From assembly GCA_963711565.1 (NCBI GenBank), contig CAVQEQ010000003.1, positions 1,280,001 to 1,344,000 of the forward strand: DNA of 64,000 nucleotides, given 5' to 3'. A program made the position numbers and the translations under genes. The notes under the pieces were generated by a model. It was given only the letters and a program-made list of their open reading frames with translations. It ran no database searches and was not told where the DNA came from. This DNA comes from an uncultured delta proteobacterium. GTDB lineage: Bacteria > Desulfobacterota > Binatia > Binatales > Binataceae. This document shows, one piece after another, positions 1 to 64,000 of the stretch (the stretch's first letter is position 1; every line of letters begins with the position of its first letter).

Positions 1-488
1 GTGCCGTGTAGCGCGTTGTACAGTTGAGCGGCATATTCCATCGCCTCGCTATCAAGGGGATTCGCCTTCACTGTCACGGAATACGCTTTGTGGTTGGACA
101 GAAGCTCACGAAGTTGGTCTGCCTGCTTGTCCGTTAAAGACCTCGGCAGAACGTACTGAGTAACGGCGGTTTGAATCGTCATAATTTGGGAAATCGTATG
201 TCCTACGAATATCGATATGGTCGCGGATGCTAGAACTAGGAATAACGTGCGAAGCGGAACGCCAGGCAACTTCGGAATTTTGGTTGTTCGCAGGAAGTTC
301 ACGTTCGCACGGTCCCTGACCAGCACGACTAAGCCAAGAAAGCCCGAAACAAGTTCAAATAGTCCCCAACCGAGATTCTGAAATACGATAAACGAGCCCG
401 TTGCGAACATTGACCCAAAGATCGTGAGCAGTACCCAAAACAATCGATCCTGCGGCAACTCTCCTCTTTCGGGTCTCTCAGGTTCCAT
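1..488 (-). CDS. Hypothetical membrane protein, 3' end runs off the window
   Basis: Manual translation from ATG 488: MEPERPERGELPQDRLFWVLLTIFGSMFATGSFIVFQNLGWGLFELVSGFLGLVVLVRD...LFLVLASATISIFVGH... The frame is open to base 1, has about three hydrophobic segments, and the DNA is visibly more AT-rich than the core genes. It is absent from the ORF track because its stop is outside the window. Confidence 0.65.
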   Translation of the reverse strand, partial: MEPERPERGELPQDRLFWVLLTIFGSMFATGSFIVFQNLGWGLFELVSGFLGLVVLVRDRANVNFLRTTKIPKLPGVPLRTLFLVLASATISIFVGHTISQIMTIQTAVTQYVLPRSLTDKQADQLRELLSNHKAYSVTVKANPLDSEAMEYAAQLYNALHG

Positions 489-631
489 GAGGTCGCATCG
501 TAGTGCGCTTGACGGCAGACCGCCATCTGCGGGAATTGTCGGTATGAGTTCCGGCTATAAGAGCGGCGCTGGAAGCTCTGCGCCGACCTTCGGAGCGGAG
601 GCGGAATCTTGAATCGCGCGCTGTGAGCGGA

Positions 632-900
632 CCCTCACCCTTCGGCGGGCTCAGGGCGGGCTCTTCGATCCTCTCCCTGGCGGAGAGAGGGGATACGAAG
701 CACAGGAGCCGATCGACGACGAAGCACGCTTGCAGCTTGAATCGCGGAACCCTCACCTACCGGCCGCGATGCGGCCGGCCGCCTCTCCCGTGCAAAGCTC
801 CCCCTCACCCGCGCCGGAAGGCGCGACCTCTCCCGCAACTAAGCGGGCGAGGCGGGTAATCGGTGGCGCGGAACGCGACACCCTAACTGGGGCGAGGTAA
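632..900. repeat. Cluster of REP-like palindromic elements, family 1 (CCCTCACC-hairpin-CTCTCCC-hairpin-GGG[AC]GAGG)
   Basis: Related units at about 632-692, 749-790 and 803-852, plus a partial end GGGCGAGGTAA at 890-900. Each has internal GC-rich inverted repeats. Confidence 0.7.
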
Positions 901-925
901 GAAAGGAGCGAGCGCGCTGGCGCGC

Positions 926-954
926 GAGATCCTTCGCTGCGCTCAGGATGACAC
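926..954. repeat. REP-like element, family 2 (GTCATCCTGAGCGCAGCGAAGGATCTC on the minus strand)
   Basis: gagatccttcgctgcgctcaggatgacac closely resembles the two copies at 61210-61241 and 61366-61397. Confidence 0.7.
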
Positions 955-1021
955 GAAAAAACCTCCAAACAGGGACGAAGTAATTCCCGGCACCGCCCAC
1001 GAAACGTGAGAGCGAAATGGC

Positions 1022-1108
1022 GTCCTCGACATTTTGCGATTTCTTTTCACTGGGTGCAGGGGTCACCCCTGCCCAGGGAGGTGCGGAACCCATGGTGGGT
1101 TCTGCATT
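1022..1108. repeat. Dispersed two-hairpin repeat, family 3, copy 1
   Basis: The core tgggtgcaggggtcacccctgcccagggaggtgcggaacccatggtgggttctgcatt is the reverse complement of 4791-4848 with 2 mismatches. Similarity extends to atcgc.aaatgtcgaggac. Confidence 0.85.
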
Positions 1109-1249
1109 TGATTGAGTAAGCTCAGCTTCCCGTTCCTTCCCCCCTGCGTTCGGGGGGCGGCGGGGGGTAGAATCTGTACATCGGACGTGGAGTTATCTAA
1201 GGTTCGGGGCGTTGCGGTTCGCAGCGATTGCAATTGGAGGATTCGAGCG

Positions 1250-2254
1250 GTGGCGATAAAAGTCGGGATTAACGGATTCGGCCGGATCGGCAGGATGTTT
1301 CTGCGCGCGGCGCTGACCAAGAAAGACCTCGAGGTCGTCGCCGTCAACGACATCACCGACGCGCCGACGCTCGCGCATCTGCTCAAGTACGATTCTATCC
1401 ACGGCACGCTCCGCCACGAGGTCAAAGCCGAGGGCGGGTTCATCTACCTCGACGGCAAGCCGCTGCAGGTGATCGCCGAGCGCGACCCCGCCAAGTTGCC
1501 ATGGAGCAAACTCGGCGTGCAGGTCGTTATCGAATCGACGGGGCTGTTCACGGCGCGCGACAAGGCCGCGATGCATCTGGCGGCGGGCGCGAAGAAAGTC
1601 GTGATCAGCGCGCCCGCCGACGGCGCCGACGTCACGCTATGCCTCGGCGTCAACCATCATGTGTACGACTCGAAGAAGCACGACGTGATCTCGAACGCGT
1701 CATGCACCACCAACTGCCTCGCGCCGATCGGCAAAGTCCTGCACGAGAGTTTCGGCGTGGCGCACGGCCTGATGACGACGGTGCACAGCTACACCTCGGA
1801 CCAGATGCTGCAGGACGGGCCGCATAAGGATCTCAGACGCGCGCGCGCCGCGGGAGTCTCGATGATTCCGACTTCGACTGGAGCGGCGAAGGCGATCGGC
1901 CTCGTGCTGCCCGCGCTCAACGGCAAGCTCGACGGAATCGCGATTCGGGTGCCGACCTCGAACGTCTCGATCGTCGATCTGACGGTCACAGTTGAAAAGG
2001 ACGCCGAGGTGAAGTCGGTCAACGCGGCGATGAAGGCGGCGGCGGATGGCGCGCTCAAGGGGATCCTCGAATACAGCGAGGCGCCGCTGGTGTCGGTCGA
2101 TCTCAACGGCAATCCGCATTCGTCGATTTTCGACGCGCCGCTGACCAAGGTCGTGGGCAAGCGGATGGTGAAAGTATTTTCGTGGTACGACAACGAATGG
2201 GGCTACTCGAACCGCCTCGCGGATATCGCCGCGTTCGTCGCCGACCAGCTGTAG
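1250..2254 (+). CDS. gap: Type I glyceraldehyde-3-phosphate dehydrogenase
   Basis: GINGFGRIGR, catalytic ASCTTNCLAP, and WYDNEWGYSNR. GTG start at 1250 follows a GGGAGG RBS. Confidence 0.98.
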   Translation: MAIKVGINGFGRIGRMFLRAALTKKDLEVVAVNDITDAPTLAHLLKYDSIHGTLRHEVKAEGGFIYLDGKPLQVIAERDPAKLPWSKLGVQVVIESTGLFTARDKAAMHLAAGAKKVVISAPADGADVTLCLGVNHHVYDSKKHDVISNASCTTNCLAPIGKVLHESFGVAHGLMTTVHSYTSDQMLQDGPHKDLRRARAAGVSMIPTSTGAAKAIGLVLPALNGKLDGIAIRVPTSNVSIVDLTVTVEKDAEVKSVNAAMKAAADGALKGILEYSEAPLVSVDLNGNPHSSIFDAPLTKVVGKRMVKVFSWYDNEWGYSNRLADIAAFVADQL

Positions 2255-2266
2255 CGCGAATCCGCG

Positions 2267-3442
2267 ATGCCGGTAGTACCGATCACGCGCCTTCAGTTCC
2301 AGGACAAGAAGGTACTCGTGCGATGCGATTTCAACGTGCCGATCGCCGAGGGCAAAATCCAGGACCCGGCGCGAATCGACGCGAGTCTCGACACGATTCG
2401 TTATATCCTCGAACACGGCGGCACGGCGGTGTTGTGCTCGCATCTCGGGCGTCCCAAGGAGCGCAGTGCGGAGCTGAGTCTCAAGCCGGTCGCCGAGTAC
2501 CTGACCAATGCGCTCGGGCAGAAGGTAAGGCTCGCGCCCGATTGTGTCGGCGATCATACCGGCAAGATGATCGAAGCGCTCAAGCCGGGCGAGGCGATCC
2601 TGCTCGAGAATCTGCGCTTCCACAAAGAAGAGGAGGCCAACGATCGCGACTTCTCGCACGAGCTCGCGCGCCACAAGCAGGTCTTTGTGAACGACGGCTT
2701 CGGCACGGCGCATCGCGCGCACGCCTCGACGGTGGGAGTCACGCGCTTCCTCGCGGAGCGCGCGGCGGGATTCCTGATGATGCGCGAACTGGAGGCACTC
2801 AGGAAGGTCACCGAGAATCCGCAGCGGCCGTCGATCGCGATCATGGGCGGCGCGAAAGTCTCCGACAAAATCGGGCTGATCAAAAATCTGCTCAACAAAG
2901 TCGATTCGATCCTGATTGGCGGCGCGATGGCGTACACGTTCCTCAAGGCGCGGGGTATCGCGATCGGCAAGTCGCGGGTCGAGGACGACAAGCTCGAGCT
3001 GGCGAAGGAATTGATCGCGGAGGCCGCGCGCAAAGGCGTGAAAATCATCCTGCCGTCCGATCATATCGTCGCGGGCGCTCCTGAAGCCGGCGCGACGCCT
3101 CATACGGTCACTGAAATTCCGTCCGAGATGATAGGCCTCGATATCGGACCGCAAACCGCGGCCGCGTTTATCGCGGAAATCGCGCGCGCCCGGACCGTCA
3201 TCTGGAACGGCCCGCTTGGGTTCTTCGAAATCCCGGCATTCGCAGGCGGCACGATGCGCGTGGGCGAGGCGCTCGCCAACCAGGCGGGCGTCATCTCGAT
3301 AATCGGCGGGGGAGACACGGCGGCGGCGCTCGCGCATGCGCCGTGGGCCGACAAGTTCACGCACATCTCGACCGGAGGCGGCGCGACGCTGGAATTCCTG
3401 GAAGGCCGCGAGCTGCCGGGCGTGAAGTCGCTCGAAGTGTGA
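2267..3442 (+). CDS. pgk: Phosphoglycerate kinase
   Basis: RCDFNVP, SHLGRP, LLENLRF, GTAHRAHAS, GGAKVSDK and STGGGA motifs. Confidence 0.98.
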   Translation: MPVVPITRLQFQDKKVLVRCDFNVPIAEGKIQDPARIDASLDTIRYILEHGGTAVLCSHLGRPKERSAELSLKPVAEYLTNALGQKVRLAPDCVGDHTGKMIEALKPGEAILLENLRFHKEEEANDRDFSHELARHKQVFVNDGFGTAHRAHASTVGVTRFLAERAAGFLMMRELEALRKVTENPQRPSIAIMGGAKVSDKIGLIKNLLNKVDSILIGGAMAYTFLKARGIAIGKSRVEDDKLELAKELIAEAARKGVKIILPSDHIVAGAPEAGATPHTVTEIPSEMIGLDIGPQTAAAFIAEIARARTVIWNGPLGFFEIPAFAGGTMRVGEALANQAGVISIIGGGDTAAALAHAPWADKFTHISTGGGATLEFLEGRELPGVKSLEV

Positions 3443-3443
3443 C

Positions 3444-4217
3444 ATGCGCAAGAAATTAATTGCCGCGAACTGGAAGATGCATCTGCTGCCGATCGGCGCT
3501 CGCGCTCTCGTCGCCGGAATCCGCGAAGCGATCGATCCGGTCGCGGCGACGCTGGCGAAGGATCGCGAGGTGATGGTCGCGCCGCCCGCTATTCTTATCC
3601 CGGCCGTCGCGCAGGCGCTCGCCGGATCGTCGATCCTGCTCGGCGCGCAGAATATGCACTTCGAGGACAAAGGCGCGTTCACCGGCGAAGTCGCGCCGCC
3701 GATGCTGCAAGCGTACGGCGTCACGCACGTCATCGTCGGGCATTCGGAGCGTCGCCACATTTTCCTTGAGACTGACGAACTGATTAACAAGAAGGTGATC
3801 GCCGCGTTGCAGCATCGGATGACCCCGATTCTGTGCGTCGGCGAAACGCAGGACGAGCACGACGGCGGGCGCGCGCTTAACGTCGTCCTGCGCCAGTTGC
3901 AGCGCGGGCTGGAGAACGTCGGCGACGAGCATGTGACGTCGGTGGCGATTGCCTACGAGCCGGTGTGGGCTATTGGCACCGGGCGCACGGCGACGCCCGA
4001 GCAGGCCGAATCGATCCATGGCGCGATCCGCGGCGCGATCCTCGAACGTTACGGGCGCGGGCGCGCCGATGCGGTGCGGATTATCTACGGCGGCAGCGTC
4101 AACGACGAGAATGTTGACTCGCTCGTGTCCAAGCCCGATATTGACGGGGCTCTGGTCGGCGGGGCAAGCTTGAAGGCTGACTCGTTCGCGCGCATCGTCA
4201 GGGCGCGGACCTGCTGA
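3444..4217 (+). CDS. tpiA: Triosephosphate isomerase
   Basis: ANWKM, GHSERR, AYEPVWAIGTG, YGGSV and LVGGASL motifs. Confidence 0.98.
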   Translation: MRKKLIAANWKMHLLPIGARALVAGIREAIDPVAATLAKDREVMVAPPAILIPAVAQALAGSSILLGAQNMHFEDKGAFTGEVAPPMLQAYGVTHVIVGHSERRHIFLETDELINKKVIAALQHRMTPILCVGETQDEHDGGRALNVVLRQLQRGLENVGDEHVTSVAIAYEPVWAIGTGRTATPEQAESIHGAIRGAILERYGRGRADAVRIIYGGSVNDENVDSLVSKPDIDGALVGGASLKADSFARIVRARTC

Positions 4218-4227
4218 AGAAGACAAA

Positions 4228-4614
4228 ATGGTTTCAATAGTCGTTTCGATTCATGTGATCGTGTGCGTTGCGATGTGCGTCATAATCCTGCTGCAGCAGG
4301 GCAAGGGCGCGGAGGTCGGGGCCGTGTTCGGCGGCTCGAGCCAGACGGTGTTCGGCGCCAGCGGCGCGGGCAACGCGCTGACCAAGACGACGTGGGCGTT
4401 CGCGATTATTTTCTTCTCGACCTCGATCTTCCTGGCGCTGTCGTCGGCGCGGCGCGTGACCGGCAGTATCTTCGATCATCCGTTTACGTCGGCGCCGGTG
4501 TCGAGCGTGATGCCGCCGGCGTCGAAGGCGGCGCCCAAGAGTGCGAATCCCGCGGCGCCCGCCCCGGCAGCTCACAATCCGGCCGGCGCGGCGACGCCGG
4601 CGTCGGCGAAGTAG
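4228..4614 (+). CDS. secG: Preprotein translocase subunit SecG
   Basis: Two TM segments with LLQQGKGA...FGG linker, in the usual position between tpiA and tRNA-Leu. Confidence 0.95.
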   Translation: MVSIVVSIHVIVCVAMCVIILLQQGKGAEVGAVFGGSSQTVFGASGAGNALTKTTWAFAIIFFSTSIFLALSSARRVTGSIFDHPFTSAPVSSVMPPASKAAPKSANPAAPAPAAHNPAGAATPASAK

Positions 4615-4684
4615 TCGAGTTTCCGCTGATGCGCCGGAGCGCTTAGACCCTCGACCTGACTCCGGCAAGCATGCACGACGCGAT

Positions 4685-4770
4685 GCGCGGGTGGTGGAAT
4701 GGCAGACACGCCAGTTTGAGGGGCTGGTGGTAGCAATACCGTGCGGGTTCAAGTCCCGCTCCGCGCACCA
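4685..4770 (+). tRNA. tRNA-Leu(GAG)
   Basis: Acceptor stem gcgcggg/tccgcgc plus ACCA, D-arm tggtggaatggcagacac, anticodon arm ccagt-ttGAGgg-gctgg, long variable arm, T-loop GGTTCAAGTCC. Confidence 0.97.
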
Positions 4771-4790
4771 ATCGAAAATCCGCTTTATTC

Positions 4791-4873
4791 AATGCGGAAC
4801 CCACCGTGGGTTCCGCACCTCCCTGGGCAGGGGTGACCCCTGCACCCAATGAGAATCGCGAAATGTCGAGGAC
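4791..4873. repeat. Dispersed two-hairpin repeat, family 3, copy 2
   Basis: Hairpins gcggaacccac/gtgggttccgc and gcagggg-tga-cccctgc. Inverted copy of 1022-1108, starting about 20 nt after the tRNA. Confidence 0.85.
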
Positions 4874-4990
4874 AACCTTTCGCTCTCAGGCTCTGTTCCT
4901 TGTCTCATTCGGTGCGAAACGAGGAATCCCGCCTCATCGAAGGTGCAGCCCGCGATGGGTCTCACGCTCGCCTGCAAGGAAGCGCACCAT

Positions 4991-5082
4991 CCGGTCCCCC
5001 CTTCCGCGCGGGAAGCGGAACGACTCCTAAAATCCGGCCCCTTTTCCCCGCGCAGGCCCGAAAAAGAGGTTAGGGGTGAGGT
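4991..5082. repeat. Degenerate family 1-like REP elements
   Basis: ccccttccgcgcgggaagcgg and cccttttccccg...gaaaaagaggttaggggtgaggt, whose end is the reverse complement of CCTCACCCCTAACCTC. Confidence 0.45.
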
Positions 5083-5296
5083 TCCGCGCGCGCATTGCGC
5101 GCACTCTCTCATCCTGACGCAGCGAGTACCGCGAGCGGATGGAAGCCACGTTGCGAACAACCAGCTGTAGCCCACAGATTCACGTCGCCGGTAAAGATTT
5201 CATACAAAAGTGACTTTTTGCGCGCGTTCGCTTTACCGAGCCTTAGTCTTCTGCTAAGCACATGACTCGTTGTTAGCGACTTCAACGGGGGAAACG

Positions 5297-8149
5297 ATGC
5301 GTGAAGGTCATTTCGGCGGAAGATCTCGCTTGCGCAGCCTTCTGGCATTCTTGTCTCTTGCTTCGTTAGCGTCGCTTGGGATCGCATCTCCTTCCGCCCG
5401 CGCCACCACTTACACCCAGTCAGTTGTCTATTCGTTCTGCAGTCAGGGCGGTACCAACTGCACCGACGGCGCCCTCCCTGCCGCCAGCCTGGTGCAAGCG
5501 CTCGACGGCAATTTCTATGGCACAACACTGGCCGGAGGTGCCGTCGGTCCGATAACCGGTGGCGCCGGCACTGTTTTCCAGGTAACCCCTTCCGGCACCC
5601 GTACCACGCTCTACACTTTTTGCAGCCAGGGCGGAACGAGCTGCACGGACGGCACGGTCCCCAGGGTTCTGATCGAAGGTCCGGACGGCAACTTCTACGG
5701 CACCACGGAAGAAGGCGGTACGAATGCATCCGGGACGGTTTTCAGAATCACTTCCACAGGTACTCTGACGACCCTTTATAATTTCTGCAGCGTTGGCGGC
5801 AGTTCATGCACAGACGGCATCGACCCCCTCGGCGGCTTGACGCTCGGCAGTGACGGCAACTTCTACGGCACCACTGAACGAGGCGGCAGCAACGGGGGCG
5901 GCACGATCTACATGCTCACCTCATCCGGCGTCCTTTCGACCCTGTACAATTTCTGCAGTCAGGGCGGCGCCAGTTGCACCGACGGCGAGAATCCTTATGC
6001 GACCCTCGTCCAGGGCAGCGACGGCTATTTCTACGGCACCACCTACGCAGGTGGCGCCGATAGCGAAGGCACCGTCTTCAAGATGTCCCCCTCGCCATCT
6101 TTCACGTTTACGTCCCTGTATAGCTTCTGCAGCCTGGGCGGATCCGCCTGCACCGACGGCAAGAATCCTCAAGGCGTCGCAGGACTCGTCGAGGGCACCG
6201 ACGAGAACTTCTACGGTACTACTGAGGCCGGAGGCACCAGCACCACAGTTTCAGCCGGCACCTTTTTCAAGATCACCTCGTCAGGGAGCCTCACGACGCT
6301 GTACAGCTTTTGCAGTATCGGCAGCAGGTGCGCCGACGGCGCCGAGCCAATGGGTGTGATTGAGGGCACCGATCTGAACTTTTACGGAACAACTGCCCTC
6401 TTCGGTAGTGCAATCGGTACTGCCTTTTCGGTCTCCGCCTCCGGAAGTTTGACTACGATCTACAACTTCTGCAGCCGCGAGCAGAACTCCATACCTTGCA
6501 CCGATGGCGGCATGCCTGAGGCCGCACTGATACAGGGCAGCGACGGCAACTTCTACGGCGACACGAATGCGGGAGGAAACGGAGATCCGGCGGCAAATTC
6601 CGGAGCGAGCGGAGGTGTAGCATTCAAACTGGCTGCGTCAGCCACGCTCGCCGCGCCGATCCAGTTGTCACTCTCCAACTCGCAAATTGCGCCGGGCAAT
6701 CCGGTTACGCTCTCCTGGAATGTGTTCCCCGCGCTCTCTACCACGCAGCAACAGTGCTACGCGTTCGTGCAAGGCGGCGCGACCGGGGCGGGAACATGGA
6801 CCGGCCAGCAGATCGGCACGCTATCGGCCGCAACCTATTCCGGTTCTGCGTCGATCACGCCGACTGCTAATGGAACCTATACCTATGCGCTGACTTGCGG
6901 CGGCACCGAGTCGGGCTTCGCGACCCTTACCGTAGCATCCGCCACGCCGACTCCTACAGCCACCGTGACTGCCACCGCAACTCCGGCCGCCACTGCAACC
7001 TTTACCGCAACCGCGACTCCGACTGCCACAGCTACGGCGACAGCGACCGCCACTGCAACTGCCACGCCGACCGCAACAGCCACTGCGACTGTCACGTCAA
7101 CTGCGACGGCCACTGCGACAGCCACGGCGACCGCCACTGCCACGCCGACCGTAACCGCTACCGCAACGCCGACGGCGACGCCGACTACCTCGATGACCGT
7201 GACTGCTTCGCTTCCCTTCGGCAATGTTGCGGACGGACAGACGGTGACGAAGAATCTGACCGTCCATAACACCGGCAGGACCAATTCGCTGGTCATCTCG
7301 AGCGCGACCCCGTCCGACCCTGAGTATGCCCTCAGCGGTACCGGGACGTGCGGCGCGATTCCGGTCACGGTCGCGCCCGCGACATCGTGCACATTCGGAG
7401 TTTCGTTCACGCCGAATGCGACCGGCGCGCACCCTGCATCCCTGACGTTATCCGACAACGCCGCCACCAGTCCGCAGCATGTGAGCCTCACCAGCACCGG
7501 CATCGTCGATCTGACAACCTCGAAGAGCAGCCTGGTATTCGGCGACGTGAAGTTCGGCGCCAAGGGCACCAAGTCATTCACTGTGACCAATCATCAAACC
7601 CAGCCAGTGAGCCTCAGTGAAAGTCTCAGCGACGCCAACGCCTCTGACTTCTCGATGAGCGGCACCTGCACGGGCACGCTCGCCGCCAAGACGGCCTGTA
7701 CGACTACAGTGACCTTCGTGCCGGGGGCGCTGGGAGCGGAATCGGCGACACTGACGGTCAGCGACAGTCCCGATCCGCTAAGTCCGTACATGGTCGCGCT
7801 CACGACCGGCCCGACGATCCCGGCGACGATCACACCGGTCACGCTCGCGTACGGCACGCTGACGGCCCGGACATCGCCGAAGACCAAGGACGTTACTGTA
7901 ACCAACAAGTCGGCATTTTCCCTGCCCGTCAGCGAGAGCATCGTCAGCAGCGCGAACTCCGGCGACTTTACGGTGACCGGCGGCACCTGCGGCACGATGG
8001 TGTCGGCCAACTCATCATGCACGATAGCGGTGAGGTTCACGCCGACCGGCGGCGGATCGCCGGAGAGCGCAAGCATAGCGGTGACGATCGGCAGCGATCC
8101 GACCAGTCCCCGCAACATTACTCTCACCGGCACCGGCCCCGTGAACTGA
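5297..8149 (+). CDS. Secreted tandem-repeat protein (choice-of-anchor GloVer-type repeats) with Thr/Ala linker and three choice-of-anchor D/ASH-like Ig domains
   Basis: Signal peptide, seven FCS-x4-7-C[TA]DG...DGNFYGTT..GG repeats, an (AT)n/TPT linker, and C-terminal FGNV/FGDV/YGTL...C...C...F[TV]P modules. Confidence 0.85.
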   Translation: MREGHFGGRSRLRSLLAFLSLASLASLGIASPSARATTYTQSVVYSFCSQGGTNCTDGALPAASLVQALDGNFYGTTLAGGAVGPITGGAGTVFQVTPSGTRTTLYTFCSQGGTSCTDGTVPRVLIEGPDGNFYGTTEEGGTNASGTVFRITSTGTLTTLYNFCSVGGSSCTDGIDPLGGLTLGSDGNFYGTTERGGSNGGGTIYMLTSSGVLSTLYNFCSQGGASCTDGENPYATLVQGSDGYFYGTTYAGGADSEGTVFKMSPSPSFTFTSLYSFCSLGGSACTDGKNPQGVAGLVEGTDENFYGTTEAGGTSTTVSAGTFFKITSSGSLTTLYSFCSIGSRCADGAEPMGVIEGTDLNFYGTTALFGSAIGTAFSVSASGSLTTIYNFCSREQNSIPCTDGGMPEAALIQGSDGNFYGDTNAGGNGDPAANSGASGGVAFKLAASATLAAPIQLSLSNSQIAPGNPVTLSWNVFPALSTTQQQCYAFVQGGATGAGTWTGQQIGTLSAATYSGSASITPTANGTYTYALTCGGTESGFATLTVASATPTPTATVTATATPAATATFTATATPTATATATATATATATPTATATATVTSTATATATATATATATPTVTATATPTATPTTSMTVTASLPFGNVADGQTVTKNLTVHNTGRTNSLVISSATPSDPEYALSGTGTCGAIPVTVAPATSCTFGVSFTPNATGAHPASLTLSDNAATSPQHVSLTSTGIVDLTTSKSSLVFGDVKFGAKGTKSFTVTNHQTQPVSLSESLSDANASDFSMSGTCTGTLAAKTACTTTVTFVPGALGAESATLTVSDSPDPLSPYMVALTTGPTIPATITPVTLAYGTLTARTSPKTKDVTVTNKSAFSLPVSESIVSSANSGDFTVTGGTCGTMVSANSSCTIAVRFTPTGGGSPESASIAVTIGSDPTSPRNITLTGTGPVN

Positions 8150-8300
8150 GGCTTCGATTACTGAAGCTGAGCGTCAACAAGTCGCCCCCGTCCATGATGC
8201 TCGCGTGCGGAAAATCATCAGCTAGCCGAAATTTCGCTTGACAAAACCTGGCGCGCCAAGCGGAATTGCTCGGGTGGGGAGAGGCGTGAGTCTGCGGGCG

Positions 8301-10790
8301 ATGGCCCGGTATTTTGCCCGGGGAATGGTGCGGCCCACGGTGCTGGCCGTACTCATCCTCCTGATTGGGTCCGCTGTCATCCTTCCGGTCGGCCATTCGC
8401 TCCGCGCCGGCGGTGCCAACACGATAACCGTCAATACGCTGCTTGATTCGAGCGTCGCGGGTGACGGCCTGTGCAGCTTGCGCGAGGCGATCGCCAATGC
8501 CAACGCCGAGTCGGATACCACCGCGGGCGATTGCGTGGCCGGCACCGGCAACGACACGATCGCCTTCAACCTGAGCGGAACGATCACGACTGCGAGCACA
8601 CTGCCCGCGATCGCGCACACCCTCGAAGTCGATGGCACCGGCCAGACGATCACTATTGATGGTGCCAGTACGCATGCAGTCCTCGTGAACTTCGCGGGCG
8701 CGCTCACATTGAACAACCTGACGATTGCCGACGGCAATTCGAGCGCCAACGGCGCAGGCGTAATCAACGACGGCAGCTTGACCGTCACCGCGTCGACCTT
8801 CCTTGCGAACACGGCAGTGGATGGCGGCGCCATCCTCAATTTCACCGGCGGCACATTGACCGTTACCAATTCCACCTTTTCGGGCAACGCAGCGGCCGCA
8901 GGCGGCGCTATCTACAGCGATCACGGCGGGACCGTCACCAACTGCACTTTCTCGAACAACAGTGCTACGGGCTCAGGCGCGGCAATCTTCGCCAATGGCG
9001 GCACGATCCAGATTGTGAACTCGATCCTGGCGAACAGCACCGGCACGAATTGCGGCTCGCAGAGCACCGGCGTCATCGGCAACGGCGGCTTCAATATCTC
9101 GGACGACGGTTCGTGCGATTTCGGGAGTAGCACCGGATTCAACGACGATACGCTCGGCGATAACGTCCTGCCGCTGCTCGACCCCGGCGGGCTGCAGAAT
9201 AACGGCGGATCGACTGAGACAATCGCGTTGCAACCTGACAGTCCGGCGATCGACGCGATCCCGATTGCCGATTGCCCGCCGACCGATCAGCGCGGCGATC
9301 CCCGGCCCGCCCCCGGCGATACCAGCGGCGGATGCGATATTGGCGCATTCGAATTGATGCAGCCCTCGCCGACGCCGACAGCGACAGCCACGGCGACGCC
9401 GACCGTCACAGCTACCGCCACCGCAACCGCAACCGTCACACCGACGCCCACGGCGACGAGCACTTCGACTCCTACGGCCACAGCAACCGCGACTGCTACA
9501 TCGACGGCGACGGTCACTCCCACGGCAACGGCGACGGCGACCGCAACGCCGACAGCGACTGTGACTGCTACGCCGACTGCCACCGCAACCGTGACTGCAA
9601 CGATTACGGCGACTCCGACTGCGTCGCCCACTCCCAAACCGCCGCCGCCGCCGAAACTCACCATCTCGCCCGCCTCGATTAGCTTCGGCAACGTCAAGAC
9701 GGGGAGCGCTCCGATCAAATCGATCACGCTTCACAACAAGAGCAAGACCAACGATCTGGTTACGGCGCCGGTTGTCAGCGGAGAATACTTCAGCCTCGCG
9801 AGCAACGGTTGCACGGCCGGAGTGCCGCCGGACGGGACCTGCAAGATCGGCGTGAGCTTTGCCCCTCTGGCCAAGGGCAAGAAGTTCACCGGCAGCCTGA
9901 CCTTTACCGATCAATCGAAGAAGAACAGTCACGAGATAAAGCTCAAGGGCAAAGGTGTCAGCACTCCGACGCCGAAGCCGACGCCCACGCCAACGTCCAC
10001 ACCGACGCCATCCGCGACCGTCACGCCGACCGGCACCGTGACTACGACGCCGAGTCCCACGATTACCCTCGGCATCACTCCGAGTGCCACGGCAACCAGC
10101 AGCGCGTCGCCGACCGCGACGGCAACTTCGACGACGCTCGCGACACCGACCCCGACTGCTACGTCAACCGCGACATATACGCTCACCAGTATTTCGGAAA
10201 CGATTTCGGGCTTTGTCGATTTGAACAACCCAGGCGCCACGCCCAACCCGGTTCAGACGACGCAGGCAGTCGCGGTCTCGACGCCTTCATTCACCGACAG
10301 CATCAGCGTGAGCGACACTAACGTGGTTATATCGGGATCGGCGTCCGCGTCGCAGAATTCTGAGGCCGAAGGCACGACGATTTCAGCCGATGAATCCGCG
10401 ACCGCCGACGCGGATCTATCGCTGTGTCCCGGGCCAACATCGCTGTGCACCGCCGAGAACCAGGGCATCACGGAGCTCGACGCGGAATTTTGCATTGCGT
10501 CGGACACGACCTATTCGCTGACTGGTTCGGTCCAAGCGACCGCAAGTGAGGATCTCGGCAACATCTCCGGCGTCGGAGTTGTGAGCCTGGAAACCGTCGG
10601 CCCGTCGCCGATCTCCCTGGTCAGTGAGCAGGCCACCAATGGCGAAGACGTTCCGATATCGTTGAGCCTGCCGCTGTCCGCGGGGTGCTACGACATGAGC
10701 GTCGAGGTATTTGCCGACGCGCTCCCCAGTGGAACAGGCGCCGGCAGCGTATCGGCAAGCTGCAACGTCCTGCTGAGTCCGTCACCGTAG
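8301..10790 (+). CDS. CSLREA-domain secreted protein with beta-helix, choice-of-anchor Q and D domains, and two Thr/Pro linkers
   Basis: ITVNTLLD...GLCSLREAIANAN, GGAI repeats, LQNNGG.T.TIAL..SPAID...TDQRG...CDIGAFE. Start uncertain (8238, 8301 or 8325). Confidence 0.85.
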   Translation: MARYFARGMVRPTVLAVLILLIGSAVILPVGHSLRAGGANTITVNTLLDSSVAGDGLCSLREAIANANAESDTTAGDCVAGTGNDTIAFNLSGTITTASTLPAIAHTLEVDGTGQTITIDGASTHAVLVNFAGALTLNNLTIADGNSSANGAGVINDGSLTVTASTFLANTAVDGGAILNFTGGTLTVTNSTFSGNAAAAGGAIYSDHGGTVTNCTFSNNSATGSGAAIFANGGTIQIVNSILANSTGTNCGSQSTGVIGNGGFNISDDGSCDFGSSTGFNDDTLGDNVLPLLDPGGLQNNGGSTETIALQPDSPAIDAIPIADCPPTDQRGDPRPAPGDTSGGCDIGAFELMQPSPTPTATATATPTVTATATATATVTPTPTATSTSTPTATATATATSTATVTPTATATATATPTATVTATPTATATVTATITATPTASPTPKPPPPPKLTISPASISFGNVKTGSAPIKSITLHNKSKTNDLVTAPVVSGEYFSLASNGCTAGVPPDGTCKIGVSFAPLAKGKKFTGSLTFTDQSKKNSHEIKLKGKGVSTPTPKPTPTPTSTPTPSATVTPTGTVTTTPSPTITLGITPSATATSSASPTATATSTTLATPTPTATSTATYTLTSISETISGFVDLNNPGATPNPVQTTQAVAVSTPSFTDSISVSDTNVVISGSASASQNSEAEGTTISADESATADADLSLCPGPTSLCTAENQGITELDAEFCIASDTTYSLTGSVQATASEDLGNISGVGVVSLETVGPSPISLVSEQATNGEDVPISLSLPLSAGCYDMSVEVFADALPSGTGAGSVSASCNVLLSPSP

Positions 10791-10799
10791 CAGCGCGCG

Positions 10800-12935
10800 T
10801 CAATGGCTCCAGGAGCGGGCGCAGCTTAGGATGTCGATCTGGGCGCCGTTTTCTACTGCGCGGTATTTTTCCAGATAGCTCGAATCGATTTGCTTGAGTG
10901 CCGGAGGCTCGCGCCGGCGCCATCGATTGCACGCGCCCGGGCCGCCGTTGTAGCCGGCATACGCCGAGCGCGCCAGATGACTCGCGATCGGCACCGGATC
11001 GAACTTCGGTTGCGCGGCCGACGCGTACTGCATCATCCGCGCGAGAATCTCGCAGCCGGCGCCCGCGTTGTAGAGCACGTCCCACTTGAGGCGCTCGATA
11101 TCGTAGAAGCCGCGCCAGACGTGCTTGTTCACCTGCATCAGGCCGATGTCGCCGGTAGCGGACTCGAGCCATCGGATGCGCGCGCCGTCAGTCACGAATT
11201 GGCGCCAGCAGCTTTCCTGCCACGCGGTGCTGAGCACGAGCGCGAGGTAGGTCTGCGCGTTGTCGGCAGCGACTCCGCCTTCGCCGAGTTGGTGCTCGGC
11301 GCTGAGTTTCAGCAGCATGCCCATGTCGATCCGGTAGGCGTCGGCGTTCGCTTCGTTGACGACAAGACGGTAGAGGCGATTGGCGACATTCTGCAGGCGA
11401 GGCATCAGCGCGGTGTCGCTCTCTTCGGCGGCGTCGGCATCAGGCGGTGAGAGAAGGGCCAGCAACCTGAGCGATAGCCCCGAGAGAGCAGAACCCTCAC
11501 CTGCCTCGCTGCGCGAGGCCGCCTCTCCCGTAAAATAACGGGCGAGGTAATTTCGGAACAATCGCGCGCTGGGGGCAGGCGTCGGAGTTGGTGTGGGGAC
11601 GCCTGTCGTGCTTGCGCCTGGAGATGCGGCGGGAGTTGAGGGCGGGATGTCTTCTTCTTCGATTGGGTGGTGGCTGGCCGGTGGCTCCGGGACCGCGAAA
11701 AGTTTTTTCAGGTCGCGATCTTCGCCGTAGTTGAACTGAAGCGGATCGGCGGTCGCGGTTGGCGCCATGATATGCGCGAGGCGGCGGAGGTCGGCCGCCG
11801 AGATGCGCACACCCAGCGCGGGCGCGGCCTGGTCGAGCGCAAATAACGCGTCGCCGGCCGAGATGAACGACATGAATTCGAGCGCGCGCGCTCCAAGCAT
11901 CCCGCGCTGCGCCGCCGCGCGGACCGCGTCGTGCAACTGGGTCCATTCGTCGAGGAACAAGAGGCGCACCGGATCGGGCCCAGCCGCGGCCGACGGATTG
12001 TTCAGCGCCTCGACTAGGCGGTAGCGGCTGTCGAGCAGGATTTGCAGCAACTGATCGCGGAACTGCTGGTCGCCGACCGCGCCGCCAAGCTGCTTGATCG
12101 AAAAAACCATGAACGCGTCCCATTGATCGAGCGTGTCCTGGAAGGCTTTGAGTTCAGCCGGCGTGGGCGAAGACGCAGCGCCGGGAATCGCGGTCGAGGC
12201 CGGCACGTCGGGGACGGTCATCACAAGCGTGACGCGGATACCGTCGTCGAGGGCGGCGATATTCGGCTCGGCGGTGAGGCTCGCGACCGCGGCGCGCACG
12301 CGATAGGCGGCATCAGGCGGAACCGAATCGGCGATCATCGCGGCGAGCTGCTGAACAGCGGGATTGAGATCGTAAGAAAAATCGTCGAGCCGCGGAATCA
12401 GGTAACCCTTGATCAGGTCGAAGCCCTGGCCGACGAGCACCGTTTTCTGATGGGCGGAATCGAAGACATTCAAATCGGTGAAATGAAATTTGAGCTGGAG
12501 GCCGGGCGCGATGTAGGGCACGCCGAGCGCCTGCACGATGCCGCTCCATTGGACGGCGTTCAGGCATCGCGAGCCCATCGCGACGCCCAGGCTGAGACTG
12601 TTGGCGGTCTCCAGTTGCACGGTCGCGGCGCCGCCCGCGGTCGCGCGCGCAAATTCCGGATTCTCGGCGTACAGAAACTGGCAGTCGTCGAGGCCGTTCC
12701 AAAGCTCGGCGCGTCCGCCGGGCGCCGTGTAGAGTTTGCGCTTCAACGCCTCGCGCAAAGTGATGTAGTCGATGGTGAGCGGAATGCGAACCTGCGATGC
12801 GCGCGCGCGAGCTGGGCGTGCGATGAAGATCACGACGATCGCGGTGACGATTATCCACAACCTGACCCCTGACCTCCTGGCTCGAGTGAAGCGAAATAAT
12901 CGCGGACAGAAGCGGGATCGGTCGGGGATATTCAT
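10800..12935 (-). CDS. Exported protein with a C-terminal SLT lytic transglycosylase domain
   Basis: TAWQESCW (catalytic ES), GDIGLMQVN, YNAGAG and AYAGYNGGP, plus an N-terminal hydrophobic segment. Start codon uncertain. Confidence 0.8.
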   Translation of the reverse strand: MNIPDRSRFCPRLFRFTRARRSGVRLWIIVTAIVVIFIARPARARASQVRIPLTIDYITLREALKRKLYTAPGGRAELWNGLDDCQFLYAENPEFARATAGGAATVQLETANSLSLGVAMGSRCLNAVQWSGIVQALGVPYIAPGLQLKFHFTDLNVFDSAHQKTVLVGQGFDLIKGYLIPRLDDFSYDLNPAVQQLAAMIADSVPPDAAYRVRAAVASLTAEPNIAALDDGIRVTLVMTVPDVPASTAIPGAASSPTPAELKAFQDTLDQWDAFMVFSIKQLGGAVGDQQFRDQLLQILLDSRYRLVEALNNPSAAAGPDPVRLLFLDEWTQLHDAVRAAAQRGMLGARALEFMSFISAGDALFALDQAAPALGVRISAADLRRLAHIMAPTATADPLQFNYGEDRDLKKLFAVPEPPASHHPIEEEDIPPSTPAASPGASTTGVPTPTPTPAPSARLFRNYLARYFTGEAASRSEAGEGSALSGLSLRLLALLSPPDADAAEESDTALMPRLQNVANRLYRLVVNEANADAYRIDMGMLLKLSAEHQLGEGGVAADNAQTYLALVLSTAWQESCWRQFVTDGARIRWLESATGDIGLMQVNKHVWRGFYDIERLKWDVLYNAGAGCEILARMMQYASAAQPKFDPVPIASHLARSAYAGYNGGPGACNRWRRREPPALKQIDSSYLEKYRAVENGAQIDILSCARSWSH
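11494..11549. repeat. Family 1 REP-like element inside a coding sequence
   Basis: ccctcacct-gcctcgc tgc gcgaggc-cgcctctcccgt aaaata acgggcgaggta has the same layout as the intergenic copies at 749-790 and 803-852. Confidence 0.75.
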
Positions 12936-13095
12936 GAATTGATGGTTTTGGTCACGCACGCGACTTGTTGCGCGTGCATCCGCCGCGCACTGGTGCCACG
13001 AGTCAACTATTATGGCAACTCTGCTTGTCCTTGAAAGCGGTTGTAGCGCTGATGATAATCGAATCAGATCAATCACCGAACTTTAGGTAAGCCCG

Positions 13096-13611
13096 ATGAG
13101 TACTGAACGTCAGGCAGACTTTTACGAAGCGGAACCGCCCCAGGCATCGCGCGAACTGGCTAAGCTGCGCGCGTCGAGCGACTACGTGGCGCCCTTCGAG
13201 ATCGTGCGGCGGCGGGTGATCGACGACGTTTACGACGGCAAGATGACCGTCGATGCGACCCTCATCATAAGGATCGGCGACGTCGAGGAAACCGAAGCGG
13301 CGTCCGGCGTCGGCGTGTTGCATGCGCTCGACGTCGCGCTGCGCAAGGCGCTGCTGAAATATTTTCCGTACCTTGAGCCGGTGAAAGTGATCGAAACCTA
13401 CCAGCATGCGACCGGCGCTTCGACCGAGGCGGACGTTGTGTCGGTGAAGAAATTTGCCGACGGCGATCTGGTGTGGACGACGCTGGCCAAGTCGTCGAAC
13501 ACGATGGAGGCGGCGTGGGTCTCGCTGATCGACGGTTACGAGTGGCGAATTGTCCAGGAGAAGGCGCGGCTGCGCCGGCTGCAGGCGAATCCAAGGTGGT
13601 CGAAGCGCTGA
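13096..13611 (+). CDS. Stand-alone LeuA/CimA-type allosteric (regulatory) domain protein
   Basis: ATLIIRIGD...AASGVGVLHALDVALRKAL..FP.L..VK...WTT...S.N..EAAW.SL.DGYE resembles the C-terminal domain of citramalate/isopropylmalate synthases. Confidence 0.75.
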   Translation: MSTERQADFYEAEPPQASRELAKLRASSDYVAPFEIVRRRVIDDVYDGKMTVDATLIIRIGDVEETEAASGVGVLHALDVALRKALLKYFPYLEPVKVIETYQHATGASTEADVVSVKKFADGDLVWTTLAKSSNTMEAAWVSLIDGYEWRIVQEKARLRRLQANPRWSKR

Positions 13612-13615
13612 CCCG

Positions 13616-14044
13616 ATGAGTGCGGACGAGCAAGCGGCGAGCGGCGGCAAGGCGTCGGCGGGCAAGCTGGCGATTTTGTACGACGGCTCGTGCGAGATGT
13701 GCCGCGCGAGCCTCGACGGCATCCGGCAATTCGACAACTCGGGGAAGATGGAGCCGCTCGATCTTAATCAGGAGGACGTGCGCGCGCAGTTTCCCGAATT
13801 GAAGCTGGAAAATCTGCTCGAAGAGTTGCACGCGGTGGACGAGAGCGGGCGGGTCTATCGCGGTGCGCGGGCGATCAACGAGATTCTGCGGCGGCAGCGC
13901 GGGCTCAAGGGCTACCTCGCGTACCTGTGGTACGTGCCGGGCTACGCGTGGCTCGCGGATCGGCAGTACAAGCGGATCGCGGCGTCGCGATACTCACGCG
14001 ACGCGCGCGGCCGGCTGAAGGGGCAGGCAGTCGAGGAGCATTAG
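13616..14044 (+). CDS. DCC1-like thiol-disulfide oxidoreductase (DUF393)
   Basis: ILYDGSCEMC (DxxCxxC), G..YRGARAI, and Y..IA..RY. Confidence 0.85.
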   Translation: MSADEQAASGGKASAGKLAILYDGSCEMCRASLDGIRQFDNSGKMEPLDLNQEDVRAQFPELKLENLLEELHAVDESGRVYRGARAINEILRRQRGLKGYLAYLWYVPGYAWLADRQYKRIAASRYSRDARGRLKGQAVEEH

Positions 14045-14063
14045 CAGCTCTCCGGTTTTTCAG

Positions 14064-14810
14064 TTACATCGCAAGTCCGCCATCTACCTGGATCACTGCG
14101 CCCGTAATGTATGCTGCGGCGTCGGTCAGCAGGAATGCGGCCATCGGCACCACGTCTTCGACCTTGCCGAAGCGGCCCAGCGGGATCATCGTGAGCGCCT
14201 GCGCGCGATTCTCTTCGGGCAGCGAGGCGGTCATGTCGGTCTCGATGAATCCGAGCGCCAGTGCGTTGACGCGGACGCCCAGCCGCCCTACTTCCTTCGC
14301 CACGGATTTCGTAAGCCCGATCAGTCCCGCCTTCGCCGCCGAATAGTTCGCCTGCCCCGGCAATCCGATAAGCCCGCTGACCGAGGTGATATTGAGAATC
14401 GAGCCGCGCTTCGCCTTCATCATCATGAACGCCGCCGCGCGCGCGAAATTAAACGCACCCGTTAGATTGACGCGGATGACTTCGTTCCAGTCCTCTTCCG
14501 ACATCATCACGAACACTTTGTCGCGCGTCATGCCGGCGTTGTTGACCAGACCGTCGATTTGCCCGAATTCCTTCTTGGTCGCGTTAACCATCTCGCGCAC
14601 GCTCTTGAGGTCGCCGACATCGACCTTGTACGCGAGCGCCTTCACGCCGAGCGTTTCGATTTCGGTTTTGAGATCGGCCGCATTCTGATCGCTCTTGAGG
14701 TAGTTGAACGACACGTTGGCGCCGCGCCGCGCGACTTCAAGCGCGATCGCCCGGCCGATTCCGCGCGTCGCGCCGGTGACGATAACTCCGCGCCCTTCGA
14801 GGTCTTTCAT
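14064..14810 (-). CDS. fabG: 3-oxoacyl-ACP reductase (SDR)
   Basis: TGATRGIG, NNAGMTRD, GQANYSAAKAG, GFIETDMT and VDGG motifs. Confidence 0.85.
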   Translation of the reverse strand: MKDLEGRGVIVTGATRGIGRAIALEVARRGANVSFNYLKSDQNAADLKTEIETLGVKALAYKVDVGDLKSVREMVNATKKEFGQIDGLVNNAGMTRDKVFVMMSEEDWNEVIRVNLTGAFNFARAAAFMMMKAKRGSILNITSVSGLIGLPGQANYSAAKAGLIGLTKSVAKEVGRLGVRVNALALGFIETDMTASLPEENRAQALTMIPLGRFGKVEDVVPMAAFLLTDAAAYITGAVIQVDGGLAM

Positions 14811-14819
14811 CTTGTGCTC

Positions 14820-15386
14820 CTAAGTTGAGGCGGCGTCCGCCGCGGCCATCTCGCGCTCGAGCGTCGGACGGTACTGAGCGATGTACGACAGATAATTATA
14901 TCCGAAGCTGCGCTCAAGCTCGGCGTTATACTTCGGCGCGTCGGCGCCAAGGTCCTTCGCCAGCCACGTCAGCACCATCCACTCCTCGGAGCGCGGCGCC
15001 TTGCGCAACGCGTCGCGCCGCAGCATCACCTGCATGAGAGTGACGCCCGCGATATGCGCCAGCAGCGGGATCATCTCGCTCTCGTTGTTCTGCATCTCGT
15101 CGCGTGCAAACAGGTTCACCGAGTAGATGAGCATCGTCGCGATACACTTCGCGACCGAGTCGGGCGTCGCGCGATCGCAATACATGCTAAGCGGACCCTT
15201 GGGCGAAAGCGCGTACGCGAGGAAGTCGGCGTTGGCGTCGATAATCGTCGAGATGAACTGAACGGCGCGCGGCGAGCCCGCTTCGGCCAGGCGTGCGCGC
15301 GTCGCGTCGAGGCCAGGCTTCGCCAGCCGCCGCATGAAGCGCCGGCGCGCCGGAGACAGCCAGTAGAGCAATCCGGAGAGCATCAT
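14820..15386 (-). CDS. Hypothetical protein
   Basis: ORF with host-like codon usage starting at MMLSGLLYWL downstream of the iscA terminator and ending 9 nt before fabG. Confidence 0.65.
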   Translation of the reverse strand: MMLSGLLYWLSPARRRFMRRLAKPGLDATRARLAEAGSPRAVQFISTIIDANADFLAYALSPKGPLSMYCDRATPDSVAKCIATMLIYSVNLFARDEMQNNESEMIPLLAHIAGVTLMQVMLRRDALRKAPRSEEWMVLTWLAKDLGADAPKYNAELERSFGYNYLSYIAQYRPTLEREMAAADAAST

Positions 15387-15412
15387 CGATCCAGTTAACA
15401 CGCCCTTTGCTG

Positions 15413-15444
15413 AAAAGAAAAAGGCCGCCCGGTGAAGGCGGCCT
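15413..15444 (-). terminator. Rho-independent terminator after iscA
   Basis: Hairpin aggccgcc/ggcggcct followed on the minus strand by TTTTTCTTTT. Confidence 0.75.
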
Positions 15445-15468
15445 CGCAAATCAATCCGTTTGGTAGAT

Positions 15469-15900
15469 CTAAGCGCTGAACGACGACCCGCATCCGCAGG
15501 TGCGGCTCGCGCGCGGATTGTCAAAACGGAATCCCGCGCCATGCAGCCCCTCGACGTAGTCGAGCGTAGTGCCCGCGATGTACGGCAGCGAAATCTCGTC
15601 GACCAACACCAGGACGCCGTCGAAATTCGTTACGCGGTCGTCTTCCTTCTTCGTGTCGAAGTTGAGCGAGTACTGAAAGCCCGAGCATCCGCCGCCGACC
15701 ACGCCGATTCGCATCCCATGCTCGGCGCTGAGGCCTTCCTTCGCGTGCATCTTGCGGACCATCTCGATCGCTTTGGGCGTCAGCTTGACGTCAGGGAGCG
15801 ACGCGATATCAACCGGCTGAGCCGGCGCATTCTGCTCGACGCGCTCGTGCTCATGACCATGATCGTGCCCGTGATGCTCGATATTAAGTCCGTCAGCCAT
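15469..15900 (-). CDS. iscA: HesB/IscA A-type Fe-S carrier with His-rich N-terminal extension
   Basis: GGGCSGFQY and FDNPRASRTCGCGSSF motifs. N-terminus contains EHHGHDHGHEHE. Confidence 0.9.
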   Translation of the reverse strand: MADGLNIEHHGHDHGHEHERVEQNAPAQPVDIASLPDVKLTPKAIEMVRKMHAKEGLSAEHGMRIGVVGGGCSGFQYSLNFDTKKEDDRVTNFDGVLVLVDEISLPYIAGTTLDYVEGLHGAGFRFDNPRASRTCGCGSSFSA

Positions 15901-16044
15901 TTTCGGTAGAAACCTCCAGTAAGCAGCGCTCACGACTCGCTCCTGCGCTGTATCAAGAACCTAATCATAGCAAATAGTCGAGTCAATGTATCCACAATTA
16001 TCCGCGCGAAAAGCCCAGCCGAATGCTAGCGTTTTGGCATCAAG

Positions 16045-17154
16045 ATGGACCCCCTGCGTGAAACTCTGACGCGCGTCGCGAACGAGCTGGGATTCGTTCT
16101 CGTTGGATTCGCGCGGCTGCGTCCACTGAGCGAGCACGAGGACTTTTATCGCCGGTGGCTCGCAGACGGCGGCAACGCGTCGATGACGTACCTCGCGCGG
16201 GAGCCCGAGCGGCGGCTCGACCCGCGCCAGCTCGACGCGCGCTACAGGTCGGTCGTGAGTCTCGGCTATCCGTACGCGGCGCGCGCGACGCCCGAGGTCG
16301 ATTGGCGCGCCGAGATGCGCGGCAGGATCGCGGCGTACGCGCTCGGGCGCGACTATCACGACGTGGTGAAGAAGCGGGCGCGCGCGGTCGGCAATGTCAT
16401 CCGGCAACTGCGTCCCGGCTCGACGACGCGGACGTACGTGGACACCGGGCCGGTCTTCGAGCGTGAATGGGCGTCGGCTTCGCGCATCGGATGGTTCGGC
16501 AAGAACACGATGATTCTGAATCGCGAGCACGGTTCGTACTTTTTTCTCGCCGAGATTTTCACCGATGTGGAATTCGACGCGACGACGGAGCCGTATCGCG
16601 AGCATTGCGGGTCGTGCCGGCGATGCCTCGACCTCTGTCCAACAGGCGCGCTCGCCGACGGCTACGTGATGCGCTCGGATCTGTGCATCTCGTATCAGAC
16701 GATCGAAAATCGCGGAGCGATTCCGCGCGAACTGCGGCCGAAGATCGGCAACTGGATCTTCGGGTGCGACATCTGCAACAACGTTTGTCCCTGGAACGAC
16801 GATCATGCGTCCGACGACAGCGCCGATGACCTGCTGCCGCGATTGCCCGAGCTGCTCGCGCTCGACGACGAACAGTTCGGCATCCGCTTCACGGTGAGCG
16901 CGGTGAAGCGCGCCAAGCGGCGCGGGCTGCTGCGCAACGTTGCGGTCGCGCTCGGCAACACGCGAAATCCCGACGCAATTGCGCCGCTCGCACGCGCGAT
17001 TGAAACGGAGTCCGAGCCGCTGATTCGCTCGCACGCCGCATGGGCGCTCGGCGAGATCGGAGGAGCCACGGCGCGGCGCGCACTCGAGCGCGCACTCCGC
17101 GACCGCGATACCGCGGTGCGTCGAGAAGCCGCGGCCGCGCTCGAAACAAACTGA
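16045..17154 (+). CDS. queG: tRNA epoxyqueuosine(34) reductase
   Basis: IAAYALGRDYH, VDTGPVFER, CGSCRRCLDLCPTGA, CISYQTIE, FGCDICNNVCPWN and C-terminal HEAT repeats. Confidence 0.95.
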   Translation: MDPLRETLTRVANELGFVLVGFARLRPLSEHEDFYRRWLADGGNASMTYLAREPERRLDPRQLDARYRSVVSLGYPYAARATPEVDWRAEMRGRIAAYALGRDYHDVVKKRARAVGNVIRQLRPGSTTRTYVDTGPVFEREWASASRIGWFGKNTMILNREHGSYFFLAEIFTDVEFDATTEPYREHCGSCRRCLDLCPTGALADGYVMRSDLCISYQTIENRGAIPRELRPKIGNWIFGCDICNNVCPWNDDHASDDSADDLLPRLPELLALDDEQFGIRFTVSAVKRAKRRGLLRNVAVALGNTRNPDAIAPLARAIETESEPLIRSHAAWALGEIGGATARRALERALRDRDTAVRREAAAALETN

Positions 17155-17214
17155 TCGCGGGCGCTTGTCAAAGCGTCGGCGCAAAGCAAGACTGTTACGA
17201 ACGGTGCCCACGCG

Positions 17215-18039
17215 ATGAACGATGCACGACGGGAATTTGCGACGCTGGCGGCGAAAGAGCCGGTGCCATTGGCGCGCGGCGCGCTGCTGATCGCGAAAGA
17301 GGAGTATCCCAACCTCGACGTCGACGAGTACCTCGACAAGATCGCGACGCTGGCGCGCGAGGCTGAGCCGATCGTGCGCGCGGGCGAGGACACCGTCGAG
17401 CGCGTGCAGCTGCTGTCGCATTTTCTGTTCGAGCTGAAGGGCTTCGAGGGCGACCCCGAGAACCTCAACGATCCGCGCAACTCGTTTCTGAACGACGTGA
17501 TCAATCGGCGGCTCGGAATTCCGATCTCGCTCTCGGTGGTCTATCTCGAAGTCGGCCGCCGGCTCGGCATCAATCTCTACGGCGTTTCATTTCCGATGCA
17601 TTTCCTGGTCAAGGCGGTCGATGAACGCGGGGAGTTGATCATCGACCCCTTCGTCGGTGGAAAAATTCTCGCGCTCGACGAGATTCGCGCGCGCCTCACG
17701 CAAATTTACGGACAGCCGGTCGAGTTGAATCCCGCGATGCTGAAGGCGCGCGGCGCGCGTCACATCCTGGCGCGGATGCTGCGCAACCTGAAGATCATTT
17801 ATATGGGCGCGTCGGACTGGATGCGCGCGCTCGCCGCGCTCGATCGAATCATCATGCTCGAGCCGCGCTCTCTGGATGAGTTAGTCGAGCGCGGCGGCCT
17901 GTTCGAGCGGTTAGAATGCTTCAAGCCGGCGCTCGACGACTACCAGAGTTTTCTTTCGCAGGCGCCGGAGCATCCCGCGGCCGAGTCGGCGCGCGAAGCC
18001 GTCCTGCGCCTTATCCGCCAAGTCGCGCTGATTAACTGA
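17215..18039 (+). CDS. SirB1 family protein (transglutaminase-like plus TPR)
   Basis: DPRNSFLNDVI.RRLGIPISLS, GVSFP.HFLV, IDPF.GG and ILARMLRNLK. Confidence 0.9.
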   Translation: MNDARREFATLAAKEPVPLARGALLIAKEEYPNLDVDEYLDKIATLAREAEPIVRAGEDTVERVQLLSHFLFELKGFEGDPENLNDPRNSFLNDVINRRLGIPISLSVVYLEVGRRLGINLYGVSFPMHFLVKAVDERGELIIDPFVGGKILALDEIRARLTQIYGQPVELNPAMLKARGARHILARMLRNLKIIYMGASDWMRALAALDRIIMLEPRSLDELVERGGLFERLECFKPALDDYQSFLSQAPEHPAAESAREAVLRLIRQVALIN

Positions 18040-18054
18040 CGCGCGACATCATAG

Positions 18055-19479
18055 ATGGCTGAATTTCCGAAAGCCCGCGATTTCTTCGAGTCGAGCAGCG
18101 CCGCTGTCGCCGACCACGAGTTGCGGCGCAAGCTCGAGAGCGCCAGCGCACGGCATCTCGATCACTTCGCGCAAGTCAAAGCTGAGTTCCCGCCGTACGA
18201 CGACGAGCGCGAGACGGCGCATCGAATCAAGACCGACGCGATCGCGCATCTCGACGAATTGCTGATCGAGCTGACGTCGAAGCTCGAAGCGCGCGGATGC
18301 AAGGTGTTCTTCGCCGAGGATGCCGCGCAGGCGCGCGACTATATCGTCGCGCTCGCGAAGGCCAAGGGCGCGAAGAACGTCGTCAAGGGCAAGTCGATGA
18401 CGACGGAGGAGATCGATCTCAACGACGCCTTCGCCAAGGCCGGCATCGACGCGGTCGAGACCGACCTCGGTGAGTATATAGTGCAGCTTCGCCACGAGCG
18501 CCCGTCGCATATCATCACGCCCGCGATTCATCTGTCGAAGGAAGACATCGGCCAGCTCTTCACCGACAAGTTCGGCATCGAGTACACCGCGGAGCCCGAG
18601 AAGCTCACGGCCGAGGCGCGATCGCGCTTGCGCGCGATTTTTCTGGCGGCGGACTTCGGCGTCACCGGCGTCAATTTTGCGATCGCGGAAAGCGGCACGC
18701 TGATCGTCGTCGAGAACGAAGGCAACGGGCGCCTGTCGAGCACGATGCCGGAGACGTTCGTCGCCGTGATGGGAATCGAGAAGGTCATCCCGCGGCTCGA
18801 AGATGTGAGCCATTTTCTAGAAATACTGGCGCGTACTGCGACTGGGCAGAAGCTGACGACCTACACCAGTTTCATCACGGGGCCGCGGCGCGAGGGCGAC
18901 CTCGACGGGCCGGCCGAGATGCACGTGGTAATCCTCGACAACGGGCGCAGCTCGATGCTCGCCGATCCGATCCTGCGCGAGGCGCTGAATTGCATCCGAT
19001 GCGGCGCGTGCCTGAACGTATGCCCGATTTACCGGCGTATCGGCGGCCACGCGTATCGCTCGGTGTATCCGGGCCCGATCGGATCAATAGTCAGTCCAAA
19101 TCTTTTCGGCAGCGCTGCCGGTTATCTGCCGTTCGCCTCGACGCTGTGCGGCGCGTGCAAGGACATCTGTCCCGTGAAGATCGACATCCCGCGCATCCTG
19201 CTCCATCTGCGCTGGAAAGAAAGCACCGGTAAGCATCCGCTGAAATGGCCTCGCGCGATCGAGCGGGCGCGCCGGGGAGCGCGGCGGTTTGCGAAGACGG
19301 CGCGGTATCCGCGGACGACTCGCGCGCTTGGAAAGTTTGCCGCGATGGTGCTGAAACCGTTCGCGCACAATGGTTATCTGCGCCGGATGCCGGGACCGTT
19401 CGGCAACTGGACCAAGTATCGCAACTTCCCGCGGCCGCGTCCGCATAAGCGTCCCGAGCCGGAGCGCCCGCCGAGCTGA
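18055..19479 (+). CDS. lutB: L-lactate utilization Fe-S protein LutB/LldF
   Basis: KGKSMTTEEI, ETDLGEYIVQL, PSHIITPAIH, CIRCGACLNVCP and STLCGAC.DICPVKI. Confidence 0.93.
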   Translation: MAEFPKARDFFESSSAAVADHELRRKLESASARHLDHFAQVKAEFPPYDDERETAHRIKTDAIAHLDELLIELTSKLEARGCKVFFAEDAAQARDYIVALAKAKGAKNVVKGKSMTTEEIDLNDAFAKAGIDAVETDLGEYIVQLRHERPSHIITPAIHLSKEDIGQLFTDKFGIEYTAEPEKLTAEARSRLRAIFLAADFGVTGVNFAIAESGTLIVVENEGNGRLSSTMPETFVAVMGIEKVIPRLEDVSHFLEILARTATGQKLTTYTSFITGPRREGDLDGPAEMHVVILDNGRSSMLADPILREALNCIRCGACLNVCPIYRRIGGHAYRSVYPGPIGSIVSPNLFGSAAGYLPFASTLCGACKDICPVKIDIPRILLHLRWKESTGKHPLKWPRAIERARRGARRFAKTARYPRTTRALGKFAAMVLKPFAHNGYLRRMPGPFGNWTKYRNFPRPRPHKRPEPERPPS

Positions 19480-19481
19480 AC

Positions 19482-20177
19482 GTGGCCGAGCTGCACAAAA
19501 TAATCGCGAGCGTGAAAGACGCGCTCGGCGCGGGCGCGAGGAGCAACAATTCGCACGCCGCGGAGGCAACCGCTGCGGTGCCGGTGTCGCCGTCGGCGCA
19601 GCGCGCGGAGCTCGCGTCGGCATTTACGCGCGAGCTCGAAGAGGTCGGCGGCAAGTTTTTGGGAATAGTCACTCCGAGCGAACTGAGTAATCGAATAGTC
19701 AGTCTCGCCGGTGACATCGGCGCCAAGACGGTCGCGCTCGGACAAGGCATCGCGAGCGACATGGACGCTATTGGCGAGGCGCTCGAGCGCGCGGATTTCA
19801 GAATAGTCCGCACGGTGCCGGTCGCGGACACGGAGCGCGCGGCGATGCGCGCGCGCGTCGCGGAGGCCGAGCTTGGCATCGCGGAGGCGGACTTCGCCAT
19901 CGCCTCGACCGGCACGCTCGCCGTCGTATCGAACCCGCAACGGCCGAGTTCGCTGACGCTGCTGCCGCCGGCGAGCCTTGTGATCGTTCAGATCGATCGC
20001 GTGATGGCGAATCTTGCGGCGGTGCTCGCCGAGTTGGGACCGAATGGCGTCGCCGCAAATCGACTGACCTTGATAACCGGGCCGAGCCGCACCGCGGATA
20101 TCGAAAAGCGAATCGTGCTCGGTGTGCACGGACCGAAGTCGCTGCACGTGATCGTCGTATGGCCGCACGATGACTGA
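19482..20177 (+). CDS. lutC: Lactate utilization protein LutC/LldG (LUD domain)
   Basis: AIASTGTL, SLTLLPP and ITGPSRTADIE...GVHGP. Confidence 0.9.
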   Translation: MAELHKIIASVKDALGAGARSNNSHAAEATAAVPVSPSAQRAELASAFTRELEEVGGKFLGIVTPSELSNRIVSLAGDIGAKTVALGQGIASDMDAIGEALERADFRIVRTVPVADTERAAMRARVAEAELGIAEADFAIASTGTLAVVSNPQRPSSLTLLPPASLVIVQIDRVMANLAAVLAELGPNGVAANRLTLITGPSRTADIEKRIVLGVHGPKSLHVIVVWPHDD

Positions 20178-20892
20178 AGTCCAACTATTCTCGACCTGCC
20201 TCGCCGAAGAATTCTTTCCCGAGGTCAACGACGCGGCCGCGACCGTGCTCGAGCGGTTGCGGCTCAAAGTGACTCCGGTTCGCGGCGCGTTCTGTTGCGG
20301 GCAGGTGGCGTTCAATGAGGGCATGCGCGCAGAGGCGGTCGATCTCGCGCGGCGATTTCTCAACTCCGTTCAGCCGGGCGTTCCGATCGTCGTGCCGTCG
20401 GGCTCATGCACCAGCATGTTGAAGATCTTTTACGGCGATTTGCTCGCCGACGATCCCGCACTCGCCGCCAAGGCGATGGCGATTCGGCCGTGGGTGTTCG
20501 AGCTGTCGCAGTTCATCGTCAACGTGCTGAAAGTGAAGTACCTCGGCGCGCGCTACGAGCGTGCCGTCGCCTATCATCCGTCGTGTCATCTGATGCGCGA
20601 GCTGGGAGTGCGCGCCGAGCCGATGACTCTACTTAGCGCGGTGGTGGGAATCAAAATTTGCGAAGTGCGCGATCGCGAGGAGTGCTGCGGCTTCGGCGGG
20701 ATGTTCTCGGTGAAATTCCCGCACATCTCGGCGTCGATGCTCGAAGACAAGATGGCGCGCATCAAAGAAAGCGGCGCGGAAGTGGTGGTCGCGAACGATT
20801 GCGGATGCTTGATGCAGATCGGCGGCGGATTGAGCCGCGCCGGCGAGAAGATCGAGGTGCGGCATCTCGCGGAAGTGCTGGCTGCGAGATGA
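20170..20892 (+). CDS. lutA: Lactate utilization protein LutA/LldE (CCG domains)
   Basis: FSTCL, CCGQ, PSGSC, YHPSCH, ECCGFGGMFSVK and DCGCLMQIGG. Confidence 0.9.
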   Translation: MTEVQLFSTCLAEEFFPEVNDAAATVLERLRLKVTPVRGAFCCGQVAFNEGMRAEAVDLARRFLNSVQPGVPIVVPSGSCTSMLKIFYGDLLADDPALAAKAMAIRPWVFELSQFIVNVLKVKYLGARYERAVAYHPSCHLMRELGVRAEPMTLLSAVVGIKICEVRDREECCGFGGMFSVKFPHISASMLEDKMARIKESGAEVVVANDCGCLMQIGGGLSRAGEKIEVRHLAEVLAAR

Positions 20893-20909
20893 AGAAGGGC
20901 GCCGGACTA

Positions 20910-21145
20910 AATAACCTCCCCTTGTCCGAGGGGAGGTCGTCGTAAGCCGCGCGCAGCGCGGTGTTGACGGGTGAGGTGCAACGCACGATACCGCAATCAG
21001 CAACTCTTTTGAGCGCGATTCAAGGTACAAGGTCCGCAGCTCGCATCGCCTTCGAGTTTGCATTGGTGAGATGCCGAACGTTGCACCTCACCCTCCGCGC
21101 TCCTTCGGCGCGCGTCAACCTCCCCTCGGACAAGGGGAGGTTATT
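20910..21145. repeat. REP doublet / MITE-like element between convergent genes
   Basis: Perfect 29-bp terminal inverted repeat aataacctccccttgtccgaggggaggt, plus inner inverted repeat gggtgaggtgcaacg/cgttgcacctcaccc around a non-coding spacer. Confidence 0.8.
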
Positions 21146-21152
21146 AAGAGAG

Positions 21153-22862
21153 CTAGTGGCGTTCGTGGACGTATAGGCCTGGGGCTGGTTCGCCTGCTTT
21201 GTACAACTCGCTGCCTAACGTCTTTGGCGCTGGGCGTTCGTTGCCAGAGCGGGCGGCTACCCACTTGATCCAGTGATCCCACCAGGTGCCTTTGTTCTCG
21301 ACTGCGCCCTTGGCCCATTCGTCGGGATCTTCGGGGAGGCGGGCGCCGATGTAGTAGCGGGCTTTGAAGTTGCCTGGGGGATTCACCAAGCTTTGGATGT
21401 GGCCGCTCGAGCCGAGCACGAATTCTATTCGTCCGCCGAACATCCGGGTCGCGCGATAGCATGCGCGCCATGCGCAGATGTGATCGGTCATGCCGGCGAC
21501 GAGGTAGAGATCGTTTTTCACCGCGCGCAGGTCGATAGGAGTTCCCAGCACCGACACGTCGCCGCCGCGGGTCAGCGGATTTCTCAGGAACAGATCGAGG
21601 AAGCCCGCGTGCAGCCTGGCGGGAAGATTAGTCGAGTCGGCGTTCCAATAGAGGATGTCGAACGGCGCGGGATCGTTGCCGAGCAGGTAGTTATTGACCC
21701 AATAGTTCCACACCAGATCGTTCGGCCGCAGCCACGCGAACACGCGCGCCATGTCGCCGCCGTCGAGCACGCCCTTTTCCGCCGAGCGATCACGCGCCGC
21801 CTTGATCGCGTCCTCCGTCGCGAACATCCCGGTCATCGAGGGCAGGCTCGTGTCGAGCATCGTCACCAGCAGCGTGACCGCGTTGACGCGCTTGTCGCCC
21901 GAAGCTGCGAGATACCCGAGCATCAGCGAAGTCGTGATGCCGCCGGCGCATACGCCGAGCACGTTGCAATCGGGACTGCCGGTGATCTCGCAGGCCGCCG
22001 CGATGGCGTCCTTGCACGCGGTCACGTATTCGTCGAGCCCCCAGTCGCGATCGCGCGGCGTCGGATTACGCCAGCTAATCGTGAACATCGGGATGCCGTG
22101 CTTGACGGCGTACTCGACGAAGCTGCGGCCCGGCGCGAGATCCATGATGTAGAACTTGTTGATCTGCGGCGGGATGAACAGCAGCGGGCGTTCGTACACC
22201 TTGTCGGTCGCGGGCGCGTACTGGATCACCTCGCAGACCGGGCTGCGGAAGACCACGGCGCCGGGCGAGAGCGCGAGATTTTTGCCGACTTCGAACGGCC
22301 GCTTATCCACCGTCGAGGGCATGCCGCCGTTGCTCCACAGGTCGCCGACGAAGTTGCGCAGCCCCCACACCACGCTCATCCCCGACGTGTCGAAGGCGCG
22401 CTTGAGCGCGGCGGGATTGAGCCAGAACGCGTTGGTGGGCGCGAGCGCCTCGGTCATCAGAGTGACGGCGAACTTCTGCTGCTCGACTTCCTTCCACTCG
22501 ACGCTTTCATCCTGGTTGACGAGGTCATGCATCGCCGTGCGCCACGCAAGGTAGGCCTGCATCATGCGATGATAGAGCGGATGATCCGTCCATGCGGGAT
22601 CGCCGAAGCGTCGGTCGCCAGCCTCAGGAGCCACCGAGGAGACTCCCGCCGCGATCTGCCCGAGCTCGAGCCACAGTTGGAATGCGCGCGAGGCGACGGT
22701 CGCGGGTTGCGACGCGATATGCGTCATCAGGGTAGCCAGCGTGCCGACGACCTGCGTGGCGTCGAGGCCGACGAACGGATTGGCGCCCAGCAGCGCGTTC
22801 AGCGCGGGATGGTTTTCTTCGGGGGTCAGAATTTCAGGCTGTCGCTTGGCTGCACCGTCCAT
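21153..22862 (-). CDS. phaC: Polyhydroxyalkanoate synthase, class II-like
   Basis: DRRF.DPAW, PPQINKFYIMDL, ISWRNP, lipase-like box GVCAGG, FAWLRPNDLVWNYWVNNYLLG, DHI and SSGHIQSLVNPP. RBS GGAGG precedes ATG 22862. Confidence 0.93.
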   Translation of the reverse strand: MDGAAKRQPEILTPEENHPALNALLGANPFVGLDATQVVGTLATLMTHIASQPATVASRAFQLWLELGQIAAGVSSVAPEAGDRRFGDPAWTDHPLYHRMMQAYLAWRTAMHDLVNQDESVEWKEVEQQKFAVTLMTEALAPTNAFWLNPAALKRAFDTSGMSVVWGLRNFVGDLWSNGGMPSTVDKRPFEVGKNLALSPGAVVFRSPVCEVIQYAPATDKVYERPLLFIPPQINKFYIMDLAPGRSFVEYAVKHGIPMFTISWRNPTPRDRDWGLDEYVTACKDAIAAACEITGSPDCNVLGVCAGGITTSLMLGYLAASGDKRVNAVTLLVTMLDTSLPSMTGMFATEDAIKAARDRSAEKGVLDGGDMARVFAWLRPNDLVWNYWVNNYLLGNDPAPFDILYWNADSTNLPARLHAGFLDLFLRNPLTRGGDVSVLGTPIDLRAVKNDLYLVAGMTDHICAWRACYRATRMFGGRIEFVLGSSGHIQSLVNPPGNFKARYYIGARLPEDPDEWAKGAVENKGTWWDHWIKWVAARSGNERPAPKTLGSELYKAGEPAPGLYVHERH

Positions 22863-22894
22863 ATCGCCACCTCCCTGGTTCCGAGGAATCCCCG

Positions 22895-23902
22895 CTAGCC
22901 TAACAGTTCGAGGCCGTGCTCGAACATCCGCGGCGCGGACAGCGCCGTGTCTTCCCATAAGGGATCGTGACGCTTGCCGCGACGATGGAGCATCAGGTTG
23001 AAGCAGGTGATCACGCCGAAGCGGTAGCCCGCGAATGCGCGGAACCATCGCACTTCGGGAATCGAGACGGGGAAGCCGGCGACTTCGGCGTATGCATCGA
23101 CGATCTCGTCGGCGTTCAGCAACGCGCCGCGAGGGTCGGTGCCGACCCAGCTTGCGGGGTCTGAAAAGAAGCAAATCCAGCCGAGGTCGAGCAGCGTTGC
23201 GCCGACCAGCGAGATTTCCCAATCTATCAGGGCGACGACGCGTTCCTCGTTGAACAGCACGTTCGACCATTGGAAATCGCCGTGAACGCATCCGATGCGC
23301 GCGCCTGCGGGCAGGCTCAAACGGAGGCGCTCGCGCAGTTCAGGTGCGCGCGCCACGACCGCGGGATCGAGCGTCGGCCGATCGAGCAGATAGTCGAGGC
23401 GCTTGAGTTCTTCGCTCAGCGCGAACGGCTCGCCCCATGCCTCACGGCGCGGCTCCCACGGGACGTTGTGCAGCGCGGCCATCGTCGCGATCCCATTGCG
23501 CGCCAGCCGTTTCAAGTGTGCGAGCGGCAGCGTGGATTCGCCCAGCTTGAAGCCCTCGACGAAACCGCCGACGAAGTAGGGACGATCGAAAAACTCGGCC
23601 TCGTCGCCGTACCAGATGATCGGCGGCACTGCGACGGGAGTGTCGGCGAGCGACGCCATCACGCGCGCCTGCCGCACGATGTCGGCGGGGCCTGAGATCT
23701 TTACGCCGGGAGGTGCGATGCGCACGACGAACTTTCCCGCCGGCTTTGCGTCGCGCTCACTGCGTTCGAGGATGAAGCTGTAGCTAAAGCCGGCGTGGCC
23801 CGGCAGCGATTCGAGCGAATGCGCGCGCGCGCCGCCGTCGCCGGTCTTCGCGAGCACCAAGGCGGTAAGCTGCGCGGTTACCTGTTCGATATTTCCGGGC
23901 AT
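22895..23902 (-). CDS. Phosphotransferase family protein (APH/ACAD10-11 kinase-like)
   Basis: VVRIAPP, HGDFQWSNVL, IDWE and G....DLGW. Confidence 0.85.
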   Translation of the reverse strand: MPGNIEQVTAQLTALVLAKTGDGGARAHSLESLPGHAGFSYSFILERSERDAKPAGKFVVRIAPPGVKISGPADIVRQARVMASLADTPVAVPPIIWYGDEAEFFDRPYFVGGFVEGFKLGESTLPLAHLKRLARNGIATMAALHNVPWEPRREAWGEPFALSEELKRLDYLLDRPTLDPAVVARAPELRERLRLSLPAGARIGCVHGDFQWSNVLFNEERVVALIDWEISLVGATLLDLGWICFFSDPASWVGTDPRGALLNADEIVDAYAEVAGFPVSIPEVRWFRAFAGYRFGVITCFNLMLHRRGKRHDPLWEDTALSAPRMFEHGLELLG

Positions 23903-23917
23903 CGCGAGGCGAGCTCG

Positions 23918-24568
23918 CTAACCCTTCATCCCGGTTGTCGCCGATCCGGGATGCAGGCTCGACTTGGCGCTGGGCCGCGAATCGACGCGCTTGAACCATG
24001 CGTTCACATTCTTCAGCGACGGATCGAGCGGCTGCTTGACGCTGCCGCCGAAGTCGAGCGCGCAATACAGAATGATGTCGGCGATGGTGAAGCGGTCGCC
24101 GGCGATATACTGCTTGCCCTCGAGCAGATTGTCGAGCCACTTGAGCTTGTCCTGCACGACGGCCTTCATTCCGGGAGCCGCTTCGGGCAGAACGCGCATC
24201 CGATCTTTGAACATCTGCAAACCTTCGGAGTAGCGGAAGCTGTTATAGAGATGCTCGGTGATCTGCATCTCGACGCGGCGCTGCCATTGGCGGGCTTCGG
24301 CGCGTTCCTCGGCGGTCGCGCCGATGAGCGCGGGGGTCGGGTGTTTCTCCTCGAGATATTCCCAAATCGCGACGGTCTCGCCGATACACTTGCCGTTGTC
24401 GAGCTCGAGCGCCGGCACTTGTCCGCCGGGGTTGCGATCGGTGTAGGGCGGCTTGCGATTCTCCGCCGTCATCAGATCGACCGTCTTCGTGGGAATCGTG
24501 ATTCCCTTCTCAGCCAGGAACATCCGCGTCGCGCGCGGGTTGGGTCCGAACGAATCGTAAAGATGCAT
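23918..24568 (-). CDS. Glutathione S-transferase family protein
   Basis: PNPR..RMFLAEKG, NPGGQVPALELD, ET.AI.EYLEE and YIAGDRFTIADI. Confidence 0.92.
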   Translation of the reverse strand: MHLYDSFGPNPRATRMFLAEKGITIPTKTVDLMTAENRKPPYTDRNPGGQVPALELDNGKCIGETVAIWEYLEEKHPTPALIGATAEERAEARQWQRRVEMQITEHLYNSFRYSEGLQMFKDRMRVLPEAAPGMKAVVQDKLKWLDNLLEGKQYIAGDRFTIADIILYCALDFGGSVKQPLDPSLKNVNAWFKRVDSRPSAKSSLHPGSATTGMKG

Positions 24569-24681
24569 GGGCTGCCTCGCAAAAATTGGACTTCGGCCGG
24601 ACTATACAACAGGCGGCTCGAAAGCGGGAACCGGAATCCGGGCGTGTTGCGCTGGAATGAAGCGGTATATAGGAATTTGTC

Positions 24682-26052
24682 ATGCGATTTTGTCCGCAAT
24701 GCGGTGCGCCCCTGCTGGCTGGAGCGAAGTTCTGCGTCGAATGCGGCCGCGCGCTCGACGCGGCGGCTTCGGGCGCTGGAGAATCCGGACGTGCGCGGGG
24801 CGGCGCGAACATCGGGCGCAATACGATTTCGACGACGTTCGTGTTTGTGTTCGTCGCGCTCGCAGTCGTGGGTCTGGCGGCGGCGGGGTGGATTTACGTC
24901 AAGACGCCGGAAGTAGTGCGCGAGCAAATCGCCGTCGCGCCGCCGGTCGCCAATCCCCCAGGTGCGGCCTCGAGTCCCGGCACTGCGGCGCCCAATACGC
25001 CCGCGTCGGATCAAAACGTCAGCGCGAATCCCGCCGCGGGTGGAACTCAGAACGGTGGTCTGCCGCCGGGACATCCGACGATCGAGCTGCCAACCGAGGC
25101 TCGCAGTTTCGTCGACAAGATCGAACGCGACGCGATCGCCAAACCCAAGGACGTCGTCGCGTGGAACAAATTCGGCGCGGTCTCGATGCGCGCGGCGATG
25201 TTCGATCAAACCTACTACGGCAAAGCCGAGGAAGCGTACGGCCACGTGCTGAAACTGGATCCCGACAACCTCGACGCGCTGCGCGGAATCGGCGATATCG
25301 ACTACGACAAGCAGCATTACGACGAAGCGATCGCCGCGTACGAGCACTACCTGAAGAAGAAGCCGGACGATCCGGAAGTTCGCACCGACCTCGGCACGAT
25401 GTACCTCTACACCGGCAACGCCGATCAGGCGGTCGTGCAATACAAAAAGGCGATCGCCGCCAAGCCTGGATTTTTCCAGGCGTACTACAACATGGGAATC
25501 GCGCTCGCGCAGGAGAACAAGCCCGACGACGCGACCGCCACGCTCAAGCAGGCGATTGCGTTCGCCCCGGACGACACGGCGCGCGAGCAGGTGAAGGAGC
25601 TGCTCGCGAAACTCAGCGGTGCGCCAGCGGCGAGCGCGTCGATGCAAGCCGCGTCCGCGACGACTCCGGCAGCCGCCGCGGCGGCGAAGAGTCCGGCCGC
25701 GGCGAGTTCTCCGGCGGCGTCAGCCGCAGTGGCAAACACCTCAGCGTCACCCGCGGCCGCGACGGCGTCCAGCGGCGACGATTTTCACGACGCGGTGGAA
25801 GAGATGGTCCGAGGCTTACCGATCGCGGGACCCAAGGTCACCACCGTCGAGTGGCCCGACAAGCTCAAGGCCAAGGTCTTTATGGCCGATTTCCCGATGG
25901 ATCAAATGCCTCCGTTCGCGAAGACCAAGTTCCTGACCGACCTCAAGGCGGGAATCGACAGCGCCAAGAAGGACAACAACATCTCGTCGCCGGTCGAAGT
26001 CGATATCGTTGACGGCGCGAGCGGCAACATAATGGAAACCATTACTCAGTAG
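24682..26052 (+). CDS. Zinc-ribbon plus TM plus TPR-repeat protein
   Basis: FCPQCG...KFCVECG, a TM helix, an LPPGHP motif, several TPRs and an Ala-rich linker. Confidence 0.85.
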   Translation: MRFCPQCGAPLLAGAKFCVECGRALDAAASGAGESGRARGGANIGRNTISTTFVFVFVALAVVGLAAAGWIYVKTPEVVREQIAVAPPVANPPGAASSPGTAAPNTPASDQNVSANPAAGGTQNGGLPPGHPTIELPTEARSFVDKIERDAIAKPKDVVAWNKFGAVSMRAAMFDQTYYGKAEEAYGHVLKLDPDNLDALRGIGDIDYDKQHYDEAIAAYEHYLKKKPDDPEVRTDLGTMYLYTGNADQAVVQYKKAIAAKPGFFQAYYNMGIALAQENKPDDATATLKQAIAFAPDDTAREQVKELLAKLSGAPAASASMQAASATTPAAAAAAKSPAAASSPAASAAVANTSASPAAATASSGDDFHDAVEEMVRGLPIAGPKVTTVEWPDKLKAKVFMADFPMDQMPPFAKTKFLTDLKAGIDSAKKDNNISSPVEVDIVDGASGNIMETITQ

Positions 26053-26089
26053 CTAATTGCGCGAATAGCCAGTCGCGCGATGGAGCCGC

Positions 26090-26626
26090 ATGCAGGGAAT
26101 ACTCGTCAGGCTGCGCGGTTTTGAGAAGTCCGACGCCGAAGCGATGAACCGATGGGCCTCCGATGAGGACGTCGTACGCTGGCATGGGCCGCCGGATTGG
26201 CCGGCCTCGCGCGCGCAGCAGGAGCGCTACATCGAACGCGCGAACGCGGCGGATTCCGCGGACAAAGCTTTCGCAATCGAGACGCTCGACGGAAAACTGG
26301 TCGGAGATTGCGGGCTCAGAAAAATCGATTGGAAGAGCCGTAAGGCCGAGTTCTTCATCACGATCGGCGAGAAACAGCTCTGGGACAAGGGTTTCGGCAC
26401 CGACGCGCTCCGAATCGTAATTCGCCTGGCATTCGACAAAATGAATCTCAACCGGTTGTGGCTCACCGTCCTCGCCGACAATCCGCGCGCGGTCCGCTGC
26501 TATGAGAAATGCGGCTTCGTCCGCGAAGGGCTGCTGCGGCAGGAAAGTTTCGTCGACGGAAAGTATCGCGATGTTCATATGATGGCGCTGCTGCGCGAGG
26601 ACTACGATCGAACGCGAGGTGCATGA
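26090..26626 (+). CDS. GNAT N-acetyltransferase (RimJ/RimL type)
   Basis: WDKGFGTDAL, LNRLWL.V..DN.RA.RCYEKCGF.REG.LR. Confidence 0.9.
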   Translation: MQGILVRLRGFEKSDAEAMNRWASDEDVVRWHGPPDWPASRAQQERYIERANAADSADKAFAIETLDGKLVGDCGLRKIDWKSRKAEFFITIGEKQLWDKGFGTDALRIVIRLAFDKMNLNRLWLTVLADNPRAVRCYEKCGFVREGLLRQESFVDGKYRDVHMMALLREDYDRTRGA

Positions 26627-27024
26627 CGATGGCATCGAAATCTCTCGAACGGCTGCGGAAAGTCGCTGATCGGCAGACGCTGCGTCTTACTCACTACGGA
26701 CGCAAGAGCGGCCGCCCGTACGAAGTGACTATCTGGTATTTGGTCGATAAAGATGGGCTATACCTCGTCTCGGCGAATGCCGCGCGCAGCTGGGTGCGCA
26801 ATGTGAAGGTGCGGCCCGCAATCTCACTTCGGATTGGCGACGAAGTCTTCAACGGTGACGTGCGCTCGATTACCGATAAGCAGGAACGCGAAAAAGTGAA
26901 CCGCCTGGTCGAACGCAAATACTGGTACGTCGCCCCGATGCTGCGGTTCGGACAGTTCCTCATGTCGATGGGAATGGTTCGCGACAACACCGCCGCGTTC
27001 GAGGTGATCCTGGCGGACAATTAG
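26623..27024 (+). CDS. Nitroreductase/deazaflavin-dependent (Ddn-like) split-barrel protein
   Basis: LRLTHYGRKSGRP...IWY and SWVRNVK..P.I.LRIG. Confidence 0.75.
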   Translation: MTMASKSLERLRKVADRQTLRLTHYGRKSGRPYEVTIWYLVDKDGLYLVSANAARSWVRNVKVRPAISLRIGDEVFNGDVRSITDKQEREKVNRLVERKYWYVAPMLRFGQFLMSMGMVRDNTAAFEVILADN

Positions 27025-27495
27025 CTACGACGGCTCGCCGCCTTCGGCCACGCGCTTGAGGCTCTCGACCCAGTTCTGATGCCCGCGTACGAGCATCGGG
27101 CGCAAGTACCACGACGCGAGTTTCGGCACCAGTCCGTTCTGGCATTCCTCGGTGACGACGCGGCATCCGCCACGGCCGTCCGGCTCGATCAGCCAGCCGT
27201 GATAAGCGCTCAGCACGCCATGCGCGTCCCATCCGAGTTCATGCGCCGGCTCGAAAACGATCACGCGGCTGGTAACGGTGGCGCCAAAGGTCTTCCACTT
27301 GAATTCATTGTCGGGCGCGAGTTCGGGCGGATTGCCGCGAATGAAATTCACGTTCGCGCTGTTGCTGTACCATTCGGGCCACTTGGCGGCGCGAATCAGC
27401 CATCGCCAGATGCGCTCCGGCGGCGCATCGATCGCAATCTCGTTGCGCGCGTACACAGATGAGTTGTCAGGTTCGAATCCTGCGGGCCATTTCAT
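27025..27495 (-). CDS. SRPBCC domain protein
   Basis: RNEIAIDAPPERIWRWL....WPEWY, F.WKTFG and HQNWVESLK. Confidence 0.85.
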   Translation of the reverse strand: MKWPAGFEPDNSSVYARNEIAIDAPPERIWRWLIRAAKWPEWYSNSANVNFIRGNPPELAPDNEFKWKTFGATVTSRVIVFEPAHELGWDAHGVLSAYHGWLIEPDGRGGCRVVTEECQNGLVPKLASWYLRPMLVRGHQNWVESLKRVAEGGEPS

Positions 27496-27529
27496 CGCGA
27501 TGCTTGCTCCTTCCGATTGCGCATCTCTT

Positions 27530-27558
27530 TTATCCACAGATCGGTCGGTTTTTCCACA
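27530..27558. promoter_or_regulatory. Two tandem DnaA-box consensus matches
   Basis: TTATCCACA (27530-27538) and TTTTCCACA (27550-27558) both fit TTWTNCACA, in the same orientation, 20 bp apart, in an intergenic region. Confidence 0.5.
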
Positions 27559-27615
27559 ACACGAGGCTTTCAGAACTTCTGTCTCGTCTGGTTCCGCACT
27601 AATATCGCCGCTCAA

Positions 27616-27813
27616 ATGACGAAGAAGGAAGCGATGCGGCGCCTTGAAGACCTCGCCCTCGAAACGGGGCACAAGAGGAATTATTACGTCAAGCGAGCGC
27701 TAAACGAATTCCTGGATCGCAACGAGCAGCTTCTCGGGCACCGGCCGACGCGCACGATCGGCTTCTCGACGCTGGACGAGATCCCCTACCGGCTGAATAG
27801 ATTTCAATCCTGA
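27616..27813 (+). CDS. Small ribbon-helix-helix/CopG-like DNA-binding protein
   Basis: RRLEDLALETGHKRNYYVKRALNEFLD fits RHH helices. The start may lie slightly upstream. Confidence 0.6.
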   Translation: MTKKEAMRRLEDLALETGHKRNYYVKRALNEFLDRNEQLLGHRPTRTIGFSTLDEIPYRLNRFQS

Positions 27814-27877
27814 TCCGCCCGCCACCCGGCAGCACTCGTGTATCGACACTATGCCCATAAGGGCATAGGCTTAGGGC

Positions 27878-28267
27878 GTGGCGCTCGGAAAAGCGGAGAC
27901 GCTCAAGCCGGTCGTATGGGTTCGAAGCAGCAAAGACGACCTGAAAAAGTTTCCGCGAACCGCACAGTCGCATCTGGGATTCGCCCTCAAAGTCGCGCAG
28001 AGCGGAGGAAAGCATCCCGACGCAAAGCCGATGAACGGTTTCGGCGGCGCCAGCGTGATTGAGATTGTCGAGGATTACGATAGCGATACGTATCGAGCGG
28101 TTTACACGGTGAAGTTTGCCGAGGCGATCTATGTCCTCCACGCATTTCAAAAGAAGTCGAATTCGGGCATTGCCACGACCAAACGCGATCTCCATTTGAT
28201 AGAAGAAAGATTAAGGCGCGCGAAGGAATTGCACGCCCTGAGCGTTTACGACAAGGCGAAGCGATGA
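27878..28267 (+). CDS. Type II TA toxin, RelE/ParE (Gp49/HigB-like)
   Basis: KPVVWVRSSKDDLKKFP, AKPM.GFGGA.V.EI and YRAVYTVKF..AIYVLHAFQKKS. Confidence 0.9.
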   Translation: MALGKAETLKPVVWVRSSKDDLKKFPRTAQSHLGFALKVAQSGGKHPDAKPMNGFGGASVIEIVEDYDSDTYRAVYTVKFAEAIYVLHAFQKKSNSGIATTKRDLHLIEERLRRAKELHALSVYDKAKR

Positions 28268-28593
28268 GCAAATCTATCGATTACGAAGTAAGCAGCGGGA
28301 ACGTCTTTCGCGATCTTGGGCTGCCAGATGCGGATGAGCTCGACATCAAGGCGAACCTCGCGATCAAGATCGGCAAAATCATTGCGCAGCGCGGACTCAG
28401 CCAAATCAAAGCGGCGGCGGTACTGGGAATCGATCAGCCTAAAGTGTCCGCTATCGTCCGCGGGCGCCTGGAAAAATTCTCTATCGAGCGGCTCTGCCAA
28501 TTCCTGACCCGACTCGGCTGCGACGTGAACATCCGCGTGCAGGAAAAGCGCAAGTCAGCGCGAGGCAGAATGCGAATTCAGATTGCCAGCTGA
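28264..28593 (+). CDS. XRE-family HTH antitoxin (HigA-like)
   Basis: SSGNVFRDLGL and GLSQ..AA..LGIDQPKVS...RGRL..FS.ERL. ATGA overlap with the toxin gene. Confidence 0.9.
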   Translation: MSKSIDYEVSSGNVFRDLGLPDADELDIKANLAIKIGKIIAQRGLSQIKAAAVLGIDQPKVSAIVRGRLEKFSIERLCQFLTRLGCDVNIRVQEKRKSARGRMRIQIAS

Positions 28594-28643
28594 ACGTCGA
28601 ACTCGACGGAGAATAGTCCGTTAACATTTGCAACAAACCCGGA

Positions 28644-28997
28644 TCAGCGCGAGGTCTGCGGCAGGTGTCCCGCCGACACGGGATGCCAGCCCGGGCCGTG
28701 AATCATGTTCGCCATGAATCCCAGTATCCGAGCCTGATCGCCGGCGATCGCCGCCCGGGGTTGTATCCACACGCACGAGCAGTCGGTGCATGTCCCCAAT
28801 TTCATGTTTGGGTCTGGCGCGGGCAGGTTGCCGACACCTATTACATCGATTTCGCCAGGGAGCAGGTCTCGGAGCCACCTCCCCGAAATTCGACCGCCGC
28901 TGCACCTTTCCGGGCAGCGCGGTTCAGGGCGCCGTATCTTGGCAGTCCTCATTCTGGTTGGGGTGCGGCGACGACGACGCAGCATACGTGACGCCAT
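28644..28997 (-). CDS. Hypothetical small Arg/Cys-rich protein
   Basis: GGGAGG RBS about 10 nt before the ATG. Contains CPERC and CTDCSC motifs. Confidence 0.45.
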   Translation of the reverse strand: MASRMLRRRRRTPTRMRTAKIRRPEPRCPERCSGGRISGRWLRDLLPGEIDVIGVGNLPAPDPNMKLGTCTDCSCVWIQPRAAIAGDQARILGFMANMIHGPGWHPVSAGHLPQTSR

Positions 28998-29029
28998 TAG
29001 AACAAGACCTCCCTCATCGTTTACTCTAA

Positions 29030-29061
29030 GAATTCGGGGGCTGGGATTGCTCCCAGCCCCC
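29030..29061 (-). terminator. Probable terminator of the nrdJ transcript
   Basis: Stem gggggctggga/tcccagccccc with a GCAA tetraloop on the minus strand. The U-tract is weak. Confidence 0.6.
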
Positions 29062-29133
29062 TGCCGTCACCACATCCGCCGCCCCACCACATCCTGTTAG
29101 GGCGCGAGTCTTTCCGCGCCTTGCTGGTTAAGT

Positions 29134-29278
29134 GGGTCCCGGAGAACTCCTCATCCGCATTTTCTCCGAGGACTAGCTAATTCTTTATGCGCCGCAAATG
29201 GCAAAATCCGCGTCCGCATCCACCTCATCATCGCCAGTCCTCTTCGAAAGCCCTCCCCCTCCACATTCTCCGGGACCC
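29134..29278 (-). ncRNA. Candidate structured RNA (long irregular hairpin) in the nrdJ 3' region
   Basis: Nested stems gggtcccggagaa/ttctccgggaccc, tttc/gaaa, gaggactggc/gctagtcctc, atgcg/cgcat and cgcggat/atttgcg. The non-canonical pairs are G-U only on the minus strand. Confidence 0.5.
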
Positions 29279-29292
29279 TTGAGACTCCTTTA

Positions 29293-32080
<2,788 letters not shown>

Positions 32081-32230
32081 CTCAAAATCTATCGCTCCCC
32101 CGCCCATCACCACATCCTCCCCACCTCAGTTACACGCGCGTTAAGCCCGCATTTAGTTCCACTTGCCCTGTCGTTGCGGTCGCCACAGCTTTCAAACAAT
32201 CTTGGCTTGCCAAGCTGAGTCGTGGGCGAC

Positions 32231-32260
32231 AATATGCTCGCGGCCAGTGCGGTCTGTCAA
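32231..32260 (-). promoter_or_regulatory. Probable sigma70 promoter of nrdJ
   Basis: TTGACA-N18-CATATT on the minus strand, about 150 nt upstream of the start codon. Confidence 0.55.
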
Positions 32261-32268
32261 GCCCCGAC

Positions 32269-32316
32269 CCCCTACAGGTAGTGTATGAGAAGCTGTGCAC
32301 AACCCATATATTAGGT
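32269..32316. promoter_or_regulatory. Tandem NrdR boxes
   Basis: cccCtAcAggTaGtgt (32269-32284) and aacCcAtATaTtaggt (32301-32316) resemble acaCwAtATaTwGtgt, are 32 bp apart, and sit directly upstream of the -35 of an RNR gene. Confidence 0.7.
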
Positions 32317-32472
32317 TGTTGATAACTTTTGGTAAATCTTCGCTTCCATTAATAATTGTGACTGACCGATGAGTCCAAATTAGTAAAACTAATGGAAATT
32401 GCCGCCGCGAACGGCCGCCGACCATACAGTCGGTATGCGTTGTGACCGCGGCGGCGCTATCTTGTGCAGGTG

Positions 32473-32919
32473 ATGCCAAATCGTCGGCACAAGGCTCCGG
32501 AACAGATCGGCGCCGCGATGCAACCGATCCTCGATCGGATCGACCGCGAAGGTCATTTCGCGATCGTGCGGCTGGCGAAAGCATGGCCGGAGATTGTCGG
32601 CGAGACGATCGCGCGCCGCACTGAAATCGTCTCGCTGAAATTCCACACCGCGGTCGTGAAAGTGCAGGGGGCGATGTGGATACAAGAACTGAATCTGATG
32701 AAGGCGCAGATACTCGCGCGCCTCACCGACCGTGTTGGCGACGACGCCGTGCGGGAGTTGCGCTTTGTGCAAGGGCGGCTCGGCCGGCGCGAGCGGCCCA
32801 AACTGCGCACGGTGCCGCGCGCGACGCGGAAATCGATCGAGCTGCCGGAGCTGAAAGATCCCGAGCTGCGCAAGGCGTTCGAGCGCCTGATCGAGGCCTG
32901 GGGACGTGCATCGAGATAA
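32473..32919 (+). CDS. dciA: DciA/DUF721 replicative helicase-operating protein
   Basis: L.KAWPEIVGETIARRT...V.V....WIQEL.LMK.QIL.RL...V..LRF followed by a basic tail. Confidence 0.85.
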   Translation: MPNRRHKAPEQIGAAMQPILDRIDREGHFAIVRLAKAWPEIVGETIARRTEIVSLKFHTAVVKVQGAMWIQELNLMKAQILARLTDRVGDDAVRELRFVQGRLGRRERPKLRTVPRATRKSIELPELKDPELRKAFERLIEAWGRASR

Positions 32920-32935
32920 GGAATACACTTGATGG

Positions 32936-32992
32936 AATGTGAAGCCCGTGGTGGGTTTCACGCTTCCTTCGGCAGGGGTGACCCCTGCACCC
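32936..32992. repeat. Dispersed two-hairpin repeat, family 3, copy 3
   Basis: ggcaggggtgacccctgcaccc is identical to copy 2, and the first hairpin shows compensatory changes. Confidence 0.8.
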
Positions 32993-33088
32993 GGTAAAAG
33001 GTGTAAACGGAGGCGGCGCGGGTTACGTCATATACTCTGAATCCGCGCACCGGCCCGATTCGTACTGTATGTAGTCGAGAAATCTGTC

Positions 33089-34741
33089 GTGGTTGGCGAA
33101 GAAACCAAGCAGGACCGCATCTTGCACGTGCTGAACCGGCTAGCCTTCGGGCCGCGCCCCGGCGACTTCGAGCACGTCAGCGCGATTAGTCCTGAGCGCT
33201 ACGTGCAGGAGCAGTTGCATCCCGAATCGATTGCGATTCCCGCCGACTTGTCCGAGGCCGTGAACCAACTTCAGACGTTGCACATGTCTCCGATCGCGCT
33301 GTTCATCGAATACGAACGGCCGATCCTGCTGGCGCGCAAAGAAGCCAAAGCCGACAGCGGCGGCGACAAGACGGTGATCAAGGACGCGACCAAGCCCCTG
33401 CGAATCAAGCAGCGCATCGTGATGCGCGAGGCGGTCGAGGCGCGGATGATGCGCGCGATCGAAGGGCCGCGGCAATTGCAGGAAGTGATGACCGCGTTCT
33501 GGTTCAACCACTTTAACATTTTCGCCGGCAAAGGTCTGGACATTATCTGGACGGGCGCGTTCGAGGAGACCGCGATTCGGCCGCATACGTTCGGCAAGTT
33601 CCGTACGCTCCTCGGTGCGACCGCGCATCATCCGGCGATGATGTTCTACCTCGACAACTGGCAGAACACCGCGCCTGGCAGCCCCGGCTCGAAGGGCAAG
33701 TTCGAGGGCATCAACGAGAACTACGCGCGCGAGCTGATGGAGCTGCACACGCTCGGCGTCAACGGCGGCTACACGCAGGACGACGTGATCGCGCTGGCGC
33801 ATATTCTGACCGGATGGGGACTGCCGAAGCCCGGCGGCGGCGCTTATCGGACGGCTGACGGCGACGGCATGCGTGGCGACGGGATGGGCGGAGTTTTTCC
33901 ATTCATGCGGCGCCGGCGAAACTTCATGCCGGCGGCGGCTGATCCGAGCGGATTTTATTTCGACGAATCGCGTCACGATTTTTCCAACAAGACTTTTCTC
34001 GGCCATCAGATCGAGGGCGGCGGAATCGACGAGGGCGAGCATGCGCTGGACATCCTGGCGCGCAGCCCCGCCACCGCCAGGCATCTGAGCTTCAAGCTGG
34101 CGCAATACTTCGTTGCCGACGATCCACCGCCGGCACTCGTGAGCCGGATGGCGGATCGCTACCTGGCCACCGACGGCGAGATTCGCGCGGTGCTCGAGAC
34201 GATGTTCACGAGCGCGGAATTCTGGGACCCGCGAAACTACGGCGCCAAATTCAAGACGCCTTACGAGTACGTTATCTCGTGCGTGCGCGCGACCGGCGTG
34301 CCGATTCGCAACTACCGGCCGCTGTACGGCACGATGCAGCTGCTCGGCATGCCGCTGTACGCGTGTCAGACGCCCAACGGCTTCGCCAATACGCAGGACG
34401 CGTGGCTCAATCCCGACGCGATGATGATGCGGCTCAGCTTTGCGACCGCGCTCGGATCGGGAAATCTGCCGCTGGAAAATCAGCCGTTCCAGGAAGATGC
34501 GGACGGTGGCGGTGAAATGCGTCCCGAGCCGCCGGCGGTGCCGCGCAATGGCGCCGGCAAGGTGAATATCAATTTCGATCCCGCGCCGCATGGACCGAAG
34601 ATGACGCCGCCCGATCCCGTGCAGCTCGCGGCGACGCTTGGCGACTATTTCACACCGGCGACGGCCAGCGCCGTCGAGGCGTCGCCGACGCAACTTCGAG
34701 CGCCACTGATTCTCGGCAGTCCGGAGTTCATGAAGCGCTGA
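33089..34741 (+). CDS. DUF1800 family protein
   Basis: HVLNRLAFGPRP, QLQEVMTAFWFNHFN, MMFYLDN, NENYARELMELHTLG and GSPEFM.R. Confidence 0.92.
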   Translation: MVGEETKQDRILHVLNRLAFGPRPGDFEHVSAISPERYVQEQLHPESIAIPADLSEAVNQLQTLHMSPIALFIEYERPILLARKEAKADSGGDKTVIKDATKPLRIKQRIVMREAVEARMMRAIEGPRQLQEVMTAFWFNHFNIFAGKGLDIIWTGAFEETAIRPHTFGKFRTLLGATAHHPAMMFYLDNWQNTAPGSPGSKGKFEGINENYARELMELHTLGVNGGYTQDDVIALAHILTGWGLPKPGGGAYRTADGDGMRGDGMGGVFPFMRRRRNFMPAAADPSGFYFDESRHDFSNKTFLGHQIEGGGIDEGEHALDILARSPATARHLSFKLAQYFVADDPPPALVSRMADRYLATDGEIRAVLETMFTSAEFWDPRNYGAKFKTPYEYVISCVRATGVPIRNYRPLYGTMQLLGMPLYACQTPNGFANTQDAWLNPDAMMMRLSFATALGSGNLPLENQPFQEDADGGGEMRPEPPAVPRNGAGKVNINFDPAPHGPKMTPPDPVQLAATLGDYFTPATASAVEASPTQLRAPLILGSPEFMKR

Positions 34742-34751
34742 GAGTTTTACA

Positions 34752-36053
34752 ATGAAGAAAAATTTCCAAACCACTGATGCGTGCATCGCGTGCAACCCCC
34801 GCCCCGCGACGGCTCTCAGCCGGCGCGCGTTTTTGCGCCGCGCTGCCGTGCTGTCGGCGTCGGGCATCGTGCTGCTGAGCCCGCATGCGTGGGCCGCGCG
34901 CTCGCTCGATTCGAGCAGCAATCGCAGGCTGATCGTGGTGTTCCTGCGCGGCGCGGTTGACGGCCTGAACGTAGTGGTGCCGCATGGCGAGTCGGCGTAC
35001 TACGACGCCCGCCCGACGATCGCGATCGGACGCACAGGTGCAAATGACGGTGTGATCGATCTCGACGGCTATTTCGGATTGCATCCTGCGCTCGCGCCGA
35101 TGGATAGCCAATGGCGCGACGGCACGCTCGCGTTCGTGCATGCGTGCGGCTCGCCGGATCCGACGCGATCGCATTTCGACGCGCAGGATTTCATGGAGAG
35201 CGGCACGCCCGGCGTCAGGACGACGCAGGATGGATGGCTGAATCGGACGCTCGCTGCGATTCCGGGGACGCATGGCCCGACCGAGGCGTTGAGTCTCGGG
35301 CCGACGGTGCCGCGAATTTTGAGCGGCAAGGTGCCGGTCGCGAATATCGCGCTCGGTCGCGCGGCGGAAAAACCGATGCCGATGGACAGGCCGATAATCG
35401 AAGCGGCGTTCGACAAGATGTACGTCGGCAACGATTCGATCAGCCGCGCCTATCGCGACGGACGCCAGGCCCGCATGCGCCTCATCAGCGAATTGACGCA
35501 AGACATGACCGAGGCCAACGCGGGCGCGCCGTCACCGAATGGATTCTCGAACGACACCGACAGGCTCGCGCGTCTGATCGGGCGCGACCCCACGATTCGC
35601 GTCGCGTTCATGGCGCTCGGCGGATGGGATACGCACGTCAGCGAGGGGGCAGCCAACGGCCAGCTCGCGGGCCATCTGAAGCCGCTCGCCGAGGGGCTGG
35701 CGAGCCTCTCGAAGAATCTTGGGCCGAACTACCAGGACACGGTCATTCTCGTGATCTCCGAGTTCGGCCGCACGATGCATGAGAACGGCAACGGCGGCAC
35801 CGACCACGGCCACGGCAACGTGATGTGGGTGATGGGCGGCCCGGTGAAAGGGCGCAAGGTTTACGGCAAATGGCCGGGCCTCTCGACGGCGAGCCTCTAC
35901 CAGGAGCGTGACCTCGCGGTGACGACCGACTTCCGCGAGCCAATCGCGACAGTGCTGCGATCGCACATGCAGTTTTCAGATTCGCAGATCGATCGCGTAT
36001 TCCCCGGCCGTCCCCGCTCGCGCGGCAACGTCGATGGCTTGATCAAGGTGTAA
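34752..36053 (+). CDS. DUF1501 family protein with Tat signal
   Basis: SRRAFL, FLRGAVDGLN, RSHFDAQ, GGWDTH, SEFGRT and GTDHG. Confidence 0.92.
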   Translation: MKKNFQTTDACIACNPRPATALSRRAFLRRAAVLSASGIVLLSPHAWAARSLDSSSNRRLIVVFLRGAVDGLNVVVPHGESAYYDARPTIAIGRTGANDGVIDLDGYFGLHPALAPMDSQWRDGTLAFVHACGSPDPTRSHFDAQDFMESGTPGVRTTQDGWLNRTLAAIPGTHGPTEALSLGPTVPRILSGKVPVANIALGRAAEKPMPMDRPIIEAAFDKMYVGNDSISRAYRDGRQARMRLISELTQDMTEANAGAPSPNGFSNDTDRLARLIGRDPTIRVAFMALGGWDTHVSEGAANGQLAGHLKPLAEGLASLSKNLGPNYQDTVILVISEFGRTMHENGNGGTDHGHGNVMWVMGGPVKGRKVYGKWPGLSTASLYQERDLAVTTDFREPIATVLRSHMQFSDSQIDRVFPGRPRSRGNVDGLIKV

Positions 36054-36073
36054 ACGCCCCGGGGTCGCGCCTT

Positions 36074-36739
36074 TCACTCCGGGACATTGACCCAGGCAAC
36101 CCGCACCTTCGGCGCGCCGGTTACTGGATCGCGAACATGGGCCTCGCCGACCGGCTCGAAGCTCTCAGCGCGAAGAATCTCCGCTGCCGACTCGGCTTCG
36201 AGCGCCGGCTTTCCGAGCAGAAAAGCGCCGGGTCTGTAGCAGCTCAATATGAGACGCCCGCCGGGTTTGAGGTACAGGCGAGCAATGCGGCTGAGCATCG
36301 CTCCTCGACTCTGAATCGGCACTACATCTGTCAACGCGGTGACATAGTCAAATCGAATCGGCGGCTCGAACGTCATCACATTCCCGGTCCAGATCCGCGT
36401 CGCCCAATGCGGAAGCCGCTTGCGCGCGCGCTCCGCAATCCGGTTCGAAAGCTCGAGTCCGTAGGGTTCGATGCGATGGCCTTGCTCGGCGACCCACGTC
36501 GTCAGAGTTTCCATCAACAGGCCGTTCGCACAGCCAACGTCCAGCCATATGCCTACCCGATCGAAAGCGCTGGCGATCACGCGCCGCTTCGCTTCCCAGC
36601 TCGTCATGTCCTCCCCCCTCGAGCCCGAGCCGCCAAAGACATCGCCTCGCTCATCCGCCGAGACGTAATAGTCCTCGAGCAGCGCGCGAATGCGCTCGTA
36701 ATATTCGTCGTCAGAATTGGAACGATCAGGATCAGACAT
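36074..36739 (-). CDS. Class I SAM-dependent methyltransferase
   Basis: WLDVGCANG, YGLELS and LKPGGRLIL. AGGAG RBS upstream. Confidence 0.85.
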   Translation of the reverse strand: MSDPDRSNSDDEYYERIRALLEDYYVSADERGDVFGGSGSRGEDMTSWEAKRRVIASAFDRVGIWLDVGCANGLLMETLTTWVAEQGHRIEPYGLELSNRIAERARKRLPHWATRIWTGNVMTFEPPIRFDYVTALTDVVPIQSRGAMLSRIARLYLKPGGRLILSCYRPGAFLLGKPALEAESAAEILRAESFEPVGEAHVRDPVTGAPKVRVAWVNVPE

Positions 36740-36766
36740 CGCGGATCGTGCTCCTATGGACCGGGC

Positions 36767-37771
36767 TCAATTTTCTGGAGCTTCCCGAGGGAGCTTTGCC
36801 AGCGCGCAGTCGGCGCACCAGAAATCCGGCCCCTTGCCGCCCAATTTCTGAATTTGCTCCCGTAAACCAGCCGTCAGGCCCGTCGCAGCGGCTTTCAGGT
36901 CCGGCGGCGGGGATGATGCCGCGGCAGTTGAGTCTCCACGCTGGGATGACCACGTTCCTTCCGGCGCGGTAAGGTAAACGCGGCCGCCATTCCATTGAAT
37001 CTGGTAATTCTCATCCGGGTCCCACTTACCTGCGGGCAACGCCGTCGATTCGCAGGCACCCTGGAGTCCGCATACCACGATACTTGCGCGCTTGGACTGA
37101 TTATCTTGCGCCGCCACGGCAACCTCTTTACTGTCCTCGGACCACGCAGGCTTGGTGAGGAGGGTGACTTTGACGCCTTTGGCTGGATACACGCGCCGGT
37201 AGTCGATATCCAGTTCCGGCTCCCTCCCGTATAGCGGGGTCCAGTGCGGCATTCCGCCCTCGACGGCGGCGTGTTCGCCGTCGGGAGAAAAGACGGGGCC
37301 GCCTGTATCGTCGAGGTAGTCCGTCAATTCTTCGCCAGTTTTTGTGTCAAAGACGAGTGTGTCATCGCTCGAAGGATTGACGTTTCCGGCTGCCGCAATC
37401 GTGTCCGCGGTCAACCACTGAATCCGCTCGATATAGTCAAATGGGTACGCCTCGCCGGAGCTAACGGGACCGATCAGAATATCCGAGAGCGTCCGGCCCG
37501 TCTCAGAGTCGATTACCACCAAGTTATCTATAGCAACTGCGTGGTCGATCTTGCGGAGAAAGGCTATCTTGGTTCCGTCCCTGGACCACACCAGAGGGCC
37601 TTTGGGAATCCCGTCGTGGGTCAGCTGTCGCGGCTCTCCGTCAACGCCGATCGTGAAGAGGTCGCCGTCTTTATAGTAAACCGCCTTGAGGTCCGCACCT
37701 TGGGCGAAGGTGTACCCAACACCGACGGCAAACGTGAGCAGCAATGCGAAAACTTTGATTCCGATCTTCAT
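36767..37771 (-). CDS. Secreted TolB-like beta-propeller protein, paralog A (candidate immunity protein)
   Basis: Signal peptide MKIGIKVFALLLTFAVGVGYTFA, blade motifs WSRDGTKIAF, FSPDGEH and WSEDSKEVA, C-terminal FWCADC, strong AAGGAGG RBS. Confidence 0.8.
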   Translation of the reverse strand: MKIGIKVFALLLTFAVGVGYTFAQGADLKAVYYKDGDLFTIGVDGEPRQLTHDGIPKGPLVWSRDGTKIAFLRKIDHAVAIDNLVVIDSETGRTLSDILIGPVSSGEAYPFDYIERIQWLTADTIAAAGNVNPSSDDTLVFDTKTGEELTDYLDDTGGPVFSPDGEHAAVEGGMPHWTPLYGREPELDIDYRRVYPAKGVKVTLLTKPAWSEDSKEVAVAAQDNQSKRASIVVCGLQGACESTALPAGKWDPDENYQIQWNGGRVYLTAPEGTWSSQRGDSTAAASSPPPDLKAAATGLTAGLREQIQKLGGKGPDFWCADCALAKLPREAPEN

Positions 37772-37782
37772 GATTCTCCTCC

Positions 37783-37977
37783 TTATTGCACCGCGCTCCC
37801 GGGGCAGGTCGGCAAAGCAGGGGTGCACGCGCCAACAGCCATGACGTTATCGTAGCCAGCGCAGACGGCTTTGCCGACGCCCTCGTAGAGATCGAGCCGG
37901 TAGCCTTTGACACCATTGCCGGTGTCGTCGGTCCACATGTTGTCTTGTTCTTGACCATGCAGGCCGAGATCGACCAC
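37783..37977 (-). pseudogene. C-terminal fragment of a 3D (MltA-like) domain protein, copy A
   Basis: DDTGNGVKGYRLDLYEG matches the 3D-domain DTGxxxkGxriDly signature. The N-terminal AVD motif is absent, and the stop overlaps the next gene's RBS. Confidence 0.6.
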
Positions 37978-38053
37978 TGAACTATAGCAGGGGTGAGGGC
38001 CTCCAGGGCTAGCTAAGCGCGATTCCCGTCACGCTAGCTCCTATGGACCGGGC

Positions 38054-39064
38054 TCAATCTTCTGGAGCTTCCCGAGGGAGCTTTGCCAGCGCGCAGTCGG
38101 CGCACCAGAAATCCGGGTCCTTGCCGCCCAAGTTCTGAATTTGCTGCCGTAAACCAAAAGTCAGGCCCATCGCAACGCCTTTCCGGTCCAGCGGCGGGGA
38201 CGACGATGCCGCGGCAATCGAGTCTCCACGCCGGCAGGACCACGTCTTGTCTAACAGAAAAGCGTAGATGCGGCCGTCATTCCATTCAACCTGGAAACTG
38301 TCATCCGGTCCCCACTTTGCGTCGGCGGGCAACGCCGTCGATTCGCAGGCGCCCTTGAGTCCGCATACCACGATGCTTCTGTGCTTGGACTTATAATCTT
38401 CGACCACCACGGCAACTTCTTTGCTGTCGTCAGACCACGCAGGCTTCGAGAGCAGGGTGACATGGACGCCTTTGGCTGGATAGACGCGCTGGTACCCGAT
38501 GTCCAGTTCCGGCGCGCTCCCCCAATCCGGCGTCCAGTGCGGGGCGCCGGTCTCGGCGGCGGCGTGCTCGCCGTCGGGAGAAAAGACTGCGCCGCCGTCG
38601 TCGTCGATGTAATCTGCCAACTCCTTGCCCGTCCTGGCGTCGAAGACGAGGGTGTCATCGGTTGACGGATTGACGCTTCCGGCTGCCGCAATCGTGTCCG
38701 CGGTCAACCACTGAATCTGCTCGATATAGTCAAATACGTACCCCTCGCCGGAGCTAACGGGACCGATCAGAATATCCGAGAGCGTCCGGCCCGTCTCAGA
38801 GTCGATTACCACCAAGTTATCTATAGCAACTGCGTGGTCGATCTTGCGGAGAAAGGCTATCTTGGTTCCGTCCCTGGACCACACCTGAGGGCCTTTGGGA
38901 ATCCCGTCGTGGGTCAGCTGTCGCGGCTCTCCGTCAACGCCGATCGTGAAGAGGTCGCCGTCCTTATAGTAAACCGCCTTAATGCCTGCACCTTGGGCGA
39001 ACGAATGTCCAACGTTCGCGGCGAGCGTTAGCAGCAATGCGAAAAATGCGATTCCGATTTTCAT
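38054..39064 (-). CDS. Secreted TolB-like beta-propeller protein, paralog B (candidate immunity protein)
   Basis: Colinear paralog of 36767-37771 with the same motifs and an AAGGAGG RBS. Confidence 0.8.
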   Translation of the reverse strand: MKIGIAFFALLLTLAANVGHSFAQGAGIKAVYYKDGDLFTIGVDGEPRQLTHDGIPKGPQVWSRDGTKIAFLRKIDHAVAIDNLVVIDSETGRTLSDILIGPVSSGEGYVFDYIEQIQWLTADTIAAAGSVNPSTDDTLVFDARTGKELADYIDDDGGAVFSPDGEHAAAETGAPHWTPDWGSAPELDIGYQRVYPAKGVHVTLLSKPAWSDDSKEVAVVVEDYKSKHRSIVVCGLKGACESTALPADAKWGPDDSFQVEWNDGRIYAFLLDKTWSCRRGDSIAAASSSPPLDRKGVAMGLTFGLRQQIQNLGGKDPDFWCADCALAKLPREAPED

Positions 39065-39076
39065 GCTCTCCCCTCC

Positions 39077-39256
39077 TTATTGCACCGTGAGCGCGGGGCA
39101 GGTGTTCGTTCCGGAGCTGCACGCGCCCACAGCCATAGGGTTGGCGTTGGCGAATGAGCCAGCGCAGGCCGCCTTGCCCACGCCCTCGTAGAGATCGAGC
39201 CGGTATCCTGCGATACCATTGCCGGTGTCGTTGGTCCATATGTTGTCTTGTTCTGG
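39077..39256 (-). pseudogene. C-terminal fragment of a 3D domain protein, copy B
   Basis: EQDNIWTNDTGNGIAGYRLDLYEGVGKAACAG...MAVGAC...TCP..VQ is homologous to copy A. Confidence 0.6.
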
Positions 39257-39367
39257 AAAGCGCGGGCGATTACACGCCGTTTTCCTTCCCAGTCCTTCGA
39301 GCAGCGCGCGAATGCGCACGTAGTATTCGTCGTCAAAATTGGAACGATCAGGATCAGACATCGCGGA
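39257..39367 (-). pseudogene. Truncated, internally deleted duplicate of the methyltransferase 5' end
   Basis: MSDPDRSNFDDEYYVRIRALLE followed, in another frame, by WEGKRRVIARAF, versus intact MSDPDRSNSDDEYYERIRALLE...WEAKRRVIASAF. Confidence 0.85.
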
Positions 39368-39953
39368 GCGTCTTCGAGACCAGGAGCGTTTCGATGCCGC
39401 GCGAATCGCGGCGGCGCAGTACGAGTCCCGAATCGTCAATCTCGATTTCTTCGGCGTCGCCCATGCGCGGCTCGTAAATCCAGATGTGCGGATCGCTGCC
39501 GCGCTGGCGGCATGATTGTTTGCTGGTCGCGGCGACGAGTGTGTTCGGATCGATTGCCGCCACGCGCCCGGTCCATCGCGTCTGCTTGCGCTCGCGAACG
39601 TGCGCGATTATCAGCGCGCGAAAGATGACGAGGTCCGCATCGATTTCGCCATAGCGGCCAAGCTTGGCCGTCAAATCGTTGCGGCTGCCGCCCGTGCTGA
39701 TGTTGCCGCGGAGGAAATTGTCGGCTGACTCGTAGGTCGCGTTGCGAGTAAAGGGGCCGCGGTTGTAGCTCGCGACGACGCGCCTGACGAGACCGGCCTC
39801 GTCGAGCTCGGCTTCGACTTCGTACACGTTGGAGCCGCTCGCGGGACGCCGGACGCCGCGAATCAATCCCCAGGCGAGCGATTCACTCTCGACAGCTATC
39901 AACACGCCGGCTTTCCGGAGGTCGTAGCGGAACTCACCGTCGGCAATCAGCAT
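39354..39953 (-). CDS. Hypothetical beta-rich protein
   Basis: 199-aa ORF with GAGG RBS and host-like codon usage. Its stop overlaps the methyltransferase remnant start. Confidence 0.7.
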   Translation of the reverse strand: MLIADGEFRYDLRKAGVLIAVESESLAWGLIRGVRRPASGSNVYEVEAELDEAGLVRRVVASYNRGPFTRNATYESADNFLRGNISTGGSRNDLTAKLGRYGEIDADLVIFRALIIAHVRERKQTRWTGRVAAIDPNTLVAATSKQSCRQRGSDPHIWIYEPRMGDAEEIEIDDSGLVLRRRDSRGIETLLVSKTLRDV

Positions 39954-40070
39954 CCTCGAAAGCTAACCGCTCGGATGGGGGCGGACAAGTTTGCTCCGGA
40001 CTTGGTTAATCGGGCGAGTTGGGCCATTGTGGCGGCTCAAGGAACCATTGTTGCCACGAGGATGCACGCA

Positions 40071-41531
40071 ATGAACTGGCAGGAGTATTACCGATCGCGC
40101 ACGATTTCACCTGACGAAGCGGCCGCGATGGTGAAGCCGGGCATGCGGGTGGATTTTCCGTTCGCGGCGGGAACCGTGATGCAGCGCGCGCTGGCGGCGC
40201 GAGGCCGGCAGCTCGACGGCGTCGTCGATCTCAGGATGTCGTCGCCGTTGATCGATCCGGGATGGCTCAGCGGAGACGTCGCGGCGCGCTTCAGGATCGA
40301 GTTCGAGCTGTTCATCGGCAACCTGGGACGTCCGGTCCACGACCGCCATCAGGCCGCGTACCTGCCGAATTTGTTTTCGACCAGCTTCAAGCCGCACGAC
40401 GAACGGCCGGACGAAGACAAGCCGATCGATTTCGCTTTCGTCAACGTCACTCCGCCCAACGCGAAGGGATTCGTCAGTTTCGGACCGCATCAGTGGAACA
40501 AGCGGATGTACGCGCGACGCGCGCGGCATGCGATCGCCGAAGTGGACGCGAACCTGATCCGCACTTACGGCGACGTGTACATGCACGTCTCGGAGTTCGA
40601 GTATTTCGTCGAGGGAACTCCGCCGCCGCCCGACCTGGCGGTGATCGAACAGGCATTGGCGGCGATGGATACAGAAAAGCGCGAGGGCATCCGCGCCATC
40701 ATCGCGGAAGCTGGAGCCGAGCGTATCTGGCCGCTCGTTCAGTATCTGCAACGCGCCAAGGTCTCGGATTTGCGCGTGCTGCTCGGCATTACGCCGCCGC
40801 CTGCGGAGTTCAAGGCGGTAGCGGGATACCTGAGCGAACTAATCGAAGACGGCGTGACGATTCAAATCGGTGTCGGCGATCCCAGTTCGCAGATGCCGCG
40901 GATGGGCGCGTTCGACGGCAAGCACGACCTCGGCTTGCATACCGAGATGGTCGCGCCGGGAATCGCGCGGCTGGTTGACGCGGGGGTAATCAACGGGCGG
41001 CGCAAGACGACCCATCGCGGCAAGGCGGTCGCGGTCGGATGGTCGGGTTCCGATCCCGACGATTTGAAAATAATTGACGACAACCCGGCGTTCGAACTTT
41101 ACGATCCCGAGTACGTGCTCAAGCTTGCGACGCTCACCGCCAACTACCGGCAAACGTCGATCAACAACGCGCTCGCGATCGATTTGACCGGGCAGATTAA
41201 TTCGGAGAGCGTGACCGGCGCGCACATGATCAACGGGACTGGCGGGCAGCCGGAGACTCATATCGGCGCGTTTCTATGCCCGGGCGGGCGCGCGATCACG
41301 CTGCTGCAATCGACCGCGGTGGGCGGTGCGATTTCGCGCATCGTGCCGCAACTCGAAGCCGGCGCGCTGGTGACGATGCCGCGTTACTTCGCCGACACGG
41401 TGGTTACTGAATACGGAATCGCGCGGCTGCTTGGAAAAAATCATCGCGAGCGCGCGGCCGAGTTGATCGCAATCGCGCATCCTGACCATCGCGCCGAGTT
41501 GAGAGAAGCGGCCAACCGGTTGTTCGGTTGA
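40071..41531 (+). CDS. Acetyl-CoA hydrolase / 4-hydroxybutyrate CoA-transferase family
   Basis: W...Y.SR.IS.DEAA, IQIGVG, DLGLHTEM, SINNALAIDLTGQI.SE, GTGGQ and VVTEYGIA.L.GK. Confidence 0.9.
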   Translation: MNWQEYYRSRTISPDEAAAMVKPGMRVDFPFAAGTVMQRALAARGRQLDGVVDLRMSSPLIDPGWLSGDVAARFRIEFELFIGNLGRPVHDRHQAAYLPNLFSTSFKPHDERPDEDKPIDFAFVNVTPPNAKGFVSFGPHQWNKRMYARRARHAIAEVDANLIRTYGDVYMHVSEFEYFVEGTPPPPDLAVIEQALAAMDTEKREGIRAIIAEAGAERIWPLVQYLQRAKVSDLRVLLGITPPPAEFKAVAGYLSELIEDGVTIQIGVGDPSSQMPRMGAFDGKHDLGLHTEMVAPGIARLVDAGVINGRRKTTHRGKAVAVGWSGSDPDDLKIIDDNPAFELYDPEYVLKLATLTANYRQTSINNALAIDLTGQINSESVTGAHMINGTGGQPETHIGAFLCPGGRAITLLQSTAVGGAISRIVPQLEAGALVTMPRYFADTVVTEYGIARLLGKNHRERAAELIAIAHPDHRAELREAANRLFG

Positions 41532-41575
41532 TTCCCTCATCCGAGCCGCGCGATTAAGTCCGGCGTTTTGGGCAG

Positions 41576-41608
41576 TGTCTCGGTTTGAAAATTGTTCAAA
41601 CTGAGACA
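41576..41608. promoter_or_regulatory. 14-bp inverted repeat, candidate operator
   Basis: tgtctcggtttgaa-aattg-ttcaaactgagaca (1 mismatch) in AT-rich intergenic DNA. Confidence 0.45.
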
Positions 41609-41815
41609 ATCACCGGCGTTTGGTAAATATTTCCGATTCACATTTGCCGCCCCGATTCAGTGCTGAATAGCACAATGTCGCCCCGTATATACCAGCAAGG
41701 CTTGACCTAGTGAGGGAAATAGTCCAATAAGAGGGTCTATAGCGCAGTTCAACTTTTGTGATAGTCTATTTGCCAGCCTAAGATTGGATAGGCTTACTAA
41801 AGAGGAAGTGAACGG

Positions 41816-42019
41816 ATGCCATCCTCGACCAAAGTGCTGACCGTGAACGAGCTCGCAGAGTACCTGCGAGTGCATCGCTCAACGATCTACCGCCTGCTCA
41901 AGAAGGGACAGTTGCCCGGTTTCAAGATCGGCAGCGACTGGCGCTTCAATGTCGAGGTAATCGACGAGTGGCGGCTGCGCCAGGGACCCGGCGTATTGGA
42001 AGAGGAAGCGGCGGACTAG
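41816..42019 (+). CDS. Excisionase-like HTH_17 (truncated MerR-type) DNA-binding protein
   Basis: VLTVNELAEYLRVHRSTIYRLLKKGQLPGFKIGSDWRF. Confidence 0.9.
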   Translation: MPSSTKVLTVNELAEYLRVHRSTIYRLLKKGQLPGFKIGSDWRFNVEVIDEWRLRQGPGVLEEEAAD

Positions 42020-42203
42020 CGGACAGCTTCGAAACGCGGCGGAGCACTTCCGTCAACTTTCAAAACTGGCCGAGCTCTGGCTGACCCGATCCATCGCTGA
42101 AGTCACGCTGGTCCATAACCTTCACCTGACAAATAAATTGTGAGTTGTCGCCCGCACGCGTGCGCGGCTAGACTGCGACTGCGCGCGGTAGTCGCGCAGA
42201 GTC

Positions 42204-43397
42204 ATGCCCACCGACCTTTCTTCCAAGACCCGCTTGTTCACCGAATCCGTGATCCGCGAGATGACGCGGCGAGCGCTCAAGTGCGGCGCGGTGAACCTGG
42301 CGCAGGGCTTTCCCGACTTTGCGGCGCCGGCGGAAATCAAGGAAGCGGCGAAGCGCGCGATCGACGAGGAATACAATCAGTACGCGATTACGCACGGCTC
42401 GCCGAACTTCCGCCGCGCAATCGCAGACAAGGTGCAAAGCTACAACGGCATCGCATGCGACTCCGACCGCAATATCACAGTGACTTGCGGCGCGACCGAG
42501 GCGATGATCGCGACGATGCTGGCGGTGATCAACCCCGGCGACGAGGTGATCATCTTCGAGCCGTTCTACGAGAACTACGGACCCGACGTGATCCTGGCCG
42601 GGGCGACGCCGCGTTACGTGGCGCTGCGCGATCCGGATTTTTCGATTGATCGTGCCGAGCTCGAAGCGGCGTTCGGGCCGCGCACCAAGGCGATCGTGAT
42701 CAACACTCCGCACAATCCGAGCGGCAAGGTGTTCACGCGCGCCGAGCTCGAAGCGATCGCGGCGCTATGCCAGCGGCATGACACGCTGGCGATTACCGAC
42801 GAGATATACGAGCACATCATCTACGGCGGCGCGCGACACATCTCGATCGCGAGCCTTCCAGGGATGGCCGATCGGACTGTCACGATTAGCGGGCTGTCGA
42901 AGACCTACTCGATCACGGGATGGCGGCTGGCGTACGCGATCGCGAGCGAGCGAATCACCGGGGCGATTCGGAAGGTGCACGATTTTCTGACCGTCGGCGC
43001 GCCGCATCCGCTGCAGGAAGCCGGCGCGGTGGCGTTGCGGATGCCGGAATCGTTTTACGCGGAGCTGACTGCGATGTACGAGCGCAAGCGCGGCGCGCTC
43101 TACGCGGCGCTCACGCGGGCGGGCCTCGAGTCCAGCAAGCCGGACGGCGCCTACTACATCGTGTCGGAGATTGGCGGGCTCAGATTCAAGGATGACTTCG
43201 CGGCGGCCGACTTCCTCCTCGATGAAGTGGGAGTCGCCGCAGTGCCCGGTTCAAGCTTCTATCATCGGCCGGAGTTGGGGCATCGGAAGATTCGATTCAC
43301 GTTTTCGAAGAGCGACGAGACGATCGCGGCGGCCGCCGAGCGGCTGAGTCATCTGCAGGAAAAGCTGGCGGCGCGATCGAAACTCGCGACTAGATAG
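42204..43397 (+). CDS. PLP-dependent aminotransferase class I/II
   Basis: VNLAQGFPDF, NTPHNPSGKVF, DEIYEH and SKTYSITGWRL. Confidence 0.93.
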   Translation: MPTDLSSKTRLFTESVIREMTRRALKCGAVNLAQGFPDFAAPAEIKEAAKRAIDEEYNQYAITHGSPNFRRAIADKVQSYNGIACDSDRNITVTCGATEAMIATMLAVINPGDEVIIFEPFYENYGPDVILAGATPRYVALRDPDFSIDRAELEAAFGPRTKAIVINTPHNPSGKVFTRAELEAIAALCQRHDTLAITDEIYEHIIYGGARHISIASLPGMADRTVTISGLSKTYSITGWRLAYAIASERITGAIRKVHDFLTVGAPHPLQEAGAVALRMPESFYAELTAMYERKRGALYAALTRAGLESSKPDGAYYIVSEIGGLRFKDDFAAADFLLDEVGVAAVPGSSFYHRPELGHRKIRFTFSKSDETIAAAAERLSHLQEKLAARSKLATR

Positions 43398-43400
43398 GAC

Positions 43401-43799
43401 TCAAGCGGACTTCTTGCCGCCCTGGATCGTGCGCAGGCGCGGGCGCTCGATGCCGCCCGAAAGATAAACCAATACGGTCCAGCCGCTGCGTGTGAGCGGG
43501 TAGCAGAGCAGGACGCTGCCGCATGCGACTGCGCACAAAATTAAGATCTCGACGGCATCCGACAGGTGCGTGGCGAGGGCGAGAATCGCCCAACAGACCA
43601 GGAACGAGGCGGCAGCCACTGCGAAGTCGAGATACATCGCGCCGAGCGTCTCGCCGGGATCTTTCCAGAACACGACGTGGCATCGCGGGCATTCGCGATT
43701 CATCCTGAAGTGCGAGCGGAAAATAGCGCCGTCGCGACACACCGGGCATCGGCAATTGAGTGCGCACTTGATCAGCGCGGATGCGGAATCGTCAGCCAC
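43401..43799 (-). CDS. DUF983 family membrane protein
   Basis: RCPVCRDGAIF...CPRC followed by two TM helices. Confidence 0.8.
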   Translation of the reverse strand: MADDSASALIKCALNCRCPVCRDGAIFRSHFRMNRECPRCHVVFWKDPGETLGAMYLDFAVAAASFLVCWAILALATHLSDAVEILILCAVACGSVLLCYPLTRSGWTVLVYLSGGIERPRLRTIQGGKKSA

Positions 43800-43854
43800 G
43801 ATCTTGATATTACTCCGTGGCGCGCGTGAGGCCAGCGATTATTTCAGTCGAGGA

Positions 43855-44805
43855 CTAGATGCTCCAGTTGAAGCCGAGCTCGGGACCGAACAACTGCACC
43901 CGCAGTAAATTGCCCACACCCGATCCAGTCTGCGTGTACTTCGTGTAGTTGTAGTTCAGGCCCGCAAACGGGGAAAACCCGTGCCATTGAGGGCTGGGGT
44001 TCGCGTAAATGATGCGCCAGTGAGTTTCGAAGCCCGATTGCGAGTCGTAAACCGTCGAACCGCCCTCGCTGCGGCCGGAGTTCCATTTGTTGGCCCAGTA
44101 GCCCTGCGCGGTCGCCTCGAACGCGAAGTTGTAACCCAGCCAATGCCGCTCCTCGAGGCCAATCACCGGTATCGGCAGTCCCTTTTCCTGCCAACGGATG
44201 CGGGCCTCGAACGGCGAGCGTTGGCTGAATAGCGGCGTGCCGTCGTTGATTCGATAGTCGTTGTAGGTGAACTCGACGCCGATCTTTGCGCGCGAGTCCC
44301 ATCCCTGGAGAAACTCCGGCAATCCCGATTCGTAATTCTCATAGAGCGGAGTCAGCCGGCGCTCGTAGTAGCCGCCAAACGTGTACCATCGCGTGCCGCC
44401 GGGATTCAGATTCTGATTCGGCGAGATTATCGTCCCGCCAAATGCCAGCGGCTGAGTTTCGTATTTGCTTCCGTAGATGCCGTAGTACCTGAATTGGAAC
44501 TGAAACGCATTGACGCTGTCGAACCAGTAGCTGAGCAACGTCTCGGTCAACTGCAACTGCGAAACACCCTGGTCGTGCTGCAGGCTGATCGCGCTGTCGG
44601 GAAACGAGTTGATGCGACGCCGCAGCGTGTTGGCGCCGACCGTGAACATGTAGGCGTCGTCGGCTTCGATGTCGATTTGATGCGGCGCGGGCGTAAGCAA
44701 ATCGGCGCCGGGATCGCGCAGGGAGAAGAAGTCTTGCGCAGAGCAGTTGGCGCTGGTTAGCAGCGAGAAGACGACCAAAGCTATTGCCAATCTCACTAAA
44801 CGCAT
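43855..44805 (-). CDS. Probable outer-membrane beta-barrel protein
   Basis: Signal peptide, aromatic-rich alternating strands, and C-terminal GPELGFNWSI. Confidence 0.65.
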   Translation of the reverse strand: MRLVRLAIALVVFSLLTSANCSAQDFFSLRDPGADLLTPAPHQIDIEADDAYMFTVGANTLRRRINSFPDSAISLQHDQGVSQLQLTETLLSYWFDSVNAFQFQFRYYGIYGSKYETQPLAFGGTIISPNQNLNPGGTRWYTFGGYYERRLTPLYENYESGLPEFLQGWDSRAKIGVEFTYNDYRINDGTPLFSQRSPFEARIRWQEKGLPIPVIGLEERHWLGYNFAFEATAQGYWANKWNSGRSEGGSTVYDSQSGFETHWRIIYANPSPQWHGFSPFAGLNYNYTKYTQTGSGVGNLLRVQLFGPELGFNWSI

Positions 44806-44850
44806 GGGTCTGGATGCTGGACTAGTAGCGGGCCAATTTCAAGACGCGTT

Positions 44851-45423
44851 CTATTCGGCGCTGGCAGGCTTTGCCTTCTCGTCGAGCAGAGGCGCTGGAG
44901 TGCCGGGCGCAGACTGAAAACCGTCGGGCAAATCGCGCGTCGGCGAGATACGGATCACGACGATTTGGCCGCGGTCCAACTTGGCTCGAGAGGGACGCGC
45001 AAAGCCGACCCAGGCGAGCAGATATTTCCTGGGGTACTCGGCGATCACCTGGTCCTGCAGGGCAGTGTCCGTGACGATTTCCGCCTTACCGATGAACGCG
45101 GGGCCGGTGCGCGTGCCGATCCAGATCATCGCGGGGCTGCCGCGCTTGATTCGCCTGGCCTTCCAACTGGTCGGCGAGGTTTCGATCAGCACCTGGTTGT
45201 CGGCGGTCGTGATGAACCAGACCGGCGCGGCTTTGCTCTGATTGCCGTCTTTGCGAACCGTCGCAATATAGATGTAGGTGGCCTTGGCGAGTGCGTCGGC
45301 GTCGCGCGGCGAGGTCGCGGCGATCGCAGGCGCGGCGATGGCGGCGAGGATTGCGGCGGCGGCGATGAGATGAGGAAGATTGGCGGCGGTGATTTTCACG
45401 ATCGGCTCCATCGTCAATTTCAA
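44851..45423 (-). CDS. Pyridoxamine 5'-phosphate oxidase-like (split barrel) protein with N-terminal signal/TM
   Basis: YIYIATVRKDG....PVWF and SWKARRI.R. Start uncertain. Confidence 0.75.
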   Translation of the reverse strand: MKLTMEPIVKITAANLPHLIAAAAILAAIAAPAIAATSPRDADALAKATYIYIATVRKDGNQSKAAPVWFITTADNQVLIETSPTSWKARRIKRGSPAMIWIGTRTGPAFIGKAEIVTDTALQDQVIAEYPRKYLLAWVGFARPSRAKLDRGQIVVIRISPTRDLPDGFQSAPGTPAPLLDEKAKPASAE

Positions 45424-48005
45424 TCCCCGAGATAGCGGCGTCGCACCAAAACTTCTCCGAGGAACAGCATGATTACGATCGGGATCAGCCAGGGATCGGC
45501 GCTGCGGCGAAATGCCACGGTCTGACCGCTGTGGCGGGCGATGGTCGCGGGGGTAGCGTCGAAGGCGCCGTGGGTCGCGGCCGACAGACGCCGCAGCAGC
45601 TCGAGGTCGGGCGGCCTGATCCGCAGTTCGGCACTGTCGGCCGGGATCGATCCGGCGGCGGCGAATTCGCGCTGCTCGAGAATTTTTTCGGAATCGCCCG
45701 CCTTGAACATCAGCGTCGCGACGTACTTGCCGCGCGGCAGCGGCCCTACTTCGCCGCGATAGATCGAGGCGCCGGCCTCGGTCATCGCCACGTCAACGGC
45801 GCGTCCCGGCCCGGTGATGCGGCAAACCAGATTGCTCACCGGATCGGGATCGGCTTTTTCAGCCTCGACCGTCATCGACCCGTCGGGCGCGCCGTGGACG
45901 CGCATCGTGAACATCCCGGAGTCGCCCTGGCGCATCGTCCAGTTCGCCAACTGCGACCAGAATTCAACGTAGCGATTCCATCGAATCCAGCTGAGCGTCG
46001 CGAGTGAATCGGGATCGCCGGCGAAAATCGCGGCGCGGCCGAGTCCGTATTGCCAGGAGGCGAGCAGCGGCGCGGTTTTGTCGGCGCGCGCGACCTTGAG
46101 CGCGACTTGCGCGCCGTCCTTGGCCTCGGTCGCGGCAAAAAAGTCGATTGGCGGAATCTCGTTGATGCCGATGCCGGAGAGCATCGCGGTCGCATCGCCG
46201 GCTTCGATGGTGGTGCGATCCTGTTTGCGCCGGTTCATGGCCTGGCGCGTCAAGCCGACCAGCAGCAGCGGCAGCTTCTCAATATCCTGCACGCGATAGA
46301 AGATGCCGCCGGTCGCCTGCGCGAAGTCCTGCAGCAGTTCGAGATTTTCGAGGTCGGGACCGATGCGGATGGTCGAGACGGGAATGTGCTGGCGCGCGTA
46401 TTCGGCGATCAGATCGTCGTGGTCGTGATACTGGCGGTTGGTGTCGCCGTCGGTCAGCAGAATCACCTGGCGCACCGGGATGCCGCTCTGCAGGATTTCG
46501 CGCTCGGCGATTTCAAGCGCTTCCTTGAAGTCGGTGCCGCCGCCAGGTTGCAGCCGGTCGATGCGGTTTTCGAGCTCGCCGCGATCGTCGCCGAGCTGCT
46601 GCAGATGCGCGAGCACGTACGGCTGCGAATCAAAGGCGATCACGCCGGCAAAGTCAGTGTCGTCGAGCTGGCGGAGCAGCGCGATGGCGGCTTCCTTGGC
46701 GTAGCGAATTCGCTCGCCGTCGCGCACGGCGGGATAGCGCGAGTCGTAACTCATCGAGTTCGAGCGATCGATGCAGAGATAAACGGCGATCGGCTCGCGT
46801 GACGGCGGTGGCGGCTGCGGCACGAACTTCACCGGCAACGCTTTTTCCAGATCGCCGCCAGCGAGAGTTTCTTCACGCAGCGTGTCGCCCGTCGCGACCA
46901 ATCCGCCGCCGTAGTCCGCCACGTAGCGATTGAGCGCGTGCTGCGCCGCGGGCGTGATCGAGCCTTCGGGCACATCGTCGAGGATCAAGAGCTGGTACGG
47001 CAGGTAATCCGCCGGATGCTCGCTCAAGCTGCGGGGCGACACGAAATCGATTTTGTAGTTGCGCATCTTGAGCGCGGTCACGAGGCTTTCCGGCAGCGTG
47101 GTCGAGACGATCAGAATCCGCGGCGCACCCGTCACCGAAATCGGGGCCTCGACCCGCGTATTCAGCGCGATCCGGGGCGGCGCAATCGAGACTTCCGCGC
47201 TCATCAAGTATGCGCCCGGCTGTTCGAGCCGATACGGCAGCTCGAAGTCGTTCAGCCCCGGCTTCAGCATGATGGACTGGCCGCCAACAGCAGTGTCGTC
47301 GCGGTAGAGCTTGAGCGTCGCGGTGACGAACGACTGCGATTCGCTTTCAACGTCGATTCTGAATGCGAAGCGCTGATCGGCGCGGACTGTGTCGGGGGAA
47401 TAAAAATTCGTGACGGCAATTCGCTCGGTCGCCGACGGCGGAGGCGCGGCCGCGAAGATTCGCACGCCATCCTCGCGCATCGCGGGAACTTCGGTTATCG
47501 CGGAATCCTCGGTCTCGTTGCCGTCGCTCAGCAACAAGATCCGCTTGTCGGCTTCCGGCGGGTACAGGCTCTCAGCCGCGGTCAGCGCGCCGGCGATATT
47601 GGTGGCGCCGCCGTTGACGCCGTCGCCGAAATTCCCCAGCAGCCGCGGATCGGTCAGCGGCGCGAGCAGCCGCGCATCGCGGCCGAAGCCGACGATCCCA
47701 AGTTGATCGGTCGGCGCCATCGCGGTCTTCAAATTTTCGATCTGACCGCGCATCCATTCCTGCTGATCAGGTGACACCGAGCGCGACTCATCCATGACCG
47801 CGACCACCGCGACACTTTGCGCGGCGATACGCCCCGGGATGCGCAGGCCCGCGAGCATCGCGACCAGGGCCACGACGCACAGCGCGCGAAGTGTCGCGGA
47901 AGCGGCGCCGGCCAGCCGCAGTCCAGTGCGCATCGCGAGAATTCCCGGCGCTGCGGCGAGCGGCGCGAGCGCGAGCAGCCACAGCAGATGCAGCCGATCA
48001 AACAT
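45420..48005 (-). CDS. Membrane-anchored double-VWA protein with glutamine-amidotransferase-like segments
   Basis: MIDAS motifs DESRS and DRSNS, LSDGNE, PGGGT, LTDGD and WQYGLGR, with TMs at both ends. Confidence 0.88.
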   Translation of the reverse strand: MFDRLHLLWLLALAPLAAAPGILAMRTGLRLAGAASATLRALCVVALVAMLAGLRIPGRIAAQSVAVVAVMDESRSVSPDQQEWMRGQIENLKTAMAPTDQLGIVGFGRDARLLAPLTDPRLLGNFGDGVNGGATNIAGALTAAESLYPPEADKRILLLSDGNETEDSAITEVPAMREDGVRIFAAAPPPSATERIAVTNFYSPDTVRADQRFAFRIDVESESQSFVTATLKLYRDDTAVGGQSIMLKPGLNDFELPYRLEQPGAYLMSAEVSIAPPRIALNTRVEAPISVTGAPRILIVSTTLPESLVTALKMRNYKIDFVSPRSLSEHPADYLPYQLLILDDVPEGSITPAAQHALNRYVADYGGGLVATGDTLREETLAGGDLEKALPVKFVPQPPPPSREPIAVYLCIDRSNSMSYDSRYPAVRDGERIRYAKEAAIALLRQLDDTDFAGVIAFDSQPYVLAHLQQLGDDRGELENRIDRLQPGGGTDFKEALEIAEREILQSGIPVRQVILLTDGDTNRQYHDHDDLIAEYARQHIPVSTIRIGPDLENLELLQDFAQATGGIFYRVQDIEKLPLLLVGLTRQAMNRRKQDRTTIEAGDATAMLSGIGINEIPPIDFFAATEAKDGAQVALKVARADKTAPLLASWQYGLGRAAIFAGDPDSLATLSWIRWNRYVEFWSQLANWTMRQGDSGMFTMRVHGAPDGSMTVEAEKADPDPVSNLVCRITGPGRAVDVAMTEAGASIYRGEVGPLPRGKYVATLMFKAGDSEKILEQREFAAAGSIPADSAELRIRPPDLELLRRLSAATHGAFDATPATIARHSGQTVAFRRSADPWLIPIVIMLFLGEVLVRRRYLGD

Positions 48006-49869
48006 GGCGCATCCCCCAGCGGCCGGCGTGGCCGATCAGCATCGCGGATTCAATCACCAATGCGAGCAACGCCAGCGCGATCAAAATGAAAGTCAGCGGC
48101 TGCACTTGCTTTGCCGATTGCGCATTCGATGCGGCGGCGGTTTTTTCCGCGGGCGCGCTCGCTTCGGCCTGCGGTTTTGCGCCGAGGTCGGATTCGGCCG
48201 CGTCGTAGTAGTTCGCGAGCACCTGCGTCGTCACGCCGCCCGACTCGACGGTGTAGCGTCCCGCTTGCATCGGACGGATTCGCACGCGGCCCCATTTGTC
48301 GGCGGCGACTGTGCGCAGCGTCGCGTCGGGCTCGGTGACGCGCGCGCTTCCAGTCACAGGCACGCTCACATCCGCGCCCGTCGATACGATTAGAATATCG
48401 CGCGGCGCGGTCATTTGCTTCATCAGATCGACGGTCAGCACCAGCGCGTCGAGATGATCGGGCGCGAGCAGCAAGTGATCGCGCACGTCGAACGCCAGCA
48501 CGCCGAGGGAACCGCCCGCGGCGCTTCCGACCGCGGCAATCGGAATCGAGGCGTGACCCGGCCCGGTTGCCGTCGCGAGCAGATCCATCCACTCAGGCAC
48601 GGCCACGATTCGCGTCGCACCCAGCGGCAGGGAATTGAGCGCGGTCGATTCGCCGGTCGCGTCACCGCGAATGTTCGCGCTCGCAATCGTCCCGTTAACG
48701 GAGATTCCACTTCCGTTCTTCGCGGCGTGCGGCGGATATATCAGGAGCGTGGTCGCCGCCTTCACTGCGGGCACATAGCAATCGTGCATCACGACTATTT
48801 CGAACGGCATCGCGTCCGGCCCGGACGGCGCGACATACTTCGCCGGATCGGCGGTCTCGATTTGGAAATTGGCGTTGACCGCGAGCAGCACGCGCGCGAT
48901 GTCGTCGCGGACCGCGGCATCGGGCGACAGGACCAGGACGCGCGCCGCGAGATCGGATGGCGCGTACGCGTAGCGGCTATTGTCCGCGTCGATCGCGTCG
49001 GAAGTCAGAATTCGCGCGTGGATCAAACCGCCCGTCTTGAGCGGTCCGAAATATGCCACCATCTGTTCGCGCGGCGCGAGCATCATGGTCTGATGAAATT
49101 GCTCGTTGTCACCGAGATCGATCGCGAGTTCCGCCGGATGGGGTCGCGCAGAGAAGTTGCGAATCACAAGACGGCCACGCGTCGAGCCCGGGATGCCGGG
49201 ATCGAGCGATACGATCGCGAGGTTGGAGTCATCGGAGCCGACCTGGTGGAAATTTATCCGGGCAGTCGAGCCGGCGTCGGCAAGAATCGCGGGCGCGGGC
49301 GGGCGATCGGCAAACAGATCGATTTCCGACGAGCCGTGCGCTCGAATCAAGGCCGCTCTGAGAGCCGCTGTGCGCGCGGGGACTGCCATCGGAACCAGAT
49401 CGCCCAGCGCTTTGCGCAAGTCGTCCCGATTCGCCGTCTGCGGATGACGCACCTGCGCTTCGAGTGCGTACGCGATGACGCTGAACTCGTCACCGACCGG
49501 CGCTTGATCGATGATCTCAGTCGCCTGCTGCCGCGCCAGATCGATCCGCGTGCCGGAGCCTTCGTGCGCGCTCATCCCGGCGCCGAGATCGAAGACCAGC
49601 GCGTGACTGCGGCCATGACCGGGCAACGGGGGGCGCATCACATACAAGCCCGCGAGCGCGAACGTCAACGCGGCGAGAGTCAGCATCTCGAGCCAGAATA
49701 GCGGGTCGAGCCGCACGTGACGGACGCTCGCAACCGGCGCGGGCGCCTCGTCGAAAAGCATCAGGCTCGACACTTCGATCGTCGGACGCGAGCGCGAGCG
49801 CAGATAAATCAGCACCAGCAGCGCGAGGCTGAGACCGTAAACGAAGTTCTGTGGATTCAGGAAGCCCAC
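47998..49869 (-). CDS. BatA-domain/VWA protein
   Basis: MGFLNP...LIYL.......VSSLMLF (BatA), degenerate MIDAS DLGAGMS, and a C-terminal TM. Confidence 0.85.
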   Translation of the reverse strand: MGFLNPQNFVYGLSLALLVLIYLRSRSRPTIEVSSLMLFDEAPAPVASVRHVRLDPLFWLEMLTLAALTFALAGLYVMRPPLPGHGRSHALVFDLGAGMSAHEGSGTRIDLARQQATEIIDQAPVGDEFSVIAYALEAQVRHPQTANRDDLRKALGDLVPMAVPARTAALRAALIRAHGSSEIDLFADRPPAPAILADAGSTARINFHQVGSDDSNLAIVSLDPGIPGSTRGRLVIRNFSARPHPAELAIDLGDNEQFHQTMMLAPREQMVAYFGPLKTGGLIHARILTSDAIDADNSRYAYAPSDLAARVLVLSPDAAVRDDIARVLLAVNANFQIETADPAKYVAPSGPDAMPFEIVVMHDCYVPAVKAATTLLIYPPHAAKNGSGISVNGTIASANIRGDATGESTALNSLPLGATRIVAVPEWMDLLATATGPGHASIPIAAVGSAAGGSLGVLAFDVRDHLLLAPDHLDALVLTVDLMKQMTAPRDILIVSTGADVSVPVTGSARVTEPDATLRTVAADKWGRVRIRPMQAGRYTVESGGVTTQVLANYYDAAESDLGAKPQAEASAPAEKTAAASNAQSAKQVQPLTFILIALALLALVIESAMLIGHAGRWGMRHV

Positions 49870-49871
49870 GG

Positions 49872-50777
49872 CTATCTCACGATTCCGAGCAGCGGCAGTT
49901 CGCGTTCCATAAAACTATCCAGGTTGCCCGCGCCGAACGCCTGCGCATAGGTGATTGCGTGCGCCGTGCAGATCTCGCGGATACGGGCGGCGATCTTTTC
50001 AACCTTGCGCCGAATCGCGGCGACCGTCGTCGAGCCCATCTCGGTCTCGCGGACTTCGCCGGTCTCGGCGTCGCGGATGCGATAGAGTCCGGGTGGATAC
50101 GACGCGGTGCTCTCCTGCTCGCCCATCACTTGAATTACTTTTACGTCGTGGCGCGCCGCGACCAGCCGTTTGAGCGCATCTTCAACGTCGAGCTCGTTCA
50201 CCAGAAAATCCGAGATGACGACGACCATCCCGGCCGGCCGGCGCTGTAGCAGCAATTCATCGACGGCGGCGCCCAGACGCGTCTCGCCGCCCGCTCTCAC
50301 CGACGTCACGAACGGCTTGAAGTTGAGGTACGACTCGCGGCGCCGATGAAACGGCGTCGCTTCAAGCTTCATCGACCCGCGACGCATCGCGAACGCGCCG
50401 ATTCGCACCGCGTCGTTGTCGGCCATCCCGATGTAGGCAAGCGACGCGCCGATCGCGAGCGCGAGCCCGAGCTTGTCGTCGTGCTCGGGCAAGCCCATCG
50501 ACGCACTCGCGTCAACCAGCGCGGTGACCTCGACCTGGCGGTCGGCGCGGTAGGTTCGCAGCATCAGTTCGTCGAGCCGCGCGAATGCGTTCCAGTCGAG
50601 GAAGCGCAAATCGTCGCCGGGCGCATACTCCTTGAAATTTTCCGGCTCGATTCCGAGTCCCTGGATTCTGCCCAGCGCGCGCTGCCCGGTGCGGATGGTG
50701 CGGGCGCGCTTGATGCCCAGCACCAGGCGGTCGAGCTTGCGCAGAAACTCCGGCTCGAAAGCGCGTGCCTCGAGCAT
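49872..50777 (-). CDS. DUF58 domain protein
   Basis: EYAPGDDLRFLDWNAFAR, DASASM and VISDFL. Confidence 0.9.
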   Translation of the reverse strand: MLEARAFEPEFLRKLDRLVLGIKRARTIRTGQRALGRIQGLGIEPENFKEYAPGDDLRFLDWNAFARLDELMLRTYRADRQVEVTALVDASASMGLPEHDDKLGLALAIGASLAYIGMADNDAVRIGAFAMRRGSMKLEATPFHRRRESYLNFKPFVTSVRAGGETRLGAAVDELLLQRRPAGMVVVISDFLVNELDVEDALKRLVAARHDVKVIQVMGEQESTASYPPGLYRIRDAETGEVRETEMGSTTVAAIRRKVEKIAARIREICTAHAITYAQAFGAGNLDSFMERELPLLGIVR

Positions 50778-50787
50778 CGTGGGCCGC

Positions 50788-51828
50788 CTATACTTTCGCG
50801 GCGCGCACCGACTTGATGACGCGCTCGACAATGTGCGCGGCGTCGATTCCGTCGGAGAGCGCGGCGTAGTTGAGCATTATGCGATGGGCCAGCGCGGCTA
50901 CCGCCACGTGCTCGATATCCTCACGCGCGATATTGGCGCGCCCGTCGAGCAGCGCGCGCACCTTGGCGCCGAGAATCAGCGCCTGCGCGCCGCGCGGGCT
51001 CGAACCGAACATCACGTAGCGATTGACCATCTCGTCGTGCACGGCCCTCGCTTCGTCGGTCACGAAGCGCGAGTTCTGGGGCTGCGTCGCACGCACCAGC
51101 CGCGCCGCATAGATTTCCATCGCGGGGGCAGCCATCACTTCGCGCACCAGGCGTTTGAGCGCCTCAATCTGCTCGGGCGCATCCGCGGCATGGAAGACCG
51201 GCTCGATGCCCGCGTCGTCGGGCCCGGTCGTCGATGAAATGATTCGCGTCAGTTCGCCTTCGTCGGGATAGTTCAGGCGCACTTTGAACAGGAAGCGATC
51301 GAGTTGCGCCTCGGGCAGCGGATAGGTGCCCTCCATCTCGATCGGATTCAGCGTCGCCATCACGAAGTACGGCGGCTTGAGGCGATAGGTGGTGCCCGAG
51401 ACGGTCACCTGCAACTCGGCCATCGCTTCGAGCAGCGCGGACTGCGTCTTCGGCGTCGCGCGATTGATCTCGTCGCCGAGCAGGATATGGCAGAACGCGG
51501 GCCCCGGCTGAAAGGTGAACTCGCGCCGACCGTCGTCGCCCGACAAAATCACGCGCGTGCCGGTTATGTCAGCCGGCATCAGATCGACCGTGAACTGAAT
51601 TCGATTGAAACTCAGATTGAGCGCCAGCCCCAGCGTCTTGACCAGCGTCGTTTTGCCGGTGCCGGGCACGCCCTCGATCAACACGTGGCCGCCCGCGAAC
51701 AGCGCCGACAGCAACTCCTCGACGGCATGTTCGTGCCCGATGATCATCTTGTGGATCTCGGCCTGGATACGCCGAAACGTCCGGGCGAAATCCGCCACCG
51801 TCGGCGTTTCCGCCTGCACCGCGCTCAT
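50788..51828 (-). CDS. moxR: MoxR family AAA+ ATPase
   Basis: EGVPGTGKT, RIQFT.DLMPADI.G, DEINRATPKTQSALLEAM and NPIEMEGTYPLPEAQLDRF. Confidence 0.95.
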   Translation of the reverse strand: MSAVQAETPTVADFARTFRRIQAEIHKMIIGHEHAVEELLSALFAGGHVLIEGVPGTGKTTLVKTLGLALNLSFNRIQFTVDLMPADITGTRVILSGDDGRREFTFQPGPAFCHILLGDEINRATPKTQSALLEAMAELQVTVSGTTYRLKPPYFVMATLNPIEMEGTYPLPEAQLDRFLFKVRLNYPDEGELTRIISSTTGPDDAGIEPVFHAADAPEQIEALKRLVREVMAAPAMEIYAARLVRATQPQNSRFVTDEARAVHDEMVNRYVMFGSSPRGAQALILGAKVRALLDGRANIAREDIEHVAVAALAHRIMLNYAALSDGIDAAHIVERVIKSVRAAKV

Positions 51829-53183
51829 CGTTCGAATACCTGCTTGATGGTGGATCGATCGTCGGCCGGCACCGCCGAGCGCGCCACCGGCTCGTCCGGC
51901 TCCTGGTCCAGGCTGAGCGGAGTGCGCACTTTGGGCGGGACGTAGGCGTGGCCGGCGCCCTTTGCGCCGCGATCGAGCGGCCGCGCTTCGATCGCAATCT
52001 CGAAGCCCTCGTTGCCGAGCTTCGACGCCGCGGGCGCGCCGAACAGGCTGTCAGGATCGGCCCCGATTCCGTGCGCCTCGCCGCCGTTGCTGCTGTTCTC
52101 GCCGCTTTGCTGGATACTGCGTTCGCTCGCGCTGTCGTCTTTATTGGGGTTGTCCTTGCCGGCGTCGGATTCCACGCCTGCGGAGCCGGTGCCGCCGGAC
52201 GAAGGCTCGGAATTGGGCTGGCGCGAATCGTCCTCCTTCGGCAGCTCGAGGTCGAGCTTGGACTTTGGCTGATCTTGTTTGAACTGTCCGGCGACGTCGC
52301 CGTGCCGATTCTTCTGCCCATCGGGCGCGCGATGAATTTCGTTTTGATCCTGATCGCCGCCCGCATCGGCCAGCCGCAGGTTGAGGCGCTGCTTCGAGGC
52401 CGCCTGCTGCCCGGTCAGTTTGTTTTGTAAATTTCCCGCCATGTCTCTCGCGCGATTCACCAGTTGATTCAGCGAACTCCCGGCGGCGTCGCCGCCCGCG
52501 GCATTCTCACGCGCCAGCTTGTCCTCGAGCCGCTGCATGGTCGCGGGATCGGCTGTGACCTGCATTCCCGATTCATCGCCCGGATCGGCGGCCCGCAGAT
52601 GCAGCTCGTCGAGATCGACCGTCAGGTCCTGCTGCCCGTTGCCCGCTGCGACTTGCGGCGCGTGCCTGATTTTTGAAATCGGAACCGCGAGCGCCGCCAG
52701 CACGAGCGCTCCAGCCAGCGGAAAGATCGCACGCGACACTCGGCGACGCTCGATCTTCGAGGTTGCGAATTCGTCGTCGTGGCCGAGAGTATCTTCGACC
52801 AGGTACGACCACAGCGGACCGCGGGGCTCGCTATGCGCAAGCGCAACGATCGTCGAGAGGCGCCCCTTCAGCTCGGCACGGTCGTCGGCAATCGCCGCGG
52901 CGCGGACGGCGCTGGTGCGCATTCGCCATCCGGCCGCGATAGCACTCGCGATGCCGCCGGCTGCAATGACGATGAGGACCGACCCGCCGATGAGGAAAGC
53001 GAACGGCGACACCAGGTAGGCGCCGGCAAAAATCGCCGCGCCGCATGCGATCGCAATCGCGAGCGTGTAGAAAAGCGCATGCTGCAACGCCAGCGAGTTG
53101 AGTCGCATACGAACGGAACCGACCCGGCCCAGGATTTGCCCGAGTTTCTCGTCCGCTCGCTTGTCTTGTAAGGGAAACGACAT
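51825..53183 (-). CDS. Hypothetical membrane protein with coiled/low-complexity C-terminus, typical of MoxR operons
   Basis: Three TMs, D..AELKGRLST, and terminal VPADDRSTIKQVFE. Overlaps the moxR start. Confidence 0.8.
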   Translation of the reverse strand: MSFPLQDKRADEKLGQILGRVGSVRMRLNSLALQHALFYTLAIAIACGAAIFAGAYLVSPFAFLIGGSVLIVIAAGGIASAIAAGWRMRTSAVRAAAIADDRAELKGRLSTIVALAHSEPRGPLWSYLVEDTLGHDDEFATSKIERRRVSRAIFPLAGALVLAALAVPISKIRHAPQVAAGNGQQDLTVDLDELHLRAADPGDESGMQVTADPATMQRLEDKLARENAAGGDAAGSSLNQLVNRARDMAGNLQNKLTGQQAASKQRLNLRLADAGGDQDQNEIHRAPDGQKNRHGDVAGQFKQDQPKSKLDLELPKEDDSRQPNSEPSSGGTGSAGVESDAGKDNPNKDDSASERSIQQSGENSSNGGEAHGIGADPDSLFGAPAASKLGNEGFEIAIEARPLDRGAKGAGHAYVPPKVRTPLSLDQEPDEPVARSAVPADDRSTIKQVFER

Positions 53184-53290
53184 CAGAGGCGCCAAGCGCG
53201 TGGATCGAGAATAGTTTAGCCCCACAAGTCACGCAACGATGAATCTCCGACGTGAGCGCTGCCCCGGTCGATCAGACTCGCAAGAAATCT

Positions 53291-54187
53291 TCAGCGCGAT
53301 TCCTTGAGTCCGGCGTCGTCGGCCGCGCCCAAGGCGATCGCGCTCCAGTCCAGGTCGGCGCGCCCCTTGGCAATCGCCGAGACGAAGCGGTCGCGCAGCA
53401 GGCTCGCGGTCGGCATCGGCGCGTTCGCCGCCGTCGCGGCCTGCAGCACGAGGTCGATATCTTTCAGCCCAAGCGGCAGCCGAAATCCCGCGGGCGTGAA
53501 CCGCCCATGCGCGATTAGAGGCCCGTAGCCCTGATACACCGGCGCCGCAAAGATTGTTTTGGCGAACATGTCGAGCGCCGCCGCGGGATCGACCCCGCTC
53601 TTGCGCATCATCGCGACCGCCTCGCCCATCGCCTCGAGCGCCGCCGCGATCATGAAGTTGCCCGCGAGCTTCACCACGTTCGCCGCGCCGACGTTGTCGC
53701 CGAAGTCGAAGATTTCCGGTCCCATCGCTTCGAGGATCGGCTTCACCTTTGCCTTCGCATCAGCCGGACCCGAAACGCAAATCCGCAACTGCTTCGCCTG
53801 CGCCGCATTGGGCCGCCCGAACACCGGCGACGCCACCATCACACTCCCGTGCGACGCGTGATACGCGGCGAGCTCGCGCGTCGTCGCCGGCGACACCGTA
53901 CTCATCGAGAGATGAATCCCGTCCGGCGCAAGATGCTCGGCGAGCGCATCCTCGCCCGTCACCAGCGCCTCGAGCGAGGCGTCATCGGCGAGCATCGAGA
54001 CGACGACCCCGCCCGGATGCGCGACGTCGCCCGCGCGCGCCGCGCGATGCGCCCCCTTCGCGACGAGCGGCTCAGCCTTCGACGCGGTGCGATTGTAAAC
54101 CGTCAGATGGAATCCCGCCGCGAGCAGGTTCGCCGCCATCGGCAGCCCCATCGCGCCCAGCCCGACGAATCCGATTTTTTGTGTCAT
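53291..54187 (-). CDS. NAD(P)-dependent oxidoreductase (3-hydroxyisobutyrate dehydrogenase family)
   Basis: IGFVGLGAMGLPMA, YNRT..K, SPVFG, VVKLAGN and F.L.LG.KD. Confidence 0.92.
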   Translation of the reverse strand: MTQKIGFVGLGAMGLPMAANLLAAGFHLTVYNRTASKAEPLVAKGAHRAARAGDVAHPGGVVVSMLADDASLEALVTGEDALAEHLAPDGIHLSMSTVSPATTRELAAYHASHGSVMVASPVFGRPNAAQAKQLRICVSGPADAKAKVKPILEAMGPEIFDFGDNVGAANVVKLAGNFMIAAALEAMGEAVAMMRKSGVDPAAALDMFAKTIFAAPVYQGYGPLIAHGRFTPAGFRLPLGLKDIDLVLQAATAANAPMPTASLLRDRFVSAIAKGRADLDWSAIALGAADDAGLKESR

Positions 54188-54252
54188 GGATTTCAGGCTA
54201 ACACGAGGCCCATCTGTGGCAATGAATTTTCGAGCGTTCGATTACGCCACTC

Positions 54253-54981
54253 TTAGCGCGAGTGGACGACGCCGATACGCGGGCACACCGCCGCGATTTT
54301 GCATCGCGAGCACCACGGCAACGTCGGATTGCAAATCGTCTGCCCGAATGCGACCAGGATTCCGTTGTACTCGAGCCAATGCCGCGCCGGCAGCACTGCC
54401 CGCAGCGCAATTTCGGTCTTGTCCGGCGTCCTGGTGCGCACGAGGCCCCATCGATTCGAGATGCGATGCACATGAGTATCGACGCAGATGCCCGGCTTGC
54501 CGTACGCCTCGGTCACGACCAGGTTCGCGGTCTTACGGCCGACGCCCTTGAGCGTGAGCAGCGCGTCGATCTCGTCGGGCACGCGTCCGTCGAATTTGTC
54601 GATAAGGTCGCGGCAGATACCGCGGATGACGCGCGCCTTGGTGCGATAGAACCCCACCGGATAGATGAGGCGCTCGAGCGTCTTCGCTGACAGCGCGAGT
54701 GTCGCCTCGGGAGTATGCGCTTTTTCGAACAATCGAAGCGACGCCGCCGCGGTCGTCGCGTCCTTGGTGCGCAGACTCAGGATGCACGAAATCAGAGTGC
54801 GAAACGGATCGCGATGCTGCACCGCGATGAAGCCCACGATCGGCGCGTTCCACGACGGCGCCTCGCGCCTGAGCACGCGCAACACACGGCTGACCCCGCG
54901 CGCATCAAGCGGCGCACGACGCGCGGTTTCAATTTTCTTGTGCGACGTAATTCGCGGGTTCATCGAGCCGGTCTCAGCCAC
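54253..54981 (-). CDS. nth: Endonuclease III
   Basis: HhH motif LKGVGRKTANLV, VDTHVHRI and Fe-S motif C-x6-C-x2-C-x5-C. Confidence 0.93.
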   Translation of the reverse strand: MAETGSMNPRITSHKKIETARRAPLDARGVSRVLRVLRREAPSWNAPIVGFIAVQHRDPFRTLISCILSLRTKDATTAAASLRLFEKAHTPEATLALSAKTLERLIYPVGFYRTKARVIRGICRDLIDKFDGRVPDEIDALLTLKGVGRKTANLVVTEAYGKPGICVDTHVHRISNRWGLVRTRTPDKTEIALRAVLPARHWLEYNGILVAFGQTICNPTLPWCSRCKIAAVCPRIGVVHSR

Positions 54982-55002
54982 GCGGTTCGTGCGCGCTGTC
55001 TC

Positions 55003-55302
55003 TCAGGCTGCCCGCTGCGACTTAATCCGCTTCACCGCGTCGGGCCTGAGATTCTTGCGCGCCAGTTTAAGATCGTAGTGCGTTTGCAGATTCAGCCAGA
55101 ACTCCGGACTGTTTCCAAAATACAATCCCAAGCGCAGCGCCGTATCGGCAGTTATTCGGCGGCGGTTGTTCACGATCTCAGCGATCCGGTTCGGAGAAAT
55201 ACCGATGGCCTTGGCAAGCTGGTTCTGCGACAGCTTGTATTCGACCAGGAACTCCTCCTTGAGCATCTCGCCTGGAGTGACCGGTGCAAATTCATCCTTC
55301 AT
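55003..55302 (-). CDS. higA: HigA/VapI family antitoxin (orphan)
   Basis: PGEMLKEEFL....SQ..LA..I....RI.EIVN.RR.ITADTALRL..YFG.SPEFWLNLQ. Confidence 0.92.
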   Translation of the reverse strand: MKDEFAPVTPGEMLKEEFLVEYKLSQNQLAKAIGISPNRIAEIVNNRRRITADTALRLGLYFGNSPEFWLNLQTHYDLKLARKNLRPDAVKRIKSQRAA

Positions 55303-55312
55303 CGAAACTCTC

Positions 55313-55346
55313 CTAGTGGTAGTCACGGTACTCGGTCAACTTACGC
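55313..55346 (-). pseudogene. Possible 3' remnant of higB
   Basis: GAC TAC CAC TAG (D-Y-H-stop) lies 10 nt before the higA ATG, matching the typical HigB C-terminus VEIVDYH. Confidence 0.45.
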
Positions 55347-55518
55347 GATTTTAGCCGAAGACGTCCGCCGCCCCACCCCTTCGGGTCGCCCGCTCAATAA
55401 AGGGCTGCGCCGAGCATGCAGCATGTTAGCTTTACTCTTTCAAAGTCTGCTATTTGAGGTTGTGGCCTCATGCTTTTCGCCGCCGTATCATATTAGGCGG
55501 CACCGAGGGAGAATCGCT

Positions 55519-55953
55519 ATGAAAAGCACCAAGTTGATTGCTACCGCGACGTTCGCGGTCATAGTGCTCGCGTTTGCTGGTAGCGTTCGCGCCGGCGGGA
55601 AAGGCGGCGGCGGACACGGGGCCTCTGCGCACGCCGCGGGCCACACTGGTTCCCGCAATGGCATGGGAAATCGGTGGGGAAAGGGCTACAGACGTGGCCT
55701 GGTCAATAGCTCCTTCGGATCTTCCTATTACGGATACGGCGGTTACGGCGGCTACGGGAATGAGATCGTCGAGAACGACGATGAAGCCGACTGGTCCGAA
55801 CAATGGGCATCGATATACGAAGATAACGACGGCCCCTACGCGAGATCCACCCGCGAAACCTCATCCGGCCCAGCGCGCATGTGGGTATTTACGGACAAAG
55901 ACGGGGACACGACTACCTCAAGCTCTCCAAATACCTCAAGCTGTGGAAAATAG
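55519..55953 (+). CDS. Small secreted Gly/Tyr-rich hypothetical protein
   Basis: GAGGGAG RBS, signal peptide MKSTKLIATATFAVIVLAFAGSVRA, and a YYGYGGYGGYG segment. Confidence 0.65.
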   Translation: MKSTKLIATATFAVIVLAFAGSVRAGGKGGGGHGASAHAAGHTGSRNGMGNRWGKGYRRGLVNSSFGSSYYGYGGYGGYGNEIVENDDEADWSEQWASIYEDNDGPYARSTRETSSGPARMWVFTDKDGDTTTSSSPNTSSCGK

Positions 55954-56051
55954 CGGCGGCTAGATATTCGCGACCCTGATGCTCGCGCCGCAATGCGCCG
56001 GCTAAGCGCTTCACCTTAGACTCTCGACTGGTTGACGCCGCGCCTGCGACC

Positions 56052-57554
56052 GTGTTCCTTCAAGGCGTGATCGAAGCCTTCATTGCACGGGTGCGTTTGC
56101 GCGTCGCGATTGCCGCCACCTCGATGCTCGCCTGCCTCGCGATCGCCGGTTCCGCTTTCGCCGCATCACCTACGCCCAACCTTCTGCCGGCTGAGTCGCG
56201 GGGAGTGTCGCAGGCGCCGCCGCCTCAACCGATTAATTGGGACCGCGTCACGCAGGAAGCGACCGACCTGCTGTCCAGGTACATCCAGATCAACACCACC
56301 AACCCACCCGGCAACGAGCTCGACGCGGCGCGGATGCTCAAGGAGAAATTTCTCACCGACGGCATTCCCGCTACGACTTGGGAGCCGCAGAAGGGACGCG
56401 GGATCGTCGCGGCGCGCTTGCGCGGTATCGGCAAGCATACCAAGTCCATCATCCTGCTGAGTCACATGGACGTGGTGCCAGCCAATCCGAAGGAATGGCA
56501 GGTCCCGCCGTTCTCGGGCCTCGTCAAGAATGGGCAAATCTGGGGACGCGGCGCGATCGACGACAAGGGCCCCGGCGTCATCGAGCTGATGGCGATGCTC
56601 GCGATCAAGCGCGCGGGCATCCTGCTCAATCGCGACGTTTTGTTCATTGCCACCGGCGACGAGGAAGAAGGCGGCAAGAACGGCGCGGGATGGTTTGTCG
56701 ATCATGAGGCCAGCGTCTTCTCCGACGCCGGTTACCTGCTAAACGAAGGCGGCGGGATTAGCCCGCTGGCCGACAACAAGCGAAAAGTTTACGTGGTGTC
56801 CGTTACCGAGAAGACGCCGCTGTGGCTCCGGCTCACCGCCAGCGGCCCCGCCGGGCACGCATCCGATCCGCCGTCGGAAACCGCGGTCACGCGGCTGGTG
56901 CGCGCGCTGGACAAGTTGAGCGAGTACAAAACGCCGATCCACGTGATCGGGCCGGTGCAGGATTACTATCATACGATGGCCGAGCTCGATCACGGTCCCA
57001 AACAGCAGCTCGATCTCAGCACCGCGCTGAAGGATCCCGAATATCAGAATAAGTTTCTTGCCGATCCGAGTCAGAATGCTGCCGTGCGCGATACGATTAC
57101 GCCCACGGTGCTGTCCGCCAGCCAGAAGACCAACGTGATTTCCGAGACGGCGTACGCCGAAATCGATTGCCGGCTGCTGCCGGGCAGCGATCCCAAGACG
57201 GTCACGAGCGACATCAAGAAAGTGATCGGCGATGACACGATCAAGGTCGATGTGCTCCTGAACTTTCCGCCGATCTCGTCGCCCTCGCGCTCGCCCCTGA
57301 TGACCTCGATTGATACGCTGGCGCGGGAGCACGATCAGGCCAGCGTGGTGCCGTCGATGATCATCGAATTCACCGACAGCCACTACTTCCGCCAGAAAAA
57401 GATCGTCTCTTATGGTTTCATCCCGATCGAAGTTCTCCCCGCCGAGGGAAAAGGCATTCACGGCATCAACGAACGCATCGGCGTGAAGGAACTCGCCGAC
57501 GGAATTCAGCGGATGGTAGAGTTGCTCAAGAATTTCGGGGCCAGAATTAGGTGA
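56052..57554 (+). CDS. M20/M25/M40 metallo-hydrolase, probably exported
   Basis: SHMDVVP, WGRGAIDDKG, GDEE, LNEGG, GHAS and HGINERI. Confidence 0.92.
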   Translation: MFLQGVIEAFIARVRLRVAIAATSMLACLAIAGSAFAASPTPNLLPAESRGVSQAPPPQPINWDRVTQEATDLLSRYIQINTTNPPGNELDAARMLKEKFLTDGIPATTWEPQKGRGIVAARLRGIGKHTKSIILLSHMDVVPANPKEWQVPPFSGLVKNGQIWGRGAIDDKGPGVIELMAMLAIKRAGILLNRDVLFIATGDEEEGGKNGAGWFVDHEASVFSDAGYLLNEGGGISPLADNKRKVYVVSVTEKTPLWLRLTASGPAGHASDPPSETAVTRLVRALDKLSEYKTPIHVIGPVQDYYHTMAELDHGPKQQLDLSTALKDPEYQNKFLADPSQNAAVRDTITPTVLSASQKTNVISETAYAEIDCRLLPGSDPKTVTSDIKKVIGDDTIKVDVLLNFPPISSPSRSPLMTSIDTLAREHDQASVVPSMIIEFTDSHYFRQKKIVSYGFIPIEVLPAEGKGIHGINERIGVKELADGIQRMVELLKNFGARIR

Positions 57555-57558
57555 TGCG

Positions 57559-58758
57559 ATGATTCGAGCCGGGGTCGGTCATTCGACCGCGCGCAATCCG
57601 CGCAACGCCGCTGCCGAGGCCACCGCCGCCGCGCTCGCGCAGGCGGGGATTAGCCGCGCAGTGGGCGCGCTATGCTTCGCGACTCCGGCCTACGGCGCCG
57701 CGTATCCGATGATCCTGCGCGCGGTGGCTTCCGAAGCAGGCACGCGCGAAGTCGCGGGATGCTCGAGCATGGGCGTCATCGCGGGCGAGACCGAAATCGA
57801 ATCCGGCCACGCGCTCGCTGTGCTGGTGTTCGGCGGCAACGAAAACGAGATCCGCGCAACGCGATTCTTCGTGCCGACGCTTCGCGGCCGTGCCGCAGGT
57901 GTCGCGGCTGACGTGGCAGCCGCCGTGCGTCCGCAGCTCGACAAAACGAACCTGCTGATTCTCTTTGCCGATACGTACAACTTCGAAGCCGAAGCGACGC
58001 TCGAAGCTCTCGGCGCTGAATTGCCCAGCGTGACGATCGCCGGCGGCGGTGCGAGCGAGGACGGCTCGATTGGCGAGACGTTCGTTTTCTGCGGCGACAC
58101 AATCAGCTCGAACGCCGTTTCCGGGATGCTGTTGTCGGGAGACTTCGAGCTGACTCTTGCGAACACGATCGCATGCGGCCTGATCGGCGCGGCGCATCGC
58201 GTGACCGCCGCGCGCGACAATATCCTGATCGAACTCGACGGGCGCCCCGCATACGAAGTCTTCGCCGAGGCCGCCGGCCCCCTTGCCGCAGATCTGCGCC
58301 GCGCGCTGACGTACGTCTTCGTCGCAATTCCAGCATACGAGAATGCGCCAACGATCGAGCGCGGACAATTCGTCGTGCGCAATATCGTCGGCGCCAGCGA
58401 AGAGCACGGCGTAATCGCGGTCGCATTCCAGCCCAAAGTCGGCGACACACTTGGGTTTGTGCTGCGCGACGCCGAGCGCTCGCGCCAGGACTTGAAGGCG
58501 ACGCTCGACGACTTGAATGATCGCCTCGACCCCCAGGCGCCGCCCGCGTTCGGCTTGTACTTCGATTGCGTCTCGCGCGGCGCCGGCCTCTACAACATTC
58601 CGGGCCACGACTCCGCCTACATCAGGCGCGCGCTGGGCCCCGTTCCGATCGCCGGCTTCTTCACCGGTTTCGAAATCGGCCCGTTGGCCGAGCAAACCTC
58701 GCTGCTGCAGTACTCAGGCGTCCTCGCGCTGATCTCGGAGAGAAAATTGCAGAGTTAA
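57559..58758 (+). CDS. FIST (NosP-like) signal-sensing domain protein
   Basis: AGCSSMGVI, GGGASE, IELDGRPA, YFDCVSRG and GFFTGFEIGP. Confidence 0.88.
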   Translation: MIRAGVGHSTARNPRNAAAEATAAALAQAGISRAVGALCFATPAYGAAYPMILRAVASEAGTREVAGCSSMGVIAGETEIESGHALAVLVFGGNENEIRATRFFVPTLRGRAAGVAADVAAAVRPQLDKTNLLILFADTYNFEAEATLEALGAELPSVTIAGGGASEDGSIGETFVFCGDTISSNAVSGMLLSGDFELTLANTIACGLIGAAHRVTAARDNILIELDGRPAYEVFAEAAGPLAADLRRALTYVFVAIPAYENAPTIERGQFVVRNIVGASEEHGVIAVAFQPKVGDTLGFVLRDAERSRQDLKATLDDLNDRLDPQAPPAFGLYFDCVSRGAGLYNIPGHDSAYIRRALGPVPIAGFFTGFEIGPLAEQTSLLQYSGVLALISERKLQS

Positions 58759-58805
58759 CACGGCTCGCCCGTCTTTCCGATTCCCTCCCCCGTCCTTTTT
58801 CTGAT

Positions 58806-58966
58806 CCCCTCCCCCGTTCGCGGGGGGAGGGTTAGGGTGGGGGACAATATGGCGCGCGATTGTCCGGTGCGCGCCATATTCTGTCGCTGCGGCGAAATTT
58901 GAACTTAAGGTCCCCCACCCGACGCTCGATGACGAGCGTCGGCCTCCCCCCATGAATGGGGGAGGC
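58806..58966. repeat. Family 1-like REP doublet with inner hairpin between convergent genes
   Basis: cccctccccc..ggggggagggttagggtgggg and inverted ccccaccc...cctcccccc..gggggagg, enclosing a perfect 12-bp stem aatatggcgcgc/gcgcgccatatt. Confidence 0.7.
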
Positions 58967-58971
58967 GAAGA

Positions 58972-59745
58972 TCATCGCAGTTTGCGCGTCACCAGCATCG
59001 CGATTCGGTATGTGAAATACATCTCACCGTCGATTCTGACCGGACGCGCGCCGCTCAGATCTTCGACCGCGTCCCGCTCGACCATCGCAACCGCCTTCGC
59101 CGCGCGCTCCGGCGACGTATGCGCCGCCTTGATCCATTGCGAGACGGGAGTGCGATAGCCGTGCGACCTAAACCGTACTATCTCGAGGCCCGCCGCGCCC
59201 ATCATCCGGACCAGTTCGCTGATCGCGAGCGCACTCGTATGCGACGTGTCGCGCAACCGCTCGAACTCGTTGTAGTACGCCGCGCGCTCGGGCTGCTCGC
59301 TGGCAATCAAATCCTCGATCGCCACCAGCCCGTCAGCGCGGCACACGCGCGCCATCTCGGCGATCACCCTTTCCGGCGCCGCGAAATGATGCACCGCGAA
59401 GCGGCACAGGACGACATCGAATTCGCCGTCCTTGAACGGCAGCCTCGACTCCACATCGCCCTTCGTGAAGCTGACGTTGGCAAGTCCACGTTCCGCGCGC
59501 ATCTTCTCCGCAATCTTGAGCGGCGCGTCGGTCAGGTCGATGCCGACGACTTCGCGGCAGACCTGTGCAAACGCCATCGCGACATGCCCCGGTCCCGTCG
59601 CGACTTCCAGCACGCGCGCATCGGCGGGCGGCGCGACAATCTCGACCAGCTTGCGCAGATGCTCGGCGTCACGAATCGCGGGCGCAGTCGCGTAGTCGTT
59701 CGCCTGCCGGGTGAATTCTTCGCGGACGAGATCTTTGTGTTCCAT
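58972..59745 (-). CDS. Class I SAM-dependent methyltransferase (UbiE-like)
   Basis: VLEVATGPG, GIDLT, LPF.DG.FDVV.CR.A.HHF and EMARV. Confidence 0.9.
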   Translation of the reverse strand: MEHKDLVREEFTRQANDYATAPAIRDAEHLRKLVEIVAPPADARVLEVATGPGHVAMAFAQVCREVVGIDLTDAPLKIAEKMRAERGLANVSFTKGDVESRLPFKDGEFDVVLCRFAVHHFAAPERVIAEMARVCRADGLVAIEDLIASEQPERAAYYNEFERLRDTSHTSALAISELVRMMGAAGLEIVRFRSHGYRTPVSQWIKAAHTSPERAAKAVAMVERDAVEDLSGARPVRIDGEMYFTYRIAMLVTRKLR

Positions 59746-59908
59746 ATTTCCCAAGTCGTCCATTGTCGCCGTTCCGGCGAGCGAATCAAGCGCGCAACCG
59801 CATCCTCCCGGCGCTTGCGCGGCTGAAAGCCTTAATGGTACCTGAAACATGGATCTGAGCGGTTTCAAGCCGCAGGATTCCCCATCGAGAAAACGGAGGA
59901 TTGCCAAG

Positions 59909-61036
59909 TTGGATTTCGGATTTTCTGAAGAACAAGAGATGCTTCGGGACGCGGCCAAGCGCTTTCTGGCCGACAACTGCCCGACCAAGTTTGTCCGCCA
60001 GATGATGGCGGACCCGACCGCGCACGACGCCGCTTTCTGGAAAAAGCTGGTCGAACTCGGATGGCCCGGCCTGCTCATCCCCGAAAGTTACGGCGGGCAG
60101 GGCGGCAGCTTCCTCGACATGACGGTGATCGTCGAAGAAGCCGGCAAGGCACTCGTGCCGGGGCCCTTCTTCACTTCCGCACTGCTCGCGGCGCCGCTCC
60201 TGATAGAAGGCGGCTCGGATCAGCAGAAGAAAGATCTGCTCCCGCGCATGGCGAAGGGCGAGTTTATCGGTACTGTCGCAATTGCCGAGGCTGCGGGCCG
60301 GTTCGACGCCGATGGAATCCAGCTCAAGGCGACCAAGTCCGGCAACGAATACACGATCACCGGCGAGAAGTTTTTCGTGCCCGACGCGCACGTTGCCAAC
60401 GGGATGGCGGTTGCGGTCCGCACCGGCGGCAGCGGCGAAAAAGGAATTACGATCCTCGCGATGAACGCCAAGGCGCCCGGCATCACGATCACTCAGCTCA
60501 AGACCGTCGATATGACGCGGCGGCTGTGCCACGTGAAGTTCGACAATGTGAAAACTTCCGAACTCGTCGGCAAGGAAGGCGAGGGATGGCCGATTCTGCG
60601 GCGCACGCTCGACATCGCGACTGCGGGGCTCGCGGCCGAGATGGTCGGGACGGCACAGCGCGCGCTCGACATGTCGGTTGACTACGCTAAGACGCGCGTG
60701 CAATTCGGCAAGCCGATCGGTTCGTTCCAGGCCGTCAAGCACAAGTGCGTCGACATGATGGTCGCGGTCGAGAACGCGCGCTCGCTGACCTACTACGCAT
60801 GCTGGACCGTCGATACCAAGGGCGCGGAAGCGGCGACCGCGGTGCCGATGGCGAAAGCGTACGCATCGGACATGGCGAAGAACGTGACGTCCGAGGCAAT
60901 CCAGGTTCACGGCGGCATCGGCTTCACCTGGGAGCACGACATGCACCTCTTTCACAGGCGCGCACTAGCCGGCGAAGCCAACTTCGGCAACGCCCCGGTA
61001 CATCGCGAGACCGTGGCAAAGTCGCTGCTCGGCTGA
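59909..61036 (+). CDS. Acyl-CoA dehydrogenase family protein
   Basis: DFGFSEEQEMLR, R.QFGKPIGSFQAVKH and IQVHGGIGFTWEH. TTG start follows a GGAGGA RBS. Confidence 0.93.
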   Translation: MDFGFSEEQEMLRDAAKRFLADNCPTKFVRQMMADPTAHDAAFWKKLVELGWPGLLIPESYGGQGGSFLDMTVIVEEAGKALVPGPFFTSALLAAPLLIEGGSDQQKKDLLPRMAKGEFIGTVAIAEAAGRFDADGIQLKATKSGNEYTITGEKFFVPDAHVANGMAVAVRTGGSGEKGITILAMNAKAPGITITQLKTVDMTRRLCHVKFDNVKTSELVGKEGEGWPILRRTLDIATAGLAAEMVGTAQRALDMSVDYAKTRVQFGKPIGSFQAVKHKCVDMMVAVENARSLTYYACWTVDTKGAEAATAVPMAKAYASDMAKNVTSEAIQVHGGIGFTWEHDMHLFHRRALAGEANFGNAPVHRETVAKSLLG

Positions 61037-61059
61037 TCGCGATTAGTTAGGATTGACGG

Positions 61060-61094
61060 AGGGCCGCAGGTGATGGACCTGCGGCCCTTTTGTT
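61060..61094 (+). terminator. Rho-independent terminator
   Basis: Stem agggccgcaggt/acctgcggccct followed by TTTGTT. Confidence 0.85.
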
Positions 61095-61209
61095 CTTCCG
61101 GCACCGCAAAACAACCTAACCCAACCCAAGAGGGAAGGGGAACAATCGCGAAGAGAGGACGTAGAGGTGATTCCTGATGAACCGGTCCGTCCTTTTGGAC
61201 TCGGTCTTC

Positions 61210-61397
61210 GTGTCATTCAGAGCGAAGCGAAGAATCCCGGAGCCGTGCGTGATACCGCGGAAATTCGCGGAGTTGCCCGAAGGTCAAGTGCATTGCTACG
61301 CAGTCCACCGTCGCGCATCGCAGTCGCGCCGTGGTTGCCGTTGCATCAGTAGGCATCGAGAAAGATCCGGGATTCTTCGCTTCGCTCTGAATGACAC
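61210..61397. repeat. Family 2 REP doublet (REPIN-like)
   Basis: Perfect 32-bp inverted repeat gtgtcattcagagcgaagcgaagaatcccgga (61210-61241 and 61366-61397) around a 124-bp spacer. Confidence 0.85.
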
Positions 61398-61453
61398 AAA
61401 GGACAAACGGACAGGCGCGCCGTGGATGCGGATGAACGAATCGCGAAATTCTG

Positions 61454-61792
61454 CTACGCGATGGACTTTGCTCTCTCTTCTTCGGCGGCGGCGCTTCTTG
61501 CAGCCAGGCGGTCGCGCATTGCGCGGTGACTTTCGCGCGTTATTGGGTAACAGCGCGCACGATCGGAAATGTTGCCGACCAGCGGGTCGGTCGTCGCGTC
61601 CAGCACCAGCGCGAGGAAGAATGCAAGTCCGGCGAGCGATGGAGAGAGGCACTTGCGATCGGTATAAAAATAGAGGAGATGAAGCCCGATTAGAGTCGCG
61701 CACAGGTTGAGGCCGGTCTGCGCCTGCGCGTAGATTAGCAGGGGACGAAGGCCGATCTTCTCACTCGAATCCCGGTTTGCCACGGCCCGCAA
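61454..61792 (-). pseudogene. N-terminal fragment of a GPH/MelB-type MFS transporter
   Basis: LLYFYTD...LSPSLAGLAFFLALVLDATTDPLVGNISDR matches GPH TM1-2, after which similarity is lost. Confidence 0.7.
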
Positions 61793-61802
61793 AGACTACT
61801 CG

Positions 61803-62639
61803 ATGGACACGCGGATATACAAAGCGATTGCGATTCCCCTGCTGCTGATGTGGTTCGCTGTGCTGATTCTGTCGCTCGCGCTGTCGGTGCAGGGATGCTC
61901 GACGGTCACCTCGAAGGTCAAGTCGATCATGGGGACCTCCGACGACGACGACTCGGCCGATCTCGACGACGCGGCCAACGCCAACGAAGGCGAGCCGCTG
62001 CCGCCGCCGGTCGCGAACGTCGCGATCAGCTACCGGCGTCCCGGCGACGCGCTGGCGCGGGCGACGGTGATCAAGTTCTTCGGCGCCGAAGTGATCGCGA
62101 ACCATCAACGCGACGCGACGCATACCGAGTCCGTGGTGCGATTCGACGGCGGCGTTCCAATCTGGGAGTTCAAGGCCGACGAAAGCACGTTCGGCTCTTT
62201 CACCGGCGTTGGCGAGTCCAAGTACACGCTCAAGAATATCGAGTACTCGAAAGTGCCGACGCACTTCGCGCAGGTGCTGCCCGAGGAAGGACCGCCCGAG
62301 CCGCTTGACCGCGGCTCTTACTACGTCTTTCAGATCGAACGTCAATCGGGTTCGACCAGCTACCAGGCGGTCAAGGTGCTGGCCGACGGCTCGCTGCAGG
62401 CCTACAACGCGCAACCGCGGGCGGGCAGCAGTTACCTGCTGTGCTGCAACGTGACGGCGGATTTTCCCGAACCGGTGATTCTGCCCGATACAACAACGCA
62501 AGACGCCGGAACTGCGGGCGCCTCGCCGGACGAATCTCCCGACCAATCCGGCCCTCCGCCAGACCAATCAGGCGCGAATCCAGATCAATCCGAGCCCACC
62601 CCGTCGCTCGATCCCAACCCCATGAATGGCGGGCCATAG
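61803..62639 (+). CDS. Hypothetical lipoprotein
   Basis: Hydrophobic leader with lipobox SVQGC and an acidic, Pro-rich tail with PDQS repeats. Confidence 0.7.
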   Translation: MDTRIYKAIAIPLLLMWFAVLILSLALSVQGCSTVTSKVKSIMGTSDDDDSADLDDAANANEGEPLPPPVANVAISYRRPGDALARATVIKFFGAEVIANHQRDATHTESVVRFDGGVPIWEFKADESTFGSFTGVGESKYTLKNIEYSKVPTHFAQVLPEEGPPEPLDRGSYYVFQIERQSGSTSYQAVKVLADGSLQAYNAQPRAGSSYLLCCNVTADFPEPVILPDTTTQDAGTAGASPDESPDQSGPPPDQSGANPDQSEPTPSLDPNPMNGGP

Positions 62640-62767
62640 CGCCTTAATCACTCTTTTTCGCCCATTTGCTGCCTGATTCGACTACTCCTTGAGCTCAAAA
62701 TTCCGTAATAAATCGGCCTAGTCCTCTTGTTCGAAGAGCCGCTCATTTATGAATTTATATTCAGTTA

Positions 62768-62792
62768 TGAGTCAATAATCGGAATTGACTCA
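62768..62792. promoter_or_regulatory. Candidate TetR operator
   Basis: Perfect 9-bp inverted repeat tgagtcaat-N7-attgactca in AT-rich DNA just upstream of the TetR gene, overlapping a second imperfect palindrome at 62742-62770. Confidence 0.5.
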
Positions 62793-62820
62793 CGATTCAT
62801 TTTTCGTCATAAACTGTCTC

Positions 62821-63432
62821 GTGGGAGAAGTTGCTCGACAAGCTGGCGACGCGCCTAACCGGTTCGATCGGCGGCGCGAAAAAACGCGCTTCGATCTGAT
62901 GCAGGCGGCCGAGCGCGTCATCTCGAGCAAGGGCTACCATCAGACGCGCATCGCCGACATCGCCACTGAAGCCGACGTTGGCCTCGGCACCTTCTACCTC
63001 CACTTCAAGACCAAGAACGAAATTTTCATCGAGCTGATCGAGCATGGCGCGGCGGAGTTGCGTAAGAATCTCGCCGAGGCGAAGGCGGGCCTGCATACGC
63101 CGGCTGAGAAGCTCAAGGTCACGATCGATACGATTCTCGACGCGGCGGCCGAGGCGCCCGAACTTTTCCGAATAGTGTTCGGCCACAGCCCCGCGTTTCT
63201 CGATCTGATGGTCCGCGTCCACGAGGTGTTCATCGACGACCTGCGCGACGACCTTGCGCCCGCGGTCGGCGAGCGCGCGGACGCGATTGCGCATCTGACG
63301 ATCGGGATGTTGTCGCAGGCTATTTCGTGGCTGCTCGCGAGCCGCGATCTCTCTCACGCGGAATTGAAAAACGTCACCGTAAATTTTGCCTTGGGCGGAC
63401 TCGAGCGCGCGGCACGGCTCGGCGCCCCGTGA
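62821..63432 (+). CDS. TetR/AcrR family regulator
   Basis: TR..LMQAA......KGYHQTRIADIATEADVGLGTFYLHFKTKNEIF. Start uncertain. Confidence 0.9.
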   Translation: MGEVARQAGDAPNRFDRRREKTRFDLMQAAERVISSKGYHQTRIADIATEADVGLGTFYLHFKTKNEIFIELIEHGAAELRKNLAEAKAGLHTPAEKLKVTIDTILDAAAEAPELFRIVFGHSPAFLDLMVRVHEVFIDDLRDDLAPAVGERADAIAHLTIGMLSQAISWLLASRDLSHAELKNVTVNFALGGLERAARLGAP

Positions 63433-63458
63433 AAAAGTGAATCTGGAGGATTCTCACA

Positions 63459-64000
63459 ATGGCCCACGACCACACGATTGTTAACACCGACCTGGAAAGC
63501 GTTTTCCACTGGGACTACAGCGTCAAGTTCCCTCAGATGGACCGGCTGTACGAGAACGCCAAGCGCGATCAGTGGAACGTCTCGACCACCATCAACTGGG
63601 ACCGTCCGATCGAGAAGGAAGTCCTGGACATGACGATGATGCCGATGTTCCAGACCGAGCTCTATCGCTCGTTGAGCGACGAGAACAAGTTCCAGCTCGG
63701 CCGCAAATTCGCCGCGTGGCGGCTCTCGCAATTTCTGCACGGCGAGCAGGGCGCGCTGATGGTTTGCGGGCAGTTGGTTGACGCGGTGCCGGACCTCGAC
63801 GCCAAGATGAACGCGGCGGCGCAGGTCTTCGACGAGGCGCGTCACGTCGAAGGTTTCCGCAAGTACATCACCAAGCTCGATCGCATCTACCCGATCGATC
63901 CCACGCTCGAACGGCTGCTGACCACCGTCATGGAACACGATCGTTGGGAGCCCAAGTACGTCGGGATGCAGGTCGTGGCCGAGGGGCTGGCCATCGCGGC
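63459..64000 (+). CDS. Ferritin-like diiron protein (AurF-like), partial
   Basis: Manual translation MAHDHTIVNTDLESVFHWDY...LYENAKRDQWN...SQFLHGEQGAL...QVFDEARHVEGF...GMQVVAEGLAIA. GGAGGA RBS, and the ORF runs off the window. Confidence 0.85.
   Translation, partial: MAHDHTIVNTDLESVFHWDYSVKFPQMDRLYENAKRDQWNVSTTINWDRPIEKEVLDMTMMPMFQTELYRSLSDENKFQLGRKFAAWRLSQFLHGEQGALMVCGQLVDAVPDLDAKMNAAAQVFDEARHVEGFRKYITKLDRIYPIDPTLERLLTTVMEHDRWEPKYVGMQVVAEGLAIA

Follow-up and report, generated by a model that had tools for sequence, protein, structure and literature searches.

Duplicated orphan propeller genes in an uncultured soil bacterium as candidate immunity to an MltA-type lytic transglycosylase

Among effector-immunity pairs directed at peptidoglycan, examples with amidases and with lysozyme-fold enzymes are known. 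Tse1 of Pseudomonas aeruginosa, an NlpC/P60 amidase delivered by a T6SS, is paired with Tsi1, described as a propeller-like periplasmic protein that resembles DPP-IV propellers and whose conserved loop enters the Tse1 active site (PMC3391265). In the Cdi, Rhs and MafB systems a C-terminal toxin-like domain occurs on many N-termini with its partner directly downstream, one N-terminus can have two C-termini, and truncated tips occur with intact partners; orphan modules in these systems each encode an entire alternative toxic domain and lie next to a full-length gene. MafB also bears a signal peptide (PMC4436062). The AID and rAID systems of Bacteroidales are tandem arrays of divergent, unrelated immunity-like genes without a cognate effector, with a recombinase in rAID (PMC12247911). 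Among the exported inhibitors that guard peptidoglycan, Ivy and MliC inhibit MltA weakly and with no binding detected, and MltA in periplasmic excess lyses E. coli (PMC10139938). Brucella PhiA targets SagA, and the cited source describes none of Ivy, MliC and PhiA as a gene-coupled inhibitor of an MltA fold. Bdellovibrio Bd3285 is an MltA-like 3D-domain lytic transglycosylase that is secreted into prey (PMC10127604), but it is a monocistronic lipoprotein, and the words immunity and inhibitor are absent from the main text of that paper. The cited parts of PMC12419801 and PMC5821083 make no mention of an enzyme-propeller pair, and no effector-immunity pair on the MltA/3D fold was found in the literature searched.

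The window analysed here, a stretch of 64,000 nucleotides taken as a whole, contains two stumps of a 3D/MltA-type gene, each followed by a propeller gene. Our best reading is that the full-length relatives of the stumps (the parents) and the propellers constitute an uncharacterised lytic transglycosylase and its inhibitor, the enzyme being likely Sec-exported. The geometry predicted for this pair, a loop in the active site, is like that of Tse1/Tsi1, although the parents have an MltA fold and a signal-peptide-like start, and the partner has about 310 aa, whereas Tsi1 is a three-sheet fragment that is not among the propeller fold matches listed. All the Cdi/Rhs/MafB traits named above, other than whole orphan toxic domains, recur in the pair, and many parents seem to share the signal peptide of MafB; unlike the orphan modules, the window has a non-viable stump and no full gene. 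The array also resembles AID/rAID, yet it has two homologous copies with no recombinase beside them, comes from soil rather than gut and has no T6SS link. Like Ivy, MliC and PhiA, the propeller is predicted to be an exported guard of peptidoglycan. The parents share the fold (Foldseek) and three aligned aspartates, of which one is catalytic, with E. coli MltA and B. subtilis YuiC/Sps (PF06725), and differ from MltA proper in their conserved Cys set, Ig-like stalk, varied N-termini and near-constant downstream partner gene.

Layout of the two units

The minus strand of the window carries two units of approximately 1.29 kb, each consisting of a stump of about 55 codons (the tip) and an intact propeller gene. 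The units are 84.9% identical over 1222 nt and have a repeat spacing of 1287-1303 nt. The original prediction was right about the two direct repeats and the order of tip and propeller, although not about the unit size, given as 1.2 kb; its tip motif, W-T-x-DTGNG..GYRLDLYEGVGKA..C..C..TCP..VQ, is present as first described. Unit 1 comprises tip 1 (about 39255-39077) and propeller 1 (39064-38054; P0001, 336 aa). Tip 1 retains the residue aligned to MltA D297 (39227-39229), the one aligned to the catalytic D308 (39194-39196) and three Cys, and is without the FGMSCY strand and the D261 equivalent. Unit 2 comprises tip 2 (about 37957-37783; D308 equivalent at 37891-37893), which has the same 5' edge as tip 1 and 67% amino-acid identity to it, and propeller 2 (37771-36767; P0002, 334 aa), 79% identical to propeller 1. 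As the sequence reads, and as the original prediction had it, the TAA stop of each tip overlaps the AAGGAGG ribosome-binding site of the propeller gene (39072-39078 and 37778-37784). Within the propellers, a tract at about 38960-38680 and the matching part of propeller 2 are 95-100% identical, likely by gene conversion or a mosaic origin. The 3' flank of unit 1 (37958..38053, minus strand) accompanies the propeller at an unrelated site (L023) and was therefore assigned to unit 1 and not to tip 2; the unit thus occurs at more than one site.

The array is bracketed by a 75-nt direct repeat of a methyltransferase 5' end, which the original prediction had missed. The left copy (39297-39371) lies inside a partial copy of that end (39255..39371, start at 39361; codons 1-22, then about 48-60), and the right copy (36675-36749) overlaps the start of an intact class I SAM methyltransferase (36074..36739) that is syntenic with DUF1501 in four congeners; all are on the minus strand. 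Upstream, a 199-aa ORF on the same strand (39354..39953), whose stop overlaps the start of the methyltransferase fragment, matched no Pfam or NCBIfam family and was not seen next to the methyltransferase in congeners. The genes flanking the array are the methyltransferase, this unknown ORF and an acetyl-CoA hydrolase, and no integron attC-like site was seen when the spacer was inspected by eye.

Against Pfam 3D, each tip aligns to positions 31-60 of 72 (E~0.0013) with 19 bits, short of the 23.8 cut-off; against the profile of the parent family the E-values are 3e-22 and 3e-18, in line with the 3D/MltA identity first proposed. Of the 417 positions of that profile the tips cover just 363-416, or about the final 50 residues of a core of ~275. 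A complete catalytic domain, with the first Asp and the FGMSCY strand, is thus absent from the window tips, and because so little of the core is left they are not alternative or spare toxin domains, which corrects the original prediction. Tip dN/dS is 0.68-0.85 versus 0.36-0.49 for the propellers, in which purifying selection may predate orphaning.

Judged by their sequence and N-terminal helix, the propellers have a signal-peptide-like start; they also carry conserved SVNPS and PH loops and a C-terminal CxxC. The AF2 model (pLDDT 87.7) has its best fold matches among DPP-IV, TolB and eIF2A propellers, which bears out the predicted propeller fold. TolB combines an N-terminal alpha/beta domain with a six-bladed propeller and lies in the tol-pal locus. 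The window propellers have no Pfam or NCBIfam match to the TolB family, a TM of ~0.33 to TolB and no adjacent tol-pal genes, and ESM Atlas matches are to unnamed or generic TolB/PD40 clusters only. No propeller homologue was found in the 60 relatives and 164 family genomes searched.

Full-length parents and their propeller partners

The search for full-length parents returned 103 database relatives, many with a signal-peptide-like start. In producer genomes the enzyme joins such a start to an N-terminal module that varies, followed by an Ig-like stalk and a 3D catalytic domain rich in disulfides. The N-termini of 71 parents fall into 20 clusters, and a crude pattern finds lipobox-like starts in 4 of 108. 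Pfam 3D matches 85 of 96 aligned parents at E<=0.001, and its cut-off is exceeded by 5 of 9 locus-derived parents. The parent profile aligns to E. coli MltA D261, D297 and D308 (E 1.4e-4), of which D308 is the catalytic residue (PMC4499186), and the three aspartates are kept in 84, 96 and 95 of the 96 parents, the first being lost in 12. A parent AF2 model (pLDDT 92.9) has only MltA-family structures among its 12 Foldseek hits at E<=0.001, with a whole-chain TM of only ~0.3 and, for YuiC, an rmsd of 2.4 over 71 columns. The parents do not reach the cut-off of the MltA equivalog NF008366 (18-25 bits versus 242). Profile and model together support their assignment as putative 3D/MltA-type lytic transglycosylases.

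Of the 53 loci returned by propeller searches, 34 were discarded as weak matches to generic propellers (E>=1e-6); removal of one duplicate (L036) and four loci starting inside the propeller from the remaining 19 left 14 distinct loci with upstream DNA. A 3D gene or stump lies directly upstream in 11 of the 14 (the exceptions are L021, L034 and L035), and all six enzyme-anchored loci in which the catalytic half is retained have a propeller downstream, in one case a weak match. The proposed pairing hence holds in both directions. Three database proteins (P0097, P0282 and P0283) join both domains; two retain an internal Met and a signal-like stretch and are therefore read as frameshift read-throughs, so we rejected true fusions and counted all three as adjacency. 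Similarity of enzymes and propellers is correlated (Mantel rho 0.81, n=12), which we do not take as evidence of co-evolution because it is confounded by kinship.

Searches of the host genome with tblastn, the family profile and Pfam 3D gave no full-length enzyme, although at 94.9% completeness a parent may have been missed. None was found in 400 phylum genomes drawn or in a phage collection; one locus was found among viral contigs. Spread is patchy, with 0 of 164 family genomes and 4 of 401 and 2 of 401 genomes in two other groups. Export by T6SS or Rhs, which the original prediction had raised, finds no counterpart: Pfam hits in the 96 aligned parents and seven of eight long forms include no VgrG, PAAR, Rhs or similar domain, linked T6SS genes were not found near the loci, where flanks are short for most, and VipB was not found in the host genome.

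Predicted complex and candidate orphan immunity

Co-folding of a cognate pair from locus L024, whose propeller is 53-54% identical to the window copies, gave an ipSAE of 0.85, compared with 0.00 for the best of three controls; the ipSAE mark is reached by 116 of 157 solved pairs and by 2 of 215 mismatched ones. At least 74% of contacts recur between runs, and partner pLDDT is >=85. In the model, the enzyme's catalytic Asp (D266) contacts N133 and P134 of a conserved Asn-Pro loop; across 106 propellers, N133 is conserved in 96 and P134 in all, and the two window copies have both residues. The contact reaches the catalytic Asp and substrate-groove residues, and the interface is partly formed by tip residues. 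Two enzyme-touching loops of the model are absent from the window propellers. The interaction predicted at the outset is thus seen in the model, and none of the three outcomes that would speak against the original prediction (tips unlike 3D domains, propellers usually without an upstream 3D gene, no predicted or observed interaction or protection) clearly arose, the Pfam 3D match of the tips being below cut-off. The idea of allelic variants with differing specificity was not supported: P0001 and P0002 differ at 9 of 48 predicted interface positions versus 55 of 263 others (P=0.85), and enrichment of variation at the interface among eight close propeller homologues is not significant (P=0.089).

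We consider it probable that the window propellers are orphan immunity proteins against the MltA-type enzyme of neighbours, which they would bind and block at the active site. Patchy occurrence, N-terminal variety, a C-terminal swap with change of partner (L060) and a separate orphan tip beside an intact propeller (L066) resemble marks of conflict, and the lower dN/dS of the propellers than of the tips also speaks for this reading. Producer genomes carry a two-gene unit, enzyme then propeller, and Sec would take both products across the inner membrane; with the Asn-Pro loop pushed onto the catalytic Asp, as predicted, the producer's own wall would be protected. In the window lineage, a deletion would have spared the last ~55 codons of the enzyme gene, and the stump likely persists because it bears the ribosome-binding site of the propeller. 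Since only enzyme stumps were found in the host genome, the propellers likely act as orphan immunity, and three transglycosylase-domain PBPs indicate that the host has a wall to protect. The analysis revealed no delivery apparatus, and it is not obvious how an enzyme exported by Sec would enter the periplasm of a second Gram-negative cell.

The broader proposal, about which we are evenly divided, is that the parents form a Sec-exported family of polymorphic antibacterial toxins with an MltA-fold warhead, that the propeller is the first dedicated high-affinity inhibitor of such an enzyme, and that duplicated, mobile orphan immunity occurs in toxin-less soil bacteria. A dedicated active-site plug would, if true, be a tool and structural template for blocking MltA-class lytic transglycosylases. 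The absent injection-type delivery domain poses the question of how soil bacteria deliver wall-lytic enzymes, and, to judge by the orphan copies, conflict of this kind may shape the genomes of uncultured soil bacteria.

The pair could instead be an in-house wall-remodelling autolysin with its safety catch, the window cassettes being leftovers that give no external protection. Brucella SagA/PhiA is described as an autolysin-inhibitor precedent, the predicted inhibition is equally compatible with this account, many parents join their signal-peptide-like start to Ig-like, TIG or PKD modules and not to toxin-delivery domains, and single low-depth contigs suggest variants without tip 1 or the whole array. 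We nevertheless judge it unlikely, given that housekeeping enzymes are seldom so patchy or so varied at the N-terminus and that orphaning happened on at least two occasions, in the window/L023 type and independently in L066, each time with the propeller intact. Furthermore, the unit is duplicated in the window, and in L060, the sole locus of its kind, the N-terminus is retained (89% identity over 387 aa) while the C-terminal domain has been exchanged and the partner is a new one.

Another idea is that the tips are recombination cassettes, which would replace the 3' end and immunity partner of a full-length gene, either resident or incoming, as orphan CT modules do in Cdi, Rhs and Maf systems. 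Three tips have a common 5' edge where the conserved NDTG motif lies, and they are in frame and stop-free; 12 of 15 family-conserved versus 19 of 38 variable columns are unchanged among them (P=0.065), and tip residues fall within the predicted interface. However, one ancestral deletion also accounts for the common edge, tip dN/dS is near neutral, a tip of less than one fifth of the catalytic core would change little when swapped, and neither the host nor the 400 phylum genomes yielded a full-length gene to receive it, which makes cassettes improbable. More doubtful still is a propeller that serves the enzyme as activator, export chaperone or TolB-like scaffold: its nearest folds are TolB and DPP-IV propellers and the co-fold does not tell whether binding activates or inhibits, but the predicted contact sits on the catalytic Asp and substrate-groove residues, and an activator would be useless in an enzyme-less genome.

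Assembly support and expression of the array

The junction from propeller 1 through the spacer to tip 2 is bridged by contigs of two runs from different studies (X1 and X5), and both outer array junctions are bridged by X5 contigs; the array is therefore not an assembly artefact. Two further joints, one for an empty site (36739 to 39369) and one for a tip deletion (39085 to 39340), were each seen in one low-depth contig beside the repeat and are not relied upon.

A sigma-70 promoter search at the array found none. With the two unit copies lying at the methyltransferase 5' end, read-through and translational coupling could drive expression under the immunity reading. The RNA run X20 gave one 222-nt contig over the 3' flank of unit 1, weak evidence of expression that may be DNA carry-over. 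Reading tip 1 as an in-frame chimera with the methyltransferase was rejected, as it hangs on a single base at 39296 that is missing in five of seven distinct runs (X1, X5, X6, X7 and X8; X13 and X20 have no piece there). Without that base, the frame of the methyltransferase fragment encodes 99 aa and ends on the propeller start.

Anatomy and setting of the array

The array at about 36750-39256 on the minus strand consists, as the original prediction held, of two direct-repeat units; they are 1287-1303 nt apart and 84.9% identical. The inter-unit junction is spanned by contigs of sequencing runs belonging to two different studies, so the duplication is real. Each unit carries a stump (tip) of about 55 codons, its TAA overlapping AAGGAGG, and then, where a protein of about 335 aa had been proposed, an intact ORF; the products, P0001 (336 aa) and P0002 (334 aa), are 79% identical. 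The confident AlphaFold2 model of P0001 (pLDDT 87.7) confirms the proposed beta-propeller, its closest solved folds being generic (DPP-IV, TolB and eIF2A; best Z 15.4, rmsd 3.5, 261 aligned). The 3D identity of the tips was supported: both match Pfam 3D positions 31-60 (E~0.0013) with a score under the cut-off. They span just positions 363-416 of 417 in the parent-family profile and cannot form a 3D domain. dN/dS is 0.36-0.49 for the propellers against 0.68-0.85 for the 48-codon tips, and the propeller constraint may predate orphaning.

The array is bracketed by a 75-nt direct repeat of the 5' end of the adjoining methyltransferase gene (36074-36739, minus strand), the upstream copy of which has an internal deletion and continues into tip 1. 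The assembly of the window places tip 1 in the reading frame set by the start of this partial copy. One base at 39296 is absent in five runs, and the frame without it differs and stops on the propeller start, so those strains probably produce no 3D peptide from tip 1; propeller translation would be coupled with or without that base. The DUF1501-methyltransferase order is kept in four congeners, and the three followed farther out have a transporter-like ORF set (ABC-type by sequence reading) upstream in place of the array. A 199-aa ORF at 39354-39953, with no Pfam or NCBIfam match, stands where congeners have the operon upstream of the methyltransferase. A search of 164 further genomes from this family did not turn up the propeller. 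In a metagenome contig (L023), a tip sharing the 5' edge is followed by a propeller and the 3' spacer, all lying behind a putative glnA, so the unit is present at more than one site.

Parent enzymes and their coupling to the propeller

The full-length enzyme was not found in the window's own genome (94.9% complete), and both units are orphans. Full-length parents, as the original prediction envisaged, were found through loci retrieved with the propeller alignment (53 loci, 19 family-level matches, 14 distinct with upstream DNA). The anticipated coupling was seen in both directions: in 11 of the 14 the propeller is immediately preceded by the end of a 3D gene or stump, some of these loci being closely related (L003/L004, L030/L032), and the propeller lies downstream in 6/6 enzyme-anchored loci keeping the catalytic half, the Ralstonia megaplasmid case being weak. 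The three uncoupled loci are a tandem second copy (L021), one whose 133 bp of upstream sequence are unrelated (L034) and an N-terminal fragment (L035); a seventh enzyme-anchored locus (L064) has lost both catalytic half and propeller.

Several loci merit separate mention. The Ralstonia pair (L061, CP052083.1, 6140-8559), annotated as hypothetical, is a distant 3D gene with a propeller-like gene, flanked by IS5 and IS66 elements on megaplasmids; it has 66 matching records, all Ralstonia. At L064 1420-2413 (genome G459) the homologous gene is cut before the catalytic domain and joined to a gene found downstream of the enzyme-propeller pair in L003. The parent at L020 699-1927 is frameshifted within its core, its propeller open to the contig end; this may reflect incipient orphaning or an error in sequencing. 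Tip-less propeller copies at L021 436-540 and L035 ~9950-10000 have a similar upstream sequence of about 45 nt, which suggests a second type of extra copy.

Database searches gave 95 + 8 parents. Of 108 examined, 94 begin with Met, and a crude test places a hydrophobic stretch near the start of 65 of these; we infer Sec export. Their N-termini are diverse: 71 modules form 20 clusters and include domains such as TIG, Big and PKD. Scanned parents gave no match to Rhs, VgrG or PAAR, so a link to T6SS or Rhs export was not borne out and the family differs from T6SS effectors. The match of the parent-family profile to E. coli MltA (2ae0, E 1.4e-4) spans D261, D297 and D308, as counted along the alignment, the last being catalytic (PMC4499186, excerpt). 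Among 96 parents, 84, 96 and 95 retain the respective equivalents, and all share an FGxSCY strand and five Cys. All 12 matches of the parent model (pLDDT 92.9) at E<=0.001 are MltA-family structures, and MltA-type catalysis is predicted. Family-level scoring rejected MltA proper.

Predicted inhibition and a possible role in conflict

Co-folding of a parent enzyme with its propeller, a check originally proposed, gave an ipSAE of 0.85 for the cognate pair of locus L024 (runs 0.85, 0.89 and 0.85; best of three controls 0.00), a mark reached by 116/157 solved complexes and 2/215 mismatched pairs, a benchmark only rough for the alignments used here. Runs share at least 74% of contacts at a partner pLDDT of at least 85, and the model supports binding. 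The lowest-error contacts include those of enzyme D266 (the D308 equivalent), Y134 and A226 with propeller N133 and P134. Across 106 propellers P134 is invariant, N133 is kept in 96 and H177 in 103; both window copies keep all three and are without two loops that touch the enzyme in this model, which covers the L024 pair only. Active-site binding is predicted, with a contact on D266 similar to the conserved loop by which Tsi1 plugs Tse1 (PMC3391265, excerpt), and the propeller is very probably an inhibitor.

The system works like an effector-immunity pair with orphan immunity copies, and the array is not a classical orphan toxin module. Self-protection in producers and defence in the window's genome would follow this scheme, and we consider the full orphan-immunity reading somewhat favoured. 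A conflict rather than housekeeping role is favoured by a rare and patchy distribution (4/401 and 2/401 genomes in two other groups), by L060, and by an independent second orphan tip with intact propeller (L066; the tip matches residues 342-437 of the L065 enzyme at 83% identity). In L060 two adjacent genes have a common 387-residue N-terminus (89% identity) and different end domains, and the signal-peptide-like gene that follows also differs between them, a polymorphic-toxin pattern (PMC4436062, excerpt). Against conflict count the lack of an evident delivery system, no enrichment of variation at propeller interface positions, and expression evidence for the array of one 222-nt RNA contig.

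No 3D/MltA-type effector with a propeller partner was found in the literature searched, mostly non-subscription and without supplements. In the excerpts seen, a SleB-like T6SS effector is described with no mention of MltA or a propeller in the text, effector datasets aside (PMC11148199), Ivy and MliC inhibit MltA only partially (PMC10139938), the MltA-like Bd3285 acts on prey (PMC10127604), Bacteroidales have orphan immunity arrays (PMC12247911), and ABP toxins are secreted, yet their immunity is cytoplasmic (PMC13460014).

Other observations

The second L060 gene with the 387-aa N-terminus (6466-9105) has a Cys-containing end domain and is followed by a 249-aa signal-peptide-like gene, both without a Pfam match, a candidate further toxin/immunity pair. 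A 298-aa ORF at L060 2036-2932, also without a Pfam match, consists mostly of CxxxC repeats that follow an RR-motif leader. In the window, an intergenic element of about 70 nt (32926-32996), apparently REP- or MITE-like, has 116 blastn matches (E<=1e-5) within the genome to which the window belongs, and congeners also hold several copies. A gene read as ribonucleotide-reductase-like (29293-32113) is split into ORFs 29888-32113 and 29293-30432, which overlap and differ in frame; a frameshift in the assembly may be the cause. Adjacent ORFs of 129 and 109 aa at 27878-28593 resemble a RelE/HigB-type toxin and HTH antitoxin, a putative pair.
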